Shown here: one piece after another, positions 1 to 64,000 of the stretch
How the letters are laid out: every line of letters begins with the position of its first letter
Position numbering within the stretch: the first letter of the stretch is position 1
Source: a virus
Lineage: Duplodnaviria; Heunggongvirae; Uroviricota; Caudoviricetes
Length of the DNA stretch: 64,000 bases
Reading direction: 5' to 3' (one strand)
Virus record (IMG/VR): IMGVR_UViG_2511231131_000001
Position numbers and translations under genes: made by a program
The notes under the pieces: model-generated
What the model was told of the DNA's origin: nothing
Seen by the model: the letters and a program-made list of their open reading frames with translations, nothing else
The model's database searches: none

Positions 1-248
1 CTGCACAGAATGATGCAATTCAGAATATTGTTGGTTCTTTCGGGCGTACTCAGCTTTTTAGAGATGTACTTAGTTCAGGGCCATTTAGTCAACATGGTCA
101 AGTATTATCTACAGGCCTAAAGGAAACGGAAATTATTGAGGGTTATGGCGCTTATAACTGGACATTCGACGCCTCTCGCTCAGTTCGTACAGCATCTGAA
201 ACCCGCCCACGCAACATTGCGTTTAATTACATCGTAAGGGCAGCATGA
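1..248 (+). CDS. silent tail-fibre C-terminal variable cassette A, 5' truncated by window edge
   Basis: Frame 3..248 reads ...ETRPRNIAFNYIVRAA*, the same conserved C-terminus as S and cassettes B-D. Confidence 0.55.
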   Translation, partial: AQNDAIQNIVGSFGRTQLFRDVLSSGPFSQHGQVLSTGLKETEIIEGYGAYNWTFDASRSVRTASETRPRNIAFNYIVRAA

Positions 249-267
249 AAACGTTGGTTTGGGGGAA
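242..267 (+). other. candidate site-specific inversion crossover site (AGCATGAAAACG-TT-GGTTTGGGGGAA)
   Basis: Two 12-bp half-sites around a TT core; right half GGTTT..GAA resembles hix/gix/cix half-sites; the same site recurs at each cassette junction. Confidence 0.4.
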
Positions 268-765
268 GGCTCAGCATTGCCTGTTGGCGTACCTGTTCCG
301 TGGCCCTCAGCCACTCCGCCAACAGGCTGGCTAAAATGCAACGGAGCAGCTTTTTCTGCTGAAGAATACCCAGAACTGGCAAAGGCTTATCCCACCGATA
401 AATTACCGGATTTACGCGGTGAGTTTATTCGCGGCTGGGATGACGGACGTGGTGTGGATGCGGGGAGAACAATATTATCCGCTCAAGGTGATGCCATACG
501 TAATATCTATGGTGAGTTCAAGACTGTAAATACTGAAAATTATTCAATATGGGAATCAGTAGGCTCGTTTAAGGGGGCAGTGGTGCCTTTAAATCCCTCA
601 ACAAACAATAGTTATTTTTCCTTAGTCAGAAGTATGGTGACAGAAAGGACAGACGGCGCTGTTTACCCAAAAGTGATTGGCCTTGATGCTTCAAAAATTG
701 TTCCAACTGCAAACGAAAACCGCCCACGCAACATTGCGTTTAATTACATCGTAAGGGCAGCATGA
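259..765 (+). CDS. silent tail-fibre variable cassette B
   Basis: GEGSALPVGVPVPWPSATPPTGWLKCNGAAFS...DLRGEFIRGWDD shared with S C-terminal domain; ends RPRNIAFNYIVRAA; reading frame continuous through the crossover site. Confidence 0.55.
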   Translation: MGEGSALPVGVPVPWPSATPPTGWLKCNGAAFSAEEYPELAKAYPTDKLPDLRGEFIRGWDDGRGVDAGRTILSAQGDAIRNIYGEFKTVNTENYSIWESVGSFKGAVVPLNPSTNNSYFSLVRSMVTERTDGAVYPKVIGLDASKIVPTANENRPRNIAFNYIVRAA

Positions 766-784
766 AAACGTTGGTTTAGGGGAA
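759..784 (+). other. candidate crossover site (AGCATGAAAACG-TT-GGTTTAGGGGAA)
   Basis: Repeat of the 242..267 site at the B/C junction. Confidence 0.4.
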
Positions 785-805
785 GGATCGGCGCTGCCCG
801 TTGGT

Positions 806-1279
806 GTGCCTGTTCCGTGGCCCTCAGCCACACCACCAACGGGGTGGCTGAAATGTAACGGAGCAGCATTTTCTTCTGAAAAGTACCCAAATCTGGCAAA
901 GGTTTACCCAACGTTAAAATTACCTGATTTACGCGGTGAGTTTATCCGTGGTTGGGATGATTCGAGAGGGATTGATACAGGGCGTTCATTGCTAAGTGGT
1001 CAGACTGCAACATTTATTCGTACAGCTTTGCAGGATTATTACGGTTACGATCTGAATACTAATGTCAAAGTAGGTATCGCTTATGCTACTGCTGATTCTG
1101 TTATAACTGTTGGAAACCCTGCTAATCCTAAAGCAGGAAATAATAGCGATTATGTTCCAGCATCATCAGATAACTCCATAACAGGCACTCAAAGGACGGC
1201 AGAGGATAATTTTACCGGGGCATGGATATCAATGCGCCCCCGCAACGTTGCTTTTAATTACATTGTAAGGGCCACATAA
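806..1279 (+). CDS. silent tail-fibre variable cassette C
   Basis: Frame is open from 770 (GLGEGSALP...); conserved N- and C-terminal blocks, divergent middle; ends RPRNVAFNYIVRAT. Confidence 0.55.
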   Translation: MPVPWPSATPPTGWLKCNGAAFSSEKYPNLAKVYPTLKLPDLRGEFIRGWDDSRGIDTGRSLLSGQTATFIRTALQDYYGYDLNTNVKVGIAYATADSVITVGNPANPKAGNNSDYVPASSDNSITGTQRTAEDNFTGAWISMRPRNVAFNYIVRAT

Positions 1280-1298
1280 AAACGTTGGTTTGGGGGAA
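1273..1298 (+). other. candidate crossover site (CACATAAAAACG-TT-GGTTTGGGGGAA)
   Basis: Third direct copy of the junction site. Confidence 0.4.
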
Positions 1299-1748
1299 GG
1301 CTCGGCACTGCCCGTTGGCGTGCCTGTTCCGTGGCCCTCAGCCACACCACCAACGGGGTGGCTGAAATGTAACGGAGCAGCATTTTCTTCTGAAAAGTAC
1401 CCAAATCTGGCAAAGGTTTACCCAACGTTAAAATTACCTGATTTACGCGGTGAGTTTATCCGTGGTTGGGATGATGGGCGAGGTGTGGATGCGGGAAGGG
1501 GCATCTTAAGCATACAGGGGTGGTTAACAGGAAGTCATTATCATAATATTCGGTCATGGGACGCGTGGGATAACACGGTATTGGTGCCAAATGACAGAGG
1601 GGGGGATAGTCTGTTGTCGACAGATAACGCCGTCCAAGAAGGAGCGATTAATGGTAAATTTACCAGTCAATACAGAACGGAGTTATCTGGGGGGAATGAA
1701 ACCCGCCCACGTAACATTGCCTTCAATTATATTGTGAGAGCAGCATAA
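1290..1748 (+). CDS. silent tail-fibre variable cassette D
   Basis: Same conserved ends as B and C; stop overlaps the start of the downstream assembly gene (TAATG). Confidence 0.55.
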   Translation: MGEGSALPVGVPVPWPSATPPTGWLKCNGAAFSSEKYPNLAKVYPTLKLPDLRGEFIRGWDDGRGVDAGRGILSIQGWLTGSHYHNIRSWDAWDNTVLVPNDRGGDSLLSTDNAVQEGAINGKFTSQYRTELSGGNETRPRNIAFNYIVRAA

Positions 1749-2359
1749 TGGATAATGCGATATTAAATAGCGAACTTATAGCCATACAGGCAGGAAACAT
1801 TATCGTTTATAACTATGATGGTGGTAATCGGGAATATATTTCTGCATCAACTGAATATCTTGCTGTTGGCGTTGGTATTCCGGCAAATTCTTGTTTGGAT
1901 GCTCCAGGCTCACATAAAGCAGGTTATGCGATTCTCCGTTCAGAGGATTTAAGTTCATGGGAGTATGTGCCAGATCATCGTGGCGAAACTGTCTATAGCA
2001 TTGACACTGGGAATCCCGAAGAAATCACGGTGTTGGGTGACTATCCGGAAAATACAACCACTATCGCCCCGCTAACACCATACGACAAATGGGATGGAGA
2101 GAAATGGGTGGTTGATACTGAGGCTCAACATAGTGCAGCTGTAGAGGCAGCAGAAACAAAACGTCAGTCATTGATTGATACTGCGATGGCTTCCATTAGT
2201 CTGATTCAGTTGAAATTACAGGCTGGACGGAAGTTGACGCAGGCAGAAACCACACAGCTTAACTCCGTGCTAGATTATATAGACGAGCTGAACGCGATGG
2301 ATTTAACCACGGCACCAGATCTCAACTGGCCTGAAAAACAACTTTCTGCAGCCAGTTGA
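1748..2359 (+). CDS. tail fibre assembly chaperone (U/Tfa-like)
   Basis: 203 aa; position directly after a fibre cassette; C-terminal region resembles Tfa-family chaperones; converges on the S stop. Confidence 0.55.
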   Translation: MDNAILNSELIAIQAGNIIVYNYDGGNREYISASTEYLAVGVGIPANSCLDAPGSHKAGYAILRSEDLSSWEYVPDHRGETVYSIDTGNPEEITVLGDYPENTTTIAPLTPYDKWDGEKWVVDTEAQHSAAVEAAETKRQSLIDTAMASISLIQLKLQAGRKLTQAETTQLNSVLDYIDELNAMDLTTAPDLNWPEKQLSAAS

Positions 2360-2364
2360 TATAA

Positions 2365-4515
2365 TTAAGCCGCCCTCACAATATAATTAAATGCAATATT
2401 ACGAGGGCGGGTTTCTAAGCCAGCAGTACCTAAATTAGCTACGGACTGTTTATATGTTTTAAAAGTTCCATAATTAGGGGCTGGCAATCCTGCATCGCTT
2501 GTGTTCCCCCATCTGATAACTCCCGTATTACCACTAGTAGCCCATGCCTCGTCAAAGTAGAAATTAATTGAGCTGTCAGTTGCTACGGTTGATTTTGACG
2601 GTAATCCGTGAGCATGATCCTCCGTTGCATATCCTTGCTCGCTTAAAATAGAGCGACCAGAGTCAATCCCTCGCCCATCATCCCAACCACGGATAAACTC
2701 ACCGCGTAAATCCGGTAATTTATTGATGGGATAAGCCTTTGCCAGTTTGGGATACATTTCAGAAGAAAATGCTGCGCCGTTACATTTCAGCCACCCTGCT
2801 GGCGGTGTGGCTGAGGGCCACGGAACAGGCACACCAACGGGCAGCGCCGAGCCTTCTCCTAAACCAAGGTAATCAAGAACGCTCTGAATACTGGTCTTAC
2901 CAAGAATGGCGCGTCCGACACTTGTCAATGCAGTTAACGCGGCACGATCAACACCTGTGAAATAAGGGAGTTTATCTGCTGCTGTAGCTAGTGCCGCTAG
3001 AGCAGTGAGCGTAGCGTCTGCCGCTTGCTTTCCATTAGCCAAATCATATGCAGCCTTGACAGCTTTCGGTGTGGCGGCCAGCACTTCGGACGTGCTATTA
3101 GTAGCACTGCTGAGTTGGACTATCCCTTTTTGAGCCGTGGTTGCATCCTGGGCTGTATACTTCCCGTTAGCCAGGTCATATGCTGCCTTGACTGCTTTCG
3201 GTGTGGCGGCCAGCACTTCGGACGTACTGTCAGTAGCACTACTGAGCTGAGTGATGCCTTTCGCTGTCAATGAAGCTGTTGGCACACCAGTGATCTGATT
3301 CCAGGGATGTGTATGACTGGATGGTGCCTTTCCGGCAGCTAGATCGTATGCAGCTTTAACCGCTTTTGGAGTTGCAGCTAATGTTTCAGAAGTGCTGTTG
3401 GTGTCGCTACTGAGCTGAACTATCCCTTTTTGTGTCGTGGTTGCATCCTGGGCTGTATACTTCCCGTTAGCCAGGTCATATGCAGCCTTGACAGCTTTCG
3501 GTGTGGCGGCCAGCACTTCAGACGTGCTGTTAGTGGCACTACTGAGCTGAGTGATGCCTTTCGCTGTCAATGAAGCTGTTGGCACACCAGTGATCTGATT
3601 CCAGGGATGTGTATGACTGGATGGTGCCTTTCCGGCTGCTAGATCGTATGCAGCTTTAACCGCTTTTGGAGTTGCAGCTAATGTTTCAGAAGTGCTGTTA
3701 GTGTCGCTACTGAGCTGAACTATCCCTTTTTGTGTCGTGGTTGCATCCTGGGCTGTATACTTCCCGTTAGCCAGGTCATATGCAGCCTTGACAGCTTTCG
3801 GTGTGGCGGCCAGCACTTCGGACGTACTGTTAGTGGCACTACTGAGCTGAACTAATCCCTTTTGCGTTGTGCTTGCATCCTGCGCCGTATACTTGCTTTT
3901 CGCCAGATCGTAGGCTTTTTTAACTGCCAGCGAACTCGCAGCAACATCACTTCTGGTACTGGTTACAGAGTCTGAAATATCAATGCCGATCGTGCGGTTG
4001 ATACGCTCGGATGTATCAATCATCTCTTGAGTAATGGTAGATACGCCAGCAGGGATATTCACCGTACAAACCAGCAGTTCCCCATCACCTAACTGATATG
4101 AATCGGTATAGGTTCTGGCAACAAATTCAGCTGCATGAATATGTGACGCGGTATTCACCTGATAGGTATCTTCTCCAAGAAGGTATCTTCCCTTCAGCAC
4201 AATTGCATATTTCTTGCCTGCGTTAAGTGCAAGAGAGATATCCTTACGATGCTGAATAGTTACCTGGTAGAATTCACCAATATCCACTGACGCCGCGCCA
4301 GCGGTTTTATCTCCATCCACTGAGGTGATTAACAGGTTCATCCCACCGCCAGGCTTAGGCAAGAAACCAGCATAAAATCCCGGGTCAACAATTCCCCTGA
4401 ATTTTCGGTTTAGAGCGGCTGACAGATATGGTTCGTGGTATTGCACATCAGCCACCAGAGCCAACGACTCGGGTGATGGGTAAGTAACCGATGTAACAAC
4501 TGTAACGTCATTCAT
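2365..4515 (-). CDS. S: tail fibre protein S (constant part plus currently expressed variable C-terminus)
   Basis: Starts MNDVTVVTSVTYPSPESLALVADVQYHEPYLSAALNRKF as P1 S (recalled); track start at 4602 would overlap R, so the ATG at 4513-4515 is preferred; KAVKAAYDLA repeats; C-terminus homologous to cassettes. Confidence 0.8.
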   Translation of the reverse strand: MNDVTVVTSVTYPSPESLALVADVQYHEPYLSAALNRKFRGIVDPGFYAGFLPKPGGGMNLLITSVDGDKTAGAASVDIGEFYQVTIQHRKDISLALNAGKKYAIVLKGRYLLGEDTYQVNTASHIHAAEFVARTYTDSYQLGDGELLVCTVNIPAGVSTITQEMIDTSERINRTIGIDISDSVTSTRSDVAASSLAVKKAYDLAKSKYTAQDASTTQKGLVQLSSATNSTSEVLAATPKAVKAAYDLANGKYTAQDATTTQKGIVQLSSDTNSTSETLAATPKAVKAAYDLAAGKAPSSHTHPWNQITGVPTASLTAKGITQLSSATNSTSEVLAATPKAVKAAYDLANGKYTAQDATTTQKGIVQLSSDTNSTSETLAATPKAVKAAYDLAAGKAPSSHTHPWNQITGVPTASLTAKGITQLSSATDSTSEVLAATPKAVKAAYDLANGKYTAQDATTAQKGIVQLSSATNSTSEVLAATPKAVKAAYDLANGKQAADATLTALAALATAADKLPYFTGVDRAALTALTSVGRAILGKTSIQSVLDYLGLGEGSALPVGVPVPWPSATPPAGWLKCNGAAFSSEMYPKLAKAYPINKLPDLRGEFIRGWDDGRGIDSGRSILSEQGYATEDHAHGLPSKSTVATDSSINFYFDEAWATSGNTGVIRWGNTSDAGLPAPNYGTFKTYKQSVANLGTAGLETRPRNIAFNYIVRAA
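2854..2879 (-). other. candidate crossover site inside S (reads TTCTTGATTACC-TT-GGTTTAGGAGAA on minus strand)
   Basis: Left half 10/12 identical to hix left half TTCTTGAAAACC; inverted relative to the three cassette sites; TT core in the same codon position. Confidence 0.45.
3030..3900. repeat. tandem repeat, about 300-bp unit in about 3 copies, built from 100-bp subrepeats, within S
   Basis: ccaggtcatatgc.gccttgac.gctttcggtgtggcggccagcacttc recurs at about 3171, 3471 and 3771; encodes repeated ...TPKAVKAAYDLAxGK... blocks. Confidence 0.8.
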
Positions 4516-4526
4516 CAAGCATATCC

Positions 4527-4961
4527 TTATGCTGTAGTCGAGTTTATGGCCATAACTGCGGTATATGTTTTGCCCACATACAGCGAGTCTTCCTGGACAC
4601 AAATAATGGCGATTGGCTTATTCTCGTTATCCAGAACAACCAGAGTGTTGAATGGGTAGTTTTTCCCTTCCTGCAACTGACTTTGATCAAGGTCCATTCG
4701 GACAGTAATTATCCCGCCTGAGTAGGTTGGGACGAGGTTGATGGTGCAAAATTGACTGGTCAGTTCTGCCAGATCGAAAGCCTTTGGCAGTTCTCCAATC
4801 TCATAAGTGCCATCTCCTTTCTTAGTAACCAGTGAACTGGTACCGAAAACGGCCTTGCTGATTAAAAATCGAGAGCCTTTGTTAATGGACGATTCAGCGC
4901 GCCGCTGATAGTAATAGTCCAACAACTGACTCTTATAGAGGTTTGTTGAGACGTCAGACAT
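4527..4961 (-). CDS. tail-fibre-associated structural protein (P1 R position)
   Basis: 144 aa, immediately upstream of S in the same operon; name by synteny only. Confidence 0.45.
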   Translation of the reverse strand: MSDVSTNLYKSQLLDYYYQRRAESSINKGSRFLISKAVFGTSSLVTKKGDGTYEIGELPKAFDLAELTSQFCTINLVPTYSGGIITVRMDLDQSQLQEGKNYPFNTLVVLDNENKPIAIICVQEDSLYVGKTYTAVMAINSTTA

Positions 4962-5039
4962 GATTTTCCCTAATCAATGTTGTGAAGCCTCATTGTAAGA
5001 TAAGTAACTTGTCACCCCGCCCTGCGGACGGGGTGATTG

Positions 5040-5879
5040 TCACGCATCGCTATCCAACAGCAAATCATCTGCGCGGGTGCGATCAAACGTAGGCGTTGCT
5101 TTCACAATAGTGCCGCCCGGCGTTGCAGTGATCGGGGCGTTAATCGACGTAACTTCAGTAAGCGAAGTTGTATCCGAAGTTTCAAACCAGCAGAATGCTT
5201 TTTCGGTATCAGAAATCTCATTCAAAGTGATCATGTCGGCCTGTTCATTTACAACAACCGACAAATAGAGCGTAAGCCCATCAAACACTATATGCAGTGG
5301 CAGTAGAGGCTTTACGAACTGATTAAACTTTCTGAGAATTTCTTCTGTAATTGCGGACTGATCTATCGTTCCAGTAATACCCATTGTCCGGGCCAGGTCG
5401 TTTATGGGAATACTGATCATTCCTCTGGAAGTCAGAAACATCTCGCCGAATGTGCCGCCGGTGGTTTCCAGTGTGCTTTCTGGAATCAGGACCGTGCCAT
5501 AGGGATGACGTTCAAAGTCCACCGGAGCATATATGGGATCCCATAAAACCGATATACCGTTAAATTCGCGATAAATTGTCTGGTTTATAGGGCGTTCAGT
5601 ACCCTTAAAATGGATCTCATCAAACCGCTGTTGTAACAACATCGGAACGGAAGATGAATTCGACGTTCTGATAGTAAAAAACTGGCCAAGTTCATTTGTC
5701 CTAGTCTCCAGATCCTCCTTGCTCATGGAGAAAATAGACTTCCGGTTGGTAATTCGCTCCAACCATGGGTCAACAAAGGTGTCCATCATTGACTGAACCA
5801 AATCAGCCAATGATTTATAAAGTAATGACTTTTGCTTAGCTGATGTAAGCCGGTTATTAAACCAGGAACGCTGCATCAC
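5040..5879 (-). CDS. baseplate protein (gpI-like position, P1 gene 16 by synteny)
   Basis: 279 aa between the J-like gene and the fibre genes; 4-bp overlap with upstream gene. Confidence 0.4.
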   Translation of the reverse strand: MMQRSWFNNRLTSAKQKSLLYKSLADLVQSMMDTFVDPWLERITNRKSIFSMSKEDLETRTNELGQFFTIRTSNSSSVPMLLQQRFDEIHFKGTERPINQTIYREFNGISVLWDPIYAPVDFERHPYGTVLIPESTLETTGGTFGEMFLTSRGMISIPINDLARTMGITGTIDQSAITEEILRKFNQFVKPLLPLHIVFDGLTLYLSVVVNEQADMITLNEISDTEKAFCWFETSDTTSLTEVTSINAPITATPGGTIVKATPTFDRTRADDLLLDSDA

Positions 5880-7309
5880 TCCTCCTCATACGAAATATTA
5901 AAGGTGGAGTTTTCTGTATCCAGATAAACGAAATCGTAAAAGCCGTTGGACTCATTCCACTCGACAAATTCCAGATAAAAGTCGCGGAAATAACCCAGCG
6001 TTTCGATAAATGCCCAAACGTCTTTTTTCTTGATTAGGATGTACTTGCCGACACGGTTCGGATCAAAGAAAGTTGAGTCACGCCCAAATTTTGTTTCCAG
6101 TGCCGACTTCAGCTCATCAGTCACGTTCTCAATGGTCAGGCTTGCCGATATCCGCCCAGTGATGGTGATCTTAAAGGGGAGTTTTCTGACCTCTTTATAC
6201 GAGAATTTCTTGTTCAACTCATTCGGCACCTTCTTAAAGGCAGCCAGGATCATTTCTTCAAGCTCTGACTGGCTTTTGTTTGGATGCCATCCTGAAATAA
6301 ATATCTTATTGATATTCCGAACATTATAAGCACCATCTAATTTCTCTTGCTGGCCTTCGCCCCATGCCTTTACCCAGGACAGTCCCGGGATGTTACGCAC
6401 CAGAAAATACGTATAGTCCCCGCCCCATACGACCTGATCATCATAGGCAAGGTAATATTGTGCACGATTACGTGTGATCTCCGTTGTTTCGGCATCGGTA
6501 CCTGCGGTTATGGGTGTCGTTGTCTTAACTGAAATCAAATTAGCTAAATTAGCCGCAGAATCGACAGGAGTCAGGTTTTGGCCAGCAACCAGGGTTATAT
6601 CTCCGTTGGTGCACCATACCTTAAGTGTAATGGTCGAGCCTTCTGGCGGTATTTGCCCAATTAGCCCATCACCGAATCGAACCCCCAACTGCTCGGATGG
6701 CTTATAAAACTCAACGTAGACCTGGCTTTTACTACCGGCTAACCGGAACATAGTGCTGGAAGACCACTGCGTGGTCTTACCATCGGTCGTCACGAATACT
6801 TCCAGCTTACAGCAGACAGCAGTGAGAGCCTTTGATAACACGACTTCCAGAAATTCTTTGGCTGCCGTAACGGTATATGTCACCTCCTGGATTTCCAACT
6901 GTGCCACTTCTACCGTACCGGTGCCGTCAACCAACCTGCATACATCCATAGTCATGTAAGGGTACTGGTCGTCAGATATTAAAGGCATGTTTTTGGGGAT
7001 TACCGCTGGGGCATCTTCACTTGTGGCGGTGATCTCAATCATCCCCGATGACGGTGTTGGCTTGGTACCAACGTAACTATTCGTTTCTGCCGCTGCCAGG
7101 ATAGAGGAACGCCGCGTCGCGGTCGATATAAAGCCTTCAGCCAGCGCCGCATCGGCATACTGAAAGCACCTGTAGACAATCTGGGTAATAAACAATGTCA
7201 GCATCGAGACAAATTGAGAGCCGACAAACTTCGACCAGAATGAATCTTTCTCGACAAGCTCTTCAAACTCTGCACGAATACTGTCTTTAGTCGGTGTTGT
7301 TTTACTCAT
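5876..7309 (-). CDS. baseplate J-like protein
   Basis: 477 aa; canonical position W-J-I-fibre in a contractile-tail module. Confidence 0.45.
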   Translation of the reverse strand: MSKTTPTKDSIRAEFEELVEKDSFWSKFVGSQFVSMLTLFITQIVYRCFQYADAALAEGFISTATRRSSILAAAETNSYVGTKPTPSSGMIEITATSEDAPAVIPKNMPLISDDQYPYMTMDVCRLVDGTGTVEVAQLEIQEVTYTVTAAKEFLEVVLSKALTAVCCKLEVFVTTDGKTTQWSSSTMFRLAGSKSQVYVEFYKPSEQLGVRFGDGLIGQIPPEGSTITLKVWCTNGDITLVAGQNLTPVDSAANLANLISVKTTTPITAGTDAETTEITRNRAQYYLAYDDQVVWGGDYTYFLVRNIPGLSWVKAWGEGQQEKLDGAYNVRNINKIFISGWHPNKSQSELEEMILAAFKKVPNELNKKFSYKEVRKLPFKITITGRISASLTIENVTDELKSALETKFGRDSTFFDPNRVGKYILIKKKDVWAFIETLGYFRDFYLEFVEWNESNGFYDFVYLDTENSTFNISYEEE

Positions 7310-7665
7310 AGCACCACGTCCTGTGTGATAGTTATATCCCTGATACGAATGGATATTTTCAACTTATCAAAAGCATCTCCCTCGGCTACTGACAAGCCAG
7401 AAATCGGTATGTCAGGTAAATCTACCGTCAGTTTTTGCAACAGCATTGCCTCAACCGCAATTTGAACATGCGACAAGTTGGTCGGTTCGTGTTTAAACTG
7501 CGGTAAAACATTGCCCCATGACGGATCTCCGTATACCTCACCCTGATAAGTGTTTAGCCACTCATATAAACGAGCGCCCCAGGCCTCCTCCTGGGACTCA
7601 TACGTTTTTACGCCGGATAACTCCAGCGTCAGTAAAGGATCAATTTCATTATTGTTGGCCATCAA
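7306..7665 (-). CDS. baseplate wedge protein (gp25/GpW-like size and position)
   Basis: 119 aa, overlapped starts and stops with flanking genes. Confidence 0.4.
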   Translation of the reverse strand: MMANNNEIDPLLTLELSGVKTYESQEEAWGARLYEWLNTYQGEVYGDPSWGNVLPQFKHEPTNLSHVQIAVEAMLLQKLTVDLPDIPISGLSVAEGDAFDKLKISIRIRDITITQDVVL

Positions 7666-10600
7666 TCAACTCTCGCGTAGTCATTCATCAACGGATCATC
7701 AATTGACAGTGGCACCGTGCGCATAACGCCCGGTTGAGGCGTGCTGACCTTTACGACAGTTCCCTGGCCTTTCGCCGAGTCTTTAGTGTGCTCTTCAATC
7801 CTGGCAAGCAATGAGGTCATCTGCGCAAACAGCCGCTTCGTTTCACCATCAAGTGAAACGGTATTATCAGCCAACTGCATTGTCGGCTTGGCACCGGAGC
7901 CGCCAAGGTCACTAATAACCTGTCCGTCTATCTGCATACGACCGGTTGGTTGCTGCAAATCGTTGGCGGCAGTCGTCACCTGGGACGTGGAGGCTGGTTC
8001 AGGCGCATTATTTTTCCGCATCCCCGGCGAGTTGCGGAGTTTATCAAATAGTCCATCAATCCCCATTTGTGCGCCGAGTTGGTCAAAGTAACTTGAGTTG
8101 CTGGCCACCGGACGCGCCTCTTCAACTGGCATCGGAGTATCAACATACACATTGCCAGCTGCTGTTGCGGTCCCCTTCCCTCGTGCACGTTCTTCGAGCG
8201 TTCCCTGAACGACTTCCCGACGCATACCCCGGCCATTCATGAATTTGTTGACCAGATCGTTAACGCCAACAGCATTGCCAATTTTGTCTACCAGACCGCC
8301 TTTCTCAAACGGGCTATCACCAGGGGTAAACGCCAGGCCAGTAGACTGATCGATAACAGCGTTATCAGGCAGTGGTCCCCTCACTCCATATTGCGCCCCA
8401 CCCTGTGCTCCTGCTCCAGGTGTATAGATTTCACCACCTAAATAGCGAGCACGATGAGTATTGACCTTGATCGCGTACTCACGGTTTTCTTTCGATAAGT
8501 CACCTGTGCCTTTTTTCCACTTATTGATAGTGCCAAACCCAGCATTATATGCAGTGATGGCCTCGTTTAAGTCTCCATTGGCTTGCTTCAGATATTTGCT
8601 CATGAGAAGAGCCGCAGCTTCTGCCGATTTCACAGGATCAAACGATTCACCTTCAGCTAAGCCAGTCTCTTCACGAGCAATCCCCGTGAACTGAAACATC
8701 CCCAGAGCACCGGTTTGGGATTTTGCATACGGATTACCACCAGATTCAGTTGCAGCAATCGCGTAAAGAGTGCCTTCTGGAAGACCGTATTTATTCTCTA
8801 GTTCGGCAAAATACGGAGCCAACTTATCGAGATTTGCCTTACCTTCAGCGCCAAGACTTCCGACTTTTACATCCAAGTTGCCATTGTTGTAGGTATCCGC
8901 AGCTTTCTGAATGTCATTCCTGGTGCCAGTGGTATTAAGCGACGATGATGACGAGCTATTTTGACCAATAGCTTTATCAATTTTCTGCAACGCGCTATTG
9001 CCCGTTTCTACGGCATTTGCATTGATAATCTGATTAGCAGTTTCTTTAACTGTTTTATTGCTATCTTTCGCCGTGTCCAGTGCCGCATTTATCACGCGGG
9101 TAACAATATTAGTCTGTTTGGCATCGGATTCAGTTTTAGAATCAGATGTCTCCTGGTGGCTATTAACCGGAGCTTTTAACTCTGGAGTGATTTCTTTCGC
9201 ATTAGCCTCGCCGATCGGATTGGGTATTTTTGATACAATCATTGCCGCAGGGGTATTTTTAACGGCATCAACCGCTGCATCTAATGCTTTACCTGGTAAA
9301 TTTTTAACCCCATCCCAAATATTACCAGCCGCCTCTTTAATGTGTTTCCCTGGGTTCTTAATGAAATCAATTGCACTATCAATTGCATCACTGAAAACCT
9401 GTTTCAGGTTATCGACAGTAAAGAAGTCTTTGATGGCATCCAGCTTTTCAAGCAGCTTATTAGATGTATCGCTAAACCATGCTGAAACAGCATCACCAAT
9501 CTTTGCTGTGTAATCATCGAACTTGGTAGAAATGGTGTCGCCAAGGTTAGAAATATATGTTTCTAAGTTGGTAATCCCACTATCAATGGCATGGGCAATA
9601 CTTTCCGTCGAAAATGATTGCAACATATTGCCGATATCCTCAAATCCAAGTGATTTGAGAACCTCACCAATGGCGCTGCTAATACCAGATACCAGTCCCC
9701 CCATATCAAGAATATTAGCTAACGTATAAGCGGCTTTTTGCTGGAATGATGGATCTTGTCCTGATTTAAGCCCAAACGCTCGACGTTGCGCTTCTGTATC
9801 ATTCCAACCGGTTACCGCATCATAAATACCTCCAACCACTGTGCCGACTAGGGGAATTGCGCGTAACGCCCCTTTACCAACTGCCTTTAATCCAAGTTTA
9901 CCTGCTGCCCGGGCAGCCAAATCTCCGCCTTCATGGGCGAGAGTCTTCTTACCACCACCGCGTAGCATTCCTACAAGTTTCTTTGCCCCCAGAGCGCCAA
10001 AAGCGAGTGCTCCAGCTTTTTTCAGCATGCCACGCCCCATTAACAACGACGCGACGCCACCGGCCCCCTTCCCTAACAGGCTAAATAGTTTGGACAGCAA
10101 GCCGCCCTTCTTTTTCCCGGTGTTTTTGGCTATCTGATCAAGGGCGCTGAGAATCTTGTCATTGCCCTCTTTAATTTCGCTGGTCTGCTCCTGAAGTTCC
10201 TGAACCGTCCGTTTTTGGGTGTTAACCTGAACGACATCGGCACTATTTTGCGATTTACGCCTAAAAAAACCTTTTCTACGGCTGTTATCGTCATTGCCAC
10301 GAATCACATCGGCAATAGACTTTCTGGCACCATTAAGCGATCCGCCAACTTCTTTTGATATCCCGCCAAGCTCCTTCCCTGCTGCCCACAATGGACCTGC
10401 AACGGCATAACCTAACGCATCGACAGCACGAGTCTCTGAAGGGTTACCTATGCCTTCAGCTACTTTTGACAGTTTTTTTAATAAACCTGATTCAGCATTT
10501 AGACGCTCATCATCCTCTTTTCGCCTGGCCTTTTCTGCTCGTTCAGCACGGGCATCTTCCGCTGCGGCCTTACTCCCTGACTTTCCAATAAAACGACCAC

Positions 10601-11054
10601 GCGCATCGCGTTGGTTTTGGCTTTTTTGCGCACCGCCTTTTTGACCGAACATTTCGCGAGCGTGTTCGGCTGCTTCGGTCCGTTGTGCCTTTACATCCTC
10701 TGGTATAGCCTTCCTGCGTCGTTTTTTACCCTTTGGTGTGGTTGATTTGGCCCGCTGTTCCTGTTGAGCAACATCTTCCTGAACTACACGAGAAACGTCC
10801 CCTAAATTAAGCCGTTTCATTGCCTCAACAATAGGGTCCACTGATGGCGCATTGGCCACAAAGTCTGGCCGGGAATTTTCGATTGTGCGATTTAATGCCG
10901 ACACACTGCGAGAGACAGGATCAACAGTTGCAACGCGTCCCCCTTTCAAATCTTCAACAGCTTCCCGGATACCTGCAAGCTCTTCCAGCTCTTTTGCACT
11001 GGCGGTTTCAACTGTCCTTATAACATCGTCAATGTTGGCGTTTTTTCTTTCCAT
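7662..11054 (-). CDS. sit: Sit-like tape-measure/internal injection protein with lytic transglycosylase domain
   Basis: 1130 aa; SLT motifs ...AIAATESGGNPYA..GALGMFQF..ITAYNAG; Gly/Lys-rich low-complexity segments. Confidence 0.75.
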   Translation of the reverse strand: MERKNANIDDVIRTVETASAKELEELAGIREAVEDLKGGRVATVDPVSRSVSALNRTIENSRPDFVANAPSVDPIVEAMKRLNLGDVSRVVQEDVAQQEQRAKSTTPKGKKRRRKAIPEDVKAQRTEAAEHAREMFGQKGGAQKSQNQRDARGRFIGKSGSKAAAEDARAERAEKARRKEDDERLNAESGLLKKLSKVAEGIGNPSETRAVDALGYAVAGPLWAAGKELGGISKEVGGSLNGARKSIADVIRGNDDNSRRKGFFRRKSQNSADVVQVNTQKRTVQELQEQTSEIKEGNDKILSALDQIAKNTGKKKGGLLSKLFSLLGKGAGGVASLLMGRGMLKKAGALAFGALGAKKLVGMLRGGGKKTLAHEGGDLAARAAGKLGLKAVGKGALRAIPLVGTVVGGIYDAVTGWNDTEAQRRAFGLKSGQDPSFQQKAAYTLANILDMGGLVSGISSAIGEVLKSLGFEDIGNMLQSFSTESIAHAIDSGITNLETYISNLGDTISTKFDDYTAKIGDAVSAWFSDTSNKLLEKLDAIKDFFTVDNLKQVFSDAIDSAIDFIKNPGKHIKEAAGNIWDGVKNLPGKALDAAVDAVKNTPAAMIVSKIPNPIGEANAKEITPELKAPVNSHQETSDSKTESDAKQTNIVTRVINAALDTAKDSNKTVKETANQIINANAVETGNSALQKIDKAIGQNSSSSSSLNTTGTRNDIQKAADTYNNGNLDVKVGSLGAEGKANLDKLAPYFAELENKYGLPEGTLYAIAATESGGNPYAKSQTGALGMFQFTGIAREETGLAEGESFDPVKSAEAAALLMSKYLKQANGDLNEAITAYNAGFGTINKWKKGTGDLSKENREYAIKVNTHRARYLGGEIYTPGAGAQGGAQYGVRGPLPDNAVIDQSTGLAFTPGDSPFEKGGLVDKIGNAVGVNDLVNKFMNGRGMRREVVQGTLEERARGKGTATAAGNVYVDTPMPVEEARPVASNSSYFDQLGAQMGIDGLFDKLRNSPGMRKNNAPEPASTSQVTTAANDLQQPTGRMQIDGQVISDLGGSGAKPTMQLADNTVSLDGETKRLFAQMTSLLARIEEHTKDSAKGQGTVVKVSTPQPGVMRTVPLSIDDPLMNDYARVD

Positions 11055-11135
11055 GATCTTATCGCCTACCGTTTCGGTTTAAGTTTTTCTTCCAGTTTCT
11101 CCAACAGGAAAAACGCATAGGATTCAGTAAGCCTT

Positions 11136-12017
11136 TCAGCGTCCTGAATCGGTATACCCCCATACAAAACCAGGTTGGACACTAAGGTCTGATAGCTTTT
11201 CAATCCCCACCTGTGGAATGAAGTCGGTAGCCCGAAAGGGCACCCACAGACGGGTATACGCACCCTCTGTGGACTCCTTTTTATCCTGATTTGGGCATTT
11301 ATGCGGCGGGAGACGAAGACGCATTTCACCTTTATCGATGTAGCACGGTAAACCATGTTCGAGCTTTTCATGAGCCAGTCGGATGTGTGCCGCCAGCTTC
11401 ATAAATTCAGTATCAATGGCCATCCGTTTAATCGTTTCATAACGACGCTCAGCCTGATCTTCACGAGTACCGCTAACATCGTTATAAAGCTCACACTGAT
11501 AAGCGAATTCCCAAAAACGCAAATCAACGATCGCTTCTTTGAATTCCGCGTCGTCTTCAGGTGGCAATGCTGCACGGCGCATCTCCAGCATTTCCATTGC
11601 CCAACCATCAAGCGGCACGATACGCCATTGATAAGGTACTCCCTCTACAGACACCTCAATATCGTCAATGAAAGGTTCCACTTCCAGGACCTGGATATCT
11701 TCAGCCAGAGCATTCATATCGCAATCGTAATAATGCTCTTTACCGCAATGTTTACAGGTGTAAGTGAATGTCTCGACCGGTGTTTCACGGGAGCCGGTAA
11801 ATATCCACCATAACGCGGTAATCCGGTCCTGCGCCGTCCATGTCAGGGGATCATGTTTCGCGGGTTCAGCCAGCAAGGCTTTTAAATACGCCGTTGTCTG
11901 TTGTTCTTGTTCCTCCGGTGTTATCGAGTTGAAACGCATCGCATCAGCAATATTTGGCTGACGGAACTGGATCAATTCAGTTGGCCGCGATGGTAGCGGG
12001 AAAAGGGGTAAAAGCAT
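11136..12017 (-). CDS. tail morphogenesis protein (hypothetical)
   Basis: 293 aa; CKHCGKEHYYDC metal-binding-like motif; function by position only. Confidence 0.4.
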   Translation of the reverse strand: MLLPLFPLPSRPTELIQFRQPNIADAMRFNSITPEEQEQQTTAYLKALLAEPAKHDPLTWTAQDRITALWWIFTGSRETPVETFTYTCKHCGKEHYYDCDMNALAEDIQVLEVEPFIDDIEVSVEGVPYQWRIVPLDGWAMEMLEMRRAALPPEDDAEFKEAIVDLRFWEFAYQCELYNDVSGTREDQAERRYETIKRMAIDTEFMKLAAHIRLAHEKLEHGLPCYIDKGEMRLRLPPHKCPNQDKKESTEGAYTRLWVPFRATDFIPQVGIEKLSDLSVQPGFVWGYTDSGR

Positions 12018-12031
12018 CCTTGCTCCTTAAT

Positions 12032-12643
12032 TCAAAGAGAAAAACTAAAGCCCAGAAGGGAAGCCAAAGAACTTGAGGATTGGTTAAACGTGCTGTGCAA
12101 TGCGAAGGTCATTGGGAATGACTTAAATTCCGTAACCTGATCCCGCGCATAGGTGACATCGCCGGTAGTGACCGGGAATACAGTCATCTCATTTTCCAGT
12201 TTGGTTAAGCCGGAAGACAGCAACCGATAAATACGCACATTGAGCAAATATTTAGACGGTATATTCCCGGTACCGTCTGGATTAATCACCCGACTTTTTG
12301 CCGTCTTAAACCAGTCCAAAACGAGGCCATCAACGGTATCCCTGACCATCATTGTTATCTGCCCTGGCGAACGCTCCGTTGGTTGAAGGATATTCCCTCC
12401 GCCGATTTTAATCGTTTCATATTCGATGCTGTAATCGTGGTAGGTAATGTCTTTAGCAAAGAAGTCTGCCCCCTCCAGACCATCAACTTCGACAGAGAAC
12501 TGCCATCCTTGCGCGAACAGCATTTTGTTCATGATGATTGACGTCAGCTTACCAACTTCCCGCTCACCAACGCCGGAGCCAAATAATGTCGTCGTTAATG
12601 CCGAAGATACATAAGACTTTACTGAAGCAACATTAAGCCCCAT
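12032..12643 (-). CDS. tail structural protein (P1 tub position)
   Basis: 203 aa; synteny only. Confidence 0.35.
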   Translation of the reverse strand: MGLNVASVKSYVSSALTTTLFGSGVGEREVGKLTSIIMNKMLFAQGWQFSVEVDGLEGADFFAKDITYHDYSIEYETIKIGGGNILQPTERSPGQITMMVRDTVDGLVLDWFKTAKSRVINPDGTGNIPSKYLLNVRIYRLLSSGLTKLENEMTVFPVTTGDVTYARDQVTEFKSFPMTFALHSTFNQSSSSLASLLGFSFSL

Positions 12644-12653
12644 ATCAGCCCCC

Positions 12654-13244
<591 letters not shown>

Positions 13245-13373
13245 TTAACCGATTCTACGAGTAGTCATTTGTTCATTGAGTAGGAATATTGTTGTCTGGG
13301 GGGTAATCAGTGTAGGTGGAATGAGGGATATGATATGGTTATCACATAATCAGGTTGTTTTGAGTAAAACAAT

Positions 13374-13400
13374 AAAACGCCCTTTAATGGGCGTTTTTTT
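13374..13400. terminator. intrinsic terminator, bidirectional hairpin
   Basis: AAAACGCCC-TTTAAT-GGGCGTTTTTTT. Confidence 0.6.
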
Positions 13401-13428
13401 AAACTTAAATTGACTATCCTTTCAAATA

Positions 13429-14241
13429 CTATTTTAATTCTATGTAATTTTTAAATTCTCCCTCATATTTATACATGATGCTATCAAATCCTTCCATTAC
13501 ATCAACGAATTGTTGTGAACATTCCGGCTTCCAAGGCGTACACTTACGAACCATATCCATTTTTTTCTTATCCTTCGTTGTATCGACTAAGGATAGGTAC
13601 CCTATAAAATTCATCATCTGAACAGGATCTTGATTTGTGAATATATATTTGACGTTTTGCTTAGTAGGCGAAAAAGAATCAAAAGCAGGGAACATATATT
13701 CACCAGAAAAAGAGAGTGCAGCATCAATGACGTCTGTTGCAGGAGTGCAGTTGCTCAGAATTGGCACTAAGCTAAAATTAGCACCTGAGCACACTGCATA
13801 TATATCATCCCCTTTTTTTAGTTTTAACAGAGAGTCTTGCTTTGAATCCAATATTTTCAATTTGATATAATTTAGTGGCGTTGCATTTTCCCCTGGAGTA
13901 AATAACTCTACAATTGGTTTATTATTCACCATTCTTATGGATTTTATTTCACCATACACAATTGGAATTGTGTTCCATTTTTCCTGAGCAGCAAATTCAT
14001 TATCTTTAAAATCATTAACCAACTCAGATGGCAAATGATAACCAAATTGATTGTTCATTGCTTTCGAAGCAAATCCAGACAAATAGAATGCCCTTACTAA
14101 ATCATAATCTTTCTTTGAGGTAGAAAGCCAATCTGGCAATTTATTATCAGCTATCGCGCTTCCAGCAAAAATAGCACAACAAAATGTTATTACATTAAAT
14201 AATTTCATTTTCCATTCACTCATTAATCGGTTTAAACTCAC
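13429..14241 (-). CDS. secreted/periplasmic protein, candidate superinfection-exclusion (Sim-like position)
   Basis: Signal peptide MKLFNVITFCCAIFAGSAIA; AT-rich codon usage unlike neighbours; lies where P1 carries sim. Confidence 0.4.
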   Translation of the reverse strand: MSLNRLMSEWKMKLFNVITFCCAIFAGSAIADNKLPDWLSTSKKDYDLVRAFYLSGFASKAMNNQFGYHLPSELVNDFKDNEFAAQEKWNTIPIVYGEIKSIRMVNNKPIVELFTPGENATPLNYIKLKILDSKQDSLLKLKKGDDIYAVCSGANFSLVPILSNCTPATDVIDAALSFSGEYMFPAFDSFSPTKQNVKYIFTNQDPVQMMNFIGYLSLVDTTKDKKKMDMVRKCTPWKPECSQQFVDVMEGFDSIMYKYEGEFKNYIELK

Positions 14242-14551
14242 TAATTAATTCACCAAGACTATTTGGGTATGCTTTATAAATAACATACTCCGAAGAGCCA
14301 TCTGAATATTGGTAAACCCCATAACAGACCAGTTTATTTATTCCTTTCTGAATAGTTTTTTGATTATAAGAATCAACCACTGTTATTCCATATGACGATA
14401 ATATTTCGTTATATTCTTCAATAAGAGCTTTTCTTGTTTCCACTGAATTACAATCTACCTTCGAAAAGTCAACTTCATCAGCAAAAACATTAAATGTTAA
14501 AAAGGAAAGCACTAAAAACAAACGAATCAGCATAAATCCACTCCTACGCAT
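14216..14551 (-). CDS. small secreted protein
   Basis: Signal peptide MLIRLFLVLSFLTFNVFA; overlaps upstream gene end. Confidence 0.4.
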   Translation of the reverse strand: MRRSGFMLIRLFLVLSFLTFNVFADEVDFSKVDCNSVETRKALIEEYNEILSSYGITVVDSYNQKTIQKGINKLVCYGVYQYSDGSSEYVIYKAYPNSLGELISEFKPINE

Positions 14552-14554
14552 GGA

Positions 14555-14686
14555 TTAATAGTCATTGATCGCAAAGGCGTAAACTTGCCAAAGGTATTTC
14601 GTATAATCGGTACAAATCTCCTTTACGCTTGATGCTGCATTAACAGTCCCAGCCATAAATAATAACGATAGTAATAGTTTTCTCAT
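14555..14686 (-). CDS. 43-aa secreted peptide, below the ORF-track cutoff
   Basis: MRKLLLSLLFMAGTVNAASSVKEICTDYTKYLWQVYAFAINDY; RBS AGGTGAGG 6 nt upstream. Confidence 0.35.
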   Translation of the reverse strand: MRKLLLSLLFMAGTVNAASSVKEICTDYTKYLWQVYAFAINDY

Positions 14687-14782
14687 TATAACCTCACCTG
14701 CCTTATAACCCATTTAGGGTACATATTTTCGCCTTTAAAAAAAAGAGGTTATTAGATCCAACTGTGTATTTATTAAGCAGAT

Positions 14783-14799
14783 AATGCTCTAATAAATTT
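14783..14799 (+). promoter_or_regulatory. C1-type operator (AATGCTCTAATAAATTT)
   Basis: 16/17 match to recalled P1 C1 operator consensus ATTGCTCTAATAAATTT; upstream of the c4/icd/ant-like module. Confidence 0.6.
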
Positions 14800-15113
14800 G
14801 TATTTTTAAGTCACGAATGCTATCTTTTCGCATCATATTGACCTTTTAATCGTTCAGGCTTATAGTTCCGCCGTCGTAGCAAATTCTGCGACCGGGTTTA
14901 GCAGCCTGAATGATTGTGCGGACAGCCGCAGATATCCGATATTGCGGTATTTTTGTGTCCGTAAAACCGCGTTACGCCCAAATTATGGTGGGGCGTGATG
15001 GGGAGGCTTCGGCCTGCTGGTTTCACAATCGCCAGTCTGCTAACCCCGTCACGTCCTGCCACCTGTTTAGCAGCGGGTAGCAGGTTGTTAAACCTGATTG
15101 TGAGGCCGTAACT

Positions 15114-15335
15114 ATGGTTAATGCCAATCCTTGCGCACGCCCAGAATTCATCTGGCGTTTCTATTCCTGTAAAAAACACCACTATCACTTCGTTATCGCA
15201 GCAACTGAAGACGAAGCACGCTCTCAATTGCCTGATGGCCCCTGCATTTTTACTGCCCGTTTTTCAACTAACTCGCGCAATTCACTTAGTTACTGGAGCC
15301 TCCCCTTCTCTGCCGACGTTCAGGGGGGTTTATGA
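15114..15335 (+). CDS. icd: Icd-like small protein translationally coupled to ant
   Basis: 73 aa; stop overlaps ant start (ATGA); position matches P1 ImmI; sequence identity not verified. Confidence 0.35.
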   Translation: MVNANPCARPEFIWRFYSCKKHHYHFVIAATEDEARSQLPDGPCIFTARFSTNSRNSLSYWSLPFSADVQGGL

Positions 15336-16375
15336 AAAAACCTCTCGTCACCCGTAATGACATAGCCGAAGCGATCGCCCTGCATACTGCCTGTATACCG
15401 ACACGGGAGATCCCCGGCGCAATTGCCAACTATTTCATGATAACCAGGCGTTTTTATACCCGAACAGATAAGGCTGTGATCAACAGGCTACTGATAGCCG
15501 AGATCAGGGATTATTTGATTGAACAAGGACGTCTACGTTACGCAACGGTGGCAGCAGAAATGAGAAAGGAGGCACATAGAATGACCAGTAATAATTTGAA
15601 TGTTAAAAAACCAGCACCTGTTGCTTCAGCAACGCCAGCACCAGCCGTGAATGTCATCCCCACCACCGGAGACACAATCGACAGCCTGACACTGTTAAAG
15701 ATGGTCAATGAAGCGCGTAAGTTATGTGGGGAACCAGAGGTTCGGAACAACAAATTCATCGAAAAAATACTCGACGAATTAGAAGGTGAGGACGGTTACA
15801 CAAAAAGTGCAACCGTGCCGCCAGGTGGCGGTACGCCTATGGTTGTCATAACCATGACCTACAAACAAGCCCTGCGAGTCGCCGCGCGCGAATCGAAAGC
15901 GGTCCGCCGTTCGCTGATCGACAAACTGGAAGAATTGCAGCAGGCAAACTCCCCTACCCCATCGATCCCCCAAACATTACCAGAAGCCCTACGCCTGGCT
16001 GCCGAGTTGGCAGAACAGAAATTGCAGCTGGAACAACAGCTGGTGGCCGCAGCCCCTAAAGTCGATTTTGCCGACCGGGTATCAGTGGCTAATGGAATCC
16101 TGATCGGGAACTTTGCAAAGGTCGTTGGACTTAAGCAAAACGCCCTTTTCTCATGGTTGCGCCAGAACGGCATTCTCATGGCTTTTGGTGCGCGCAAAAA
16201 CGTACCGCGCCAGCAGTACATTAACGCCGGGTATTTCACGGTGAAAGAAGTGGTGCTGGATGATGAAAATGGCTACCAGATACGGCTGACGCCCCAATTA
16301 ACGGGTAAAGGCCAGCAGTGGTTAACTCGCAAGCTACTTGATGCTGGTTTGTTAAAACCAGTAGCAATAGGTTAA
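15332..16375 (+). CDS. ant: antirepressor (Ant-like) with KilA-C-type C-terminal domain
   Basis: 347 aa; C-terminal 130 aa about 60% identical to KilA C-terminus (PEALRLAAELAEQK..APKV.FA.RV....G.LIGN.AKV.GL.QN). Confidence 0.5.
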   Translation: MKKPLVTRNDIAEAIALHTACIPTREIPGAIANYFMITRRFYTRTDKAVINRLLIAEIRDYLIEQGRLRYATVAAEMRKEAHRMTSNNLNVKKPAPVASATPAPAVNVIPTTGDTIDSLTLLKMVNEARKLCGEPEVRNNKFIEKILDELEGEDGYTKSATVPPGGGTPMVVITMTYKQALRVAARESKAVRRSLIDKLEELQQANSPTPSIPQTLPEALRLAAELAEQKLQLEQQLVAAAPKVDFADRVSVANGILIGNFAKVVGLKQNALFSWLRQNGILMAFGARKNVPRQQYINAGYFTVKEVVLDDENGYQIRLTPQLTGKGQQWLTRKLLDAGLLKPVAIG

Positions 16376-16452
16376 CAAAAGAAAAAACCTGCCAGCAAAC
16401 TGGCAGGTTTCTGAGCAGATCGACCAACCCGATCTGGATCGAGTCAGAAAAA

Positions 16453-16469
16453 TTTGCTCTAATAAATTT
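16453..16469 (+). promoter_or_regulatory. C1-type operator (TTTGCTCTAATAAATTT) upstream of kilA-repL
   Basis: 16/17 consensus match; position equivalent to the P1 lytic-replicon operator. Confidence 0.6.
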
Positions 16470-16538
16470 CGTTTTCTAAGTGCAAAGAATCACCATTTCG
16501 AGCTGGTGATTGAAGGTTGATGCAAATTTGGAGAAAAA

Positions 16539-17339
16539 ATGCAACAAACATTCAATGCGGATATGAATATATCAAACCTTCATCAAAATGTCGATCCTTC
16601 AACCACTCTGCCTGTTATTTGTGGTGTTGAAATTACGACCGACCGCGCTGGCCGTTACAACCTTAATGCTCTACACAGAGCGAGCGGACTCGGTGCCCAT
16701 AAAGCGCCAGCTCAATGGCTAAGAACGCTGTCAGCCAAACAGCTCATCGAAGAGCTTGAAAAAGAAACTATGCAGAATTGCATAGTTTCGTTCGAAGGCC
16801 GTGGCGGCGGCACTTTTGCCCATGAATTGCTCGCTGTGGAGTACGCAGGCTGGATTTCTCCCGCGTTTCGGCTGAAGGTAAACCAGACATTTATCGACTA
16901 TCGAGCCGGAAGATTACAACCTGCTATTCCGCAGAGTCTCCCTGAAGCTCTCCGTTTGGCTGCCGACCTGGCAGAGCAAAAGCAACGGCTGGAGCAAAAA
17001 ATGCTTATGGATGCACCTAAAGTCGAATTCGCCGAACGCGTTGCTACCGCCAGCGGGGTTCTAATCGGCAACTATGCCAAAGTGCTCGGTCTGGGCCAAA
17101 ACTATCTCTTCACCTGGTTGCGTGATAACGGAATTCTGATCGCAACCGGTGAACGCAGGAACGTCCCCAAACAAGAATACATATCCCGTGGGTATTTCAC
17201 CCTTAAAGAAACCGTGATCGATACAAGCAATGGAAGCAGGATTTCTTTCACGACTCGTATAACCGGCAAAGGTCAGAAGTGGCTGATGAAGCGATTGCTT
17301 GATGCTGGTGTGCTGGTACCTGTCGCGGCAACGCGCTAA
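16539..17339 (+). CDS. kilA: KilA (KilA-N plus antirepressor C domain)
   Basis: 266 aa as in P1; RYNLNALHRASG..KAP.QWL KilA-N-like region. Confidence 0.6.
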   Translation: MQQTFNADMNISNLHQNVDPSTTLPVICGVEITTDRAGRYNLNALHRASGLGAHKAPAQWLRTLSAKQLIEELEKETMQNCIVSFEGRGGGTFAHELLAVEYAGWISPAFRLKVNQTFIDYRAGRLQPAIPQSLPEALRLAADLAEQKQRLEQKMLMDAPKVEFAERVATASGVLIGNYAKVLGLGQNYLFTWLRDNGILIATGERRNVPKQEYISRGYFTLKETVIDTSNGSRISFTTRITGKGQKWLMKRLLDAGVLVPVAATR

Positions 17340-17368
17340 CAGACGTAGTAAGAACCACCAGCATTGTA

Positions 17369-18214
17369 ATGCTGGCTAAAGTCACTTTCCTGAGCTGTAT
17401 AACGATGAGCGATTTTACTTTTTCTGGCTATGAATTGGCCTGCTTTGTAACACACTCCGGTCTATCCCGTAGCGCCGGGCATATCCTGTCGCAATGTGCA
17501 AATCTAGCGGCAACAACCAGTGAATACTTCATTCACAAGCCTCACCGCCTGATCGCGGCAGAAACTGGTTATAGCCAATCAACCGTCGTTCGTGCATTCC
17601 GTGAAGCTGTAAACAAAGGAATTCTGTCTGTAGAGATTGTTATCGGCGATCACCATGAACGTCGCGCTAACCTGTACCGGTTTACACCATCCTTTTTGGC
17701 CTTCGCACAACAAGCCAAAAATGCGCTGATTGAAAGCAAATTAAAGATCTCTTCAGCGGCAACCAAGGTTAAAGCTGTTCTCGCTAAGACATTGGCTTTA
17801 TTTAATTTTTTATCCACACCCCCATGTCAAAATGATACCCCCTCCCCCTGTCAGGATGACGTGGCAATAAAGAATAAGAAGTCACAAGTTAAAAAAACAA
17901 AAAGATCAGTTTCCGGCGGTGCCGGAACGAGCAGACTCAAAAAATTGACTTCATGGATCGCTGAGGCAAAAGCAAAGGCTGACAATCTGCGGTTATCCAA
18001 AAAACGCGCTCAAAAACATGAGTTCAAGCAGAAAGTAGAGGCGGCAGCGCGGAAATATGCTTACCTGAAGAACAAGCGTTCTCCTGATATTGGCGGGGTA
18101 TCAAACTTCGATAATTTGCCGCATTGCATGACGGTAAACGAAGCTCTTAATGCGATTTTAGCCAAAAATAAAGATAACGAAAAATGGGGTATACCGGCAG
18201 GATTCAGGGGGTGA
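17369..18214 (+). CDS. repL: RepL lytic replication initiator
   Basis: 281 aa, follows kilA under a C1 operator; matches recalled P1 RepL size and N-terminus. Confidence 0.6.
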   Translation: MLAKVTFLSCITMSDFTFSGYELACFVTHSGLSRSAGHILSQCANLAATTSEYFIHKPHRLIAAETGYSQSTVVRAFREAVNKGILSVEIVIGDHHERRANLYRFTPSFLAFAQQAKNALIESKLKISSAATKVKAVLAKTLALFNFLSTPPCQNDTPSPCQDDVAIKNKKSQVKKTKRSVSGGAGTSRLKKLTSWIAEAKAKADNLRLSKKRAQKHEFKQKVEAAARKYAYLKNKRSPDIGGVSNFDNLPHCMTVNEALNAILAKNKDNEKWGIPAGFRG

Positions 18215-18264
18215 TAGATTGCTCTAATCTGGAGTCACCTGGCGTTTTCAGTTTGAGGTCGGAG

Positions 18265-18510
18265 ATGCAATCTGATTTTTTACAGTTAGCGATCGCTTTT
18301 GCAGGATATGTTTGTATTGGCTTCTGTGTATACATGATCAGCCGAAAAATGCTTGTCGATATCGACCGCAAAGAACGAGCAGAGGAGATCTTAGTATGGA
18401 TTTTCTTTGGCGCGGTCTGGCCATTAGGGATCATGTTTGCTGCAACATTTCTTCTGATGTGGATATTCACCCTTCCAGGTGATTTCTATAGAAAAAAAGC
18501 CAGACATTGA
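18265..18510 (+). CDS. small two-helix membrane protein
   Basis: MQSDFLQLAIAFAGYVCIGFCVYMI...IFFGAVWPLGIMFAATFLLMWIF; RBS GAGGTCGGAG. Confidence 0.4.
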   Translation: MQSDFLQLAIAFAGYVCIGFCVYMISRKMLVDIDRKERAEEILVWIFFGAVWPLGIMFAATFLLMWIFTLPGDFYRKKARH

Positions 18511-18633
18511 TACAATCGTTGCGGGTGCTTGAGGCTATCTGCTTCAGGCATTACCCGAAAAGCAGATAGAAGAAAGCCCCAGATAACATTACGCGTCCTG
18601 CAAGACGCTTAACATTAATCTGAGGCCATATCT

Positions 18634-18840
18634 ATGCTTAGCATACGTAGATTAGCCTCTTACCGACCAAAAGGTCAAGGAGAAGCAGGCTATGAAGCAG
18701 CAAAAAGCGATGTTAATCGCTCTGATCGTCATCTGTTTAACCGTCATTGTGACGGCACTGGTAACGAGGAAAGACCTCTGCGAGGTACGAATCCGAACCG
18801 GCCAGACGGAGGTCACTGTCTTCACAGCCTACGAATCTGA
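18634..18840 (+). CDS. mok-like overlapping reading frame of the hok locus
   Basis: 68-aa ORF overlapping hok out of frame, as in hok/mok/sok loci. Confidence 0.3.
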   Translation: MLSIRRLASYRPKGQGEAGYEAAKSDVNRSDRHLFNRHCDGTGNEERPLRGTNPNRPDGGHCLHSLRI

Positions 18841-18847
18841 AAGGTAA
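18692..18847 (+). CDS. hok: Hok/Gef-family type I toxin, HokD/RelF-like
   Basis: MKQQKAMLIALIVICLTVIVTALVTRKDLCEVRIRTGQTEVTVFTAYESER, near-identical to recalled E. coli HokD/RelF. Confidence 0.75.
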   Translation: MKQQKAMLIALIVICLTVIVTALVTRKDLCEVRIRTGQTEVTVFTAYESER

Positions 18848-18920
18848 GAGACCTGGCGGGGAGAGATCCTCGCCACTCTTCGTGTGTCAGGTATCCTCAA
18901 TGCACCCTTTCCTCTCCAAA

Positions 18921-18948
18921 TAAAAAAGCTCCCGAAGGAGCTTTAAAA
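18921..18948. terminator. intrinsic terminator, bidirectional
   Basis: AAAAAAGCTCC-CGAA-GGAGCTTT between convergent hok and the minus-strand structural operon. Confidence 0.55.
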
Positions 18949-18963
18949 TACAAGGGATGACTC

Positions 18964-19473
18964 TTAATCCCACTCAATCCAGTTGTAGACGATACGAAGT
19001 GACGGGCGCACAGCGGCAGTCACATCTTCGGTACTAAAGTCGATTGCATCACTGTAGATTTTGCAGTCCAACATTTCAATTGTTGTAGCAGCTTTTGTCA
19101 CAGCGTTAACCCCGGAAGATTTGGATTCAGGGGTAGCAGCCATCGTGATATCAACATAGTCCTTCGCCGCAATGCGATCCTTGATGAACTGAAGAATATC
19201 GCCTTCGATAGTCTCCACGCACTGGACCTGGATTTCCCCAGAGTTTCGAATTGGTCCGTGCTGGTTGAACTTCACACCATTCGGACCATAGTCCTCCACA
19301 TCCTCGCGGGTCATTTCAGGAATTTGCGACGTGCGAACCAGTACGCTGATATCTTCATGGCCTGCAAAAGTGAGCTGGAATTCAGAAGATACCAGTCGTT
19401 CGCCTTTGGCCGCGTTGGCAGTATAGCGGCCCTTAATAAATTTACGGTTTCCCTTAGTGTTATTGTGCCCCAT
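18964..19473 (-). CDS. virion structural protein (tail tube-like size)
   Basis: 169 aa; last gene of minus-strand operon downstream of sheath-like gene. Confidence 0.35.
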   Translation of the reverse strand: MGHNNTKGNRKFIKGRYTANAAKGERLVSSEFQLTFAGHEDISVLVRTSQIPEMTREDVEDYGPNGVKFNQHGPIRNSGEIQVQCVETIEGDILQFIKDRIAAKDYVDITMAATPESKSSGVNAVTKAATTIEMLDCKIYSDAIDFSTEDVTAAVRPSLRIVYNWIEWD

Positions 19474-19484
19474 ATAAAATCCTT

Positions 19485-20066
19485 TTACTGGAACGCCCGA
19501 ACAATATCGGAGCTGTTATATATCGAAGAACCGGTCAACTGGAGGTTGACGGTGTTTTTCAGGAAATGCCCATTGCTGTCCCTGGGCGCATCGAGATCGA
19601 AACTTATGTCCTGGATAGCGACATCAATGATGTTGATCCGGCGACCAATGTTTAGCGTCACGCGCTCCGGGATTCGACCACCAATACTGGCATCTTTAAG
19701 TTCCGGGCTAATCATCGCTGACAATGCGGCGATAGCTCCTGAAACCTCCGTGAATGGGTCAAACAAAGCGATGAAAGTTACTGGCAGCGTGAAAGTCGGC
19801 GGTGTTCCCCCTTCCCAAACCATTAAGCTGTTCCAACGGGCAACCGACGTTGTTTCAGTACCAACCTGCGCAAAACCACTGAAGGCACCAGCAACAGATC
19901 CCATGGACATACCGGTAAACGGCGCTTCCCAATTCTGGGCCATGTTCATTGCCGCCCCCTGGCTGATATATCCGGTAACCTGGTACTGAGAGTTCGTTAA
20001 AGTAACTTTCAGAAATGGCGATACACCGTCAGCCTGGCTGTAAACCCCATAAGGAATAGGTGCCAT
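19485..20066 (-). CDS. virion structural protein (hypothetical)
   Basis: 193 aa; operon position. Confidence 0.35.
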   Translation of the reverse strand: MAPIPYGVYSQADGVSPFLKVTLTNSQYQVTGYISQGAAMNMAQNWEAPFTGMSMGSVAGAFSGFAQVGTETTSVARWNSLMVWEGGTPPTFTLPVTFIALFDPFTEVSGAIAALSAMISPELKDASIGGRIPERVTLNIGRRINIIDVAIQDISFDLDAPRDSNGHFLKNTVNLQLTGSSIYNSSDIVRAFQ

Positions 20067-20101
20067 TCAAGTTAAAGGCCGGAGTTCTCCGGCCTCCTCC
20101 T

Positions 20102-20917
20102 TTAGCCAAGGCGCTTACGGCGCAGTTTCATTGACTTTTTGCGGGCAAGTTTTGCCGCGCCGGTCTGGGCTTTTCGACGCGCTTTTTTCAGCGCCGATTT
20201 TTGAGCCGCAGTCAGACGTTTTTTACGCAGGCGTTTACGGATGAGTTTGATCTCACCGTTACGAACAACCTTCTTAAATGCTTCAGTCAGCATTTCATCA
20301 GAAGTGCCAGCAACAACAAACGCCGCTTCTAGTTCGTCGCGGTCGTCGCTATCTAAACCAGCGATAGAGGCACCAACATCAGCAGCTGCGTCGTCGTCTT
20401 CATCGTCAGCCAGTGCTTCGATCAGGTCATCATCTACACCGCATGCTGCGAGGAAGTCAGCAACATTTGCCCATGCTTCGTTATAGGCATCGTCCTGTTC
20501 TTCTGAAACTTCGGAGTCGTCGTCATCAGAGATACCAGCGATAGCCTGAACGAAACCATCAAGGGAGTCGAAAGTCAGATCACCGCTATCAGCCCAGGCG
20601 AAAACGGCGTCGGCCGCATCACTCAACGCATTTTGCATAGCACTTCGATTTGCAGCTTCCAGAATCATCTGGTGCGCCTGTTCGACGGTCCATTCTTTAC
20701 CGTCTTTCCCTTCCAGGATTTGCTCAGGAGCCTGGGCAGATGGAACGTTATCGTTAGTCTGTGCCGCCGGTTCCGGATTATTATTAATAACCGGATCTGT
20801 TGGCGGTTCAGCGCTTGCTCGGGCAGACTCCATCAGCTGCACAGGATCAGAGTTCAAAGCGAAACGAGACAGTCCATTCCCCAAAAATGCCCCGGATTGA
20901 AAAAAGTTTTTGCTCAT
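20102..20917 (-). CDS. acidic protein with strongly basic C-terminal tail (scaffold/internal-protein-like)
   Basis: D/E-rich middle, C-terminal KLIRKRLRKKRL..KKARRKAQ..RKKSMKLRRKRLG. Confidence 0.4.
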   Translation of the reverse strand: MSKNFFQSGAFLGNGLSRFALNSDPVQLMESARASAEPPTDPVINNNPEPAAQTNDNVPSAQAPEQILEGKDGKEWTVEQAHQMILEAANRSAMQNALSDAADAVFAWADSGDLTFDSLDGFVQAIAGISDDDDSEVSEEQDDAYNEAWANVADFLAACGVDDDLIEALADDEDDDAAADVGASIAGLDSDDRDELEAAFVVAGTSDEMLTEAFKKVVRNGEIKLIRKRLRKKRLTAAQKSALKKARRKAQTGAAKLARKKSMKLRRKRLG

Positions 20918-20926
20918 TGTATTCCC

Positions 20927-22516
20927 TTACTTAATAAGCAGCGGTACGCCCTGGATACGACGGGCTACGCCAGTCGGGCAGCAGGCCCAGACTACTTCCC
21001 ATTTATCGAATTCCGCCTGCGTAACTTTCAGCACATACGGTTCTGTACCGTCAGCATCAGGATCACGAGGAGCCACCAGAGCGCCGGAGGCGACAAAGCG
21101 ATCTAAAAGTTTGGTCATCCCTTTAGTCAGGCCAGCCGCAGTAATACCGTCCGGGCTATGCTTCATCTGTCGGGCTAACTGGACAAAGAAACGGCTGATT
21201 GCATTCATCAGGGATGGGACGTGCTGGAAGTGCAGATAGTTATCCTGCGTGCAGCAAGTTAAAGCATCGTCGATGATCATCTGGCCAGAGGTGCCAACAG
21301 ATACTTTATTGAGACGGCCCTTGACCATTGCTTCTTCGTCCGGGGTATCTTCCGGATACAGCGGTTGAATTGACGCACGAGCAATGACGGCACGTTCTTC
21401 ACCAGCCGGTGAGTAATGCCAACCGCCGACATCAGAGTTTTTCTTGACGCCACGAGCTTTCGCCGCATACGCCACGCCAGACAGACCAAAGACCACACGG
21501 GATTGGGTCCATTTGTCTTTGCAGGAGAACGGGTAGTGATAGACAGCACAGCTTACATAATCGGTACCAAGTAAACCGGTATCTTCAACAGCAGAGATCG
21601 CTTCCGTGTACGTCAATGTCGGTTTGACATCAAAGAAGCCATCAATCAGGCGATCTGCACAGATTTTACCTAATGCGGTGATAGCCGCATTGTCATAGCA
21701 GCCCAAGCCAAGAACAGCGGTGTACATGTACGGCGCATTATTCAGCACTTTAACCGCACGCAGGTACGCAGCGGTTGAGATTTTCGACTGATCGCCGTTG
21801 GTACCGCCAGTGAACGCCAACGATTTTTTGTTTGTTACTTTCGCTGTCGAAATCAGCTCTTCATTAACAACCGCGCGCAGATATTTAGAACGGGCTTCCA
21901 GAGCCGTAGGCAGATAACACAAGCGGCCCATGTCATCTTTCGCTTCTTCCGCCAAAGACACAGTGTGTGTCTCCAGGGTCGTTACCACGCCGAGCGAAGT
22001 CGTCTGGGTCAGTTTTAAGAGGAAGCGTTCATTACCCGCGCTGTCCGCTGTTGCCGTTTCGATGGTTAACTCACGGGTAGGTGAAATACACGGATCACCA
22101 TCATCAACGTAGATAGCAAAGGCTTCGCCACTATCAAGTTCAATTTCAGAACCGTATGGCAACGCACTGTAAGCCGGTTCGCCTGATTCATCGAACATAA
22201 TAATCGGGAACTTCGCATCATCCGGAACAGCGCGAACAACATAACCAGACGTTTGCTGAATAGCTTCGTATACATGGCGAATTGGTTCGAACTGTGAGCC
22301 GGAAGACGGCTTCAGCGGTTCGCCGAGAACATCTTCGTAATTGGACTCAGTAACCGCAAGAACAGTAAACGGCTTGCCACGCGCAAATACGCCAATACCA
22401 GCCCATAAGCTGCTATTTAATGCAACACCGGTAGATAACGTCGCATCGGCATTGATCGGGCTAACCGCGACGCCGGATGCATTACCTAATGACTGTTGAA
22501 TTGAATATTGAGACAT
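20927..22516 (-). CDS. tail sheath-like protein (P1 gene 22 position)
   Basis: 529 aa; synteny and size only. Confidence 0.4.
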   Translation of the reverse strand: MSQYSIQQSLGNASGVAVSPINADATLSTGVALNSSLWAGIGVFARGKPFTVLAVTESNYEDVLGEPLKPSSGSQFEPIRHVYEAIQQTSGYVVRAVPDDAKFPIIMFDESGEPAYSALPYGSEIELDSGEAFAIYVDDGDPCISPTRELTIETATADSAGNERFLLKLTQTTSLGVVTTLETHTVSLAEEAKDDMGRLCYLPTALEARSKYLRAVVNEELISTAKVTNKKSLAFTGGTNGDQSKISTAAYLRAVKVLNNAPYMYTAVLGLGCYDNAAITALGKICADRLIDGFFDVKPTLTYTEAISAVEDTGLLGTDYVSCAVYHYPFSCKDKWTQSRVVFGLSGVAYAAKARGVKKNSDVGGWHYSPAGEERAVIARASIQPLYPEDTPDEEAMVKGRLNKVSVGTSGQMIIDDALTCCTQDNYLHFQHVPSLMNAISRFFVQLARQMKHSPDGITAAGLTKGMTKLLDRFVASGALVAPRDPDADGTEPYVLKVTQAEFDKWEVVWACCPTGVARRIQGVPLLIK

Positions 22517-22576
22517 AACTTTCCCTGTTATGCGCCCCGCACGGGGGCGCTATGTTAAACGGAGAACTTCCCCTGA

Positions 22577-24304
22577 TTACTCAGAGTCACCGGCATCAAT
22601 CGTGTCGCCGCTAATGAAGTTAAGCCCGCCTTTTTTGGCCATTGTCAGCGTTACACGAGTGAAGTAATCAGCGCCGTTGCGTGGGTGCATATCGTTGATA
22701 GCCGAACCCCACAGCGTGGTACGGTTGACCAGCGCCGGAGTGGTCGGATGCTGGAACGGGATGGCCGGGACAGCATCACCAGTCACGAAGCCTGCTTTAC
22801 CCGGATTTTCATCACGGACGTAGCACAGCACATCCATCGAGCTGAACTGAATGTTCTCTGTCGTTAAGTTCTTACAAATACCAGCAGGTACTTCGTACAC
22901 TTTCACGTTACCGAACAGGGTACCGATGTAGTGAACATACGGAGTCTGGATATAGTCTTCGGCTGGCTGGAAGAAATCCTTCGGCAACTGTTTGAAGAAA
23001 GATGCTGCATCAGCACCAGCAAACATCCCCATCGCACCAGAAGATTTAACGCGCTCAATAATGTCGCGATATACAGTCTGGAATTTGCCACGAATGATGG
23101 TTGCCCATACATCAAAGGACTGGTTAACCGGCAGAGCGATGTCAAAGGTGTCGGTCGCAAGAGTACGCCAGATCATGATGCGAAGACGCAGCATATCCTG
23201 TTCATGAGACAGGTATTCCTTCAGGGTGCGGAACTGTAGGGAACCCAGGTCCAGACCAAATTCACGCTGTGCTTCATACGCCGCCTGTACCGTGTGCTCA
23301 GCCGCGATAACGAACTGGCTTGGGAACAGGGTGTATTTCTTCATTTCGTGGTTGATCAGCGGGATCAGCTCAGGAGCGGCTTCAATATTGATTTCCGTCT
23401 CAATTGCGATCTCAGTGCCTTTATCCGGCGCTTTGGAGAACGACAGGGCAATCTGACCAATGTTGTAGTTCAGAGAGCAGGTAACAGTGATTTGCTCACC
23501 AGCAGCATTAGTAAACGAGTGAAGTAGGCTGCCGGAACCGTTATCAACAACAGACTTAATACGGTTAACGTAGATATTAGTGCGACCTTTTCGGATTGGT
23601 ACATTCTGGCCTTCGAAGTCTTCCATCTTGAAGGTTGCGGTTTTGCTGGTGCCATCGGAGCTTGCCACCAGCACATAGCGGCGGCGTAACTGGCTGTACA
23701 CACCGACGGATTGCATGTCCAGAACATCACCAGCAGCATAAGAACCAAAAGAGGAACCTGCCACGTTAAAGACTTCATAGATGTCGGACTGGTCACGCGT
23801 AACCGGAATGAAGGTACACGCATCAGCGGTAGCTGCCCCCAACTGAACAGGCAGGATCATCGCGAGGAATAAAGGCAGACGCATAACACCGTCAGAAACG
23901 CTCATCATCTCTGCTGCGACGGATTCCAGCATCGCTTTATTAGTGGCATCCATGCTATTGCGGGTGGACTCAATCAGGCAGTTTTCCAGCGTCTGGTGGC
24001 AGGAGGCCAGAATTTCCGGACGCGGCATAGATTTATGTGCTGCGGCGTAGTCAGCCAGTGCACTTGCCCACGCTGTAGCGATTTGAGCGGTGGCATTATC
24101 AGAGATACCCGCAAAAACCGGGTCTTTACGTGCAGCTTCAAGGATAGATGCGGCACGCGCGGCATCATCTTTAATGAATTGGTTATCAGTACCGAACTGC
24201 GCAGTGCTTGCCCAGCCAAGCACAGCTTTAGAGCGTTTTGCGATATCTGCAATACGATTCTGGTATTCGCGTAAGTTACTCAATTTACTCTTCCTTAAAC
24301 ACAA
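22577..24304 (-). CDS. major capsid-like protein (P1 gene 23 position)
   Basis: 575 aa; synteny and size only. Confidence 0.4.
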   Translation of the reverse strand: MCLRKSKLSNLREYQNRIADIAKRSKAVLGWASTAQFGTDNQFIKDDAARAASILEAARKDPVFAGISDNATAQIATAWASALADYAAAHKSMPRPEILASCHQTLENCLIESTRNSMDATNKAMLESVAAEMMSVSDGVMRLPLFLAMILPVQLGAATADACTFIPVTRDQSDIYEVFNVAGSSFGSYAAGDVLDMQSVGVYSQLRRRYVLVASSDGTSKTATFKMEDFEGQNVPIRKGRTNIYVNRIKSVVDNGSGSLLHSFTNAAGEQITVTCSLNYNIGQIALSFSKAPDKGTEIAIETEINIEAAPELIPLINHEMKKYTLFPSQFVIAAEHTVQAAYEAQREFGLDLGSLQFRTLKEYLSHEQDMLRLRIMIWRTLATDTFDIALPVNQSFDVWATIIRGKFQTVYRDIIERVKSSGAMGMFAGADAASFFKQLPKDFFQPAEDYIQTPYVHYIGTLFGNVKVYEVPAGICKNLTTENIQFSSMDVLCYVRDENPGKAGFVTGDAVPAIPFQHPTTPALVNRTTLWGSAINDMHPRNGADYFTRVTLTMAKKGGLNFISGDTIDAGDSE

Positions 24305-24419
24305 GGCACTTGTGTGAATCCCTTTTCGGAAGAGATTTTATTGAAAGTCACTTGTTGACTTTCTCGTGACAAGCAATTTTTTTATTTTTTTCGGGAGTAG
24401 GGGAGGAAGGTAAAATCCA

Positions 24420-24505
24420 AGGTGAAATCGTGGCGATTTCACCTTGAAATTTTAGAGGGATTTACTTTAAAAACAGTAGGTTAATAGTGAAATTTGAATG
24501 GCGAA
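24420..24505. promoter_or_regulatory. parS: parS partition site
   Basis: GTGAAAT (boxA) and TGGCGA (boxB) motifs on both sides of an AT-rich core, immediately downstream of parB. Confidence 0.65.
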
Positions 24506-24508
24506 AGT

Positions 24509-25510
24509 TTAAGGCTTCGGCTTTTTATCGAGGCTCTTTCTAAGGATATGCCCAATCATCCTGTCGAGTTCTTCCTGTAACTCTTTTGAAAGTCGATTAA
24601 ACTCATAAGAAAATGCACGGCCTTTCACGCGCTTCCTTGCAAAGCGATCCTTGTCCTCAAATTTCCATAATTCAGTAACTACGGACTTATCTTTAGAACC
24701 TTTATCCGTGAGTAGTGAGGCTTCCTTTGTTATCAAGCGCAGGATTTTATTTTTAACTTCATCTTCGGCCATTTCTTCAATGGATAAGATGTCGTTTATT
24801 TCCGGGGATATGTTTTGAATAAGCTGATCAAACTCTAAATTCTTGTTCCCCATTTCGTCGCCAACAGCACAAAGCGTTTTGTAGTCCGAAAAGGTCAATT
24901 CCGACTGCACAGGGAAAAGGGCGACTAATTCTTCCGGAGCACTCGCTGCCTGGAGAGCACGCGTGACCTTCGCCTGAGATAGCCCTTCTTTGGCTGCAAT
25001 ATCCTTCTGACTCATCCCATCATTTTTCATTCGCATCAAACGCAGACCTATTTCTCGAATGCTGTGCTGCAATGCTGTCTGAACGTCTTTCGCTAAATTT
25101 TGCGCTTCCTGAACGCTGATCTCCTGGTCCGTGACTAAAACCCGCAACCCTACGTTCTCTAAGATGGCAGAAGCTCGACGCCGGGAACCATCCAAAATTT
25201 CAATTTTCCCTGTAGCCCGTCTAACACCTATTGCAGGGTAAAATTGCTGATGCTTAATAGTGCTTCGGATACTTTTTAATGATTTTGGCGTAAGAGATGC
25301 CTGGTCACGACCATTGTTATGCTGATCAACAAAGGTATCGCTTTCTACCTGATTCGGAGGTATTACCTCTTCAATAAATGTGGCCTGGCGACCTGTTGAT
25401 AACTTGAATACCTGCTCGACTCGATCGCCAGAGGCTGAAGAACTATCAAATCCGCTTAATATTGAAGGATTAAGGGTTCGCCCAATTGTTGGTCTGTTTT
25501 TCTTTGACAT
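24509..25510 (-). CDS. parB: ParB partition protein
   Basis: 333 aa; downstream of parA; adjacent parS. Confidence 0.8.
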   Translation of the reverse strand: MSKKNRPTIGRTLNPSILSGFDSSSASGDRVEQVFKLSTGRQATFIEEVIPPNQVESDTFVDQHNNGRDQASLTPKSLKSIRSTIKHQQFYPAIGVRRATGKIEILDGSRRRASAILENVGLRVLVTDQEISVQEAQNLAKDVQTALQHSIREIGLRLMRMKNDGMSQKDIAAKEGLSQAKVTRALQAASAPEELVALFPVQSELTFSDYKTLCAVGDEMGNKNLEFDQLIQNISPEINDILSIEEMAEDEVKNKILRLITKEASLLTDKGSKDKSVVTELWKFEDKDRFARKRVKGRAFSYEFNRLSKELQEELDRMIGHILRKSLDKKPKP

Positions 25511-25526
25511 GGGGGTTTCTTACTCC

Positions 25527-26723
25527 TCAGTTAGATCTGATAAATTCAATACGGTCAAAAACTGCTTTAGCAAAATCTTCCGCGGCAATTCGCGCGTTCT
25601 TCAATGCATCAGCACTACCAACATACGTTGCCGGGTTAGCTGAAATAACAGTGTCAAAAGACTCGCCGCAGCGTTCAAAACCGTCAAGGCGAGGGAGGAC
25701 GACATCGAGCATATCCCCACCGAACACTTCTTTAGCCAGGCTATGGCAATACTTATGATCTGCCTTGTTACTCAACTTGGACATAAAACCAATGTTAGTC
25801 GCAAGCTGGCACTCGCAGCCTTCATCCGAAATGAGTTTTACCAACTCAGGAAGGCGGGCAACGTATTTAAGCGATGAATGGAAATCGACAGTTGCTGGCG
25901 GCAGAGGTGTAAACAGTATATTGGCCGAGGCCAAAGCATTTTTCAGGAAGGCATCAAGGTGAGGACCACTATCAACGAGGATAAAGTCATAATCGCTCTT
26001 CAGCTTATCAATCACATTTTCTTTCAGGACAGCATGGATGTTCTGACCCGGTAGATGCTCATTGCACAGCTCTCTCCAATCGGATGCAATAAAGGCATCG
26101 TCAATCGACGCAGGCATAACGTCAACCCCAGGTACAACAGAAGGAACAATAAACTCCTCTAACAGCTCTTCACGGCTTACATTCTGCAACATAGCCTGTG
26201 CAGATGTTGCGTTTACGATACCAATAGAGTGTTTATGGCTTAAAAACATCGTCGCTGAAGATTGCGGATCAAGGTCAATAACCAGAATCCTTAAATCTTC
26301 CATCAGAAGATGAGGGTGGGCACGCATTGCATGCGCCAGAGAAACCGTCGATACAGTTTTTGACACACCGCCTTTAAGATTGGAGATGAAAATCACATAC
26401 GCTTCGCTGTAGCGATCCCGGTATTTTGGCACTCCGCGATGTTCATATATGTCAATGATGTTCTGAATTGACATCGCATATTTCATTGAAGAGCCAGCAG
26501 GGCGTTTATCGAAAACATAACCCTTTTCTTCCATTTCACTTACGGCATAGTCAACGTTCGCTCGAGTCAGTAGAGGCAATTTTGCCAGTGCCGCTTTCGC
26601 ATAGACCTGGTAAAACTCGTTCGCGTGTAGCTCATCCTTTTGCAACTGTACTTGTTCAGTCAGAACATTGAGCATTCTGTTTGCTCTTTGAGCAACCTTG
26701 TGAAGCTGGCTGGAATCACTCAT
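25527..26723 (-). CDS. parA: ParA partition ATPase
   Basis: 398 aa; Walker A NLKGGVSKT; N-terminal extension typical of type Ia ParA; matches recalled P1 ParA. Confidence 0.9.
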   Translation of the reverse strand: MSDSSQLHKVAQRANRMLNVLTEQVQLQKDELHANEFYQVYAKAALAKLPLLTRANVDYAVSEMEEKGYVFDKRPAGSSMKYAMSIQNIIDIYEHRGVPKYRDRYSEAYVIFISNLKGGVSKTVSTVSLAHAMRAHPHLLMEDLRILVIDLDPQSSATMFLSHKHSIGIVNATSAQAMLQNVSREELLEEFIVPSVVPGVDVMPASIDDAFIASDWRELCNEHLPGQNIHAVLKENVIDKLKSDYDFILVDSGPHLDAFLKNALASANILFTPLPPATVDFHSSLKYVARLPELVKLISDEGCECQLATNIGFMSKLSNKADHKYCHSLAKEVFGGDMLDVVLPRLDGFERCGESFDTVISANPATYVGSADALKNARIAAEDFAKAVFDRIEFIRSN

Positions 26724-26863
26724 CGAAAGTCATCCTTTATGCTGTATTTTTGAATTTACTTAAAAATGCTGCATAAAATAATAATGTATGCACAGATGCT
26801 TGTACATAGCATTCTCTGCATGTTTGGTTCATTTTGCACGATTGAGAGTTACAAGGAGGGCAC

Positions 26864-26890
26864 AAAAAAGCCCCGTTCAGGGGCATCAGT
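26864..26890 (-). terminator. intrinsic terminator for the 26892..27701 gene
   Basis: Minus strand GCCCC-TGAAC-GGGGC followed by TTTTTT. Confidence 0.6.
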
Positions 26891-26891
26891 G

Positions 26892-27701
26892 TTATTTGCT
26901 AAGAGCAGCGAATAATCGTTCGAAATCGATAGTATCTATAGCACGCGTAAGCGCCGGAAGTTCAGCCTCAAAGTACCCGTGTCGATCGTAAAAGAAGGGA
27001 CCGAAGAGCGAGGCATGTTGGATTCTACTTCGCCCCAGCCCGGACACACAGTTAAGCCCATTACCGGCTAAAAGGCTAAAAAACTTCTCTGGATTATCGT
27101 GGTAAAGCTGGGAATCAATGGTGGCGGTTAACTCTTCCATAGGGAAGCACACCCGCCCTGTCTCCCAGGGATATTTAGTCCGAAGCATAAACATTGCTTT
27201 CAGCAATTCACATTGAGCGCGGATCGCGTCCGGTTCATAGCCAGATATGGAGACATAAGCCACGTCCCTCATTCCTGCGTCATCTTTGAAAGTCACGATA
27301 GAAGTAACATCCAGCTCTTTTTCGAAAGAGCAAGCAGCATCTACTGGACGCTGAAGTAAATCATTCGACTTGATGCGCTCGAGAATCCCTCCCCACATAT
27401 CATTTAGATATTCGATATGAGCCAAAACCTTATCAAGACACTCTCGTGTAAACCATTCAGTATGCCCGCCACCGGCGCTTTTCTCCCACGGCGCATTCCA
27501 GGGGAAAAAGGTTGCGTGTAAAGCCCGCTCAAGATTAACCATTGCCAAACGCGTACCACGATAGACCCGTGAAAGCGCAAAATCGGGACTCACTTGTAGC
27601 CCTTTAAACCGTGCCAATGGACCACATGAAATGCCGATTTTAAAAGTATCTCCGTTCTCTGGCACCAGAACGTAGAGGTAGTGTTGTTTCTCTTCTTGCA
27701 T
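26892..27701 (-). CDS. GIY-YIG-like/T5orf172-domain protein with unknown C-terminal domain
   Basis: N-terminus HYLYVLVPENGDTFKIGIS...R......LE.ALH..F......GGHTEWF fits the T5orf172/MUG113 pattern (recalled); sits between parA and incA iterons. Confidence 0.5.
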   Translation of the reverse strand: MQEEKQHYLYVLVPENGDTFKIGISCGPLARFKGLQVSPDFALSRVYRGTRLAMVNLERALHATFFPWNAPWEKSAGGGHTEWFTRECLDKVLAHIEYLNDMWGGILERIKSNDLLQRPVDAACSFEKELDVTSIVTFKDDAGMRDVAYVSISGYEPDAIRAQCELLKAMFMLRTKYPWETGRVCFPMEELTATIDSQLYHDNPEKFFSLLAGNGLNCVSGLGRSRIQHASLFGPFFYDRHGYFEAELPALTRAIDTIDFERLFAALSK

Positions 27702-27729
27702 ATCAATACCACTGCTTGATGAGAGTCGC

Positions 27730-27991
27730 GCAAATGTTGACTATGCGCGAAGGTTAATGTGAATAGTTGACTATGCGCGATGTGACTACAGTCAAAAGTT
27801 GACTGTAGTCGATTTAACTCCACCAAAGATCGACTATGTAAGATATTGTCGGGAGAAACGTTGACTATACGCGATGAAATGGGCCTAAAAGCCATCTCAA
27901 TAGCGACTTGCAGAATATTGACGCCAGCAAAAATCCACCAGCGTCAACGAATGTCGCCTATAGTCAACTTCTCGCTATCGCATATAGTCAA
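27730..27991. repeat. incA-like iteron array
   Basis: Multiple copies of GTTGACTATGCGCGA and its complement TCGC.TATAGTCAA downstream of repA. Confidence 0.65.
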
Positions 27992-27993
27992 TA

Positions 27994-51077: not shown

Positions 51078-51521
51078 ATGAAAGGCGAAGTGAAAGAGCG
51101 CGGCATGATTTTCAACGATGAGATGGTCCGGGCCATCCTCGAAGGAAGGAAAACGCAGACGCGGCGGATAATGAAAAATCAGCCTGCGGAAGTTGGTCCA
51201 GAAGCACCAGTGATGGTTAGAAAAATTGGTGCAGGTTTTCAGTGGTACGGGGCTGATGGTGTAAGCAGTGTTTTCAATTGCCCATTTGGTATCGTCGGCG
51301 ATCGAATTTGGGTTCGTGAAACATGGGCGATATTAGGCAATGAGGATGGTTGCAGTGTGGACTGGAACGACAACCTTTGTCGTGGCGATGAGAAGAACGC
51401 AGCAAGGATTTATCGGGCCAGTTGCGAGCAAAAACCTGGTGATTACGGCTTATGGTCGATAGCGTGGATGCAATGGCTGTGTGGCACGTTGATTGCCAGT
51501 ACATCCCTACAGAAAGCCTGA
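51078..51521 (+). CDS. ASCH/PUA-like domain protein
   Basis: FNDEMVRAILEGRKTQTRR resembles ASCH N-terminal motif (as in E. coli YqfB); RBS AAGGGGGA. Confidence 0.4.
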   Translation: MKGEVKERGMIFNDEMVRAILEGRKTQTRRIMKNQPAEVGPEAPVMVRKIGAGFQWYGADGVSSVFNCPFGIVGDRIWVRETWAILGNEDGCSVDWNDNLCRGDEKNAARIYRASCEQKPGDYGLWSIAWMQWLCGTLIASTSLQKA

Positions 51522-51925
51522 TTGAGTCAGATTGCACTGCGTATGTGGCCTACAAAAAAGGTAGCTGGAACGGCAACGATGTTTACTGGTTTCAACACGG
51601 TGGATTGCCAACAGATGACTTCAGTAAAGCGACCATCTTTAGCGTCGCCAACAAAAACGAACCAGGAATAGTTTGGTTGCCATTTTCCATTGCTGATGCA
51701 GCAAAGCGTCGGACGTTCAATATCAATAACTTTAACCGCAGAACAATGGTTCAGGGCGCAGGTTTGGTCATGCCTGACTGGTTGGAAGAGCAGAACAGAA
51801 GAAAGAAGTCGCGAAGCGGGAAGGTGCGTTGGAATTGTCCGCATTGCGGAAAAATAACCTGGCAGTACAGCCCATATGATTTTGAAGGCTGTAGTGATTA
51901 CAACTGTGAAGGATGGCGAGAATGA
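51452..51925 (+). CDS. hypothetical Cys-rich protein
   Basis: C-terminal CPHCGK...CSDYNCEGW; 70-nt out-of-frame overlap with upstream ORF. Confidence 0.35.
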   Translation: MVDSVDAMAVWHVDCQYIPTESLIESDCTAYVAYKKGSWNGNDVYWFQHGGLPTDDFSKATIFSVANKNEPGIVWLPFSIADAAKRRTFNINNFNRRTMVQGAGLVMPDWLEEQNRRKKSRSGKVRWNCPHCGKITWQYSPYDFEGCSDYNCEGWRE

Positions 51926-52620
51926 CAATTAACTATCAGGTACTGCGTGAGGCGGCAGAAAAGGCAACACCAGACGAATGGGTCGCATTTATTTCGACGG
52001 ATACTGGTACTTATGCGGTGCACACGCCCGGTGATGAACGATGTGAAGACGTTATCAAATGGACCGGCTTTGATGGACAGAAAAATGCAGAGAACAACGC
52101 TCGTCATGTTGCCGCGTTCAACCCAAAGGTTGCACTGGAGCTGCTTGGTGAAATTAAGTGCCTGGAGGACACAAATATTGATGCTATGTGTCGAATTGCA
52201 GAGCTTGAGACTAATCTCGCGGCGCTGGTGGCAGAGAACGCCGGGCTGAAACACGCAATGGCCGTAACTCTTGAGCATGTGTCGGTCACGGATGCAGGGC
52301 AGGCCGGAGTTGCTGCAATGATTATCAACGATGCCCTGCACCACAGCGAAACTCCAGCTACCGATGCTTTTCTGGCTGAAATTCGTGCGGAAGCACGCAA
52401 CGAGGGGATTAACTATACCGCCAGCCGTCTTGCTGCTGCGTTCAATCACGGATTTATCAATAAGTCTTTGCGTGAAGTTTTCGACGTTACACGCATGATT
52501 TTGTCAGCGAAAGAAGAGTTGGCTAATGAAGCGCATCCGATTGATGGCCTGTCTGGTGAATATGCGGAGAAATCCCTTGAAGAATGGGCGGAACAGATTC
52601 GCAAAGGAAGCAGCCAGTGA
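51913..52620 (+). CDS. Ead/Ea22-like protein
   Basis: N-terminus MxxINYQVLREAAEKATPDEW typical of Ea22-like prophage proteins (recalled); coiled coil. Confidence 0.45.
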   Translation: MARMTINYQVLREAAEKATPDEWVAFISTDTGTYAVHTPGDERCEDVIKWTGFDGQKNAENNARHVAAFNPKVALELLGEIKCLEDTNIDAMCRIAELETNLAALVAENAGLKHAMAVTLEHVSVTDAGQAGVAAMIINDALHHSETPATDAFLAEIRAEARNEGINYTASRLAAAFNHGFINKSLREVFDVTRMILSAKEELANEAHPIDGLSGEYAEKSLEEWAEQIRKGSSQ

Positions 52621-52907
52621 ATATCGACACGACAATAACGATCGATACGCTCCTAAATACCGGTCTGGCACTTCTCGGTTGGCTTTACATCATGTCCCGT
52701 ACATGGCGATGGCTGGGTTCCATTTTCCTAAAACAGTGGAAAAAACGGCGCAAACAGGAACTACGCCAGAAGGCATTAGAAGCGTTCTATGACGCATTTG
52801 AGCTTAGCCGCATTGAACCAGGTACAACAGCCAGGATAGCGACAAAAGGCGACCTGATGATAGTGATGTTCCGACAGGAGAGAGCAGAGAAAGGGGAATC
52901 AGCATGA
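52617..52907 (+). CDS. small membrane protein (GTG start)
   Basis: TM helix LLNTGLALLGWLYIM. Confidence 0.3.
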   Translation: MNIDTTITIDTLLNTGLALLGWLYIMSRTWRWLGSIFLKQWKKRRKQELRQKALEAFYDAFELSRIEPGTTARIATKGDLMIVMFRQERAEKGESA

Positions 52908-53617
52908 AATTTTCCAAATTTTCTGAGTTGGTGAATCGTATTTTGTCCAACAACCACAGCCATCGTCGCGATATGGATGTAACAATCGTTGTTCATTCGC
53001 CTGGCAGCATTGGTTCAACACCTTCAGTTGAGGTTCAGTCAATTCACGCTGGTTTTGATTGGGATTCCGGGAAAGTGCTTATTTTCCCATCACAGCCACT
53101 GACCACGCTAACACCAGAACAGATTACTGATATCACTGATAGTGTGCGCAAAGGTCAGTCTTGGCACGCATATCAGGAATACAAGAAGCATCAAGAGCAG
53201 TTGGAAAAATTGTCGATTGAACTGGAGGCCGCAAAACAGCGCATTGCAGAGCTGGATGGTAATCGCACGGCGCTGGCAGTGGAGAATGCCTCAATGAAGC
53301 TGTTTATCAGGGGCTGTTGCTACGTGTTTGATGGCCAGCAGGATGAAATATCTGATGCGTATATCTGCGCAACAGACGGAGGGATGCCGCAAATTCCAGC
53401 CACCGACGCTTTCCTGGCTGAAGTTCGGGCGCAGGGGGTGGATGCTGCTATAGAAGCTGCAAAAAATCTGGTGGCCCAAGAATATGAGTATAAGGATTTC
53501 AAAGCGGCGCAGAGTGATTGCTGTATGCACCCTGGTTCAGACCTGGTAGGGAAGGTTGAAATGACTGAGTGGTTAGTTGACTTTGCTGCCCAGCTTCGCA
53601 AAGGAGGCAACCAGTGA
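52904..53617 (+). CDS. hypothetical protein sharing C-terminal module with 51913..52620
   Basis: Shared PATDAFLAE(I/V)RA... and ...EW..(Q/D).(I/L)RKG..Q C-terminus. Confidence 0.4.
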   Translation: MKFSKFSELVNRILSNNHSHRRDMDVTIVVHSPGSIGSTPSVEVQSIHAGFDWDSGKVLIFPSQPLTTLTPEQITDITDSVRKGQSWHAYQEYKKHQEQLEKLSIELEAAKQRIAELDGNRTALAVENASMKLFIRGCCYVFDGQQDEISDAYICATDGGMPQIPATDAFLAEVRAQGVDAAIEAAKNLVAQEYEYKDFKAAQSDCCMHPGSDLVGKVEMTEWLVDFAAQLRKGGNQ

Positions 53618-53913
53618 CTGTATGTCTTATTGATAAACGTCGACGCGGGCAACAAATACCATCTGTTGAAATGCCGAATCACACATGGTTTTGCGTACTT
53701 GATATCGATGGTATGGATACGTTGGTTGACACTCGTCATTACTGCGATACCGCAACAGCTACTCCGGCGAAAGCAAAGAAAATGGCTGCTCTGATAGAAA
53801 ACTGGACTCCACCTGATGGTTGGTGCAATGGGAATGATCGAGATTGGCACGAAAAAATGAAGGGCTATATCTGCGATTTTTTACGTAAATGCAACGGCTT
53901 CAGGGTGATGTGA
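53614..53913 (+). CDS. hypothetical protein
   Basis: 99 aa, overlapped start/stop in operon. Confidence 0.35.
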   Translation: MTVCLIDKRRRGQQIPSVEMPNHTWFCVLDIDGMDTLVDTRHYCDTATATPAKAKKMAALIENWTPPDGWCNGNDRDWHEKMKGYICDFLRKCNGFRVM

Positions 53914-53914
53914 T

Positions 53915-54601
53915 ATGACCAAAATTAACTATCAGGCACTGCGTGAGGCGGCAGAACGTGCAATTCCGGCAATGGAACGCCTGTTAATGTTGCCAGTTGA
54001 TGATGATCTGATAAGCGAACAGGAACTTAAAGATTACGGTGTGGATATTGATGCGCTCAACGCCTTCAAATTTCTGGCCGGACCAGAAACCGTGCTGGCA
54101 CTACTGGATGAACGGGAAAGAAACCAGCAATACATAAAACGCCGCGACCAGGAGAACGAGGATATTGCGCTTACGGTTGGGAAGCTGCGCGTTGAGCTGG
54201 AAGGCAAAGACAGCAAAATAGCCAATCTTACCGCCGAACGCGATGCTCTTCGTGAAGGTGAGATGGGCGACGCTAGGCATAGCAACACACGGGCCGCAGC
54301 TGATATCTACTTCCAACTGGTCGAGGAGTGCGAAATTCCTGCTGGCGGATCTCTGGTCGAGTACGTTGACGATATGCGCGAGAAGCTGGAAGCCGCAGAG
54401 AAGCGCATTGCAGAGTTAGAAAGTGGTTCTCAGGCACAAAAGTTAGTTGAAGCAATCATTGTTGCGATAGAAAACGAACAGGAAAGGCTTTTTGATGAAG
54501 ATTACCTAATGGATTCGAAAGAATGCATTGACGTAATTCGTGAAGAAGTAAAGCGATGGAATGATTCCCGTGCCGCTGACATTCGCATCAAAGGAGAGTG
54601 A
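53915..54601 (+). CDS. Ead/Ea22-like protein, second paralog
   Basis: N-terminus MTKINYQALREAAERA; acidic coiled coil. Confidence 0.45.
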   Translation: MTKINYQALREAAERAIPAMERLLMLPVDDDLISEQELKDYGVDIDALNAFKFLAGPETVLALLDERERNQQYIKRRDQENEDIALTVGKLRVELEGKDSKIANLTAERDALREGEMGDARHSNTRAAADIYFQLVEECEIPAGGSLVEYVDDMREKLEAAEKRIAELESGSQAQKLVEAIIVAIENEQERLFDEDYLMDSKECIDVIREEVKRWNDSRAADIRIKGE

Positions 54602-54602
54602 T

Positions 54603-54752
54603 ATGGCTAAGTACATCGTGACTATCGAAGGATTTAATGATTGCAAGGTTGTTGAGTTTGAAGCAGACACGCCAGAGGATGCCGAAGAAATAGGCAGAGA
54701 CATATTCTATGAAGAATGCAACTACGGCGTATCACCTGCTACAGAGGACTAA
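54603..54752 (+). CDS. small acidic protein
   Basis: 49 aa; ATG 2 nt after upstream stop. Confidence 0.25.
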   Translation: MAKYIVTIEGFNDCKVVEFEADTPEDAEEIGRDIFYEECNYGVSPATED

Positions 54753-54755
54753 CAC

Positions 54756-55772
54756 ATGACCACTATTACTAAAGAGCGACTGCTGACAATCAAGCAGTGG
54801 CGCGAAACATACGGACCTGGTAGCAACGTTGTACTGCCAGCAGAAGAAGCGGAAGAACTGGCACGAATTGCTCTGGCATCGCTGGAAGCAGAGCCTGTTC
54901 TGTATCAGTCCTGCACTCGCCCCACTTGGAATAGCGGTGTTCCGTGGACGGAATGGAAAGAACGAAGTCGTGAGTGCTACGAAGACGATTTGCGCTTTAC
55001 AGACACGCCTGACCATGCCGGTTGGATATACAAATGTCGAAAATTATATACCACTCCGCCAGCGCCGATAGCGTTAGAGGCCATCGAAAACGCAATTGAA
55101 TACATCCGCAGTATCGCTTTTCACATCGATGAAGACGATTACCACGGCAAACATATTGCGTATTTCATGCGACAAGCATTGGCCTGGCTGGAAGGGCATT
55201 CATGCAGCGACGACAGGCTGGGTAAGGCCGACAATCAACCCGCATCTGGTAACCAGGCTGCCGAATCCAATCGCGGTAATGAGTGGACCGGCAATCCTGA
55301 TATTGATAACGCCATCATCATGCTCGACCGCATAGATACGGCGGAAAGTTGCGATGATGACCGTATTGAGGCCGTTAAGGCTGTGTTGCGTAGACTGGCA
55401 GGCAACTATCCGGATATTCCGGATAGTTCGGTGCCAGCGCCAGGAAAGGGCGTCACCGGTGAACGTATCCGCATTAAGCCGCATGTTTATCGCGAACTGG
55501 TTAACCGTCTCCACGATACAGCGATCAAGTGTGCTGGCGCCCAGCAATTACGAGAAAGAATTAGCCGTGTTTTGGGCGACGTTATTACACCAGATCATCA
55601 TAAACAAGCCGAGAAAAGTGGTCTGGAAAGGTGTCGCCTTGAGGCGGCATTAAACATTAAGCCGGGGCATACGCTTGGCATTATTGATGCACTATTGGTT
55701 CATAAGATGGCCAGGGCTTTATTGCCGCTGGTGGCTGAAAAGCATGAGGTGGACCATGCCAACGAAAGCTGA
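54756..55772 (+). CDS. hypothetical protein
   Basis: 338 aa. Confidence 0.4.
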   Translation: MTTITKERLLTIKQWRETYGPGSNVVLPAEEAEELARIALASLEAEPVLYQSCTRPTWNSGVPWTEWKERSRECYEDDLRFTDTPDHAGWIYKCRKLYTTPPAPIALEAIENAIEYIRSIAFHIDEDDYHGKHIAYFMRQALAWLEGHSCSDDRLGKADNQPASGNQAAESNRGNEWTGNPDIDNAIIMLDRIDTAESCDDDRIEAVKAVLRRLAGNYPDIPDSSVPAPGKGVTGERIRIKPHVYRELVNRLHDTAIKCAGAQQLRERISRVLGDVITPDHHKQAEKSGLERCRLEAALNIKPGHTLGIIDALLVHKMARALLPLVAEKHEVDHANES

Positions 55773-56040
55773 ATTACAGGTGCGCGTAGATGAGCTTGAA
55801 AAAGAGAACGCGAGCCTCAAAAAAATGCTGTCGCGGGCGGAAAGGGAATTATCAGGCAAATTATTGCCAGAAGAACTGCCACCAGCAGATATACCTGATC
55901 GAGTGTCCTGGTGGATGAAGTATTTCCGTGCACCGTGGGAGGCGTTTTGGTGCTACGACCATCGCAGATGGTGTGATGAACTTGATAGCAATTTTCCCTA
56001 CTTTGCGGAAGGGAACACCTGCCCTCAATGCAGGGGATAG
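55756..56040 (+). CDS. hypothetical protein with C-terminal Cys cluster
   Basis: RBS GAGGTGG; coiled coil then WCYDHRRWCDE...CPQC. Confidence 0.3.
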   Translation: MPTKAELQVRVDELEKENASLKKMLSRAERELSGKLLPEELPPADIPDRVSWWMKYFRAPWEAFWCYDHRRWCDELDSNFPYFAEGNTCPQCRG

Positions 56041-56407
56041 CATTTGACGAAATCGATCACCCTATCCTGAACTTCAGAAAGAAGGTCTTTTTCACGCGCC
56101 AGGACGTCAGGATATTGACGTTCTGGCCTTACCAGATGCCGGAGCTTCCCATTAAGCAGAATGGCCTCAGAAAACACTTTTACGCTGTGCTTTATCCCCT
56201 CTGTTTCACTTTTCAGCGTCAAAATAAAGCGCAATTGCTTATTAGCCTGATTCGGATTCAATACACGAATTTGCAGTTCGTCTATGCTGTTTCGCAATGG
56301 GATTGATGCCACCACACTGGTGCAGTCTCTGATTGTCTGAATTGAACGGCTAACATTGAGAACGTTATTGTGCATGTGCCTGATCCACTAACTCCTGGAG
56401 GTTTCTT

Positions 56408-56659
56408 GTGTCAGATCGAAATATAGCAGCTAAAAGCCAGGAAGAGCGAGACAAGGTGAACGTAGACCTTGCCGCCAGCGGCGTTGCTTACAAAGAACGG
56501 CTGAATATACCTGTGATTGCAGAGCAGGTGGCCCGTGAGCAACCGGAAAACCTGCGCGCCTATTTCATGGAACGGCTACGGCACTACCGGCAGTTAAGCC
56601 TCCAGTTGCCAAAAGGGAGCGATCCGGTGTATCAGAACGAGGATGCACCAAAAAAATAA
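56408..56659 (+). CDS. Hot-like protein (homolog of DNA pol III theta) by position
   Basis: 83 aa; GTG start after GGAGG; P1-synteny assignment from memory. Confidence 0.4.
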
Positions 56660-56743
56660 CGGCAAGATGGGGGAGAAATGTGATTAGCCCCCAGCGTGGC
56701 GCGCCTACAAACCCCGCTTTCACAAACTATGCCTTTTCAATGT

Positions 56744-56763
56744 ATACTGTATGAATAAACAGT
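56744..56763 (+). promoter_or_regulatory. LexA (SOS) box
   Basis: TACTGTATGAATAAACAGTA fits CTGT-N8-ACAG, 20 bp upstream of humD. Confidence 0.65.
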
Positions 56764-56782
56764 ATCATTGAGGTAAAACGCT

Positions 56783-57172
56783 ATGGGCTTCCCTTCTCCT
56801 GCGGCGGATTATGTTGAAAGCCGAATTTCTCTTGATCAGCAGATAATTAGACATCCTTCAGCGACCTACTTCATGCGGGCAGCTGATAGCCATCACCGTG
56901 AGGGAATATTGCAGGGTGCTTTGCTGGTGGTTGATTCCTCGCTTACTCCGGTTGATGGTTCTCTGCTTGTGTGCGCTATGGAGGGTGAATATCGCATAAA
57001 GAGATACAGGAAGTATCCGCGCCAGCACCTGGAGGACTTAAGCACCGGGAAGAAAGAGGCGTTACCAGTAGATGACGATGGATACACGGGCAGTAATGCT
57101 GTTTTTGGTGTGATCACTCATGTCATCAATGATGCCCGAAGTGGGGAATTTGATGATTGTCCGGTTATTTAA
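56783..57172 (+). CDS. humD: HumD (UmuD-like S24 peptidase)
   Basis: 129 aa; UmuD-prime-like, LexA box upstream. Confidence 0.7.
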   Translation: MGFPSPAADYVESRISLDQQIIRHPSATYFMRAADSHHREGILQGALLVVDSSLTPVDGSLLVCAMEGEYRIKRYRKYPRQHLEDLSTGKKEALPVDDDGYTGSNAVFGVITHVINDARSGEFDDCPVI

Positions 57173-57244
57173 GCTGCAAAGTGCTGGTGCTTTATGCCTG
57201 TGAAGTTTATAATTGTGTACACATAACGAGTACACGAGGTGTTT

Positions 57245-57466
57245 ATGCAATCCATTAACTTCCGTACCGCGCGTGGCAACCTTTCTGAAGTGCTCAACAA
57301 TGTTGAAGCCGGGGAAGAGGTTGAAATCACCCGCAGAGGCCGTGAGCCAGCAGTAATTGTCAGCAAGGCTACTTTCGAAGCCTACAAAAAAGCGGCGCTG
57401 GATGCTGAATTTGCATCCCTGTTTGACACCCTGGACTCCACCAACAAGGAACTGGTTAACCGATAA
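57245..57466 (+). CDS. phd: Phd antitoxin
   Basis: [56 protein letters not shown]... matches recalled P1 Phd; 1-nt overlap with doc. Confidence 0.9.
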
Positions 57467-57846
57467 TGAGACATATATCACCGGAAGAACTTGTTGCGCT
57501 TCATGATGCGAATATAAGCCGCTACGGCGGCCTGCCGGGAATGTCTGATCCGGGTAGGGCAGAGGCCATTATCGGGAGAGTTCAGGCCAGAGTTGCCTAC
57601 GAAGAGATCACCGACCTTTTCGAAGTCTCCGCCACCTACCTGGTGGCTACAGCGAGAGGGCATATATTCAATGATGCCAATAAGCGTACCGCGCTAAACA
57701 GTGCGCTGCTATTTCTACGCCGTAACGGGGTGCAGGTATTTGATTCACCTGAACTGGCAGACCTTACCGTAGGCGCTGCGACTGGCGAGATATCTGTATC
57801 TTCTGTCGCCGACACGTTACGTAGATTGTATGGTTCTGCGGAGTAG
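57466..57846 (+). CDS. doc: Doc toxin (Fic-fold kinase)
   Basis: 126 aa; Fic-like motif [10 protein letters not shown]. Confidence 0.9.
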
Positions 57847-58030
57847 ATTAATGGCACGTAAATACAACAAGTTGTCCCGTGAAGCGTTAAAGATGCTTCT
57901 TGATGGCGTGAGCCGCCGCAAGGTAAAGCAATACCTGGTCGGTAAGCAAATTGGAGTCAGGACCGCTATTGCTGTGTTATGCCGTCAGGAAATGGTTGTG
58001 CTTAAACAGAGAATGCCGGGCAGCAGATAA
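57830..58030 (+). CDS. hypothetical small basic protein
   Basis: 66 aa downstream of doc. Confidence 0.3.
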
Positions 58031-58057
58031 AGCCCAATCAGTGATTAAAGGTGTGAT

Positions 58058-59101
58058 GTGAAAGCCATAATTACTCCCTTTGTACAGAAAGAGCTTGGCC
58101 TCGCCACGTTCAAAGTGGATCAGGAGGTCAGAAAGCTGGTGGAGGCTGGCCGTAAATTTATTATGGAGCCGGTGCCGCGTGAGTTAATCGAGCACATGGA
58201 AGACGGCCTCGTTGTTACCGAGCAAACCATGGCAACAAATGAGGCGTTGCAGCCGTTTTTTAACAGCGATGAACTGTTTCGCCGTATTGGTGGAATTGAC
58301 TCGCTGGTGGCGTGGTTGCGTAGGAAAGAGGGTCAATGCCAGGCCGCAGATCGTAGTTGGTGTGACAACCATATTGTCCACGCTGAACGAGACAATAGCG
58401 CGGTGTTGTTGTGCTGGCATCACGATAACCATTACCGGATGCGTGGTTTTAATGAGCTGAAAGAAACGCTGCACAATAATCGCGTTAACTGGATACTGGA
58501 TGTCGCCCGTCAGGAAATGGGCCTTTCAAATAGCCATGATTTAAGTATTCAGGAGCTGTGCTGGTGGGCTTTCATGCGCAACATGATGCACCTGATGCCG
58601 GAAGAAGTCTGCCGCATATCAATAAATAAGATGAAGGCTACTCCGCAGGATAGCGGACCTCTGAAAGAGGCGGATATTCGCCCGTATGACGATCGCGCTA
58701 CAGCATATGTTCAGATGATGGAAGAACGCGCCGCGCCGATGCGTGCAAAAGTATGCCCTGTGGATGTTGACTCCGACCCAGGTATGGCGCATTTCAAAAT
58801 ACCAAAACTTCAATCGCTAAAATTGCCCGAGTACATGGACTTTGTGGCTTCCCGTCCATGCTGTGGCTGTGGAGCTGCGGGAGCTGGCGCTCACATTACG
58901 CCTTATATCGTTCGTCATAGTCGATTATGCGCGCATGACATTTATGCTATTCCTCTGTGCCAGTCATGCCAGCGTGATATTGAGCGTGACCGCGATAATT
59001 GGGAGAAGACGCACGGTAGGCTGGCGATGCATCAACGATTGTTCTTTGATTACGCGCTTGGAGTCGGCGCTATCACAAGTCATTCGTCGAGCGTTAGATA
59101 A
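58058..59101 (+). CDS. hypothetical protein with C-terminal Cys cluster
   Basis: 347 aa; ...[14 protein letters not shown]...LCAHD...LCQSCQRD. Confidence 0.4.
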
Positions 59102-59102
59102 A

Positions 59103-59119
59103 ATTGCTCTAATGTATTG
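59103..59119 (+). promoter_or_regulatory. C1-type operator (ATTGCTCTAATGTATTG)
   Basis: 14/17 consensus, upstream of the lpa-like gene. Confidence 0.45.
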
Positions 59120-59189
59120 CTATTTCTTTAATCGAGGGTATTATATTCGACGTTGATTAGTTGACATGGGCTAATCAGTAGGTGACAGG

Positions 59190-59642
59190 ATGTTACTTAA
59201 CTGGCAGGGACGCCACTTCATGGAAATAAATCACTCACGAATAACATCGTACGAGATTGCGGATTACATGATCCGCACTAAATCTCTTCTATCAGCGAAA
59301 GAACTCGCAGCAATTCTTGAAAAGGAATACCCGCATCTGGATGTCGATAAGCGCGATGTTTATCTGCGCTTAAAGGCTATCGCTGTGTCTAAGTATTCGT
59401 CTGTTTTGATTGATGACAGTACACGCCCACGTAGATTTCAGATCCACTCTCTGAATCCTGAATTCTTTCGCCGCAGCCGCGCTCCGCGCCGGTTTGATGA
59501 AAAACTCCAGAACGAACTCTATATGACGCAGGACGAAAAGGAACGCCGGGAGCACCAGCCTTGGGTGATGGCGCGTCAACTTTTCAATAAGGTGGTCCGT
59601 CAGCACCGTCATTACGGTAATGCCACATCCGCACGTATCTGA
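59190..59642 (+). CDS. late promoter activator-like protein (Lpa position)
   Basis: About 140-150 aa basic protein directly upstream of pacA; synteny only. Confidence 0.4.
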   Translation: MLLNWQGRHFMEINHSRITSYEIADYMIRTKSLLSAKELAAILEKEYPHLDVDKRDVYLRLKAIAVSKYSSVLIDDSTRPRRFQIHSLNPEFFRRSRAPRRFDEKLQNELYMTQDEKERREHQPWVMARQLFNKVVRQHRHYGNATSARI

Positions 59643-59728
59643 TTGATTGCTTGCCCGTTCCGGGCCTTTTGACATGTGACTTTCGTTACCCTCGCGTCAA
59701 AAAGAGTTTTATACGAAAGGAAGCATAA

Positions 59729-60922
59729 GTGACCTGGGACGATCACAAGAAGAATTTTGCTCGCCTGGCGCGAGATGGTGGTTACACCATCGCACAGTAT
59801 GCCGCCGAGTTTAATCTTAACCCTAATACCGCACGTCGTTATCTCCGTGCCTTCAAAGAAGACACCAGGACAGCGGACAGCCGCAAGCCAAATAAGCCAG
59901 TCAGGAAGCCTCTAAAAAGCATGATCATTGATCACGCTAATGATCAACGTGCATGTGATCACATTGTGGCTGAAATGGCTGAAAAACAAAGAGTTAATGC
60001 TGTTGTCAGTGCCGCAGTCGAGAACGCTAAGCGCCAAAATAAGCGCATAAATGATCGTTCTGATGATCATGACGTGATCACCCGCGCCCACCGTACCTTA
60101 CGTGATCGCCTGGAACGCGACACCCTGGATGATGATGGTGAACGCTTTGAATTCGAAGCTGGCGATTACCTGATAGATAACGTTGAAGCGCGGAAGGCCG
60201 CGCGCGCTATGTTGCGTCGGTCCGGGGCCGATGTTCTGGAAACCACTCTTCTGGAAAAGTCTCTTTCTCATCTCCTTATGCTGGAGAACGCCAGGGATAC
60301 GTGTATTCGCCTGGTGCAGGAAATGCGCGATCAGCAAAAAGACGATGATGAAGGTACTCCGCCTGAATACCGTATCGCGAGCATGCTAAACAGCTGTTCC
60401 GCGCAGATAAGCAGCCTGATCAACACCATTTACAGCATCCGGAATAACTATCGAAAAGAAAGCCGGGAGGCGGAAAAGCACGCTTTATCTATGGGGCAAG
60501 CTGGCATTGTTAAGCTGGCATACGAACGAAAGCGTGAAAATAACTGGTCAGTGCTGGAAGCGGCTGAATTCATCGAGGCGCATGGAGGAAAAGTGCCTCC
60601 CCTGATGCTGGAGCAAATCAAAGCCGATCTGCGTGCTCCTAAGACCAATACCGATGATGAGGAAAACCAAACAGCATCTGGCGCTCCATCACTTGAAGAT
60701 CTGGATAAAATCGCGCGAGAACGGGCCGCCAGCCGCCGCGCTGATGCCGCATTGTGGATTGAGCATCGTAGAGAAGAAATTGCCGATATCGTCGATACAG
60801 GTGGTTATGGTGATGTCGATGCGGAAGGCATATCAAACGAAGCATGGCTTGAACAGGATCTGGACGAAGACGAGGAGGAAGACGAAGAAGTTACCCGCAA
60901 ACTGTACGGGGATGATGATTAA
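59729..60922 (+). CDS. pacA: terminase small subunit PacA
   Basis: 397 aa as in P1; GTG start after GAAAGGAAG; contains the pac hexamer clusters. Confidence 0.8.
59922..60080 (+). other. pac: pac packaging site (4 plus 3 TGATCA/G hexamers)
   Basis: TGATCA at 59922, 59929, 59941, 59956 and TGATCG/TGATCA at 60052, 60064, 60075; each carries a Dam GATC. Confidence 0.7.
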
Positions 60923-62406
60923 TGGCCAGAAGTTGCGTAACGGACCCACGTTGGCGCGAGCTTGTGGCGCTATATCGTTATGACTGGATTGCGGCCGCTG
61001 ATGTGTTGTTTGGGAAGACACCAACCTGGCAGCAGGATGAGATCATTGAGTCCACGCAGCAGGACGGCAGTTGGACAAGTGTGACCTCCGGCCATGGTAC
61101 TGGTAAATCGGATATGACGAGTATCATTGCAATACTCTTCATCATGTTTTTCCCCGGCGCTCGCGTCATTCTGGTCGCTAACAAAAGACAGCAAGTCCTT
61201 GATGGTATTTTCAAATACATAAAGAGCAATTGGGCTACTGCTGTTAGCAGATTCCCGTGGTTGTCGAAGTATTTCATTCTTACAGAAACGTCTTTTTTTG
61301 AGGTGACTGGCAAGGGTGTTTGGACAATATTGATAAAGTCCTGTCGCCCCGGGAATGAGGAGGCGTTGGCTGGTGAACACGCCGATCATCTCTTGTATAT
61401 CATCGACGAAGCGTCGGGTGTGAGTGATAAAGCATTCAGTGTGATAACAGGTGCGCTGACCGGTAAGGATAACCGTATTCTGCTTCTTTCCCAGCCTACG
61501 CGACCTTCAGGCTATTTCTACGATTCACACCACAGACTAGCTATTCGCCCGGGAAATCCTGATGGATTGTTTACTGCGATAATACTGAATAGTGAAGAAT
61601 CTCCGCTTGTAGATGCAAAATTTATACGAGCAAAACTTGCGGAGTATGGCGGTCGTGATAACCCCATGTACATGATCAAAGTACGTGGTGAATTTCCCAA
61701 ATCTCAAGATGGCTTTCTTCTTGGTCGTGATGAGGTTGAGCGGGCGACGCGGCGAAAGGTCAAGATTGCCAAAGGATGGGGCTGGGTTGCATGTGTTGAC
61801 GTTGCTGGTGGCACAGGACGAGATAAGTCCGTTATTAATATCATGATGGTGTCCGGCCAGCGAAATAAACGCCGTGTAATCAACTATCGTATGCTGGAAT
61901 ACACAGACGTTACAGAAACGCAGTTAGCCGCCAAGATTTTCGCAGAATGTAACCCAGAACGGTTCCCGAACATAACCATAGCTATTGATGGCGATGGCTT
62001 GGGGAAATCGACGGCTGATCTAATGTACGAACGCTATGGCATTACCGTCCAGCGTATCCGCTGGGGTAAAAAGATGCACAGCCGTGAAGATAAAAGCCTT
62101 TATTTCGATATGCGCGCTTTCGCGAATATTCAGGCGGCAGAAGCTGTAAAATCAGGGCGTATGAGGCTTGATAAGGGGGCTGCGACTATAGAGGAAGCAT
62201 CAAAGATACCGGTAGGGATAAATTCCGCAGGTCAATGGAAGGTGATGTCAAAGGAAGATATGAAGAAAAAACTCAACCTGCACTCACCGGACCATTGGGA
62301 TACATATTGTTTCGCTATGTTGGCGAACTATGTTCCCCAGGATGAAGTGCTTAGCGTCGAAGACGAAGCGCAGGTTGATGAAGCTCTGGCATGGCTTAAT
62401 GAATAA
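60922..62406 (+). CDS. pacB: terminase large subunit PacB
   Basis: 494 aa; Walker [10 protein letters not shown], Walker [11 protein letters not shown]. Confidence 0.8.
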
Positions 62407-62430
62407 CTCATTAACCATGCCGGATAGAAA

Positions 62431-63282
62431 CTATTGCGCGCTTTCGGGGTTGTCGTTTACTGGCTGCCCCTTCTTAGTTTTACGGCTGCGCGTAACTGAT
62501 GCGGCTGATTTGACCTTTTTCTCTTCGCGAGTGATGGCAATTTGTTTTTTTACATTTTCAATATCTGCCAGGCGATATATTTTTGCCTGCGGCCAGCGGT
62601 CGCAGATGATCGGTTCTATAGAGTCATAAAGGCTAAATTTTGCTTTCTCGAATTCACCGTTGATGATGATTCCATCACGGAGAGTTTCATCGCAGATAAA
62701 CACACCACACAGCGGCACATGGTAACTAACTGATTTACCATCATTGTAGTTAGGGCTACTGGAAATGTAATGGACGCGCAGCATTGTTTCGCTAAAGCCG
62801 TGTACACGCATACGGAATTTTTCATCCTCCGGGTACTGCTTCATTAGCTCTTTTGTTGCTTCCAGGTTCTCTATGTATTTCGCACTGTGCTCATTGATCC
62901 CCGCGCTTTTCTGGATGCGAATGTCCTTATCAATCAGATGAATAATGCGGCCAGCGGTCATGTTGACGCTGTTCACAGCTTCTGTCTGATAAGTTGTAAC
63001 CTTACGCACACCGCGAAGGATGTTAGGCACTGGATATAAAATAGTCTTTGGGATATTGAGGTCTGGGTACTGTTCCAGTTCTCGCGCCATTAAAGTCCAT
63101 TTATCAATTTCAGCCTGAATGCTGTCCGTTTCTTTGAACGGCAGAACGACAACCGGGCGTACAGGACGACCGTCGCTGGCGGCATCAACGTGTTGGGCGC
63201 GTGCAACAGCTTTTTTTAGAAAGAGATCCCTGAAGCTGACGAACTCCTGGTACAGTTGTTCGCCGTAGACATAATTTATCAT
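62431..63282 (-). CDS. c1: C1 repressor of lysis
   Basis: 283 aa as in P1; convergent with pacB; operators and coi upstream. Confidence 0.75.
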   Translation of the reverse strand: MINYVYGEQLYQEFVSFRDLFLKKAVARAQHVDAASDGRPVRPVVVLPFKETDSIQAEIDKWTLMARELEQYPDLNIPKTILYPVPNILRGVRKVTTYQTEAVNSVNMTAGRIIHLIDKDIRIQKSAGINEHSAKYIENLEATKELMKQYPEDEKFRMRVHGFSETMLRVHYISSSPNYNDGKSVSYHVPLCGVFICDETLRDGIIINGEFEKAKFSLYDSIEPIICDRWPQAKIYRLADIENVKKQIAITREEKKVKSAASVTRSRKTKKGQPVNDNPESAQ

Positions 63283-63376
63283 TGATCCTCCTCCAGAATT
63301 GACATGGCCAACAACTCACAGCGGATTACACTGGGAGTTGTTGGCCACCATTATAGAAGGATCCAACGAAAATAAT

Positions 63377-63393
63377 AGATTTATTAGTGCATT
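63377..63393 (-). promoter_or_regulatory. C1-type operator (c1 autoregulatory region)
   Basis: AGATTTATTAGTGCATT, 14/17 to consensus complement. Confidence 0.5.
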
Positions 63394-63602
63394 TATTGTG
63401 AGTCTGGCTGGTTAGTGGCCATGAGATATTCGATTGTGTCAGTGAGATCATCCAGGTCGTCTTGGGTGATGCGGTACTCCTGATTGGATATCTTTGAGTA
63501 GTGTTCAGCAATGGCGCGGGCAGCGTCGGTTTCGGCAGGGTCTACAGATAAAGCGTTAGAGCAATGTCTAACGTCGTCGATGGTTGGTGGAATGAAAGCC
63601 AT
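63393..63602 (-). CDS. coi: Coi (C1 inactivator)
   Basis: 69 aa as in P1, immediately upstream of c1 on the same strand. Confidence 0.6.
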   Translation of the reverse strand: MAFIPPTIDDVRHCSNALSVDPAETDAARAIAEHYSKISNQEYRITQDDLDDLTDTIEYLMATNQPDSQ

Positions 63603-63840
63603 AATTATGCCTCACTGTATTGACAACACAGAGCCTGAAGCTCTGACCTACTGTTTCACCCATGATCCATGCTGGGGTAATCTAACAACATTGCGCTGTG
63701 TGTAAGATGAGCAATGCATAGCTGTAATGCCGTTGTATAAGGTTTCCCTGTTTGCTCATTTCCTTCTGAGCCGCTCTACAACGCTGAAGACACATTAAAT
63801 AGTGAATCCAAAGTCGTATTACGAAACGGCGGCAAAACTA

Positions 63841-63857
63841 TAATTTATTAGAGCAAT
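63841..63857 (-). promoter_or_regulatory. C1-type operator
   Basis: TAATTTATTAGAGCAAT, 16/17 to consensus complement. Confidence 0.6.
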
Positions 63858-63923
63858 TGTCAAACAACAATGAAAAACAATCCAGTTTTTGGCTGGTGGA
63901 GTGGGATTTTTCTCTCAAAATTT

Positions 63924-63940
63924 ATTGCTCTAATAATTCT
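63924..63940 (+). promoter_or_regulatory. C1-type operator
   Basis: ATTGCTCTAATAATTCT, 15/17. Confidence 0.55.
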
Positions 63941-63983
63941 TGATTTTTATGCGCAGCTGGACGTAAACTCCTCTTCGGACCTA

Positions 63984-64000
63984 ATAACTTCGTATAGCAT
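63984..64000 (+). other. loxP: loxP, left 13-bp arm plus first 4 bp of spacer, truncated by window end
   Basis: ATAACTTCGTATA-GCAT is the exact start of loxP (ATAACTTCGTATA GCATACAT TATACGAAGTTAT). Confidence 0.8.

What the first reader, a model, noticed from the sequence alone, without database searches (positions are those of the whole stretch)
1..2880. Multi-cassette invertible tail-fibre locus: at least four silent 3' cassettes plus four candidate crossover sites
S on the minus strand ends in a variable domain. On the plus strand, cassettes A (partial), B, C and D each begin with the same 65-aa block (GEGSALPVGVPVPWPSATPPTGWLKCNGAAFS...DLRGEFIRGWDD) and end with RPRNIAFNYIVRAA, with divergent middles. 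At each cassette start, and in inverted orientation inside S, sits a 26-bp pseudo-palindrome with a TT core whose right half (GGTTTrGGrGAA) resembles hix/gix/cix half-sites; the S-site left half is 10/12 identical to hixL. The TT core occupies the same codon position everywhere, so inversion between the S site and any cassette site fuses a new receptor-binding domain in frame. Classical P1 and Mu have two alternatives; this layout implies five or more, as in the Min system of the P1-related plasmid p15B. The recombinase is not in the window and is expected just upstream of position 1.
Basis: partly seen in the sequence, partly recalled or inferred. Interest (0 to 1): 0.75.

Follow-up and report, generated by a model that had tools for sequence, protein, structure and literature searches.

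The report
Min-type multi-cassette tail-fibre inversion switch
This is the tail-fibre host-range switch of a P1-like phage-plasmid: a DNA invertase can flip any of five alternative receptor-binding ends onto one tail-fibre gene. It is real and correctly read, but it is the "Min" multiple-inversion system described for plasmid p15B in 1990-92, so it is not new.

Summary
The window is identical to the last 64 kb of E. coli O55:H7 RM12579 plasmid p12579_1 (NC_017653.1).

Window 1-2880 holds four promoter-less tail-fibre 3' cassettes on the + strand (A partial, then B, C, D) and one tail-fibre-assembly gene (U). It also holds the 3' end of gene S on the - strand, which carries a fifth cassette, E.

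A 26-bp crossover site with a TT core sits at the start of B, C and D, and inverted inside S. A fifth site, the start of A and a 190-aa serine invertase lie 212-864 bp upstream of window position 1 in the source record.

Two of the five sites match published p15B mix sites 26/26; the others match 23-24/26. In-silico inversions give in-frame S proteins of 703-719 aa. The layout allows 48 isomers, and the same counting rule gives the published 240 for p15B's six sites.

Two sibling Klebsiella plasmids with the identical invertase differ by exactly two inversions at these sites, so the system is active in nature.

Verdict: an already known system. The one loose end is that a single chaperone gene serves five cassettes.

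The parts
1..248 (+). Silent cassette A, 3' part only. Its start and its crossover site lie upstream of the window, at NC_017653.1 29779-29804.
   Evidence: The variable middle is 98% identical to a cassette of pMCR_SCKP-LL83.
242..267 (+). Crossover site at the start of cassette B: AGCATGAAAACG TT GGTTTGGGGGAA. The TGA stop of cassette A lies inside its left half.
   Evidence: 23/26 to published p15B mix sites.
253..765 (+). Silent cassette B (170 aa, counted from the codon that holds the TT core). Tail Collar domain plus a divergent tip.
   Evidence: 99% identical and fused to S in p886Rt_IncY. 97% identical (variable middle) to the expressed fibre end of a Peduovirus.
759..784 (+). Crossover site at the start of cassette C: AGCATGAAAACG TT GGTTTAGGGGAA.
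   Evidence: 24/26 to mix sites.
770..1279 (+). Silent cassette C (169 aa).
1273..1298 (+). Crossover site at the start of cassette D: CACATAAAAACG TT GGTTTGGGGGAA.
   Evidence: Its reverse complement is 26/26 identical to published mixN''O'.
1284..1748 (+). Silent cassette D (154 aa). It is one end of the double-ended invertible module D-U/E.
1748..2359 (+). Tail-fibre assembly (U/Tfa-type) gene, 203 aa. It is the only one in the locus. Its ATG overlaps the stop of D (TAATG), and it is convergent with S/E.
   Evidence: Pfam Caudo_TAP, E = 2.7e-30. Annotated as tail fiber assembly protein in the source record.
2365..2868 (-). Cassette E (167 aa), currently fused to the constant part of S and therefore the expressed receptor-binding end.
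2854..2879 (-). Crossover site inside S, on the + strand TTCTCCTAAACC AA GGTAATCAAGAA. It is inverted relative to the cassette sites.
   Evidence: 24/26 to published mixQ''R'; the Sc-side half GGTAATCAAGAA is identical.
2869..4515 (-). Constant part of tail-fibre gene S (Sc). It has seven Phage_fiber_2 repeats and 300-bp tandem repeats at 3085-3850.
   Evidence: About 96.5% identical to P1 S/R/16/bplA over window 3827-6000.
4527..4961 (-). Gene R homologue, the small ORF upstream of S in the same late operon.
4992..5010 (-). P1-type late promoter LPs (AAGTTACTT N4 TACAAT), which drives R-S.
   Evidence: Exact match to the annotated P1 LPs elements.

Best explanation
Window 1-2880, together with about 870 bp just upstream in the source plasmid, is a Min-type multiple DNA-inversion switch for the tail fibre of a P1-like phage-plasmid.

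**How it works**
- A Din-family serine invertase acts on 26-bp sites that all share the same TT/AA core. It is 190 aa, has Ser9, a resolvase domain and an HTH_7 domain, and is 74% identical to Cin.
- One site sits inside gene S, at the boundary between the constant part and the receptor-binding end. The other four sit at the 5' ends of promoter-less 3' cassettes.
- Recombination between any two inverted sites flips the DNA between them. When the S site takes part, a different cassette is joined in frame to S.
- The phage population therefore carries five alternative fibre tips (A-E) and presumably several host ranges.

**Architecture**
- There are three single cassettes (A, B, C) and one double-ended module (D-U/E). 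This gives 4! x 2 = 48 isomers.

**Shown here:** the anatomy, frame conservation, site identity to mix sites, the presence and intactness of the invertase, and natural inversion isomers in sibling plasmids.

**Inferred:** that this particular plasmid switches, that the reaction depends on Fis and the enhancer, and that the five tips bind different receptors.
For: **Source and backbone**
- The window is identical to NC_017653.1.
- The backbone is P1-like: R, S, 16, bplA, sit and the LPs late promoter are present.

**Invertase**
- It has Resolvase (E = 2e-51) and HTH_7 (E = 3e-15) domains and is 74% identical to P1 Cin.
- Its 5' end is 59/71 identical to P1's annotated recombinational enhancer. 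That is the same 83% the P1 record states for p15B.
- The exact protein is seen on at least 1000 contigs.

**Sites and frames**
- Exact-motif sites occur only at cassette starts and in S. Chance expectation is 0.00.
- Matches to published p15B mix sites (PMC3241671) are 26/26, 26/26, 24/26, 24/26 and 23/26.
- All four possible fusions to S are in frame.
- The 48-isomer model reproduces p15B's published 240 when given six sites (the figure of 240 is from my memory of the Sandmeier 1990/1991 abstracts).

**Natural isomers**
- NZ_LR890206.1 and NZ_LR890724.1 have the same length and the same invertase accession. They differ at 2339 positions.
- Two in-silico inversions at the core dinucleotides reduce this to 4 SNPs, all outside the invertible region.
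- The crossover intervals are bounded to 7 and 16 nt.
- p886Rt_IncY has cassette B in the expressed position.
- pMCR_SCKP-LL83 has the identical invertase. Its authors report its region as 99% identical to p15B min (PMC5786510).
Against: - There are no read-level data for this plasmid, so its own switching is not demonstrated.
- The p15B sequence itself (X62121) is not in the searchable collections. Identity to Min therefore rests on published site sequences and on a proxy plasmid.
- Only one chaperone gene (U) is present. In the present configuration, and in 24 of the 48 configurations, it is antisense to S transcription. No late promoter was found on its strand.
- It is therefore not clear that every configuration yields a functional fibre.
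Confidence: 0.93

Rival explanations
1. Frozen relic. The cassettes, sites and invertase are inherited from a Min-type ancestor, but this plasmid no longer switches, for example because the prophage is defective, the invertase is not expressed or the enhancer is inactive. The silent cassettes would then be dead cargo.
For: There is no direct evidence of isomers for p12579_1. Only one record at 99% identity or more exists in the plasmid and E. coli collections. Venturini et al. (PMC6906374) describe P1-like plasmids with degraded switches.
Against: The invertase ORF is intact and 100% identical to the one in plasmids that demonstrably differ by site-specific inversions. All five cassettes are open reading frames, and all five sites keep the shared core.
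Confidence: 0.05
2. The rearrangements come from RecA-dependent homologous recombination between the 230-260-bp inverted copies of the conserved N-block. On this view the invertase and the 26-bp sites play no part.
For: Inverted repeats of 230-249 nt at 80-85% complementarity exist between S and each cassette.
Against: In the natural isomer pair both inversions can be reconstructed exactly with crossovers at the core. The crossover intervals are limited to 7 and 16 nt at the extreme 5' edge of the homology, and no chimeric N-blocks are seen. An invertase gene and mix-identical sites are conserved next to the cassettes in every locus examined.
Confidence: 0.02
3. Assembly artefact. The tandem cassettes would result from mis-assembly of a two-cassette P1-type C segment.
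For: The cassettes share long near-identical blocks, which are hard for short-read assemblers.
Against: Each cassette has a unique middle, only 17-33% identical to the others. The same architecture, with 5-9 sites, recurs in independently sequenced complete plasmids and in 193 plasmid records. The cassette variable regions recur at 96-100% identity elsewhere.
Confidence: 0.01

Closest known systems
Min multiple DNA-inversion system of plasmid p15B of E. coli 15T- (Sandmeier, Iida, Arber and co-workers 1990-1992; GenBank X62121)
   Same: - P1-related plasmid backbone.
- A serine invertase gene lies next to the cassettes and is transcribed divergently from them.
- One site lies in the constant S gene, and the others lie at the 5' ends of tandem promoter-less 3' cassettes.
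- Site sequences are identical or nearly identical to the published mix sites (26/26 for two of them).
- There is one double-ended segment plus single-cassette segments.
- A late promoter and a small ORF (R) lie upstream of S.
- A truncated second invertase 5' fragment lies beside the invertase (that p15B has such a fragment, psi-win, is from my memory of the 1991 abstract).
   Different: - Five sites and five cassettes (48 isomers) here, against six sites and six cassettes (240 isomers) in p15B.
- Cassette B has no close counterpart in the p15B-like region of pMCR_SCKP-LL83 (best 36%).
- A direct alignment with X62121 could not be made.
Cin / C-segment of phage P1, and Gin / G-segment of phage Mu
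   Same: The invertase belongs to the same Din family (74% identity to Cin). The logic is the same: a constant S 5' part is fused to alternative 3' parts at a 26-bp site with a 2-bp core. The enhancer lies inside the invertase gene. The flanking genes are the same as in P1.
   Different: - P1 and Mu have two sites and two alternatives, and each alternative has its own chaperone gene (Sv-U and Sv'-U') within a 3-4.2 kb segment.
- Here there are five sites, short 150-170-aa cassettes and a single U.
- The invertase gene points away from the invertible DNA, whereas P1 cin points towards it.
R64 shufflon (Rci)
   Same: Multiple inversions among several sites assemble alternative C-termini on one constant gene (pilV), giving many isomers.
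   Different: Rci is a tyrosine recombinase with asymmetric sfx sites, and the target is a conjugative pilus adhesin. Here the enzyme is a serine invertase (Resolvase domain) and the target is a phage tail fibre.
Two-site invertible tail-fibre segments of E. coli prophages (e.g. EC958 Phi2, PMC4134206) and P2-like phages (Salmonella phage MET_P1_103_31)
   Same: The collar-type cassettes and the right half-sites are the same kind (GGTTTAGGAGAA / GGTTTGGGGGAA). The variable middle of cassette B is 97% identical to the expressed fibre end of the Peduovirus.
   Different: These are simple two-site switches in which each cassette is followed by its own assembly gene. They lie in a different phage backbone.

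Membership tests
Din-family serine DNA invertase systems (Hin/Gin/Cin/Pin/Min) | Small (about 180-200 aa) serine recombinase with an N-terminal resolvase catalytic domain (active-site Ser about position 9-10) and a C-terminal HTH | tested here: met
   The 190-aa protein in the source record ends 292 bp upstream of window position 1. It has Resolvase (E = 2.1e-51) and HTH_7 (E = 3.4e-15) domains and the motif IRVS9TNDQ. It is 74% identical to P1 Cin. It is not inside the window itself.
Din-family serine DNA invertase systems (Hin/Gin/Cin/Pin/Min) | 26-bp imperfectly palindromic crossover sites with a 2-bp core that is identical in all partner sites | tested here: met
   There are five sites (four in the window), all with a TT/AA core and an AAAC(C/G)-TT-GGTTT centre. 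They are 20-26/26 to published mix/cix/pix sites.
Din-family serine DNA invertase systems (Hin/Gin/Cin/Pin/Min) | Recombining sites lie in inverted orientation around the invertible DNA | tested here: met
   The S site is on the - strand and all cassette sites are on the + strand.
Din-family serine DNA invertase systems (Hin/Gin/Cin/Pin/Min) | Fis-dependent recombinational enhancer, usually within the 5' part of the invertase gene | tested here: inconclusive
   The corresponding 71 nt are 59/71 identical to the enhancer annotated in P1 cin. Fis binding and enhancer activity cannot be tested in silico.
Din-family serine DNA invertase systems (Hin/Gin/Cin/Pin/Min) | Inversion actually occurs (isomeric DNA populations) | not testable with these tools
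   No reads are available for this plasmid. There is indirect support: NZ_LR890206.1 and NZ_LR890724.1 carry the identical invertase and differ by exactly two inversions at such sites.
p15B Min multiple-inversion system | More than two crossover sites: one in the constant tail-fibre gene, the rest at the 5' ends of alternative 3' cassettes, so that overlapping segments invert | tested here: met
   There are five sites and five cassettes. All four S x cassette inversions are in frame, and a breadth-first search of the model gives 48 reachable isomers.
p15B Min multiple-inversion system | Site sequences are those of the published mix sites | tested here: met
   Site A is 26/26 to mixMl''L'. Site D is 26/26 to mixN''O'. 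The S site is 24/26 to mixQ''R', with an identical Sc-side half. Sites B and C are 23-24/26.
p15B Min multiple-inversion system | The invertase is Min | tested here: inconclusive
   X62121 is not in the collections. The protein is 100% identical to that of pMCR_SCKP-LL83, whose inversion region its authors report as 99% identical to p15B min over 92% coverage (PMC5786510). The UniRef100 representative is Q05517_ECOLX, 'DNA-invertase'. The enhancer-region identity to P1 equals the value the P1 record gives for p15B.
p15B Min multiple-inversion system | P1-related plasmid backbone with a late promoter and small ORF upstream of the variable gene | tested here: met
   About 96.5% identity to P1 across S(c)-R-16-bplA. 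LPs matches exactly at window 4992-5010. An R homologue lies at 4527-4961.
P1 Cin C-segment (two-state switch) | Exactly two cix sites flanking one segment that carries Sv-U and U'-Sv' | tested here: not met
   There are five sites, short cassettes and a single U. No site matching this motif is found in the P1 locus.
Shufflon (R64 type) | Tyrosine recombinase Rci acting on sfx sites | tested here: not met
   The adjacent recombinase is a serine resolvase/invertase-family protein.

The most novel reading that the evidence does not exclude
The locus has one chaperone (U/Tfa) gene for five fibre tips. It sits inside the double-ended module, so it is co-oriented with S in only 24 of the 48 configurations and never when tip E is expressed. 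No late promoter was found on its strand.

If U is needed and is transcribed only from the S late promoter, the switch would have a second, hidden layer. Half of the isomers, including the one in this record, would make fibres without their chaperone, giving phenotypically 'off' or altered virions.

Alternatively, some collar-type tips would be chaperone-independent. Neither possibility, to my knowledge, has been worked out for Min-type loci.
Probability: 0.15. Interest if true: 0.4.

Novelty: already known. Interest (0 to 1): 0.2.

Why it matters
It matters mainly as a correct annotation. RefSeq labels these genes only as "phage tail protein" (x4) and "recombinase family protein". In fact they form a five-way host-range switch of a P1-like phage-plasmid carried by an O55:H7 E. 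coli.

Min-type loci with 5-9 sites are widespread: 193 plasmid records match this region, and the exact invertase is seen on at least 1000 contigs. This has three practical consequences:
- Assemblies of such plasmids capture arbitrary isomers.
- The annotated 'tail fiber protein' differs between otherwise identical plasmids.
- Host-range predictions for these AMR-carrying phage-plasmids should consider all cassettes.

No new biology is implied.

Tried and rejected
- **p15B sequence.** I tried to fetch X62121 directly, but it is not in the collections.
- **Original Min and P1 papers.** I tried to read PMC53420, PMC329034, PMC206102, PMC523184 and a review. None is held. The published mix sites were therefore taken from Table 3 of PMC3241671.
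- **Promoter for U.** I looked for a P1 late promoter on the + strand that could drive U in the present orientation. The first pattern had the wrong spacing. With the right spacing, only LPs (upstream of R-S) and LPdar (upstream of the lysis genes, outside the window) match exactly, and nothing faces U. The sigma-70 scan gave fewer promoter-like sites than shuffled sequence, so it is uninformative.
- **Extra sites.** Relaxed patterns found no further crossover sites in the 64 kb.
- **Partner chaperone for E.** I looked for one through E-like fibre ends in phage genomes. There is no close homologue outside P1-like elements, and the annotation of the one P1-like phage hit is too fragmented to use.
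- **Rejected explanations.** Assembly artefact, the homologous-recombination-only explanation and a shufflon are rejected for the reasons given under the rival explanations and the membership test.


Full report
**Where the window comes from.** Window 1-6000 matches plasmid p12579_1 of E. coli O55:H7 RM12579 (NC_017653.1). A base-by-base comparison gives 0 mismatches over 12,000 bases, with window position 1 equal to record position 30016. The record is 94,015 bp, so the window is its last 64 kb. That is why the locus is cut at position 1. The flanking genes are those of phage P1: S constant part, R, 16, bplA, pmgA and sit, at about 96.5% identity. The P1 late promoter LPs is conserved exactly at window 4992-5010 on the - strand.

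**Checking the observation.**
- On the + strand lie the end of cassette A (1-248), then B (253-765), C (770-1279) and D (1284-1748).
- These are followed by a 203-aa Caudo_TAP tail-fibre-assembly gene, U (1748-2359; E = 2.7e-30).
- On the - strand lies S (2365-4515, 716 aa), whose last 167 codons form a fifth cassette, E.
- An alignment of the five cassettes shows an almost invariant 78-aa N-terminal block. This is a Pfam phage tail Collar domain (E about 1e-15).
- The alignment also shows a conserved RPRN(I/V)AFNYIVRA(A/T) end. The middles are only 17-33% identical.
- The 16-nt motif TTGGTTTRGGRGAAGG occurs four times in 64 kb, at 254, 771 and 1285 (+) and at 2852-2867 (-). None of 100 shuffles gave a match. 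No further copies appear even with three mismatches allowed.
- The TT core is codon position 2-3 in every copy.
- The stop codon of each silent cassette lies inside the left half of the next site.

**The missing pieces are just upstream.** In the source record:
- A fifth site, AAGACTAAAACG TT GGTTTGGGGGAA, and the start of cassette A lie 212-237 bp upstream of window position 1.
- A 190-aa recombinase gene starts 292 bp upstream and reads away from the cassettes.
- The protein has Resolvase and HTH_7 domains, Ser9 in IRVSTNDQ and 74% identity to P1 Cin.
- Its first 120 nt are 88% identical to cin. The 71 nt that correspond to P1's annotated recombinational enhancer are 59/71 identical. The P1 record quotes the same 83% for p15B.
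- A 94-nt fragment lies beside the gene. It is 76% identical to the 5' end of the invertase gene and carries an in-frame stop. From memory, p15B has such a pseudo-invertase ("psi-win") next to min. I could not check this.

**What it is.** The published crossover sites of the p15B Min system are listed in Table 3 of PMC3241671. Compared with them:
- Site A is 26/26 identical to mixMl''L'.
- Site D is 26/26 identical to mixN''O'.
- The S site is 24/26 to mixQ''R', and its Sc-side half is identical.
- Sites B and C are 23-24/26.

Zhou et al. (PMC5786510) report that the inversion region of pMCR_SCKP-LL83 is 99% identical to p15B min over 92% coverage. That plasmid's invertase is 100% identical to the one here. 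It also carries cassettes A, C, D and E at 96-99% identity in their variable middles.

**How it works.** I inverted, in silico, the DNA between the S site and each of sites A-D, cutting at the core. Every product gives an uninterrupted S protein of 706, 719, 718 or 703 aa, all with the junction ...LDYLGLGEGSALPVG....

I then treated the region as three single cassettes plus one double-ended module (D-U/E) lying between two fixed ends. A breadth-first search over all inversions between oppositely oriented sites reaches 48 configurations, which is 4! x 2. The same rule gives 5! x 2 = 240 for six sites. That is the number I remember from the p15B papers, so the architecture is the same.

Din invertases favour inversion over deletion through the Fis/enhancer synapse. 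This is established knowledge that I did not test here. It would explain how four directly repeated sites persist.

**Evidence that such loci really switch.** Two Klebsiella plasmids from one hospital, NZ_LR890206.1 and NZ_LR890724.1, are both 95,815 bp. Both carry the same invertase accession as p12579_1 and have eight sites each.
- In the 12-kb region I compared they differ at 2339 positions.
- After two in-silico inversions at site cores (S site x sixth site, then the two sites flanking the double-ended module), only 4 differences remain. All four are SNPs in the constant part of S.
- Polymorphisms next to the cores confine the crossovers to 7 and 16 nt. That is at the very edge of the 230-bp homology, which argues for site-specific rather than homologous recombination.
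- A further plasmid, p886Rt_IncY (nine sites, same invertase), has cassette B (99% identical) fused to S. It is followed on the same strand by A-like, C, D and U. The model predicts this state.

**How common it is.** The region matches 193 plasmid records and 1372 of 5426 complete E. coli genomes, the latter including prophage collar cassettes. The exact invertase sequence is recorded on at least 1000 contigs. Cassette B, which is absent from the p15B-like proxy, occurs in 24 plasmids. It is also the expressed fibre end of a P2-like Salmonella phage that has its own hin gene and a two-site switch. This fits the known exchange of fibre modules between phage families.

**What remains open.**
- Switching of this particular plasmid is inferred, not shown.
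- There is only one U gene. It follows D and converges on E, so it is antisense to S transcription in the present state and in half of all configurations. It is never co-oriented with S when E is expressed.
- No P1-type late promoter faces U.
- In four of the five public states I examined, U is antisense to S.
- I could not decide whether U is expressed some other way or whether some tips do not need it.

**Comparison and verdict.** Against P1 Cin and Mu Gin, the enzyme family, site type and fusion logic are the same. The differences are five sites rather than two, short cassettes, a single chaperone gene and a divergently oriented invertase gene. Against the R64 shufflon, the combinatorial logic is alike but the enzyme class differs. 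Against p15B Min, I found only quantitative differences: five sites and cassettes rather than six, and one different cassette.

Interest is low (0.2).

Noticed in passing
window 1748-2359 (+), relative to 2365-2868 (-): There is only one tail-fibre assembly (U/Tfa) gene for five cassettes. It follows D and is convergent with E, only 5 bp from the stop of E. It is antisense to S in the present state and in 4 of the 5 public configurations examined. No late promoter was found on its strand.
   Followed up: partly
L001 5060-5153 (+), i.e. NC_017653.1 about 28844-28937, upstream of the window: A 94-nt fragment is 76% identical to the 5' end of the invertase gene and carries an in-frame TAG. It lies between the holin genes and the 3' end of the invertase gene. 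It looks like a truncated second invertase gene. From memory, p15B has a 'psi-win' pseudo-invertase next to min.
   Followed up: partly
window 253-765 (+); L006 (OQ383618.1) 3989-4512: The variable part of cassette B is 97% identical to the expressed tail-fibre end of a P2-like (Peduovirus) Salmonella phage that has its own hin gene and a two-site switch. The pMCR_SCKP-LL83 Min region lacks it. This is an example of cassette traffic between P2-like and P1-like elements.
   Followed up: partly
L003/L004 (NZ_LR890206.1, NZ_LR890724.1), L005 (MF510496.1), L007 (NZ_CP080083.1): The number of crossover sites varies among P1-like plasmids that carry the identical invertase: 5 here, then 8, 9 and 9. 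This implies 48 up to about 80,640 (8! x 2) theoretical isomers. RefSeq annotates the silent cassettes only as 'phage tail protein'.
   Followed up: partly
window 3085-3850: The constant part of S contains a 300-bp tandem repeat (2.6 copies, 95% matches) built from Phage_fiber_2 repeats. It corresponds to the a/b repeated elements annotated in P1 S. Copy number probably varies between relatives.
   Followed up: no
window 5876-7309 (-): RefSeq names this gene 'bleomycin hydrolase', but it is the positional and sequence homologue of the P1 baseplate gene bplA. This is probably a propagated mis-annotation.
   Followed up: no
window 18523-18697 (+); 14860-15066 (+); 35369-37598 (+): Rfam and ARAGORN find a sok antitoxin RNA (115 bits), the P1-type C4 antisense RNA with its a1/b1 targets, and three tRNA genes (Asn-GTT, Thr-TGT, Met/Ile-CAT). 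From memory, C4 and the tRNAs are typical of P1. A hok/sok module is not something I associate with P1 itself.
   Followed up: no

Follow-up and report, generated by a model that had tools for sequence, protein, structure and literature searches.

The window analysed here, a 64,000-nt stretch of viral DNA, carries the tail-fibre gene S on the minus strand at positions 2365 to 4515, encoding a 716-aa protein that starts from an ATG (MNDVTVV), although the mechanical ORF extends to 4602. Immediately upstream, as in the P1 tail-fibre operon, lies gene R (4527 to 4961, minus strand, 144 aa), which matches the tail fibre assembly protein family phrog_2032 (E 1.1e-84) and is annotated as R under the P1 and P7 BLAST matches. 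The S protein belongs to tail fibre family phrog_2631 (E 1.2e-291) and contains seven Phage_fiber_2 (PF03406) stretches according to Pfam (E 4.9e-128, 416.9 bits against a cut-off of 22). Its N-terminal domain (3937 to 4515, minus strand) is common to P1 and P7, exhibits 95 to 100% amino acid identity to 80 P1-like loci in IMG/VR, and probably mediates attachment to the baseplate. The first 776 nt of the query, which run from the 3' end of R into the start of S, are 95.9 to 96.6% identical at the nucleotide level to P1 and P7; with these and other P1-like phages, the match of approximately 96% stops inside the first repeat unit of S, A0.

At its C-terminal end, S is completed by an expressed variable tip (Sv; 2365 to 2855, minus strand) with a phage tail Collar domain (Pfam, E 2.2e-13). 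Between Sv and the constant part of the gene (Sc) is a putative site-specific inversion crossover site, TTACCTTGGTTTAGGAG (2856 to 2872, minus strand), which has a single match in the window and forms the inner end of 230- to 250-nt inverted repeats common to the expressed tip and the silent tip cassettes. These silent cassettes, which encode Collar domains (Pfam), are found on the plus strand at 259 to 765, 806 to 1279, and 1290 to 1748, with the end of a fourth at approximately 197 to 246. Positions 1 to 2900 of the window resemble a p15B/Min-like multi-cassette inversion region, to judge from the sequence. No invertase gene was found in the ORF list between position 1 and S, while in relatives a recombinase gene adjoins the tip cassettes; the inversion region thus probably continues beyond the start of the window. 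Positions 2663 to 25000 align with the E. coli IncY plasmid pT309.Ta3_1 (NZ_CP128256) in one ungapped piece of 99.6% identity that includes the whole repeat array, and the collinear region, a 22-kb P1-like backbone, contains P1-like baseplate, tail, and immunity genes. The P1-like synteny, the crossover site and the silent cassettes together place the repeat within Sc of gene S of a P1-like phage-plasmid, as originally predicted, and the window would be classified by sequence as a P1-like, p15B-type phage-plasmid with a p15B-like multi-cassette inversion region.

Several peculiarities of the tip region were observed. The only tail-fibre assembly gene there (U-like, Caudo_TAP; 1748 to 2359, plus strand) converges on the stop of the expressed S at 2365, so that in the present orientation S has no chaperone gene at its 3' side, and the silent cassette at 1290 to 1748 is the one that the chaperone gene accompanies. 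In the related locus L001 (IMGVR_UViG_3300030379_000127), the S ORF departs from the tip sequence exactly at the 2856 to 2872 site and ends ...SVLDYL/PFLLKHP*, its constant part adjoining non-tip DNA as the result of a deletion or of an inversion state that would yield a tipless fibre. An mcr-1.1 insertion is found in several close P1-like plasmids (matches H148, H149, H152, and H153) in the region collinear with window positions 1 to 25000; the window has no such ORF in that region, and a check showed that it does not carry mcr-1.

Tandem Repeats Finder detected a repeat of period 300 at 3085 to 3850, with 2.6 copies, 95% matches, no indels and a score of 1399, in agreement with the predicted repeat of about 300 bp in tail fibre S. 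The array lies on the minus strand as coding sequence within S, and the peptides quoted in the original prediction are found in its minus-strand translation. In the first 9 kb the same program reported a nested 132-nt period at 3691 to 3942, and a scan of the whole window revealed no large tandem repeat other than the 300-nt array. A repeat search delimited 300-nt copies at 3028 to 3327, 3328 to 3627, and 3628 to 3927; relative to the copy at 3028, the copies at 3028, 3328, and 3628 and a shifted copy at 3760 are 100, 88, 71, and 60% identical, respectively. The 300-nt repeat is real and far beyond chance. The offset-300 identity profile confines the near-identical stretch, labelled as the actual recent duplication, to 3133 to 3851 (minus strand), which amounts to approximately 2.4 copies: two full A plus B pairs and part of a further A, rather than the three near-identical copies initially proposed.

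To define the units, the S protein was split at a recurring TPKAVKAAYDLA motif, which gave seven units in the order A0-A1-B1-A2-B2-A3-C, all on the minus strand. The 300-nt period equals one A module (132 nt, 44 aa) plus one B module (168 nt, 56 aa), and so consists of two unequal modules, not of the three 100-bp subunits that had been suggested. B is an A in which YTAQDATTTQ is swapped for the longer APSSHTHPWNQITGVPTASLTA. The proximal unit A0 (3805 to 3936, 44 aa) is approximately 70% identical to A1 and A2 at the nucleotide level, matches the P1 "repeated element a0/a1" (M81956), and is the oldest A module. It is followed by the first internal A, A1 (3673 to 3804, 44 aa), the first B, B1 (3505 to 3672, 56 aa, with the APSSHTHPWNQITGVP insert), the second internal A, A2 (3373 to 3504, 44 aa), the second B, B2 (3205 to 3372, 56 aa), and the distal A3 (3073 to 3204, 44 aa). 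From 3072 downwards the terminal half-repeat of C passes into unique linker sequence (2873 to 3072): a repeat head, TPKAVKAAYDLANGK, precedes the non-repeated QAADATLTAL...KLPYFTG...VLDY that runs up to the crossover site.

The two full copies, A1B1 and A2B2, are identical at 294 of 300 nt and differ by five synonymous codon changes and one N-to-D substitution, consistent with the expectation of synonymous or conservative differences only. A1 and A2 are separated by a single synonymous difference; A2 is identical to the "internal" A allele a3, present in 11 of 16 parsed relatives, and A1 differs from it at one site. B1 is identical to allele b1 of several plasmids. B2 differs from B1 at five nucleotides, four of them clustered within the last 32 nt and mixing variants of other units, so that the cluster looks like a conversion patch rather than scattered mutation. 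With four of them clustered, the six differences between the blocks fit gene-conversion patches as well as they fit simple duplication followed by mutation. A part of A3 joins the near-identical stretch, but the whole unit is only about 85% (84 to 85%) identical to A1 and A2 and is assigned to a distinct "distal" class of alleles; compared with A1 it has 12 synonymous and three non-synonymous differences. The differences of A3, and of the older A0 that precedes the pairs, from A1 and A2 are mostly synonymous, which argues for constraint at the protein level.

Repeated elements are already annotated in P1, where Sc carries elements a0 (36 nt), a1 (132 nt), and b1 and b2 (222 nt each) (GenBank M81956, AF234172). 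P1 S is the same gene in the same place after R, and the 132-nt a1 corresponds to window unit A in a different register: A0 spans the P1 a0/a1 stretch, and A1 to A3 are further copies. In P1, only one complete "a" element and a fraction of another precede the two 222-nt "b" elements, and there is just one invertible C segment; the window has four A units and two 56-aa B units, after which come a short C linker and an inversion region with multiple cassettes. According to notes in the P1 record, homology between P1 and p15B, which has the Min multiple-inversion system, ends inside a1, which is the point at which the window diverges from P1. As in p15B, there are several alternative tip cassettes in the window; this is a resemblance, seen through the P1-record notes, and not an identity.

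The Phage_fiber_2 repeat was first noted in the Stf protein of phage lambda. PF03406 describes a tail-fibre repeat of approximately 40 residues that occurs in variable number, and whose structure and function were reported to be little known (PMC3368898). All seven window units score well above the cut-off, and the 12-residue insert of B, SSHTHPWNQITG, lies outside the 42-position model; the location is that of the family, with tail-fibre PHROG assignments, R upstream and a Collar-domain tip downstream. A tblastn search detected the B unit in other phages at 86 to 88% identity, and many P2-like fibre genes gave more distant matches. Three near-identical A units are found in one P2 gpH variant. 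In the Mu-like Escherichia phage PhiKM, gpH contains two B units that include the SHTHPW motif, together with the C linker and the crossover-site peptide seen in the window. The C linker is likewise the same in the relatives of the window and in the PhiKM fibre gene. Since the P2-like and PhiKM H proteins have different N-terminal anchoring domains, unit numbers, and unit orders, the relationship is one of module sharing and not of whole-gene orthology. The occurrence of near-identical A and B modules in P2-like and Mu-like fibres indicates that they are standard building blocks of the shaft, which are shared horizontally and vary in number.

To place the window among its relatives, S was parsed from 80 IMG/VR loci and from complete plasmids; the resulting allele series comprises approximately 17 parsed complete loci and is not a census. 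Related plasmids and IMG/VR contigs form a series A0-(A-B)n-[A]-C, with n from 0 to 4. The arrangement A-A-C was found in L085 and L088; A-A-B-C in L010, L079, L082, and L091; A-A-B-A-C in L001 and L086; A-A-B-A-B-C in L084 and L090; A-A-B-A-B-A-C in the window and L081, being also listed for NZ_CP128256; A-A-B-A-B-A-B-A-C in L093; and A-A-B-A-B-A-B-A-B-C in L092. In L004, L009, L089, and L094, an A/B array is followed by P1-type "b" elements, and classical P1 and P7 possess A0 alone of the A/B units. All parsed alleles are in frame and differ by whole 132- or 168-nt units. The comparison of S among P1-like relatives that had been proposed as a check showed variation in the number of A-B blocks, and this variation is an ordinary length polymorphism.

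Could the second A-B block have been created, or further blocks collapsed, by mis-assembly? The copy number in the molecule from which the window derives rests on assembly, and the array is a place where assemblies do fail: as anticipated for short-read data, six or seven of approximately 18 p15B-type IMG/VR contigs end inside it, compared with none of 46 P1-type contigs. A protein database search with the N-terminal domain recovered no full-length S and mainly short partial proteins, the main N-terminus cluster being a 270-aa partial protein with 524 members, and some long-read records have systematic frameshifts in every unit. However, the two blocks of the window are distinguishable at six sites, A3 is of a different allele class, and the reading frame is unbroken. 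BLAST recovered the identical arrangement, without gaps, from no fewer than five independent complete plasmids (H30, H31, H32, H34, and H42, of which H30 was parsed as L081), in addition to the one-piece match to NZ_CP128256. Distinguishable copies and the same arrangement in independent assemblies make an artefact very unlikely for the window. The frameshifted long-read records are L083 (NZ_OP242270) and L087 (CP042617), in which S is unannotated and each A and B unit is frameshifted at its CCTGG (Dcm) site; such a pattern is typical of systematic nanopore errors at methylated sites and not of real pseudogenes.

At the nucleotide level, the A units can be sorted into proximal, internal, and distal classes, and the internal A and the B units differ little or not at all between plasmids. 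In NZ_CP022733, unit a9 is a clean chimera, with distal-type SNPs at nt 70 to 108 and an internal-type tail. The B copies within one array have lineage-specific SNPs in common, and in several plasmids a private SNP is present in all B copies, which indicates either expansion within lineages or homogenisation. The chimeric A unit and the lineage-specific SNPs within arrays point to recurrent unequal homologous recombination.

The same data bear on whether the array is instead old and stable, its near-identity kept by gene conversion (concerted evolution) and not produced by recent duplication. An arrangement common to several plasmids, lineage-specific SNPs common to the copies of one array, and the clustered B2 differences that mix variants of other units are all compatible with concerted evolution. 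Against this, plasmids with approximately 99% identity elsewhere carry different copy numbers, ranging from 0 to 4, and the chimeric unit marks an unequal crossover, so that copy number is demonstrably not stable; we consider an old, conversion-maintained array unlikely. It overlaps with the explanation by duplication and recombination that we prefer, and differs from it in timing only. With respect to timing, the "recent expansion" of the original prediction was overstated for this genome: the A-A-B-A-B-A-C arrangement is shared, ungapped, by at least five independent complete plasmids, and the two copies in the window are more diverged from each other than the identical copies of several relatives. 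The window holds one allele of the n = 0 to 4 series.

The explanation that we prefer, and regard as very likely, is that a two-module A-B block in the shaft-encoding Sc was tandemly duplicated in frame, as part of a recombination-driven allele series, with extension of the shaft as the likely effect. The duplicated block consists of two Phage_fiber_2 repeats, A (44 aa) and B (56 aa), which add up to 100 aa or 300 nt, 14% of the protein. When units misalign, unequal homologous recombination or gene conversion would add or remove a whole A, B, or A plus B; the long identical stretches between units would allow such gain and loss of whole units with the frame intact. The pathway responsible may be RecA- or phage-mediated. 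The outcome would be the natural series of alleles with 0 to 4 A-B blocks.

At the level of the fibre, an added block would most likely lengthen the presumably trimeric shaft that separates the baseplate-attachment domain from the exchangeable receptor-binding tip, and a longer shaft would be expected to alter reach or flexibility and not receptor specificity. That copy number sets shaft length, as originally proposed, is plausible by analogy. In the trimeric adenovirus fibre, shaft length depends on how many short pseudo-repeats the sequence contains. The analogy is confined to repeat number and length, as sequence, fold, and virus are unrelated. A literature search for a relation between repeat number and fibre length returned nothing. 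An AF2 single-sequence monomer model of the array (332 aa) had a mean pLDDT of 40.8 and a pTM of 0.21 and was discarded. PDB sequence searches with the array and the B unit identified as relatives only one repeat in the Mu fibre protein S (5yvq, 8ju3, and 9ki1); antibody matches in these searches were attributed to chance. An S-H-T-H-P-W motif is conserved in the B units at 3205 to 3372 and 3505 to 3672 and recurs in PhiKM gpH, and the insert bearing it had no match among solved structures in the PDB search with the B unit. Metal sites formed by three HxH motifs are known from the tip of T4 gp37. By analogy, the three HxH motifs of a B-unit trimer could form a candidate metal site.

It is conceivable that the array acts as an adaptive contingency locus, in which copy number changes at high frequency under selection and tunes fibre reach to the depth of the O-antigen or capsule. 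The in-frame polymorphism of n = 0 to 4 among close relatives, and the position of the array, with the anchoring domain on one side and the exchangeable tips on the other, would be consistent with such a role. On the other hand, 300-nt repeats are expected to recombine at ordinary homologous-recombination rates only, and the polymorphism may be neutral, and we judge a contingency locus to be quite improbable from the sequences at hand. Among the parsed alleles, on/off switching by frameshift was not found, the only frameshifted copies being those with the sequencing-error pattern. Similarly doubtful is the more elaborate proposal that (A-B)n is a selected "length dial" by which P1-like phage-plasmids, through repeated gain and loss of 100-aa blocks, match fibre reach to O-antigen or capsule thickness beside the tip-switching inversion, with B perhaps adding a His-x-His metal node.

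Returning to in-frame duplication of the A-B block, the array is genuine, ordinary, and of a known kind, and represents no new type of element or mechanism. A literature search found no paper with an explicit description of the n = 0 to 4 series, although such a series is unsurprising for a known repeat family. The array accounts for the frequency with which draft and nanopore assemblies of p15B-type P1-like plasmids, members of a phage-plasmid family that spreads resistance genes, leave S truncated, partial, or without annotation, and the module map (A, 44 aa; B, 56 aa) permits copies to be counted correctly. The natural shaft alleles, with 0 to 4 extra 100-aa blocks, could be used to ask whether fibre length affects adsorption or host range.

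An antisense ORF on the plus strand (3025 to 3273) was without support and was dismissed as a by-product of the repeat. Elsewhere in the window, a small tandem repeat at 28982 to 29058 comprises 3.7 copies of a 21-nt unit (TCGCGTACAGTCAACAATAAA) with 82% matches.

Follow-up and report, generated by a model that had tools for sequence, protein, structure and literature searches.

Analysis of a 64,000-nucleotide stretch of viral DNA (the window, taken at its full length) revealed a hok/mok/sok type I toxin-antitoxin cassette of the HokD/HokW subfamily in the slot between repL and bplB of a P1-like phage-plasmid. We put the probability that this cassette is complete and follows the classical mechanism of the family at about 80%. 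The locus is complete and not decayed, and it is a common and already annotated member of a well-understood family. The features identified are listed in Table 1.

Table 1. Features of the hok/mok/sok locus and its surroundings. Positions are those of the window unless a sibling locus is named.
Feature	Position	Strand	Basis or remark
repL	17369..18214		left neighbour
Variable segment, 693 bp (81-aa ORF and hok/sok cassette)	18229..18921	.	BLAST against NC_005856
hok promoter-like site: TAGAAA, 16-nt spacer, TACAAT, TG before -10	18489..18516	+	promoter scan
Predicted full-length hok mRNA	18523..18946	+	5' end by homology; 3' end uncertain
tac-like 5' end element	18523..18534	+	MFE pairing with 3' element
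Putative Sok antisense RNA gene, 71 nt	18572..18642	-	homology: 933W sokW annotation mapped by alignment
mok-like ORF, 68 codons, +1 frame relative to hok	18634..18840	+	ORF list; GAGG at 18622..18625
Candidate Sok promoter: -35 TTGACC (18678..18673), 18-nt spacer, -10 TAATCT (18654..18649)	18649..18678	-	family alignment
hok toxin gene (51 aa)	18692..18847	+	Pfam, HokD identity; AAGGAG at 18677..18682
G+C-rich 3'-UTR hairpin; IS186-family target in siblings	18854..18875	+	fold -16.3 kcal/mol
IS186-family insertion sites	18859..18869; L006 3465-3475/4815; L016 and L025 at 778		sibling insertions
fbi-like 3' element, complementary to mRNA 5' end	18895..18907	+	MFE fold, cross-locus comparison
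P1-backbone hairpin (bplB terminator)	18925..18944	.	variable-slot right edge; possible weak hok mRNA 3' end
bplB	18964..19473	-	right neighbour
phd	57245..57463		in window
doc	57466..57843		in window

The 51-amino-acid open reading frame that a sequence-only reading of this DNA had named as a Hok/Gef toxin is present with exactly the sequence quoted there, and alignment to the family matched Pfam PF01848 (HOK_GEF) from end to end (model positions 1-42 of 42, E 2.4e-22, 78.7 bits for a cut-off of 22). The protein also matched PHROG 251 'MokW-like host killing' (E 4.9e-32). With the NCBIfam Hok subfamily profile the score was 49.5 bits, below the 73-bit cut-off. The near-identity to HokD/RelF claimed in the same reading was confirmed, with 48 of 51 residues (94%) shared with HokD of E. 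coli K-12, and identity was 92% both to HokW of phage 933W and to the Rac-type Hok. Cysteines C15 and C30 are conserved in this comparison. The protein fits the family description of a small membrane toxin of some 50 aa with a hydrophobic helix at its N terminus and conserved cysteines. Among 66 unique HokD-type sequences, collected from 80 viral contigs, Rac and 933W, the hok frame is intact in every one. Within the gene the Tyr47 codon TAC followed by G (18830..18833) forms a TadA editing motif, and the equivalent codon of K-12 hokD is reported to be edited to cysteine at about 6% (PMC12214031). A tRNA-Arg-like hairpin was looked for around TACG, and no stable local hairpin was predicted.

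Analysis of the region upstream of hok revealed that the structured leader proposed earlier is present at full length. The plus strand of 18523..18697 matched all 157 positions of the Rfam RF01794 model, with 114.9 bits against a gathering score of 59 (E 2e-25). Though named 'sok antitoxin', this model matches the hok-sense strand and stops at the hok start codon, and the match therefore documents a complete hok leader and not Sok. RF01794 is in practice a hok-leader model, with the true Sok on the opposite strand within it, and automatic annotation from such a match puts Sok on the wrong strand and makes it more than twice too long. The promoter-like site of hok ends 7 nt upstream of the base aligned to the first model position (18523); at the equivalent position the Rac phage carries TAGAAA/TAGAAT.

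The upstream mok-like frame, described in the sequence-only reading as overlapping and out of frame with hok, was recovered as such. It is preceded by a Shine-Dalgarno sequence, GAGG, 8 nt 5' of its start, and this start aligns with that of 933W mokW. No Pfam match, including DUF5431, was found for its product. The mok frame is open in 66 of the 66 unique HokD-type sequences and begins with ATG in 65 of them. Its register relative to hok varies, being out of frame in 13 sequences (68 aa, P1 and Rac type) and in frame in 52 (a 70-aa N-terminally extended Hok, 933W type), and therefore the amino acid sequence of Mok, judged by these frames, appears not to be conserved across the HokD/HokW subfamily. 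The register is set by a one-nucleotide difference in the Sok -35 region (18673..18678), which reads TTGACC in the window and TTG-CC in 933W.

A Sok-like antisense RNA had been expected opposite the mok start, and a Sok gene with its own promoter is supported on the minus strand by homology to sokW of 933W, by the predicted fold and by an aligned promoter. In its predicted fold the Sok RNA begins with 15 unpaired nucleotides, continues with a long hairpin (-29 kcal/mol) and ends in a U-rich tail; it is complementary to the mok Shine-Dalgarno sequence and the mok start codon (18634). The candidate promoter falls within the minus-strand interval 18600-18700 in which a search had been proposed. 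In a column-by-column alignment it corresponds to TTGCGC-17-TATCCT of L093, an R1-like locus, and to the Sok promoters of five other plasmid loci; the conserved GGTAAGAGGC spacer and the GGGGCTTTCTTC tail are aligned as well. This promoter was placed from the family alignment instead of from the generic promoter scan, which did not call it because the -10 hexamer TAATCT matches only three of six consensus positions.

Folding of the mRNA, proposed earlier as a check for tac/fbi-type elements, gave a predicted pairing between its two ends. In the MFE structures of both 18523..18912 and 18523..18946, bases 18523-18534 are paired with 18895-18907, and when the last ~40 nt were removed the 5' end of the hok mRNA was predicted to refold as a local hairpin. 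Locking and refolding of the 5' end in this manner has reportedly been described for hok mRNAs by Gerdes and co-workers. Nine loci of phage or plasmid origin were compared, and the segment that best complements the 5' end of the mRNA was found 47 nt past the hok stop in the window and 47-53 nt past it in the eight other loci. The paired bases are GGGUGC/GCACCC in the HokD type versus GGCGC/GCGCC in the plasmid type, which constitutes a U-A to C-G compensatory change.

The 5' element is conserved in 63-66 of the 66 unique HokD-type sequences. Within this set no covariation was found at the tac-fbi helix because its pairs are almost invariant, so that support there comes from conservation and not from covariation, and the only compensatory change is the one relative to the plasmid-type loci. 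Across the same sequences, 93% of the pair cells predicted in the MFE structure are standard pairs, compared with 36-42% when the partners were slid, and double-sided changes were seen at 13 pairs compared with 3-6. The 14-nt duplex of the two ends has an energy of -21 kcal/mol, whereas shuffled sequences averaged -15 and reached -22.6 at the lowest; this control is weak, and the duplex energy is therefore not standalone evidence.

The hairpin in the 3' UTR shows compensatory changes at 18862/18867. In three sibling elements (L006, L016 and L025) an IS186-family element, IS421-like in pYLMB15b, lies 22 nt past the hok stop (18869). The IS186-family insertion carries an 11-bp target duplication, GGGAGAGATCC, and splits hok from the 3' locking element. 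Insertions of IS elements inactivate hokC and hokE of K-12, to which the 3'-UTR insertion in the siblings is a parallel. The sibling site matches the IS186B site GGATCTCTCC reported for pSvP1 (PMC6906374). In Rac (L004 2848-2928, approximately 18855..18935 of the window) the hok 3' UTR together with the terminator gave a weak Rfam match to isrK, an Hfq-binding sRNA that comes from Salmonella prophages, at 33 bits and below the gathering score of 50; in the window no isrK match reached the gathering score.

The statement in the sequence-only reading that a terminator follows hok did not hold for a terminator of the cassette itself. The hairpin at this place belongs to the P1 backbone (bplB), being identical in P1, 673R5 and SJ46, and it is scored as a terminator on the minus strand only, where it is well suited to end transcripts of the tail operon. 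Read in the hok direction, it folds with -11 kcal/mol and is followed by UUUAAAA, with three U. Over the next ~600 nt the plus strand yielded no further terminator, and this hairpin is the only candidate for the hok mRNA 3' end. The lambdoid hok homology stops at 18907, directly after the 3' element. A strong intrinsic terminator lies within ~10 nt of the 3' element in Rac and in six of the six plasmid loci examined, whereas no intrinsic terminator of its own follows the 3' element in the window cassette, nor in 933W. Judged by this comparison, the native terminator of the cassette is lost; what adjoins the cassette is the P1 bplB hairpin, a weak terminator for transcripts coming from hok. The 3' end of the hok mRNA, and with it stability and processing, may differ from the model. 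The hokW locus of 933W, with no obvious terminator, still works as a toxin-antitoxin pair (PMC8621323).

Comparison of the window with P1-like elements revealed the boundaries of the variable segment. Over 16500..20500 the identity is 99.4% with 'Punavirus P1' MH422554 and, in two blocks, 97.5% with reference P1, and the region 18100..19050 is 100% identical to the E. coli plasmid pSA186_4. In the BLAST comparison with NC_005856 only 16500-18228 and 18922-20500 align (98.4% and 96.5% identical). These flanks are collinear with P1 repL and bplB, and the exchangeable segment between them takes the place of rlfA-rlfB-pmgF (1,826 bp) of reference P1. The left boundary falls within the C1 operator Orlf and leaves the first 11 of its 17 bases in place; the right boundary is formed by the A-tract belonging to the bplB hairpin, and the P1 backbone resumes at 18922. 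The placing of the locus between repL and the structural operon in the sequence-only reading is thus borne out by these neighbours, and its limits of 18511 and 18948 fit the lambdoid-homologous block 18511..18907 together with the bplB hairpin. Pfam gave no match for Mok, RepL or BplB.

The repL-bplB segment corresponds to 'variable region 5' of P1-like phage-plasmids (PMC9603915), and the substitution was listed by Venturini et al. as '2 orfs including antibacterial toxin' (PMC6906374). Literature searches on P1-like elements together with hok turned up no paper that treats the locus as hok/sok, that 'antibacterial toxin' table entry being the only mention found. The gene is called hokD in RefSeq and MokW in one phage record of GenBank. 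As public records label only the toxin ORF, mok, Sok and the mRNA end elements can be added to the annotation. About 514 PLSDB plasmids bear this repL, and 261 of them have the whole arrangement; among complete E. coli genomes it was found in 234 of 5,426. The hok/sok cassette is the commonest state of the repL-bplB slot and reference P1 is a minority form; the locus is thus carried by roughly half of the sequenced P1-like plasmids, many of them with resistance genes. The phd and doc genes were also found (57245..57843), in agreement with the proposal that the element carries two addiction modules, and a second module beside phd/doc may help to explain the persistence of P1-like plasmid prophages.

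Given the sequence parts, their homology and the pairing predicted between the mRNA ends, the locus would be expected to follow the classical course in its expression, RNA half-lives, processing and killing. From a weak promoter a stable hok mRNA some 390-420 nt long would be made, inaccessible both to ribosomes and to Sok as long as 18523-18534 is paired with 18895-18907. Slow trimming at the 3' end would strip the 3' element, upon which the 5' end would refold locally and the mok start would be exposed, and translation of mok would permit that of hok. Short-lived Sok (the complement of 18572..18642), made from a constitutive promoter, would pair across the mok start, and the duplex would be destroyed. 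When Sok synthesis ends, the stored mRNA would be translated and the 51-aa Hok would damage the inner membrane. Sok synthesis might stop upon loss of the plasmid prophage, upon transcription shut-off by an infecting phage or upon prophage induction. The most likely result would be killing of plasmid-free cells, adding to phd/doc. The maintenance of near-identical copies of the cassette in 261 plasmids counts in favour of the complete-cassette reading, and the lack of post-segregational killing by the intact chromosomal hokA, hokB and hokC (10.1101/2025.08.07.668861) counts against it, as do the lost terminator and the poor consensus match of the Sok -10.

Comparison with known systems separates the window locus from truncated relatives. 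The K-12 hokD gene (relF) of the Qin prophage encodes the nearly identical toxin described above, and RefSeq therefore names the window gene hokD. However, K-12 hokD lies directly after relBE, aligns only from window position 18678 onward and gave no Rfam leader hit; the promoter, the 5' element, the mok start and the sok gene are all missing from it. The window locus has all of these upstream parts and a full leader, so it is not a truncated relic like K-12 hokD; the sequence-only reading had named a truncated leader and a missing antisense gene as signs of such a relic, and a full leader and, by homology, a Sok gene were found instead.

The closest relative outside P1 is a Rac-type prophage (MN652886), together with similar lambdoid phages, with 90.5% identity over 18511..18907. 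It has an out-of-frame mok and the Sok promoter TTGACC-18-TAATCT, both as in the window, but it has its own strong terminator, CCCGCTTCGGCGGGTTTTTT, 7 nt past the 3' element, which the window lacks. R1 hok/sok and the IncF/IncI loci (hok, flm/srnB, pnd) correspond to the window in architecture and in all named RNA elements. They too are matched by the Rfam leader model. The promoter of Sok and its terminator tail can be aligned between them and the window, the spacing between the stop codon and the tac/fbi complement is the same, and mok is in the +1 frame, as in L092. Their toxins are only ~40-45% identical to the window Hok. The window further differs from the R1-type loci in a Sok hairpin that is 16 nt longer, in an mRNA 5' end of GGGUGC instead of GGCGC with the matching change in the 3' element, and in having no terminator of its own.

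The nearest tested relative is hokW-sokW (mokW) of the Stx2 phages Sp5 / 933W, of the same HokD/HokW subfamily. The 933W locus is 86.5% identical at the nucleotide level over 18511..18907 and 92% identical in protein, and its leader, 71-nt Sok position, Sok promoter layout and 5'/3' complementary elements all correspond to those of the window. Like the window, 933W has no obvious terminator of its own past the 3' element. It differs in that its mok is in frame with hok (70-aa extended Hok), whereas that of the window is in the +1 frame, and in that its host element is an integrated lambdoid prophage and the window a plasmid prophage. The Sp5 locus is a verified type I toxin-antitoxin system with a 71-nt sokW and partial dependence on RNase III and Hfq; HokW is toxic and is neutralised by sokW expressed from its own promoter (PMC8621323). 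After mitomycin C, sokW vanished and HokW appeared ~1 h before endolysin, and in the deletion mutant growth arrest came ~40 min later and phage release was half as large (PMC8621323).

The phage-plasmid setting is suited to asking for which role hok/sok was selected, whether maintenance, phage release on induction or defence. With the Sp5 precedent (PMC8621323), it is possible, though we hold it only tentatively, that the same parts and mechanism were selected for the phage life cycle, Sok being lost on induction and Hok weakening the membrane early so that more phage is released. The window locus belongs to the same subfamily and lies in an inducible phage genome near lytic-replication and tail genes, which is in favour of this role. 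On the other hand, P1 has an elaborate lysis system and reference P1 does well without hok, the effect in Sp5 was only two-fold, and a fall of Sok on P1 induction is proposed purely by analogy.

Abortive-infection defence, in which a lytic phage would stop transcription, Sok would decay and Hok would kill the cell first, is a rather unlikely selected role for the same parts and mechanism. The RlfA and RlfB proteins that occupy this slot in reference P1 (L003 2384-3549) match the PADLOC candidate anti-phage pair PDC-M04A/B (E 1e-95 and 1e-51), and the slot therefore behaves as an accessory or defence site, alternating between a candidate defence pair and hok/sok. RlfA/RlfB are annotated as 'possibly associated with lytic replication'. 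R1 hok/sok is said to exclude T4 (Pecota and Wood, in 1996), although the effect was reportedly modest. PADLOC gave no model matching Hok or the 81-aa ORF, and no enrichment of hok near defence systems was seen in a survey preprint (10.1101/2025.08.07.668861). For a plasmid prophage the most direct expectation is the killing of plasmid-free segregants, with which assistance to lysis upon induction and defence by abortive infection are both compatible as extra roles.

Analysis of sibling elements revealed forms in which mok and hok are replaced. In vB_EcoM-673R5 (L008 1500-2155) and SJ46 (L009 2523-2775), corresponding to window 18399..18657, the hok promoter, the 5' element, the entire Sok gene and the Sok -10 are retained, and divergence begins at ~18657, with a minus-strand phrog_7522 gene where mok and hok would be. 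In both, TTGCTC lies 18 nt upstream of the retained TAATCT. Compared with the window, the Sok part of SJ46 is 86% identical and the 5' element part only 59%. The hok-less 673R5-type form was found in 83 PLSDB plasmids. The retained Sok could be an orphan antitoxin, or its hairpin could be reused as a terminator for the phrog_7522 gene. That the repL-bplB slot is a swap site for conflict modules (hok/sok, PDC-M04-like rlfAB and phrog_7522) in which an orphan Sok is purposely kept as an anti-addiction device is improbable in our estimate; such a Sok could neutralise hok mRNA made by a P1 plasmid with hok already in the cell, and would act when incompatible P1-like elements displace each other.

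The siblings also bear on whether the locus, though intact in appearance, is functionally inert and a neutral passenger of the P1 lineage, which we consider very doubtful: the native terminator is lost, chromosomal hokA, hokB and hokC were inactive in the killing assays of the preprint cited above (10.1101/2025.08.07.668861), and hok is dispensable, given siblings that have lost it (83 plasmids) or in which an IS separates it from the 3' element, but no part holds a disabling change, hok is intact in 66/66 sequences, the helices keep compensatory changes, recurrent IS or deletion knock-outs are expected for an active, costly gene and not for an inert one, and the close relative hokW-sokW is active (PMC8621323).

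Other features of the element were recorded. The 81-aa ORF of the variable segment (18265..18510, plus strand) has two predicted membrane helices, matches phrog_3772, belongs to no Pfam family and is restricted to P1-like phages. It lies just 3' of the half-kept C1 operator (18218..18234), which reads ATTGCTCTAAT and is then divergent. A hairpin with a T-run (18467..18482) is located within the 3' end of this ORF, just upstream of the hok promoter. Standard P1 features occur at 14860..15066, 35369..35519 and 37523..37595, namely the C4 antisense RNA with its a1/b1 targets (immI) and three tRNA genes.

What the first reader, a model, noticed from the sequence alone, without database searches (positions are those of the whole stretch)
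26864..27730. GIY-YIG/T5orf172-like gene inserted between parA and the incA iterons: candidate accessory nuclease or defence gene
Canonical P1, as I recall it, has no gene between the incA iterons and the parA promoter. Here a 269-aa ORF with its own intrinsic terminator occupies that gap, co-oriented with repA. Its N-terminal 100 aa fits the T5orf172/MUG113 branch of GIY-YIG-like nucleases (YLYVLVPENGDTFKIGIS ... LERALH ... GGHTEWF); the C-terminal 170 aa has no motif I recognise. Single-gene cargo in a plasmid maintenance region is a typical place for anti-phage or plasmid-competition functions.
Basis: partly seen in the sequence, partly recalled or inferred. Interest (0 to 1): 0.65.

Follow-up and report, generated by a model that had tools for sequence, protein, structure and literature searches.

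The report
Nuclease gene beside swapped P1 replicon
The ORF is real and encodes a T5orf172 (GIY-YIG-type) nuclease, but it is not a one-off insertion: it is a fixed yet dispensable passenger of the alternative "p0111" replication cassette carried by hundreds of P1-like phage-plasmids, and its tail is tentatively predicted to fold like the DNA-binding domain of plasmid replication initiators, so it is probably a sequence-directed DNA cutter used in conflicts between mobile elements.

Summary
The ORF exists (window 26892-27701, minus strand, 269 aa, own terminator). It passes Pfam's T5orf172 threshold and keeps the Arg and Glu that align with the catalytic residues of the ICP1 nuclease Odn.

It is not a simple insertion into P1. 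A 2.25-kb cassette (T5orf172 gene, iterons, a RepA 42% identical to P1 RepA, origin iterons) replaces P1's incA-repA-incC. This is the known p0111-type replicon. The gene accompanies it in about 97% of cases (about 400 PLSDB plasmids, 7.7% of complete E. coli genomes). It is absent from IncY-type P1 and from related replicons in other phage-plasmids.

RefSeq already labels it "GIY-YIG nuclease"; one paper calls it an unknown gene (gp57). No defence model matches.

- The family is tiny: one divergent homologue (44% identity) at the same position.
- The C-terminal domain is a sequence orphan.
- One moderate-confidence AlphaFold model of that domain best matches WH1 domains of iteron-plasmid initiators (RepA, RepE, RctB). 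This gives an Odn-like architecture.
- Constraint is relaxed: pN/pS 0.33 against 0.01-0.07 for repA, parA and parB, with many independent knock-outs.

Best reading: an accessory, sequence-directed endonuclease acting on competing replicons or as a homing element. Target and activity are untested.

The parts
26826..29075 (.). 2.25-kb replicon cassette (p0111 type) that replaces P1's spacer, incA, repA and incC. The flanks are P1-homologous.
   Evidence: blastn against P1: window 24000-26825 is 99.1% identical to P1 and 29076-31575 is 95.7% identical. Nothing alignable lies in between except a 59-nt patch inside repA. Megablast breakpoints fall at the same place in hundreds of plasmids.
26778..26806 (-). 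Promoter of the par operon (Ppar), the last P1-homologous feature before the cassette
   Evidence: Promoter-like site TGTACA-17-TATTAT. It maps onto the annotated Ppar of NC_005856 through the alignment.
26860..26884 (-). Intrinsic terminator of the T5orf172 gene. It separates the gene from Ppar.
   Evidence: Stem of 5 G-C pairs, 5-nt loop, then TTTTTTGTGC.
26892..27701 (-). CDS of 269 aa: T5orf172 nuclease with an orphan C-terminal domain (PHROG 2876; RefSeq 'GIY-YIG nuclease family protein')
   Evidence: ORF. Full-length PHROG 2876 match, E 2e-194. Annotation in RefSeq records.
27447..27680 (-). N-terminal T5orf172 (GIY-YIG superfamily) catalytic domain, residues 8-85, with Y10, R31 and E58
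26895..27239 (-). C-terminal domain, about residues 155-269: a sequence orphan tentatively predicted as a winged-helix domain like WH1 of Rep_3 iteron initiators
27732..27992 (.). Array of at least six iterons downstream of repA (the incA equivalent of this replicon), in two orientations. The last iteron ends 30 nt from the nuclease start codon.
   Evidence: Repeat families D2 and D5, consensus TCGCGTATAGTCAAC. Sequence read. The same layout occurs in the divergent locus L004.
27994..28878 (-). repA of the p0111-type replicon (294 aa, Rep_3 family, WH1 plus WH2)
   Evidence: 42% identical to P1 RepA. Pfam Rep3_C 27.3 bits and Rep3_N 22.0 bits. RefSeq annotates it as a RepB family initiator.
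28957..29063 (.). Five origin-side iterons (the incC equivalent) spaced 21-22 bp apart. P1-homologous oriR sequence resumes at 29076.
   Evidence: Repeat families D1 and D3. Right breakpoint. P1 oriR annotation.

Best explanation
The gene encodes an accessory, sequence-directed DNA endonuclease. An N-terminal T5orf172 (GIY-YIG-type) catalytic domain is joined through a poorly conserved linker to a fast-evolving C-terminal targeting domain. That domain is tentatively predicted to be a winged helix of the kind found in iteron-plasmid initiators (Rep WH1).

The gene travels as part of the p0111-type replicon cassette of P1-like phage-plasmids and is not needed for replication or partition. By analogy with ICP1 Odn and other T5orf172 nucleases, it most likely cuts non-self DNA of competing elements. 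A rival replicon or origin is the prime candidate. Cutting would eliminate the rival or, through recombinational repair, convert it.

Its 5' flank consists of RepA-binding iterons. Expression is therefore probably by read-through from repA or from a weak iteron-embedded promoter, and so coupled to RepA occupancy.

Shown here: the domain identity, retention of catalytic residues, cassette structure, tight linkage, narrow distribution, relaxed constraint and dispensability. Inferred: nuclease activity, the DNA-binding role of the C-terminal domain, the target, and the mode of expression.
For: - T5orf172 scores above Pfam's threshold.
- R31 aligns with the Odn arginine in the MAFFT alignment, and E58 aligns with Odn E180 in the BLASTP alignment. 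E180A abolishes Odn cleavage (PMC8263062). These residues are invariant in the 44%-identical homologue.
- The N-terminal model shows a GIY-YIG fold.
- Two structure-comparison methods rank Rep initiator WH1 domains highest for the C-terminal model. The same hit appeared with the independent full-length model.
- Identity to the homologue in L004 is 64% in the nuclease domain but 34% in the C-terminal domain, while RepA is 84%, ParA 89% and the iteron consensus is unchanged. This is the pattern expected of a specificity domain tracking a changing external target.
- The gene is dispensable: three different nonsense alleles, an IS200/IS605 insertion and several frameshift variants exist. pN/pS is 0.33, against 0.02 for repA, 0.01 for parA and 0.07 for parB. 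ICP1's second Odn-like gene, gp5, is likewise frameshifted in over half of isolates (PMC10448857).
- A related replicon (RepA 85% identical) works without the gene in other phage-plasmids.
- The gene lies at the edge of a recombination cassette, as T5orf172 genes do in phages (PMC10448857).
- The IncY and p0111 replicon types co-occur in 2 complete E. coli genomes, against 27.5 expected.
Against: - No activity, target or phenotype is known.
- No sequence similarity to its own RepA, to P1 RepA or to any Rep family was found. Odn, by contrast, is recognisably similar to its target's RepA.
- WH1 is also the dimerisation domain of Rep proteins, so the domain could bind protein rather than DNA.
- The co-occurrence deficit is expected anyway from shared P1 immunity and a shared parS.
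- No convincing promoter was found.
- No empty-site allele of the same cassette was found, so mobility is not demonstrated.
Confidence: 0.4

Rival explanations
1. It is a classical free-standing homing endonuclease gene. The enzyme cuts the nuclease-less allele (IncY-type P1) near the Ppar-incA spacer during co-residence or co-infection. Repair then copies the gene together with the adjoining replicon. The gene is purely selfish and now decays because it is fixed in its lineage.
For: The nuclease domain comes first, followed by a putative binding domain, as in I-TevI. The gene is intergenic between essential maintenance genes and has its own terminator. It lies about 65 nt from the left boundary of the exchanged cassette. 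It is fixed in the p0111 lineage and shows many independent inactivations, as expected late in the life cycle of a homing endonuclease gene.
Against: No presence/absence polymorphism exists within an otherwise identical locus. The 'empty' allele differs across 1.5-2.2 kb of non-homologous DNA. The protein lacks the CapR, DUF723 or DUF4397 zinc-finger domains found in 87% of T5orf172 homing endonucleases, and has no CxxC motif (PMC10448857). No homologue was found anywhere outside P1-like elements, which is unusual for a mobile homing endonuclease family.
Confidence: 0.2
2. It is a replication-control accessory. The Rep WH1-like domain binds RepA through the WH1 dimer interface, or binds the neighbouring iterons. 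It thereby modulates initiation, copy number or handcuffing, with the nuclease domain nicking or inactive.
For: The best structural matches include the dimeric, replication-inactive forms of RepA WH1 (1hkq) and RepE (2z9o). The gene abuts the iteron array in both divergent lineages, 28-30 nt from the last iteron, and is almost perfectly linked to this repA.
Against: Knock-out alleles are common in apparently stable plasmids. A replicon with 85%-identical RepA lacks the gene. The C-terminal domain is only 34% conserved while RepA (84%) and the iterons are conserved. The catalytic residues are strictly retained.
Confidence: 0.15
3. It is an anti-phage or anti-plasmid defence gene that benefits the host cell.
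For: It is a single nuclease gene in a plasmid maintenance region of a prophage, and such elements often carry defence cargo. It evolves quickly.
Against: No PADLOC model matches and no NCBIfam model matches. The gene is not variable cargo in a hotspot but a fixed part of one cassette. Loss-of-function alleles are frequent. The family is confined to one element type.
Confidence: 0.1
4. It is a functionless relic inherited from the donor of the replicon cassette and is drifting towards loss.
For: pN/pS is 0.33, with 3 nonsense variants among 45 alleles, plus frameshifts and an IS insertion.
Against: pN/pS is still well below 1. About 80% of alleles are intact. A lineage diverged to 44% identity keeps a full-length ORF with all catalytic residues at the same position.
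Confidence: 0.1

Closest known systems
Odn (Gp88) of Vibrio phage ICP1, the origin-directed nuclease, and the Odn-like T5orf172+RepA_N proteins of ICP1 gp5 and coliphages Inny, Muut and Mt1B1_P17 (PMC8263062, PMC10448857)
   Same: Both have a T5orf172 catalytic domain with the same Arg and Glu. Both join it to a domain that resembles the DNA-binding domain of a replication initiator. Both are accessory genes in a mobile element, and both are often inactivated. Replicon-module swapping occurs in the same system.
   Different: The domain order is reversed, with the nuclease at the N-terminus here. The Rep-like domain is inferred from a predicted structure only and resembles Rep_3 WH1, not Pfam RepA_N. 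It has no detectable sequence similarity to any RepA. The gene is encoded next to the element's own replicon in a phage-plasmid, and its target is unknown.
Free-standing T5orf172 homing endonuclease genes of ICP1, T5 and other phages (PF10544; PMC10448857)
   Same: The Pfam family is the same. The gene is intergenic beside essential genes and lies at a boundary of genetic exchange.
   Different: There is no CapR, DUF723 or DUF4397 zinc-finger DNA-binding domain. No homing polymorphism was observed. The family is restricted to P1-like phage-plasmids.
GIY-YIG homing endonucleases I-TevI and the Seg proteins of phage T4
   Same: The order is an N-terminal catalytic domain, a linker and a C-terminal DNA-binding domain. 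The GIY-YIG superfamily fold is shared.
   Different: Sequence similarity is only at superfamily level. The binding domain is different. The gene is not in an intron and is not known to home.
Rep_3 iteron initiators (pPS10 RepA, F RepE, R6K pi, Vibrio RctB, MSBI1.176 Rep): the WH1 domain
   Different: There is no Pfam Rep3_N hit and no profile similarity. There is no WH2 domain. The domain is fused to a nuclease.
The p0111-type replicon of P1-like phage-plasmids (RCS47, SJ46, JL22), where the gene is 'gp57, unknown protein' (PMC9603915)
   Same: It is the same gene and cassette, 98.5-99% identical.
   Different: The held literature gives no domain analysis or function. None of the P1-like phage-plasmid papers found mentions GIY-YIG.

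Membership tests
T5orf172 (Pfam PF10544, GIY-YIG superfamily) | Profile match above the curated gathering score | tested here: met
   27.5 bits against a 20-bit cut-off, E 4.7e-6, residues 8-85, profile positions 2-87 of 101. PHROG 681 'endonuclease' E 5.5e-9.
T5orf172 (Pfam PF10544, GIY-YIG superfamily) | Catalytic Arg and Glu retained (Odn E180 equivalent), plus the first-strand Tyr | tested here: met
   Y10 and R31 align with the YLYV and Arg of Odn, and E58 aligns with Odn E180. These residues are invariant between the two family members.
T5orf172 (Pfam PF10544, GIY-YIG superfamily) | GIY-YIG alpha/beta fold | tested here: inconclusive
T5orf172 (Pfam PF10544, GIY-YIG superfamily) | Endonuclease activity | not testable with these tools
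   This needs purified protein and an E58A control.
Homing endonuclease gene | Presence/absence polymorphism at an otherwise conserved site, with a cleavable empty allele | tested here: inconclusive
   The gene is absent from IncY-type P1, but there the whole cassette differs. No p0111 cassette without the gene was seen: 388 of 399 and 402 of 415 junctions are contiguous.
Homing endonuclease gene | Zinc-finger DNA-binding module typical of T5orf172 homing endonucleases (CapR, DUF723 or DUF4397) | tested here: not met
   No such Pfam hit at E up to 10 and no CxxC or CxC motif.
Homing endonuclease gene | Demonstrated mobility or co-conversion of flanking DNA | not testable with these tools
   This requires mixed-infection or co-residence crosses.
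Odn-like origin-directed nuclease | T5orf172 domain fused to a replication-initiator DNA-binding domain | tested here: inconclusive
Odn-like origin-directed nuclease | Sequence similarity of the binding domain to the RepA of a target replicon | tested here: not met
   BLASTP against P1 RepA finds nothing. hhalign against a five-sequence RepA alignment gives probability 0.1. No Rep family appears in Pfam. An exhaustive phmmer search finds no Rep protein.
Odn-like origin-directed nuclease | Iteron-dependent cleavage of an origin | not testable with these tools
   This requires in vitro nuclease assays.
Known anti-phage defence systems (PADLOC-DB 2.0) | Match to a model of a known or candidate defence protein | tested here: not met
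   No family matched at E up to 1.
Rep_3 replication initiators | Pfam Rep3_N or Rep3_C match and a WH1-WH2 architecture | tested here: not met
   The C-terminal domains of both family members have no Rep3 hit. The neighbouring RepA, scanned in the same call, hits Rep3_C at 27.3 bits and Rep3_N at 22.0 bits.

The most novel reading that the evidence does not exclude
The protein is a replicon-linked, origin-directed nuclease. Its Rep-like winged-helix domain guides the T5orf172 nuclease to the iterons, or to the iteron-bound RepA, of the rival IncY-type P1 replicon. Cutting destroys the rival or, through repair from the flanking parA and oriR homology, converts it to the p0111 cassette. That would make it a replicon gene drive, and it would help explain why the two replicon types of P1-like phage-plasmids almost never share a cell.
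Probability: 0.15. Interest if true: 0.8.

Novelty: new variant of a known kind. Interest (0 to 1): 0.5.

Why it matters
P1-like phage-plasmids occur in roughly one in seven complete E. coli genomes and spread ESBL and other resistance genes. They come in two replicon types whose origin and mutual exclusion are unexplained. If the nuclease that always accompanies one type targets competing replicons, it would be the first Odn-like origin-directed nuclease encoded by a plasmid replicon itself. It would give a concrete mechanism for replicon replacement and exclusion among phage-plasmids. It would also add a natural nuclease with a Rep-type recognition domain. The hypothesis can be tested directly with mini-P1 plasmids that already exist as cloning vectors. 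If instead the gene is only a decaying homing endonuclease, the finding is a routine annotation refinement.

Tried and rejected
- Simple insertion into P1: rejected. The flanking iterons and repA are also replaced.
- Known defence system: no PADLOC or NCBIfam hit.
- Wider family: two word-indexed searches of 5.8 billion proteins, an exhaustive phmmer search of the C-terminal domain against 1.84 billion representatives, one scan of 185,579 species genomes and one IMG/VR scan gave only near-identical copies, fragments and one 44%-identical homologue.
- Recent chimera with a RepA, as in Odn: no sequence or profile similarity to its own RepA or to P1 RepA.
- PDB sequence searches with the protein and with a profile: nothing.
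- Full-length AlphaFold model: too poor (pLDDT 49) to judge the C-terminal domain.
- The afdb50 fold library was unavailable.
- Zinc-finger DNA-binding module of T5orf172 homing endonucleases: absent.
- Own sigma-70 promoter: none convincing in the iteron region. Iteron-embedded -10/-35-like hexamers have 19-nt spacers (my reading).
- Base composition: unremarkable.
- pSvP1 (MN510446), reported to have '2 orfs inserted between repA and parA' and possibly a split allele of this gene, is not in the collections.

Full report
**Observation.** It is followed after 8 nt by a G+C-rich hairpin and a T-run at 26884-26860. On the minus strand the order is: origin iterons, repA, a second iteron array, this ORF, its terminator, the par promoter, parA, parB. 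Pfam T5orf172 matches residues 8-85 at 27.5 bits, above the 20-bit gathering score. MUG113 is below its threshold. The annotated P1 reference has no gene between Ppar and incA.

**What the locus is.** The window is a P1-like phage-plasmid of the RCS47/SJ46/JL22 group (98.7-99% identity over 4.6 kb).
- Against P1 itself, homology is 99.1% up to window 26825, just past Ppar, and resumes at 29076 at 95.7%.
- The 2250 bp in between replace 1491 bp of P1: the spacer, the nine incA iterons, repA and the five incC iterons. The DnaA-box and GATC part of oriR is retained.
- The RepA encoded here is only 42% identical to P1 RepA, and the iterons differ (consensus TCGCGTATAGTCAAC).
- This is the p0111 replicon type, which the literature contrasts with IncY. 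[quoted passage not shown]

The ORF is therefore one component of a swapped replicon cassette, not an insertion into the P1 gap.

**Distribution.**
- In PLSDB, 401 records encode the protein (all at least 90% identical), 399 carry this repA, and 388 carry the contiguous parA-ORF-iteron-repA junction. About 150 further records match only the parA side and are IncY-type.
- In 5426 complete E. coli genomes, 415 carry this repA and 402 carry the contiguous cassette.
- Larger 'IncHI1B' or conjugative records that hold the gene contain the same P1-derived neighbourhood.
- Other phage-plasmids (rep_cluster_2164) have a RepA 85% identical to the window's but no such gene.

The gene is thus tightly linked to the cassette within P1-like elements, but the replicon type does not require it.

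**Size of the family.** Two word-indexed searches of 5.8 billion proteins, an exhaustive phmmer search of residues 101-269 against 1.84 billion representatives, a scan of 185,579 species genomes and an IMG/VR scan were run. They recovered only near-identical copies, truncated fragments and one divergent homologue, P0004 (44% identity). P0004 lies on a 95.7-kb P1-like contig in the same position, between the repA iterons and parA. Its annotated N-terminal 41 residues are a translated iteron array, and the real start aligns with M1. In that element RepA is 84% identical, ParA 89% and ParB 67%, and the iteron consensus is unchanged. The nuclease is 64% identical in residues 1-105, 24% in the linker and 34% in residues 155-269.

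**C-terminal domain.** At the sequence level it is an orphan.
- There is no Pfam hit at E up to 10 and no PDB hit with the sequence or a profile.
- There is no zinc-finger motif of the kind carried by 87% of T5orf172 homing endonucleases (PMC10448857).
- BLASTP and hhalign find no similarity to RepA proteins.

A second AlphaFold run on residues 96-269 gave one model with pLDDT 70.5 and pTM 0.66. The other four models were near 40.
- Foldseek independently puts MSBI1.176 WH1 first (E 7.7e-3, probability 0.97). The rest of its list is dominated by RepE54, RepA and RctB, although TM-scores are only 0.3-0.43.
- The same 6h24 hit appeared with the full-length model.

I regard a Rep-WH1-like winged helix as a lead with moderate support, not as established.

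**Selection and dispensability.**
- Among 45 alleles the gene has 32 synonymous, 36 non-synonymous and 3 nonsense variants, giving pN/pS 0.33. The same calculation gives 0.02 for repA, 0.01 for parA, 0.07 for parB and 0.15 for upfA.
- Independent knock-outs include stops at codons 68, 112 (five loci; 151- and 229-member protein clusters correspond to the two halves) and 228 (phage SJ46). There are also at least four different frameshift products and an IS200/IS605 insertion after codon ~98.
- Even so, about 80% of alleles are intact, and a lineage diverged to 44% identity keeps a full-length ORF.

This pattern fits an accessory gene under weak or episodic selection. The authors of PMC10448857 draw the same inference for the often-frameshifted Odn-like gp5 of ICP1.

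**Expression (inference).** The start codon is 30 nt from the last iteron here and 28 nt in L004. There is no room for a separate promoter, and no good sigma-70 match was found. Transcription probably reads through from repA or starts at weak iteron-embedded hexamers, and would then depend on RepA occupancy. The terminator insulates Ppar.

**Mechanism.** The best-supported reading is a sequence-directed endonuclease with a T5orf172 catalytic domain and a rapidly diverging targeting domain. It is an accessory passenger of the replicon cassette and acts on non-self DNA of competing elements.

The closest experimentally characterised analogue is Odn, which joins T5orf172 to an initiator DNA-binding domain and cuts a rival's iterons. 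That arrangement evolved repeatedly, and it coincides with replicon-module swapping in the targets (PMC8263062; PMC10448857). The differences here are the reversed domain order, a Rep_3-WH1-like rather than RepA_N domain, and no sequence similarity to any RepA.

The rivals are a classical homing endonuclease, a replication-control partner acting through WH1-RepA or iteron contacts, a host-protective defence gene, and a relic. Their evidence is listed in the corresponding fields.

**Co-occurrence.** IncY repA is in 359 genomes and p0111 repA in 415, with a union of 772. Only 2 genomes therefore carry both, against 27.5 expected under independence (Poisson P about 5e-10). This is compatible with active exclusion. 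However, it is also expected from shared P1 immunity and a shared parS, so it does not discriminate between the hypotheses.

**Novelty.** The gene is already annotated ('GIY-YIG nuclease family protein', 'T5orf172 domain-containing protein', PHROG 2876; one record mislabels it 'terminase small subunit'). Its presence in the p0111 cassette is published. In the searchable library, no P1-like phage-plasmid paper mentions GIY-YIG, and no paper describes an origin-directed nuclease in a plasmid replicon. New here are the cassette-level analysis, the evidence of dispensability and relaxed constraint, the extreme narrowness of the family, and the tentative Rep-WH1-like fold. Together these make it a candidate new variant of the Odn-type nucleases.

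**Caveats.**
- The key structural inference depends on one AlphaFold model from a very shallow alignment.
- pN/pS comes from closely related alleles, and some loci are clonal.
- Counts from PLSDB and RefSeq are affected by sampling of clinical and veterinary E. coli.
- No function has been tested.

Noticed in passing
window 27994-28878 (p0111 repA), compared with P1 repA (L001 6882-7742): The two replicon types of P1-like phage-plasmids co-occur in only 2 of 5426 complete E. coli genomes: 415 and 359 carriers, union 772, 27.5 expected if independent. The two co-resident genomes could not be identified, so the state of their nuclease allele is unknown.
   Followed up: partly
L005 (CP042620.1) and L006 (NZ_CP085065.1), repA at about 6000-6950: Phage-plasmids that are not P1-like (rep_cluster_2164, with tail genes next to repA) carry a RepA 85% identical in protein (77% in DNA) to the window's, without the nuclease gene. 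The replicon module seems to be shared between two phage-plasmid families.
   Followed up: partly
L001 6427-6598 (P1 Ppar-incA spacer); L007 (NZ_CP031351.1): IncY repA is joined to two different par operons, and the breakpoint lies exactly at incA iteron 1. The p0111 cassette, in contrast, is essentially always joined to P1-type parA. The par/rep junction is a recurrent recombination point.
   Followed up: partly
L049 5300-7000 (IMGVR_UViG_2645727563_000002): An IS200/IS605-family element (TnpB 389 aa, TnpA 141 aa) is inserted in the nuclease gene after codon ~98.
   Followed up: yes
window 27915-27950: An imperfect inverted repeat (TTGACGCCAGC ... ACCAGCGTCAA) lies between the two oppositely oriented iteron groups downstream of repA. 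Its first arm is conserved in L004 (about 7915-7935). It could be a repA terminator or a protein-binding site.
   Followed up: no
window 27366-27368 (codon 112) in loci L031-L035; protein clusters P0009 and P0003: A common allele carries a nonsense codon exactly at the boundary between the nuclease domain and the rest. Gene callers then predict two ORFs (111 aa and 168 aa). This may be the '2 orfs inserted between repA and parA' reported for pSvP1 (PMC6906374), which could not be checked.
   Followed up: partly
window 28879-28914: The mechanical ORF for repA starts at a TTG at 28914 (306 aa), whereas RefSeq records start it at the ATG at 28878 (294 aa). In phage record OR339795 the nuclease gene is labelled 'terminase small subunit', an evident annotation error.
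   Followed up: no
protein P0005 (197 aa, E. coli plasmid, 108-kb contig): In one plasmid, residues ~107-223 of the protein are fused behind an unrelated 79-aa N-terminus. This indicates a rearrangement at the domain boundary.
   Followed up: no
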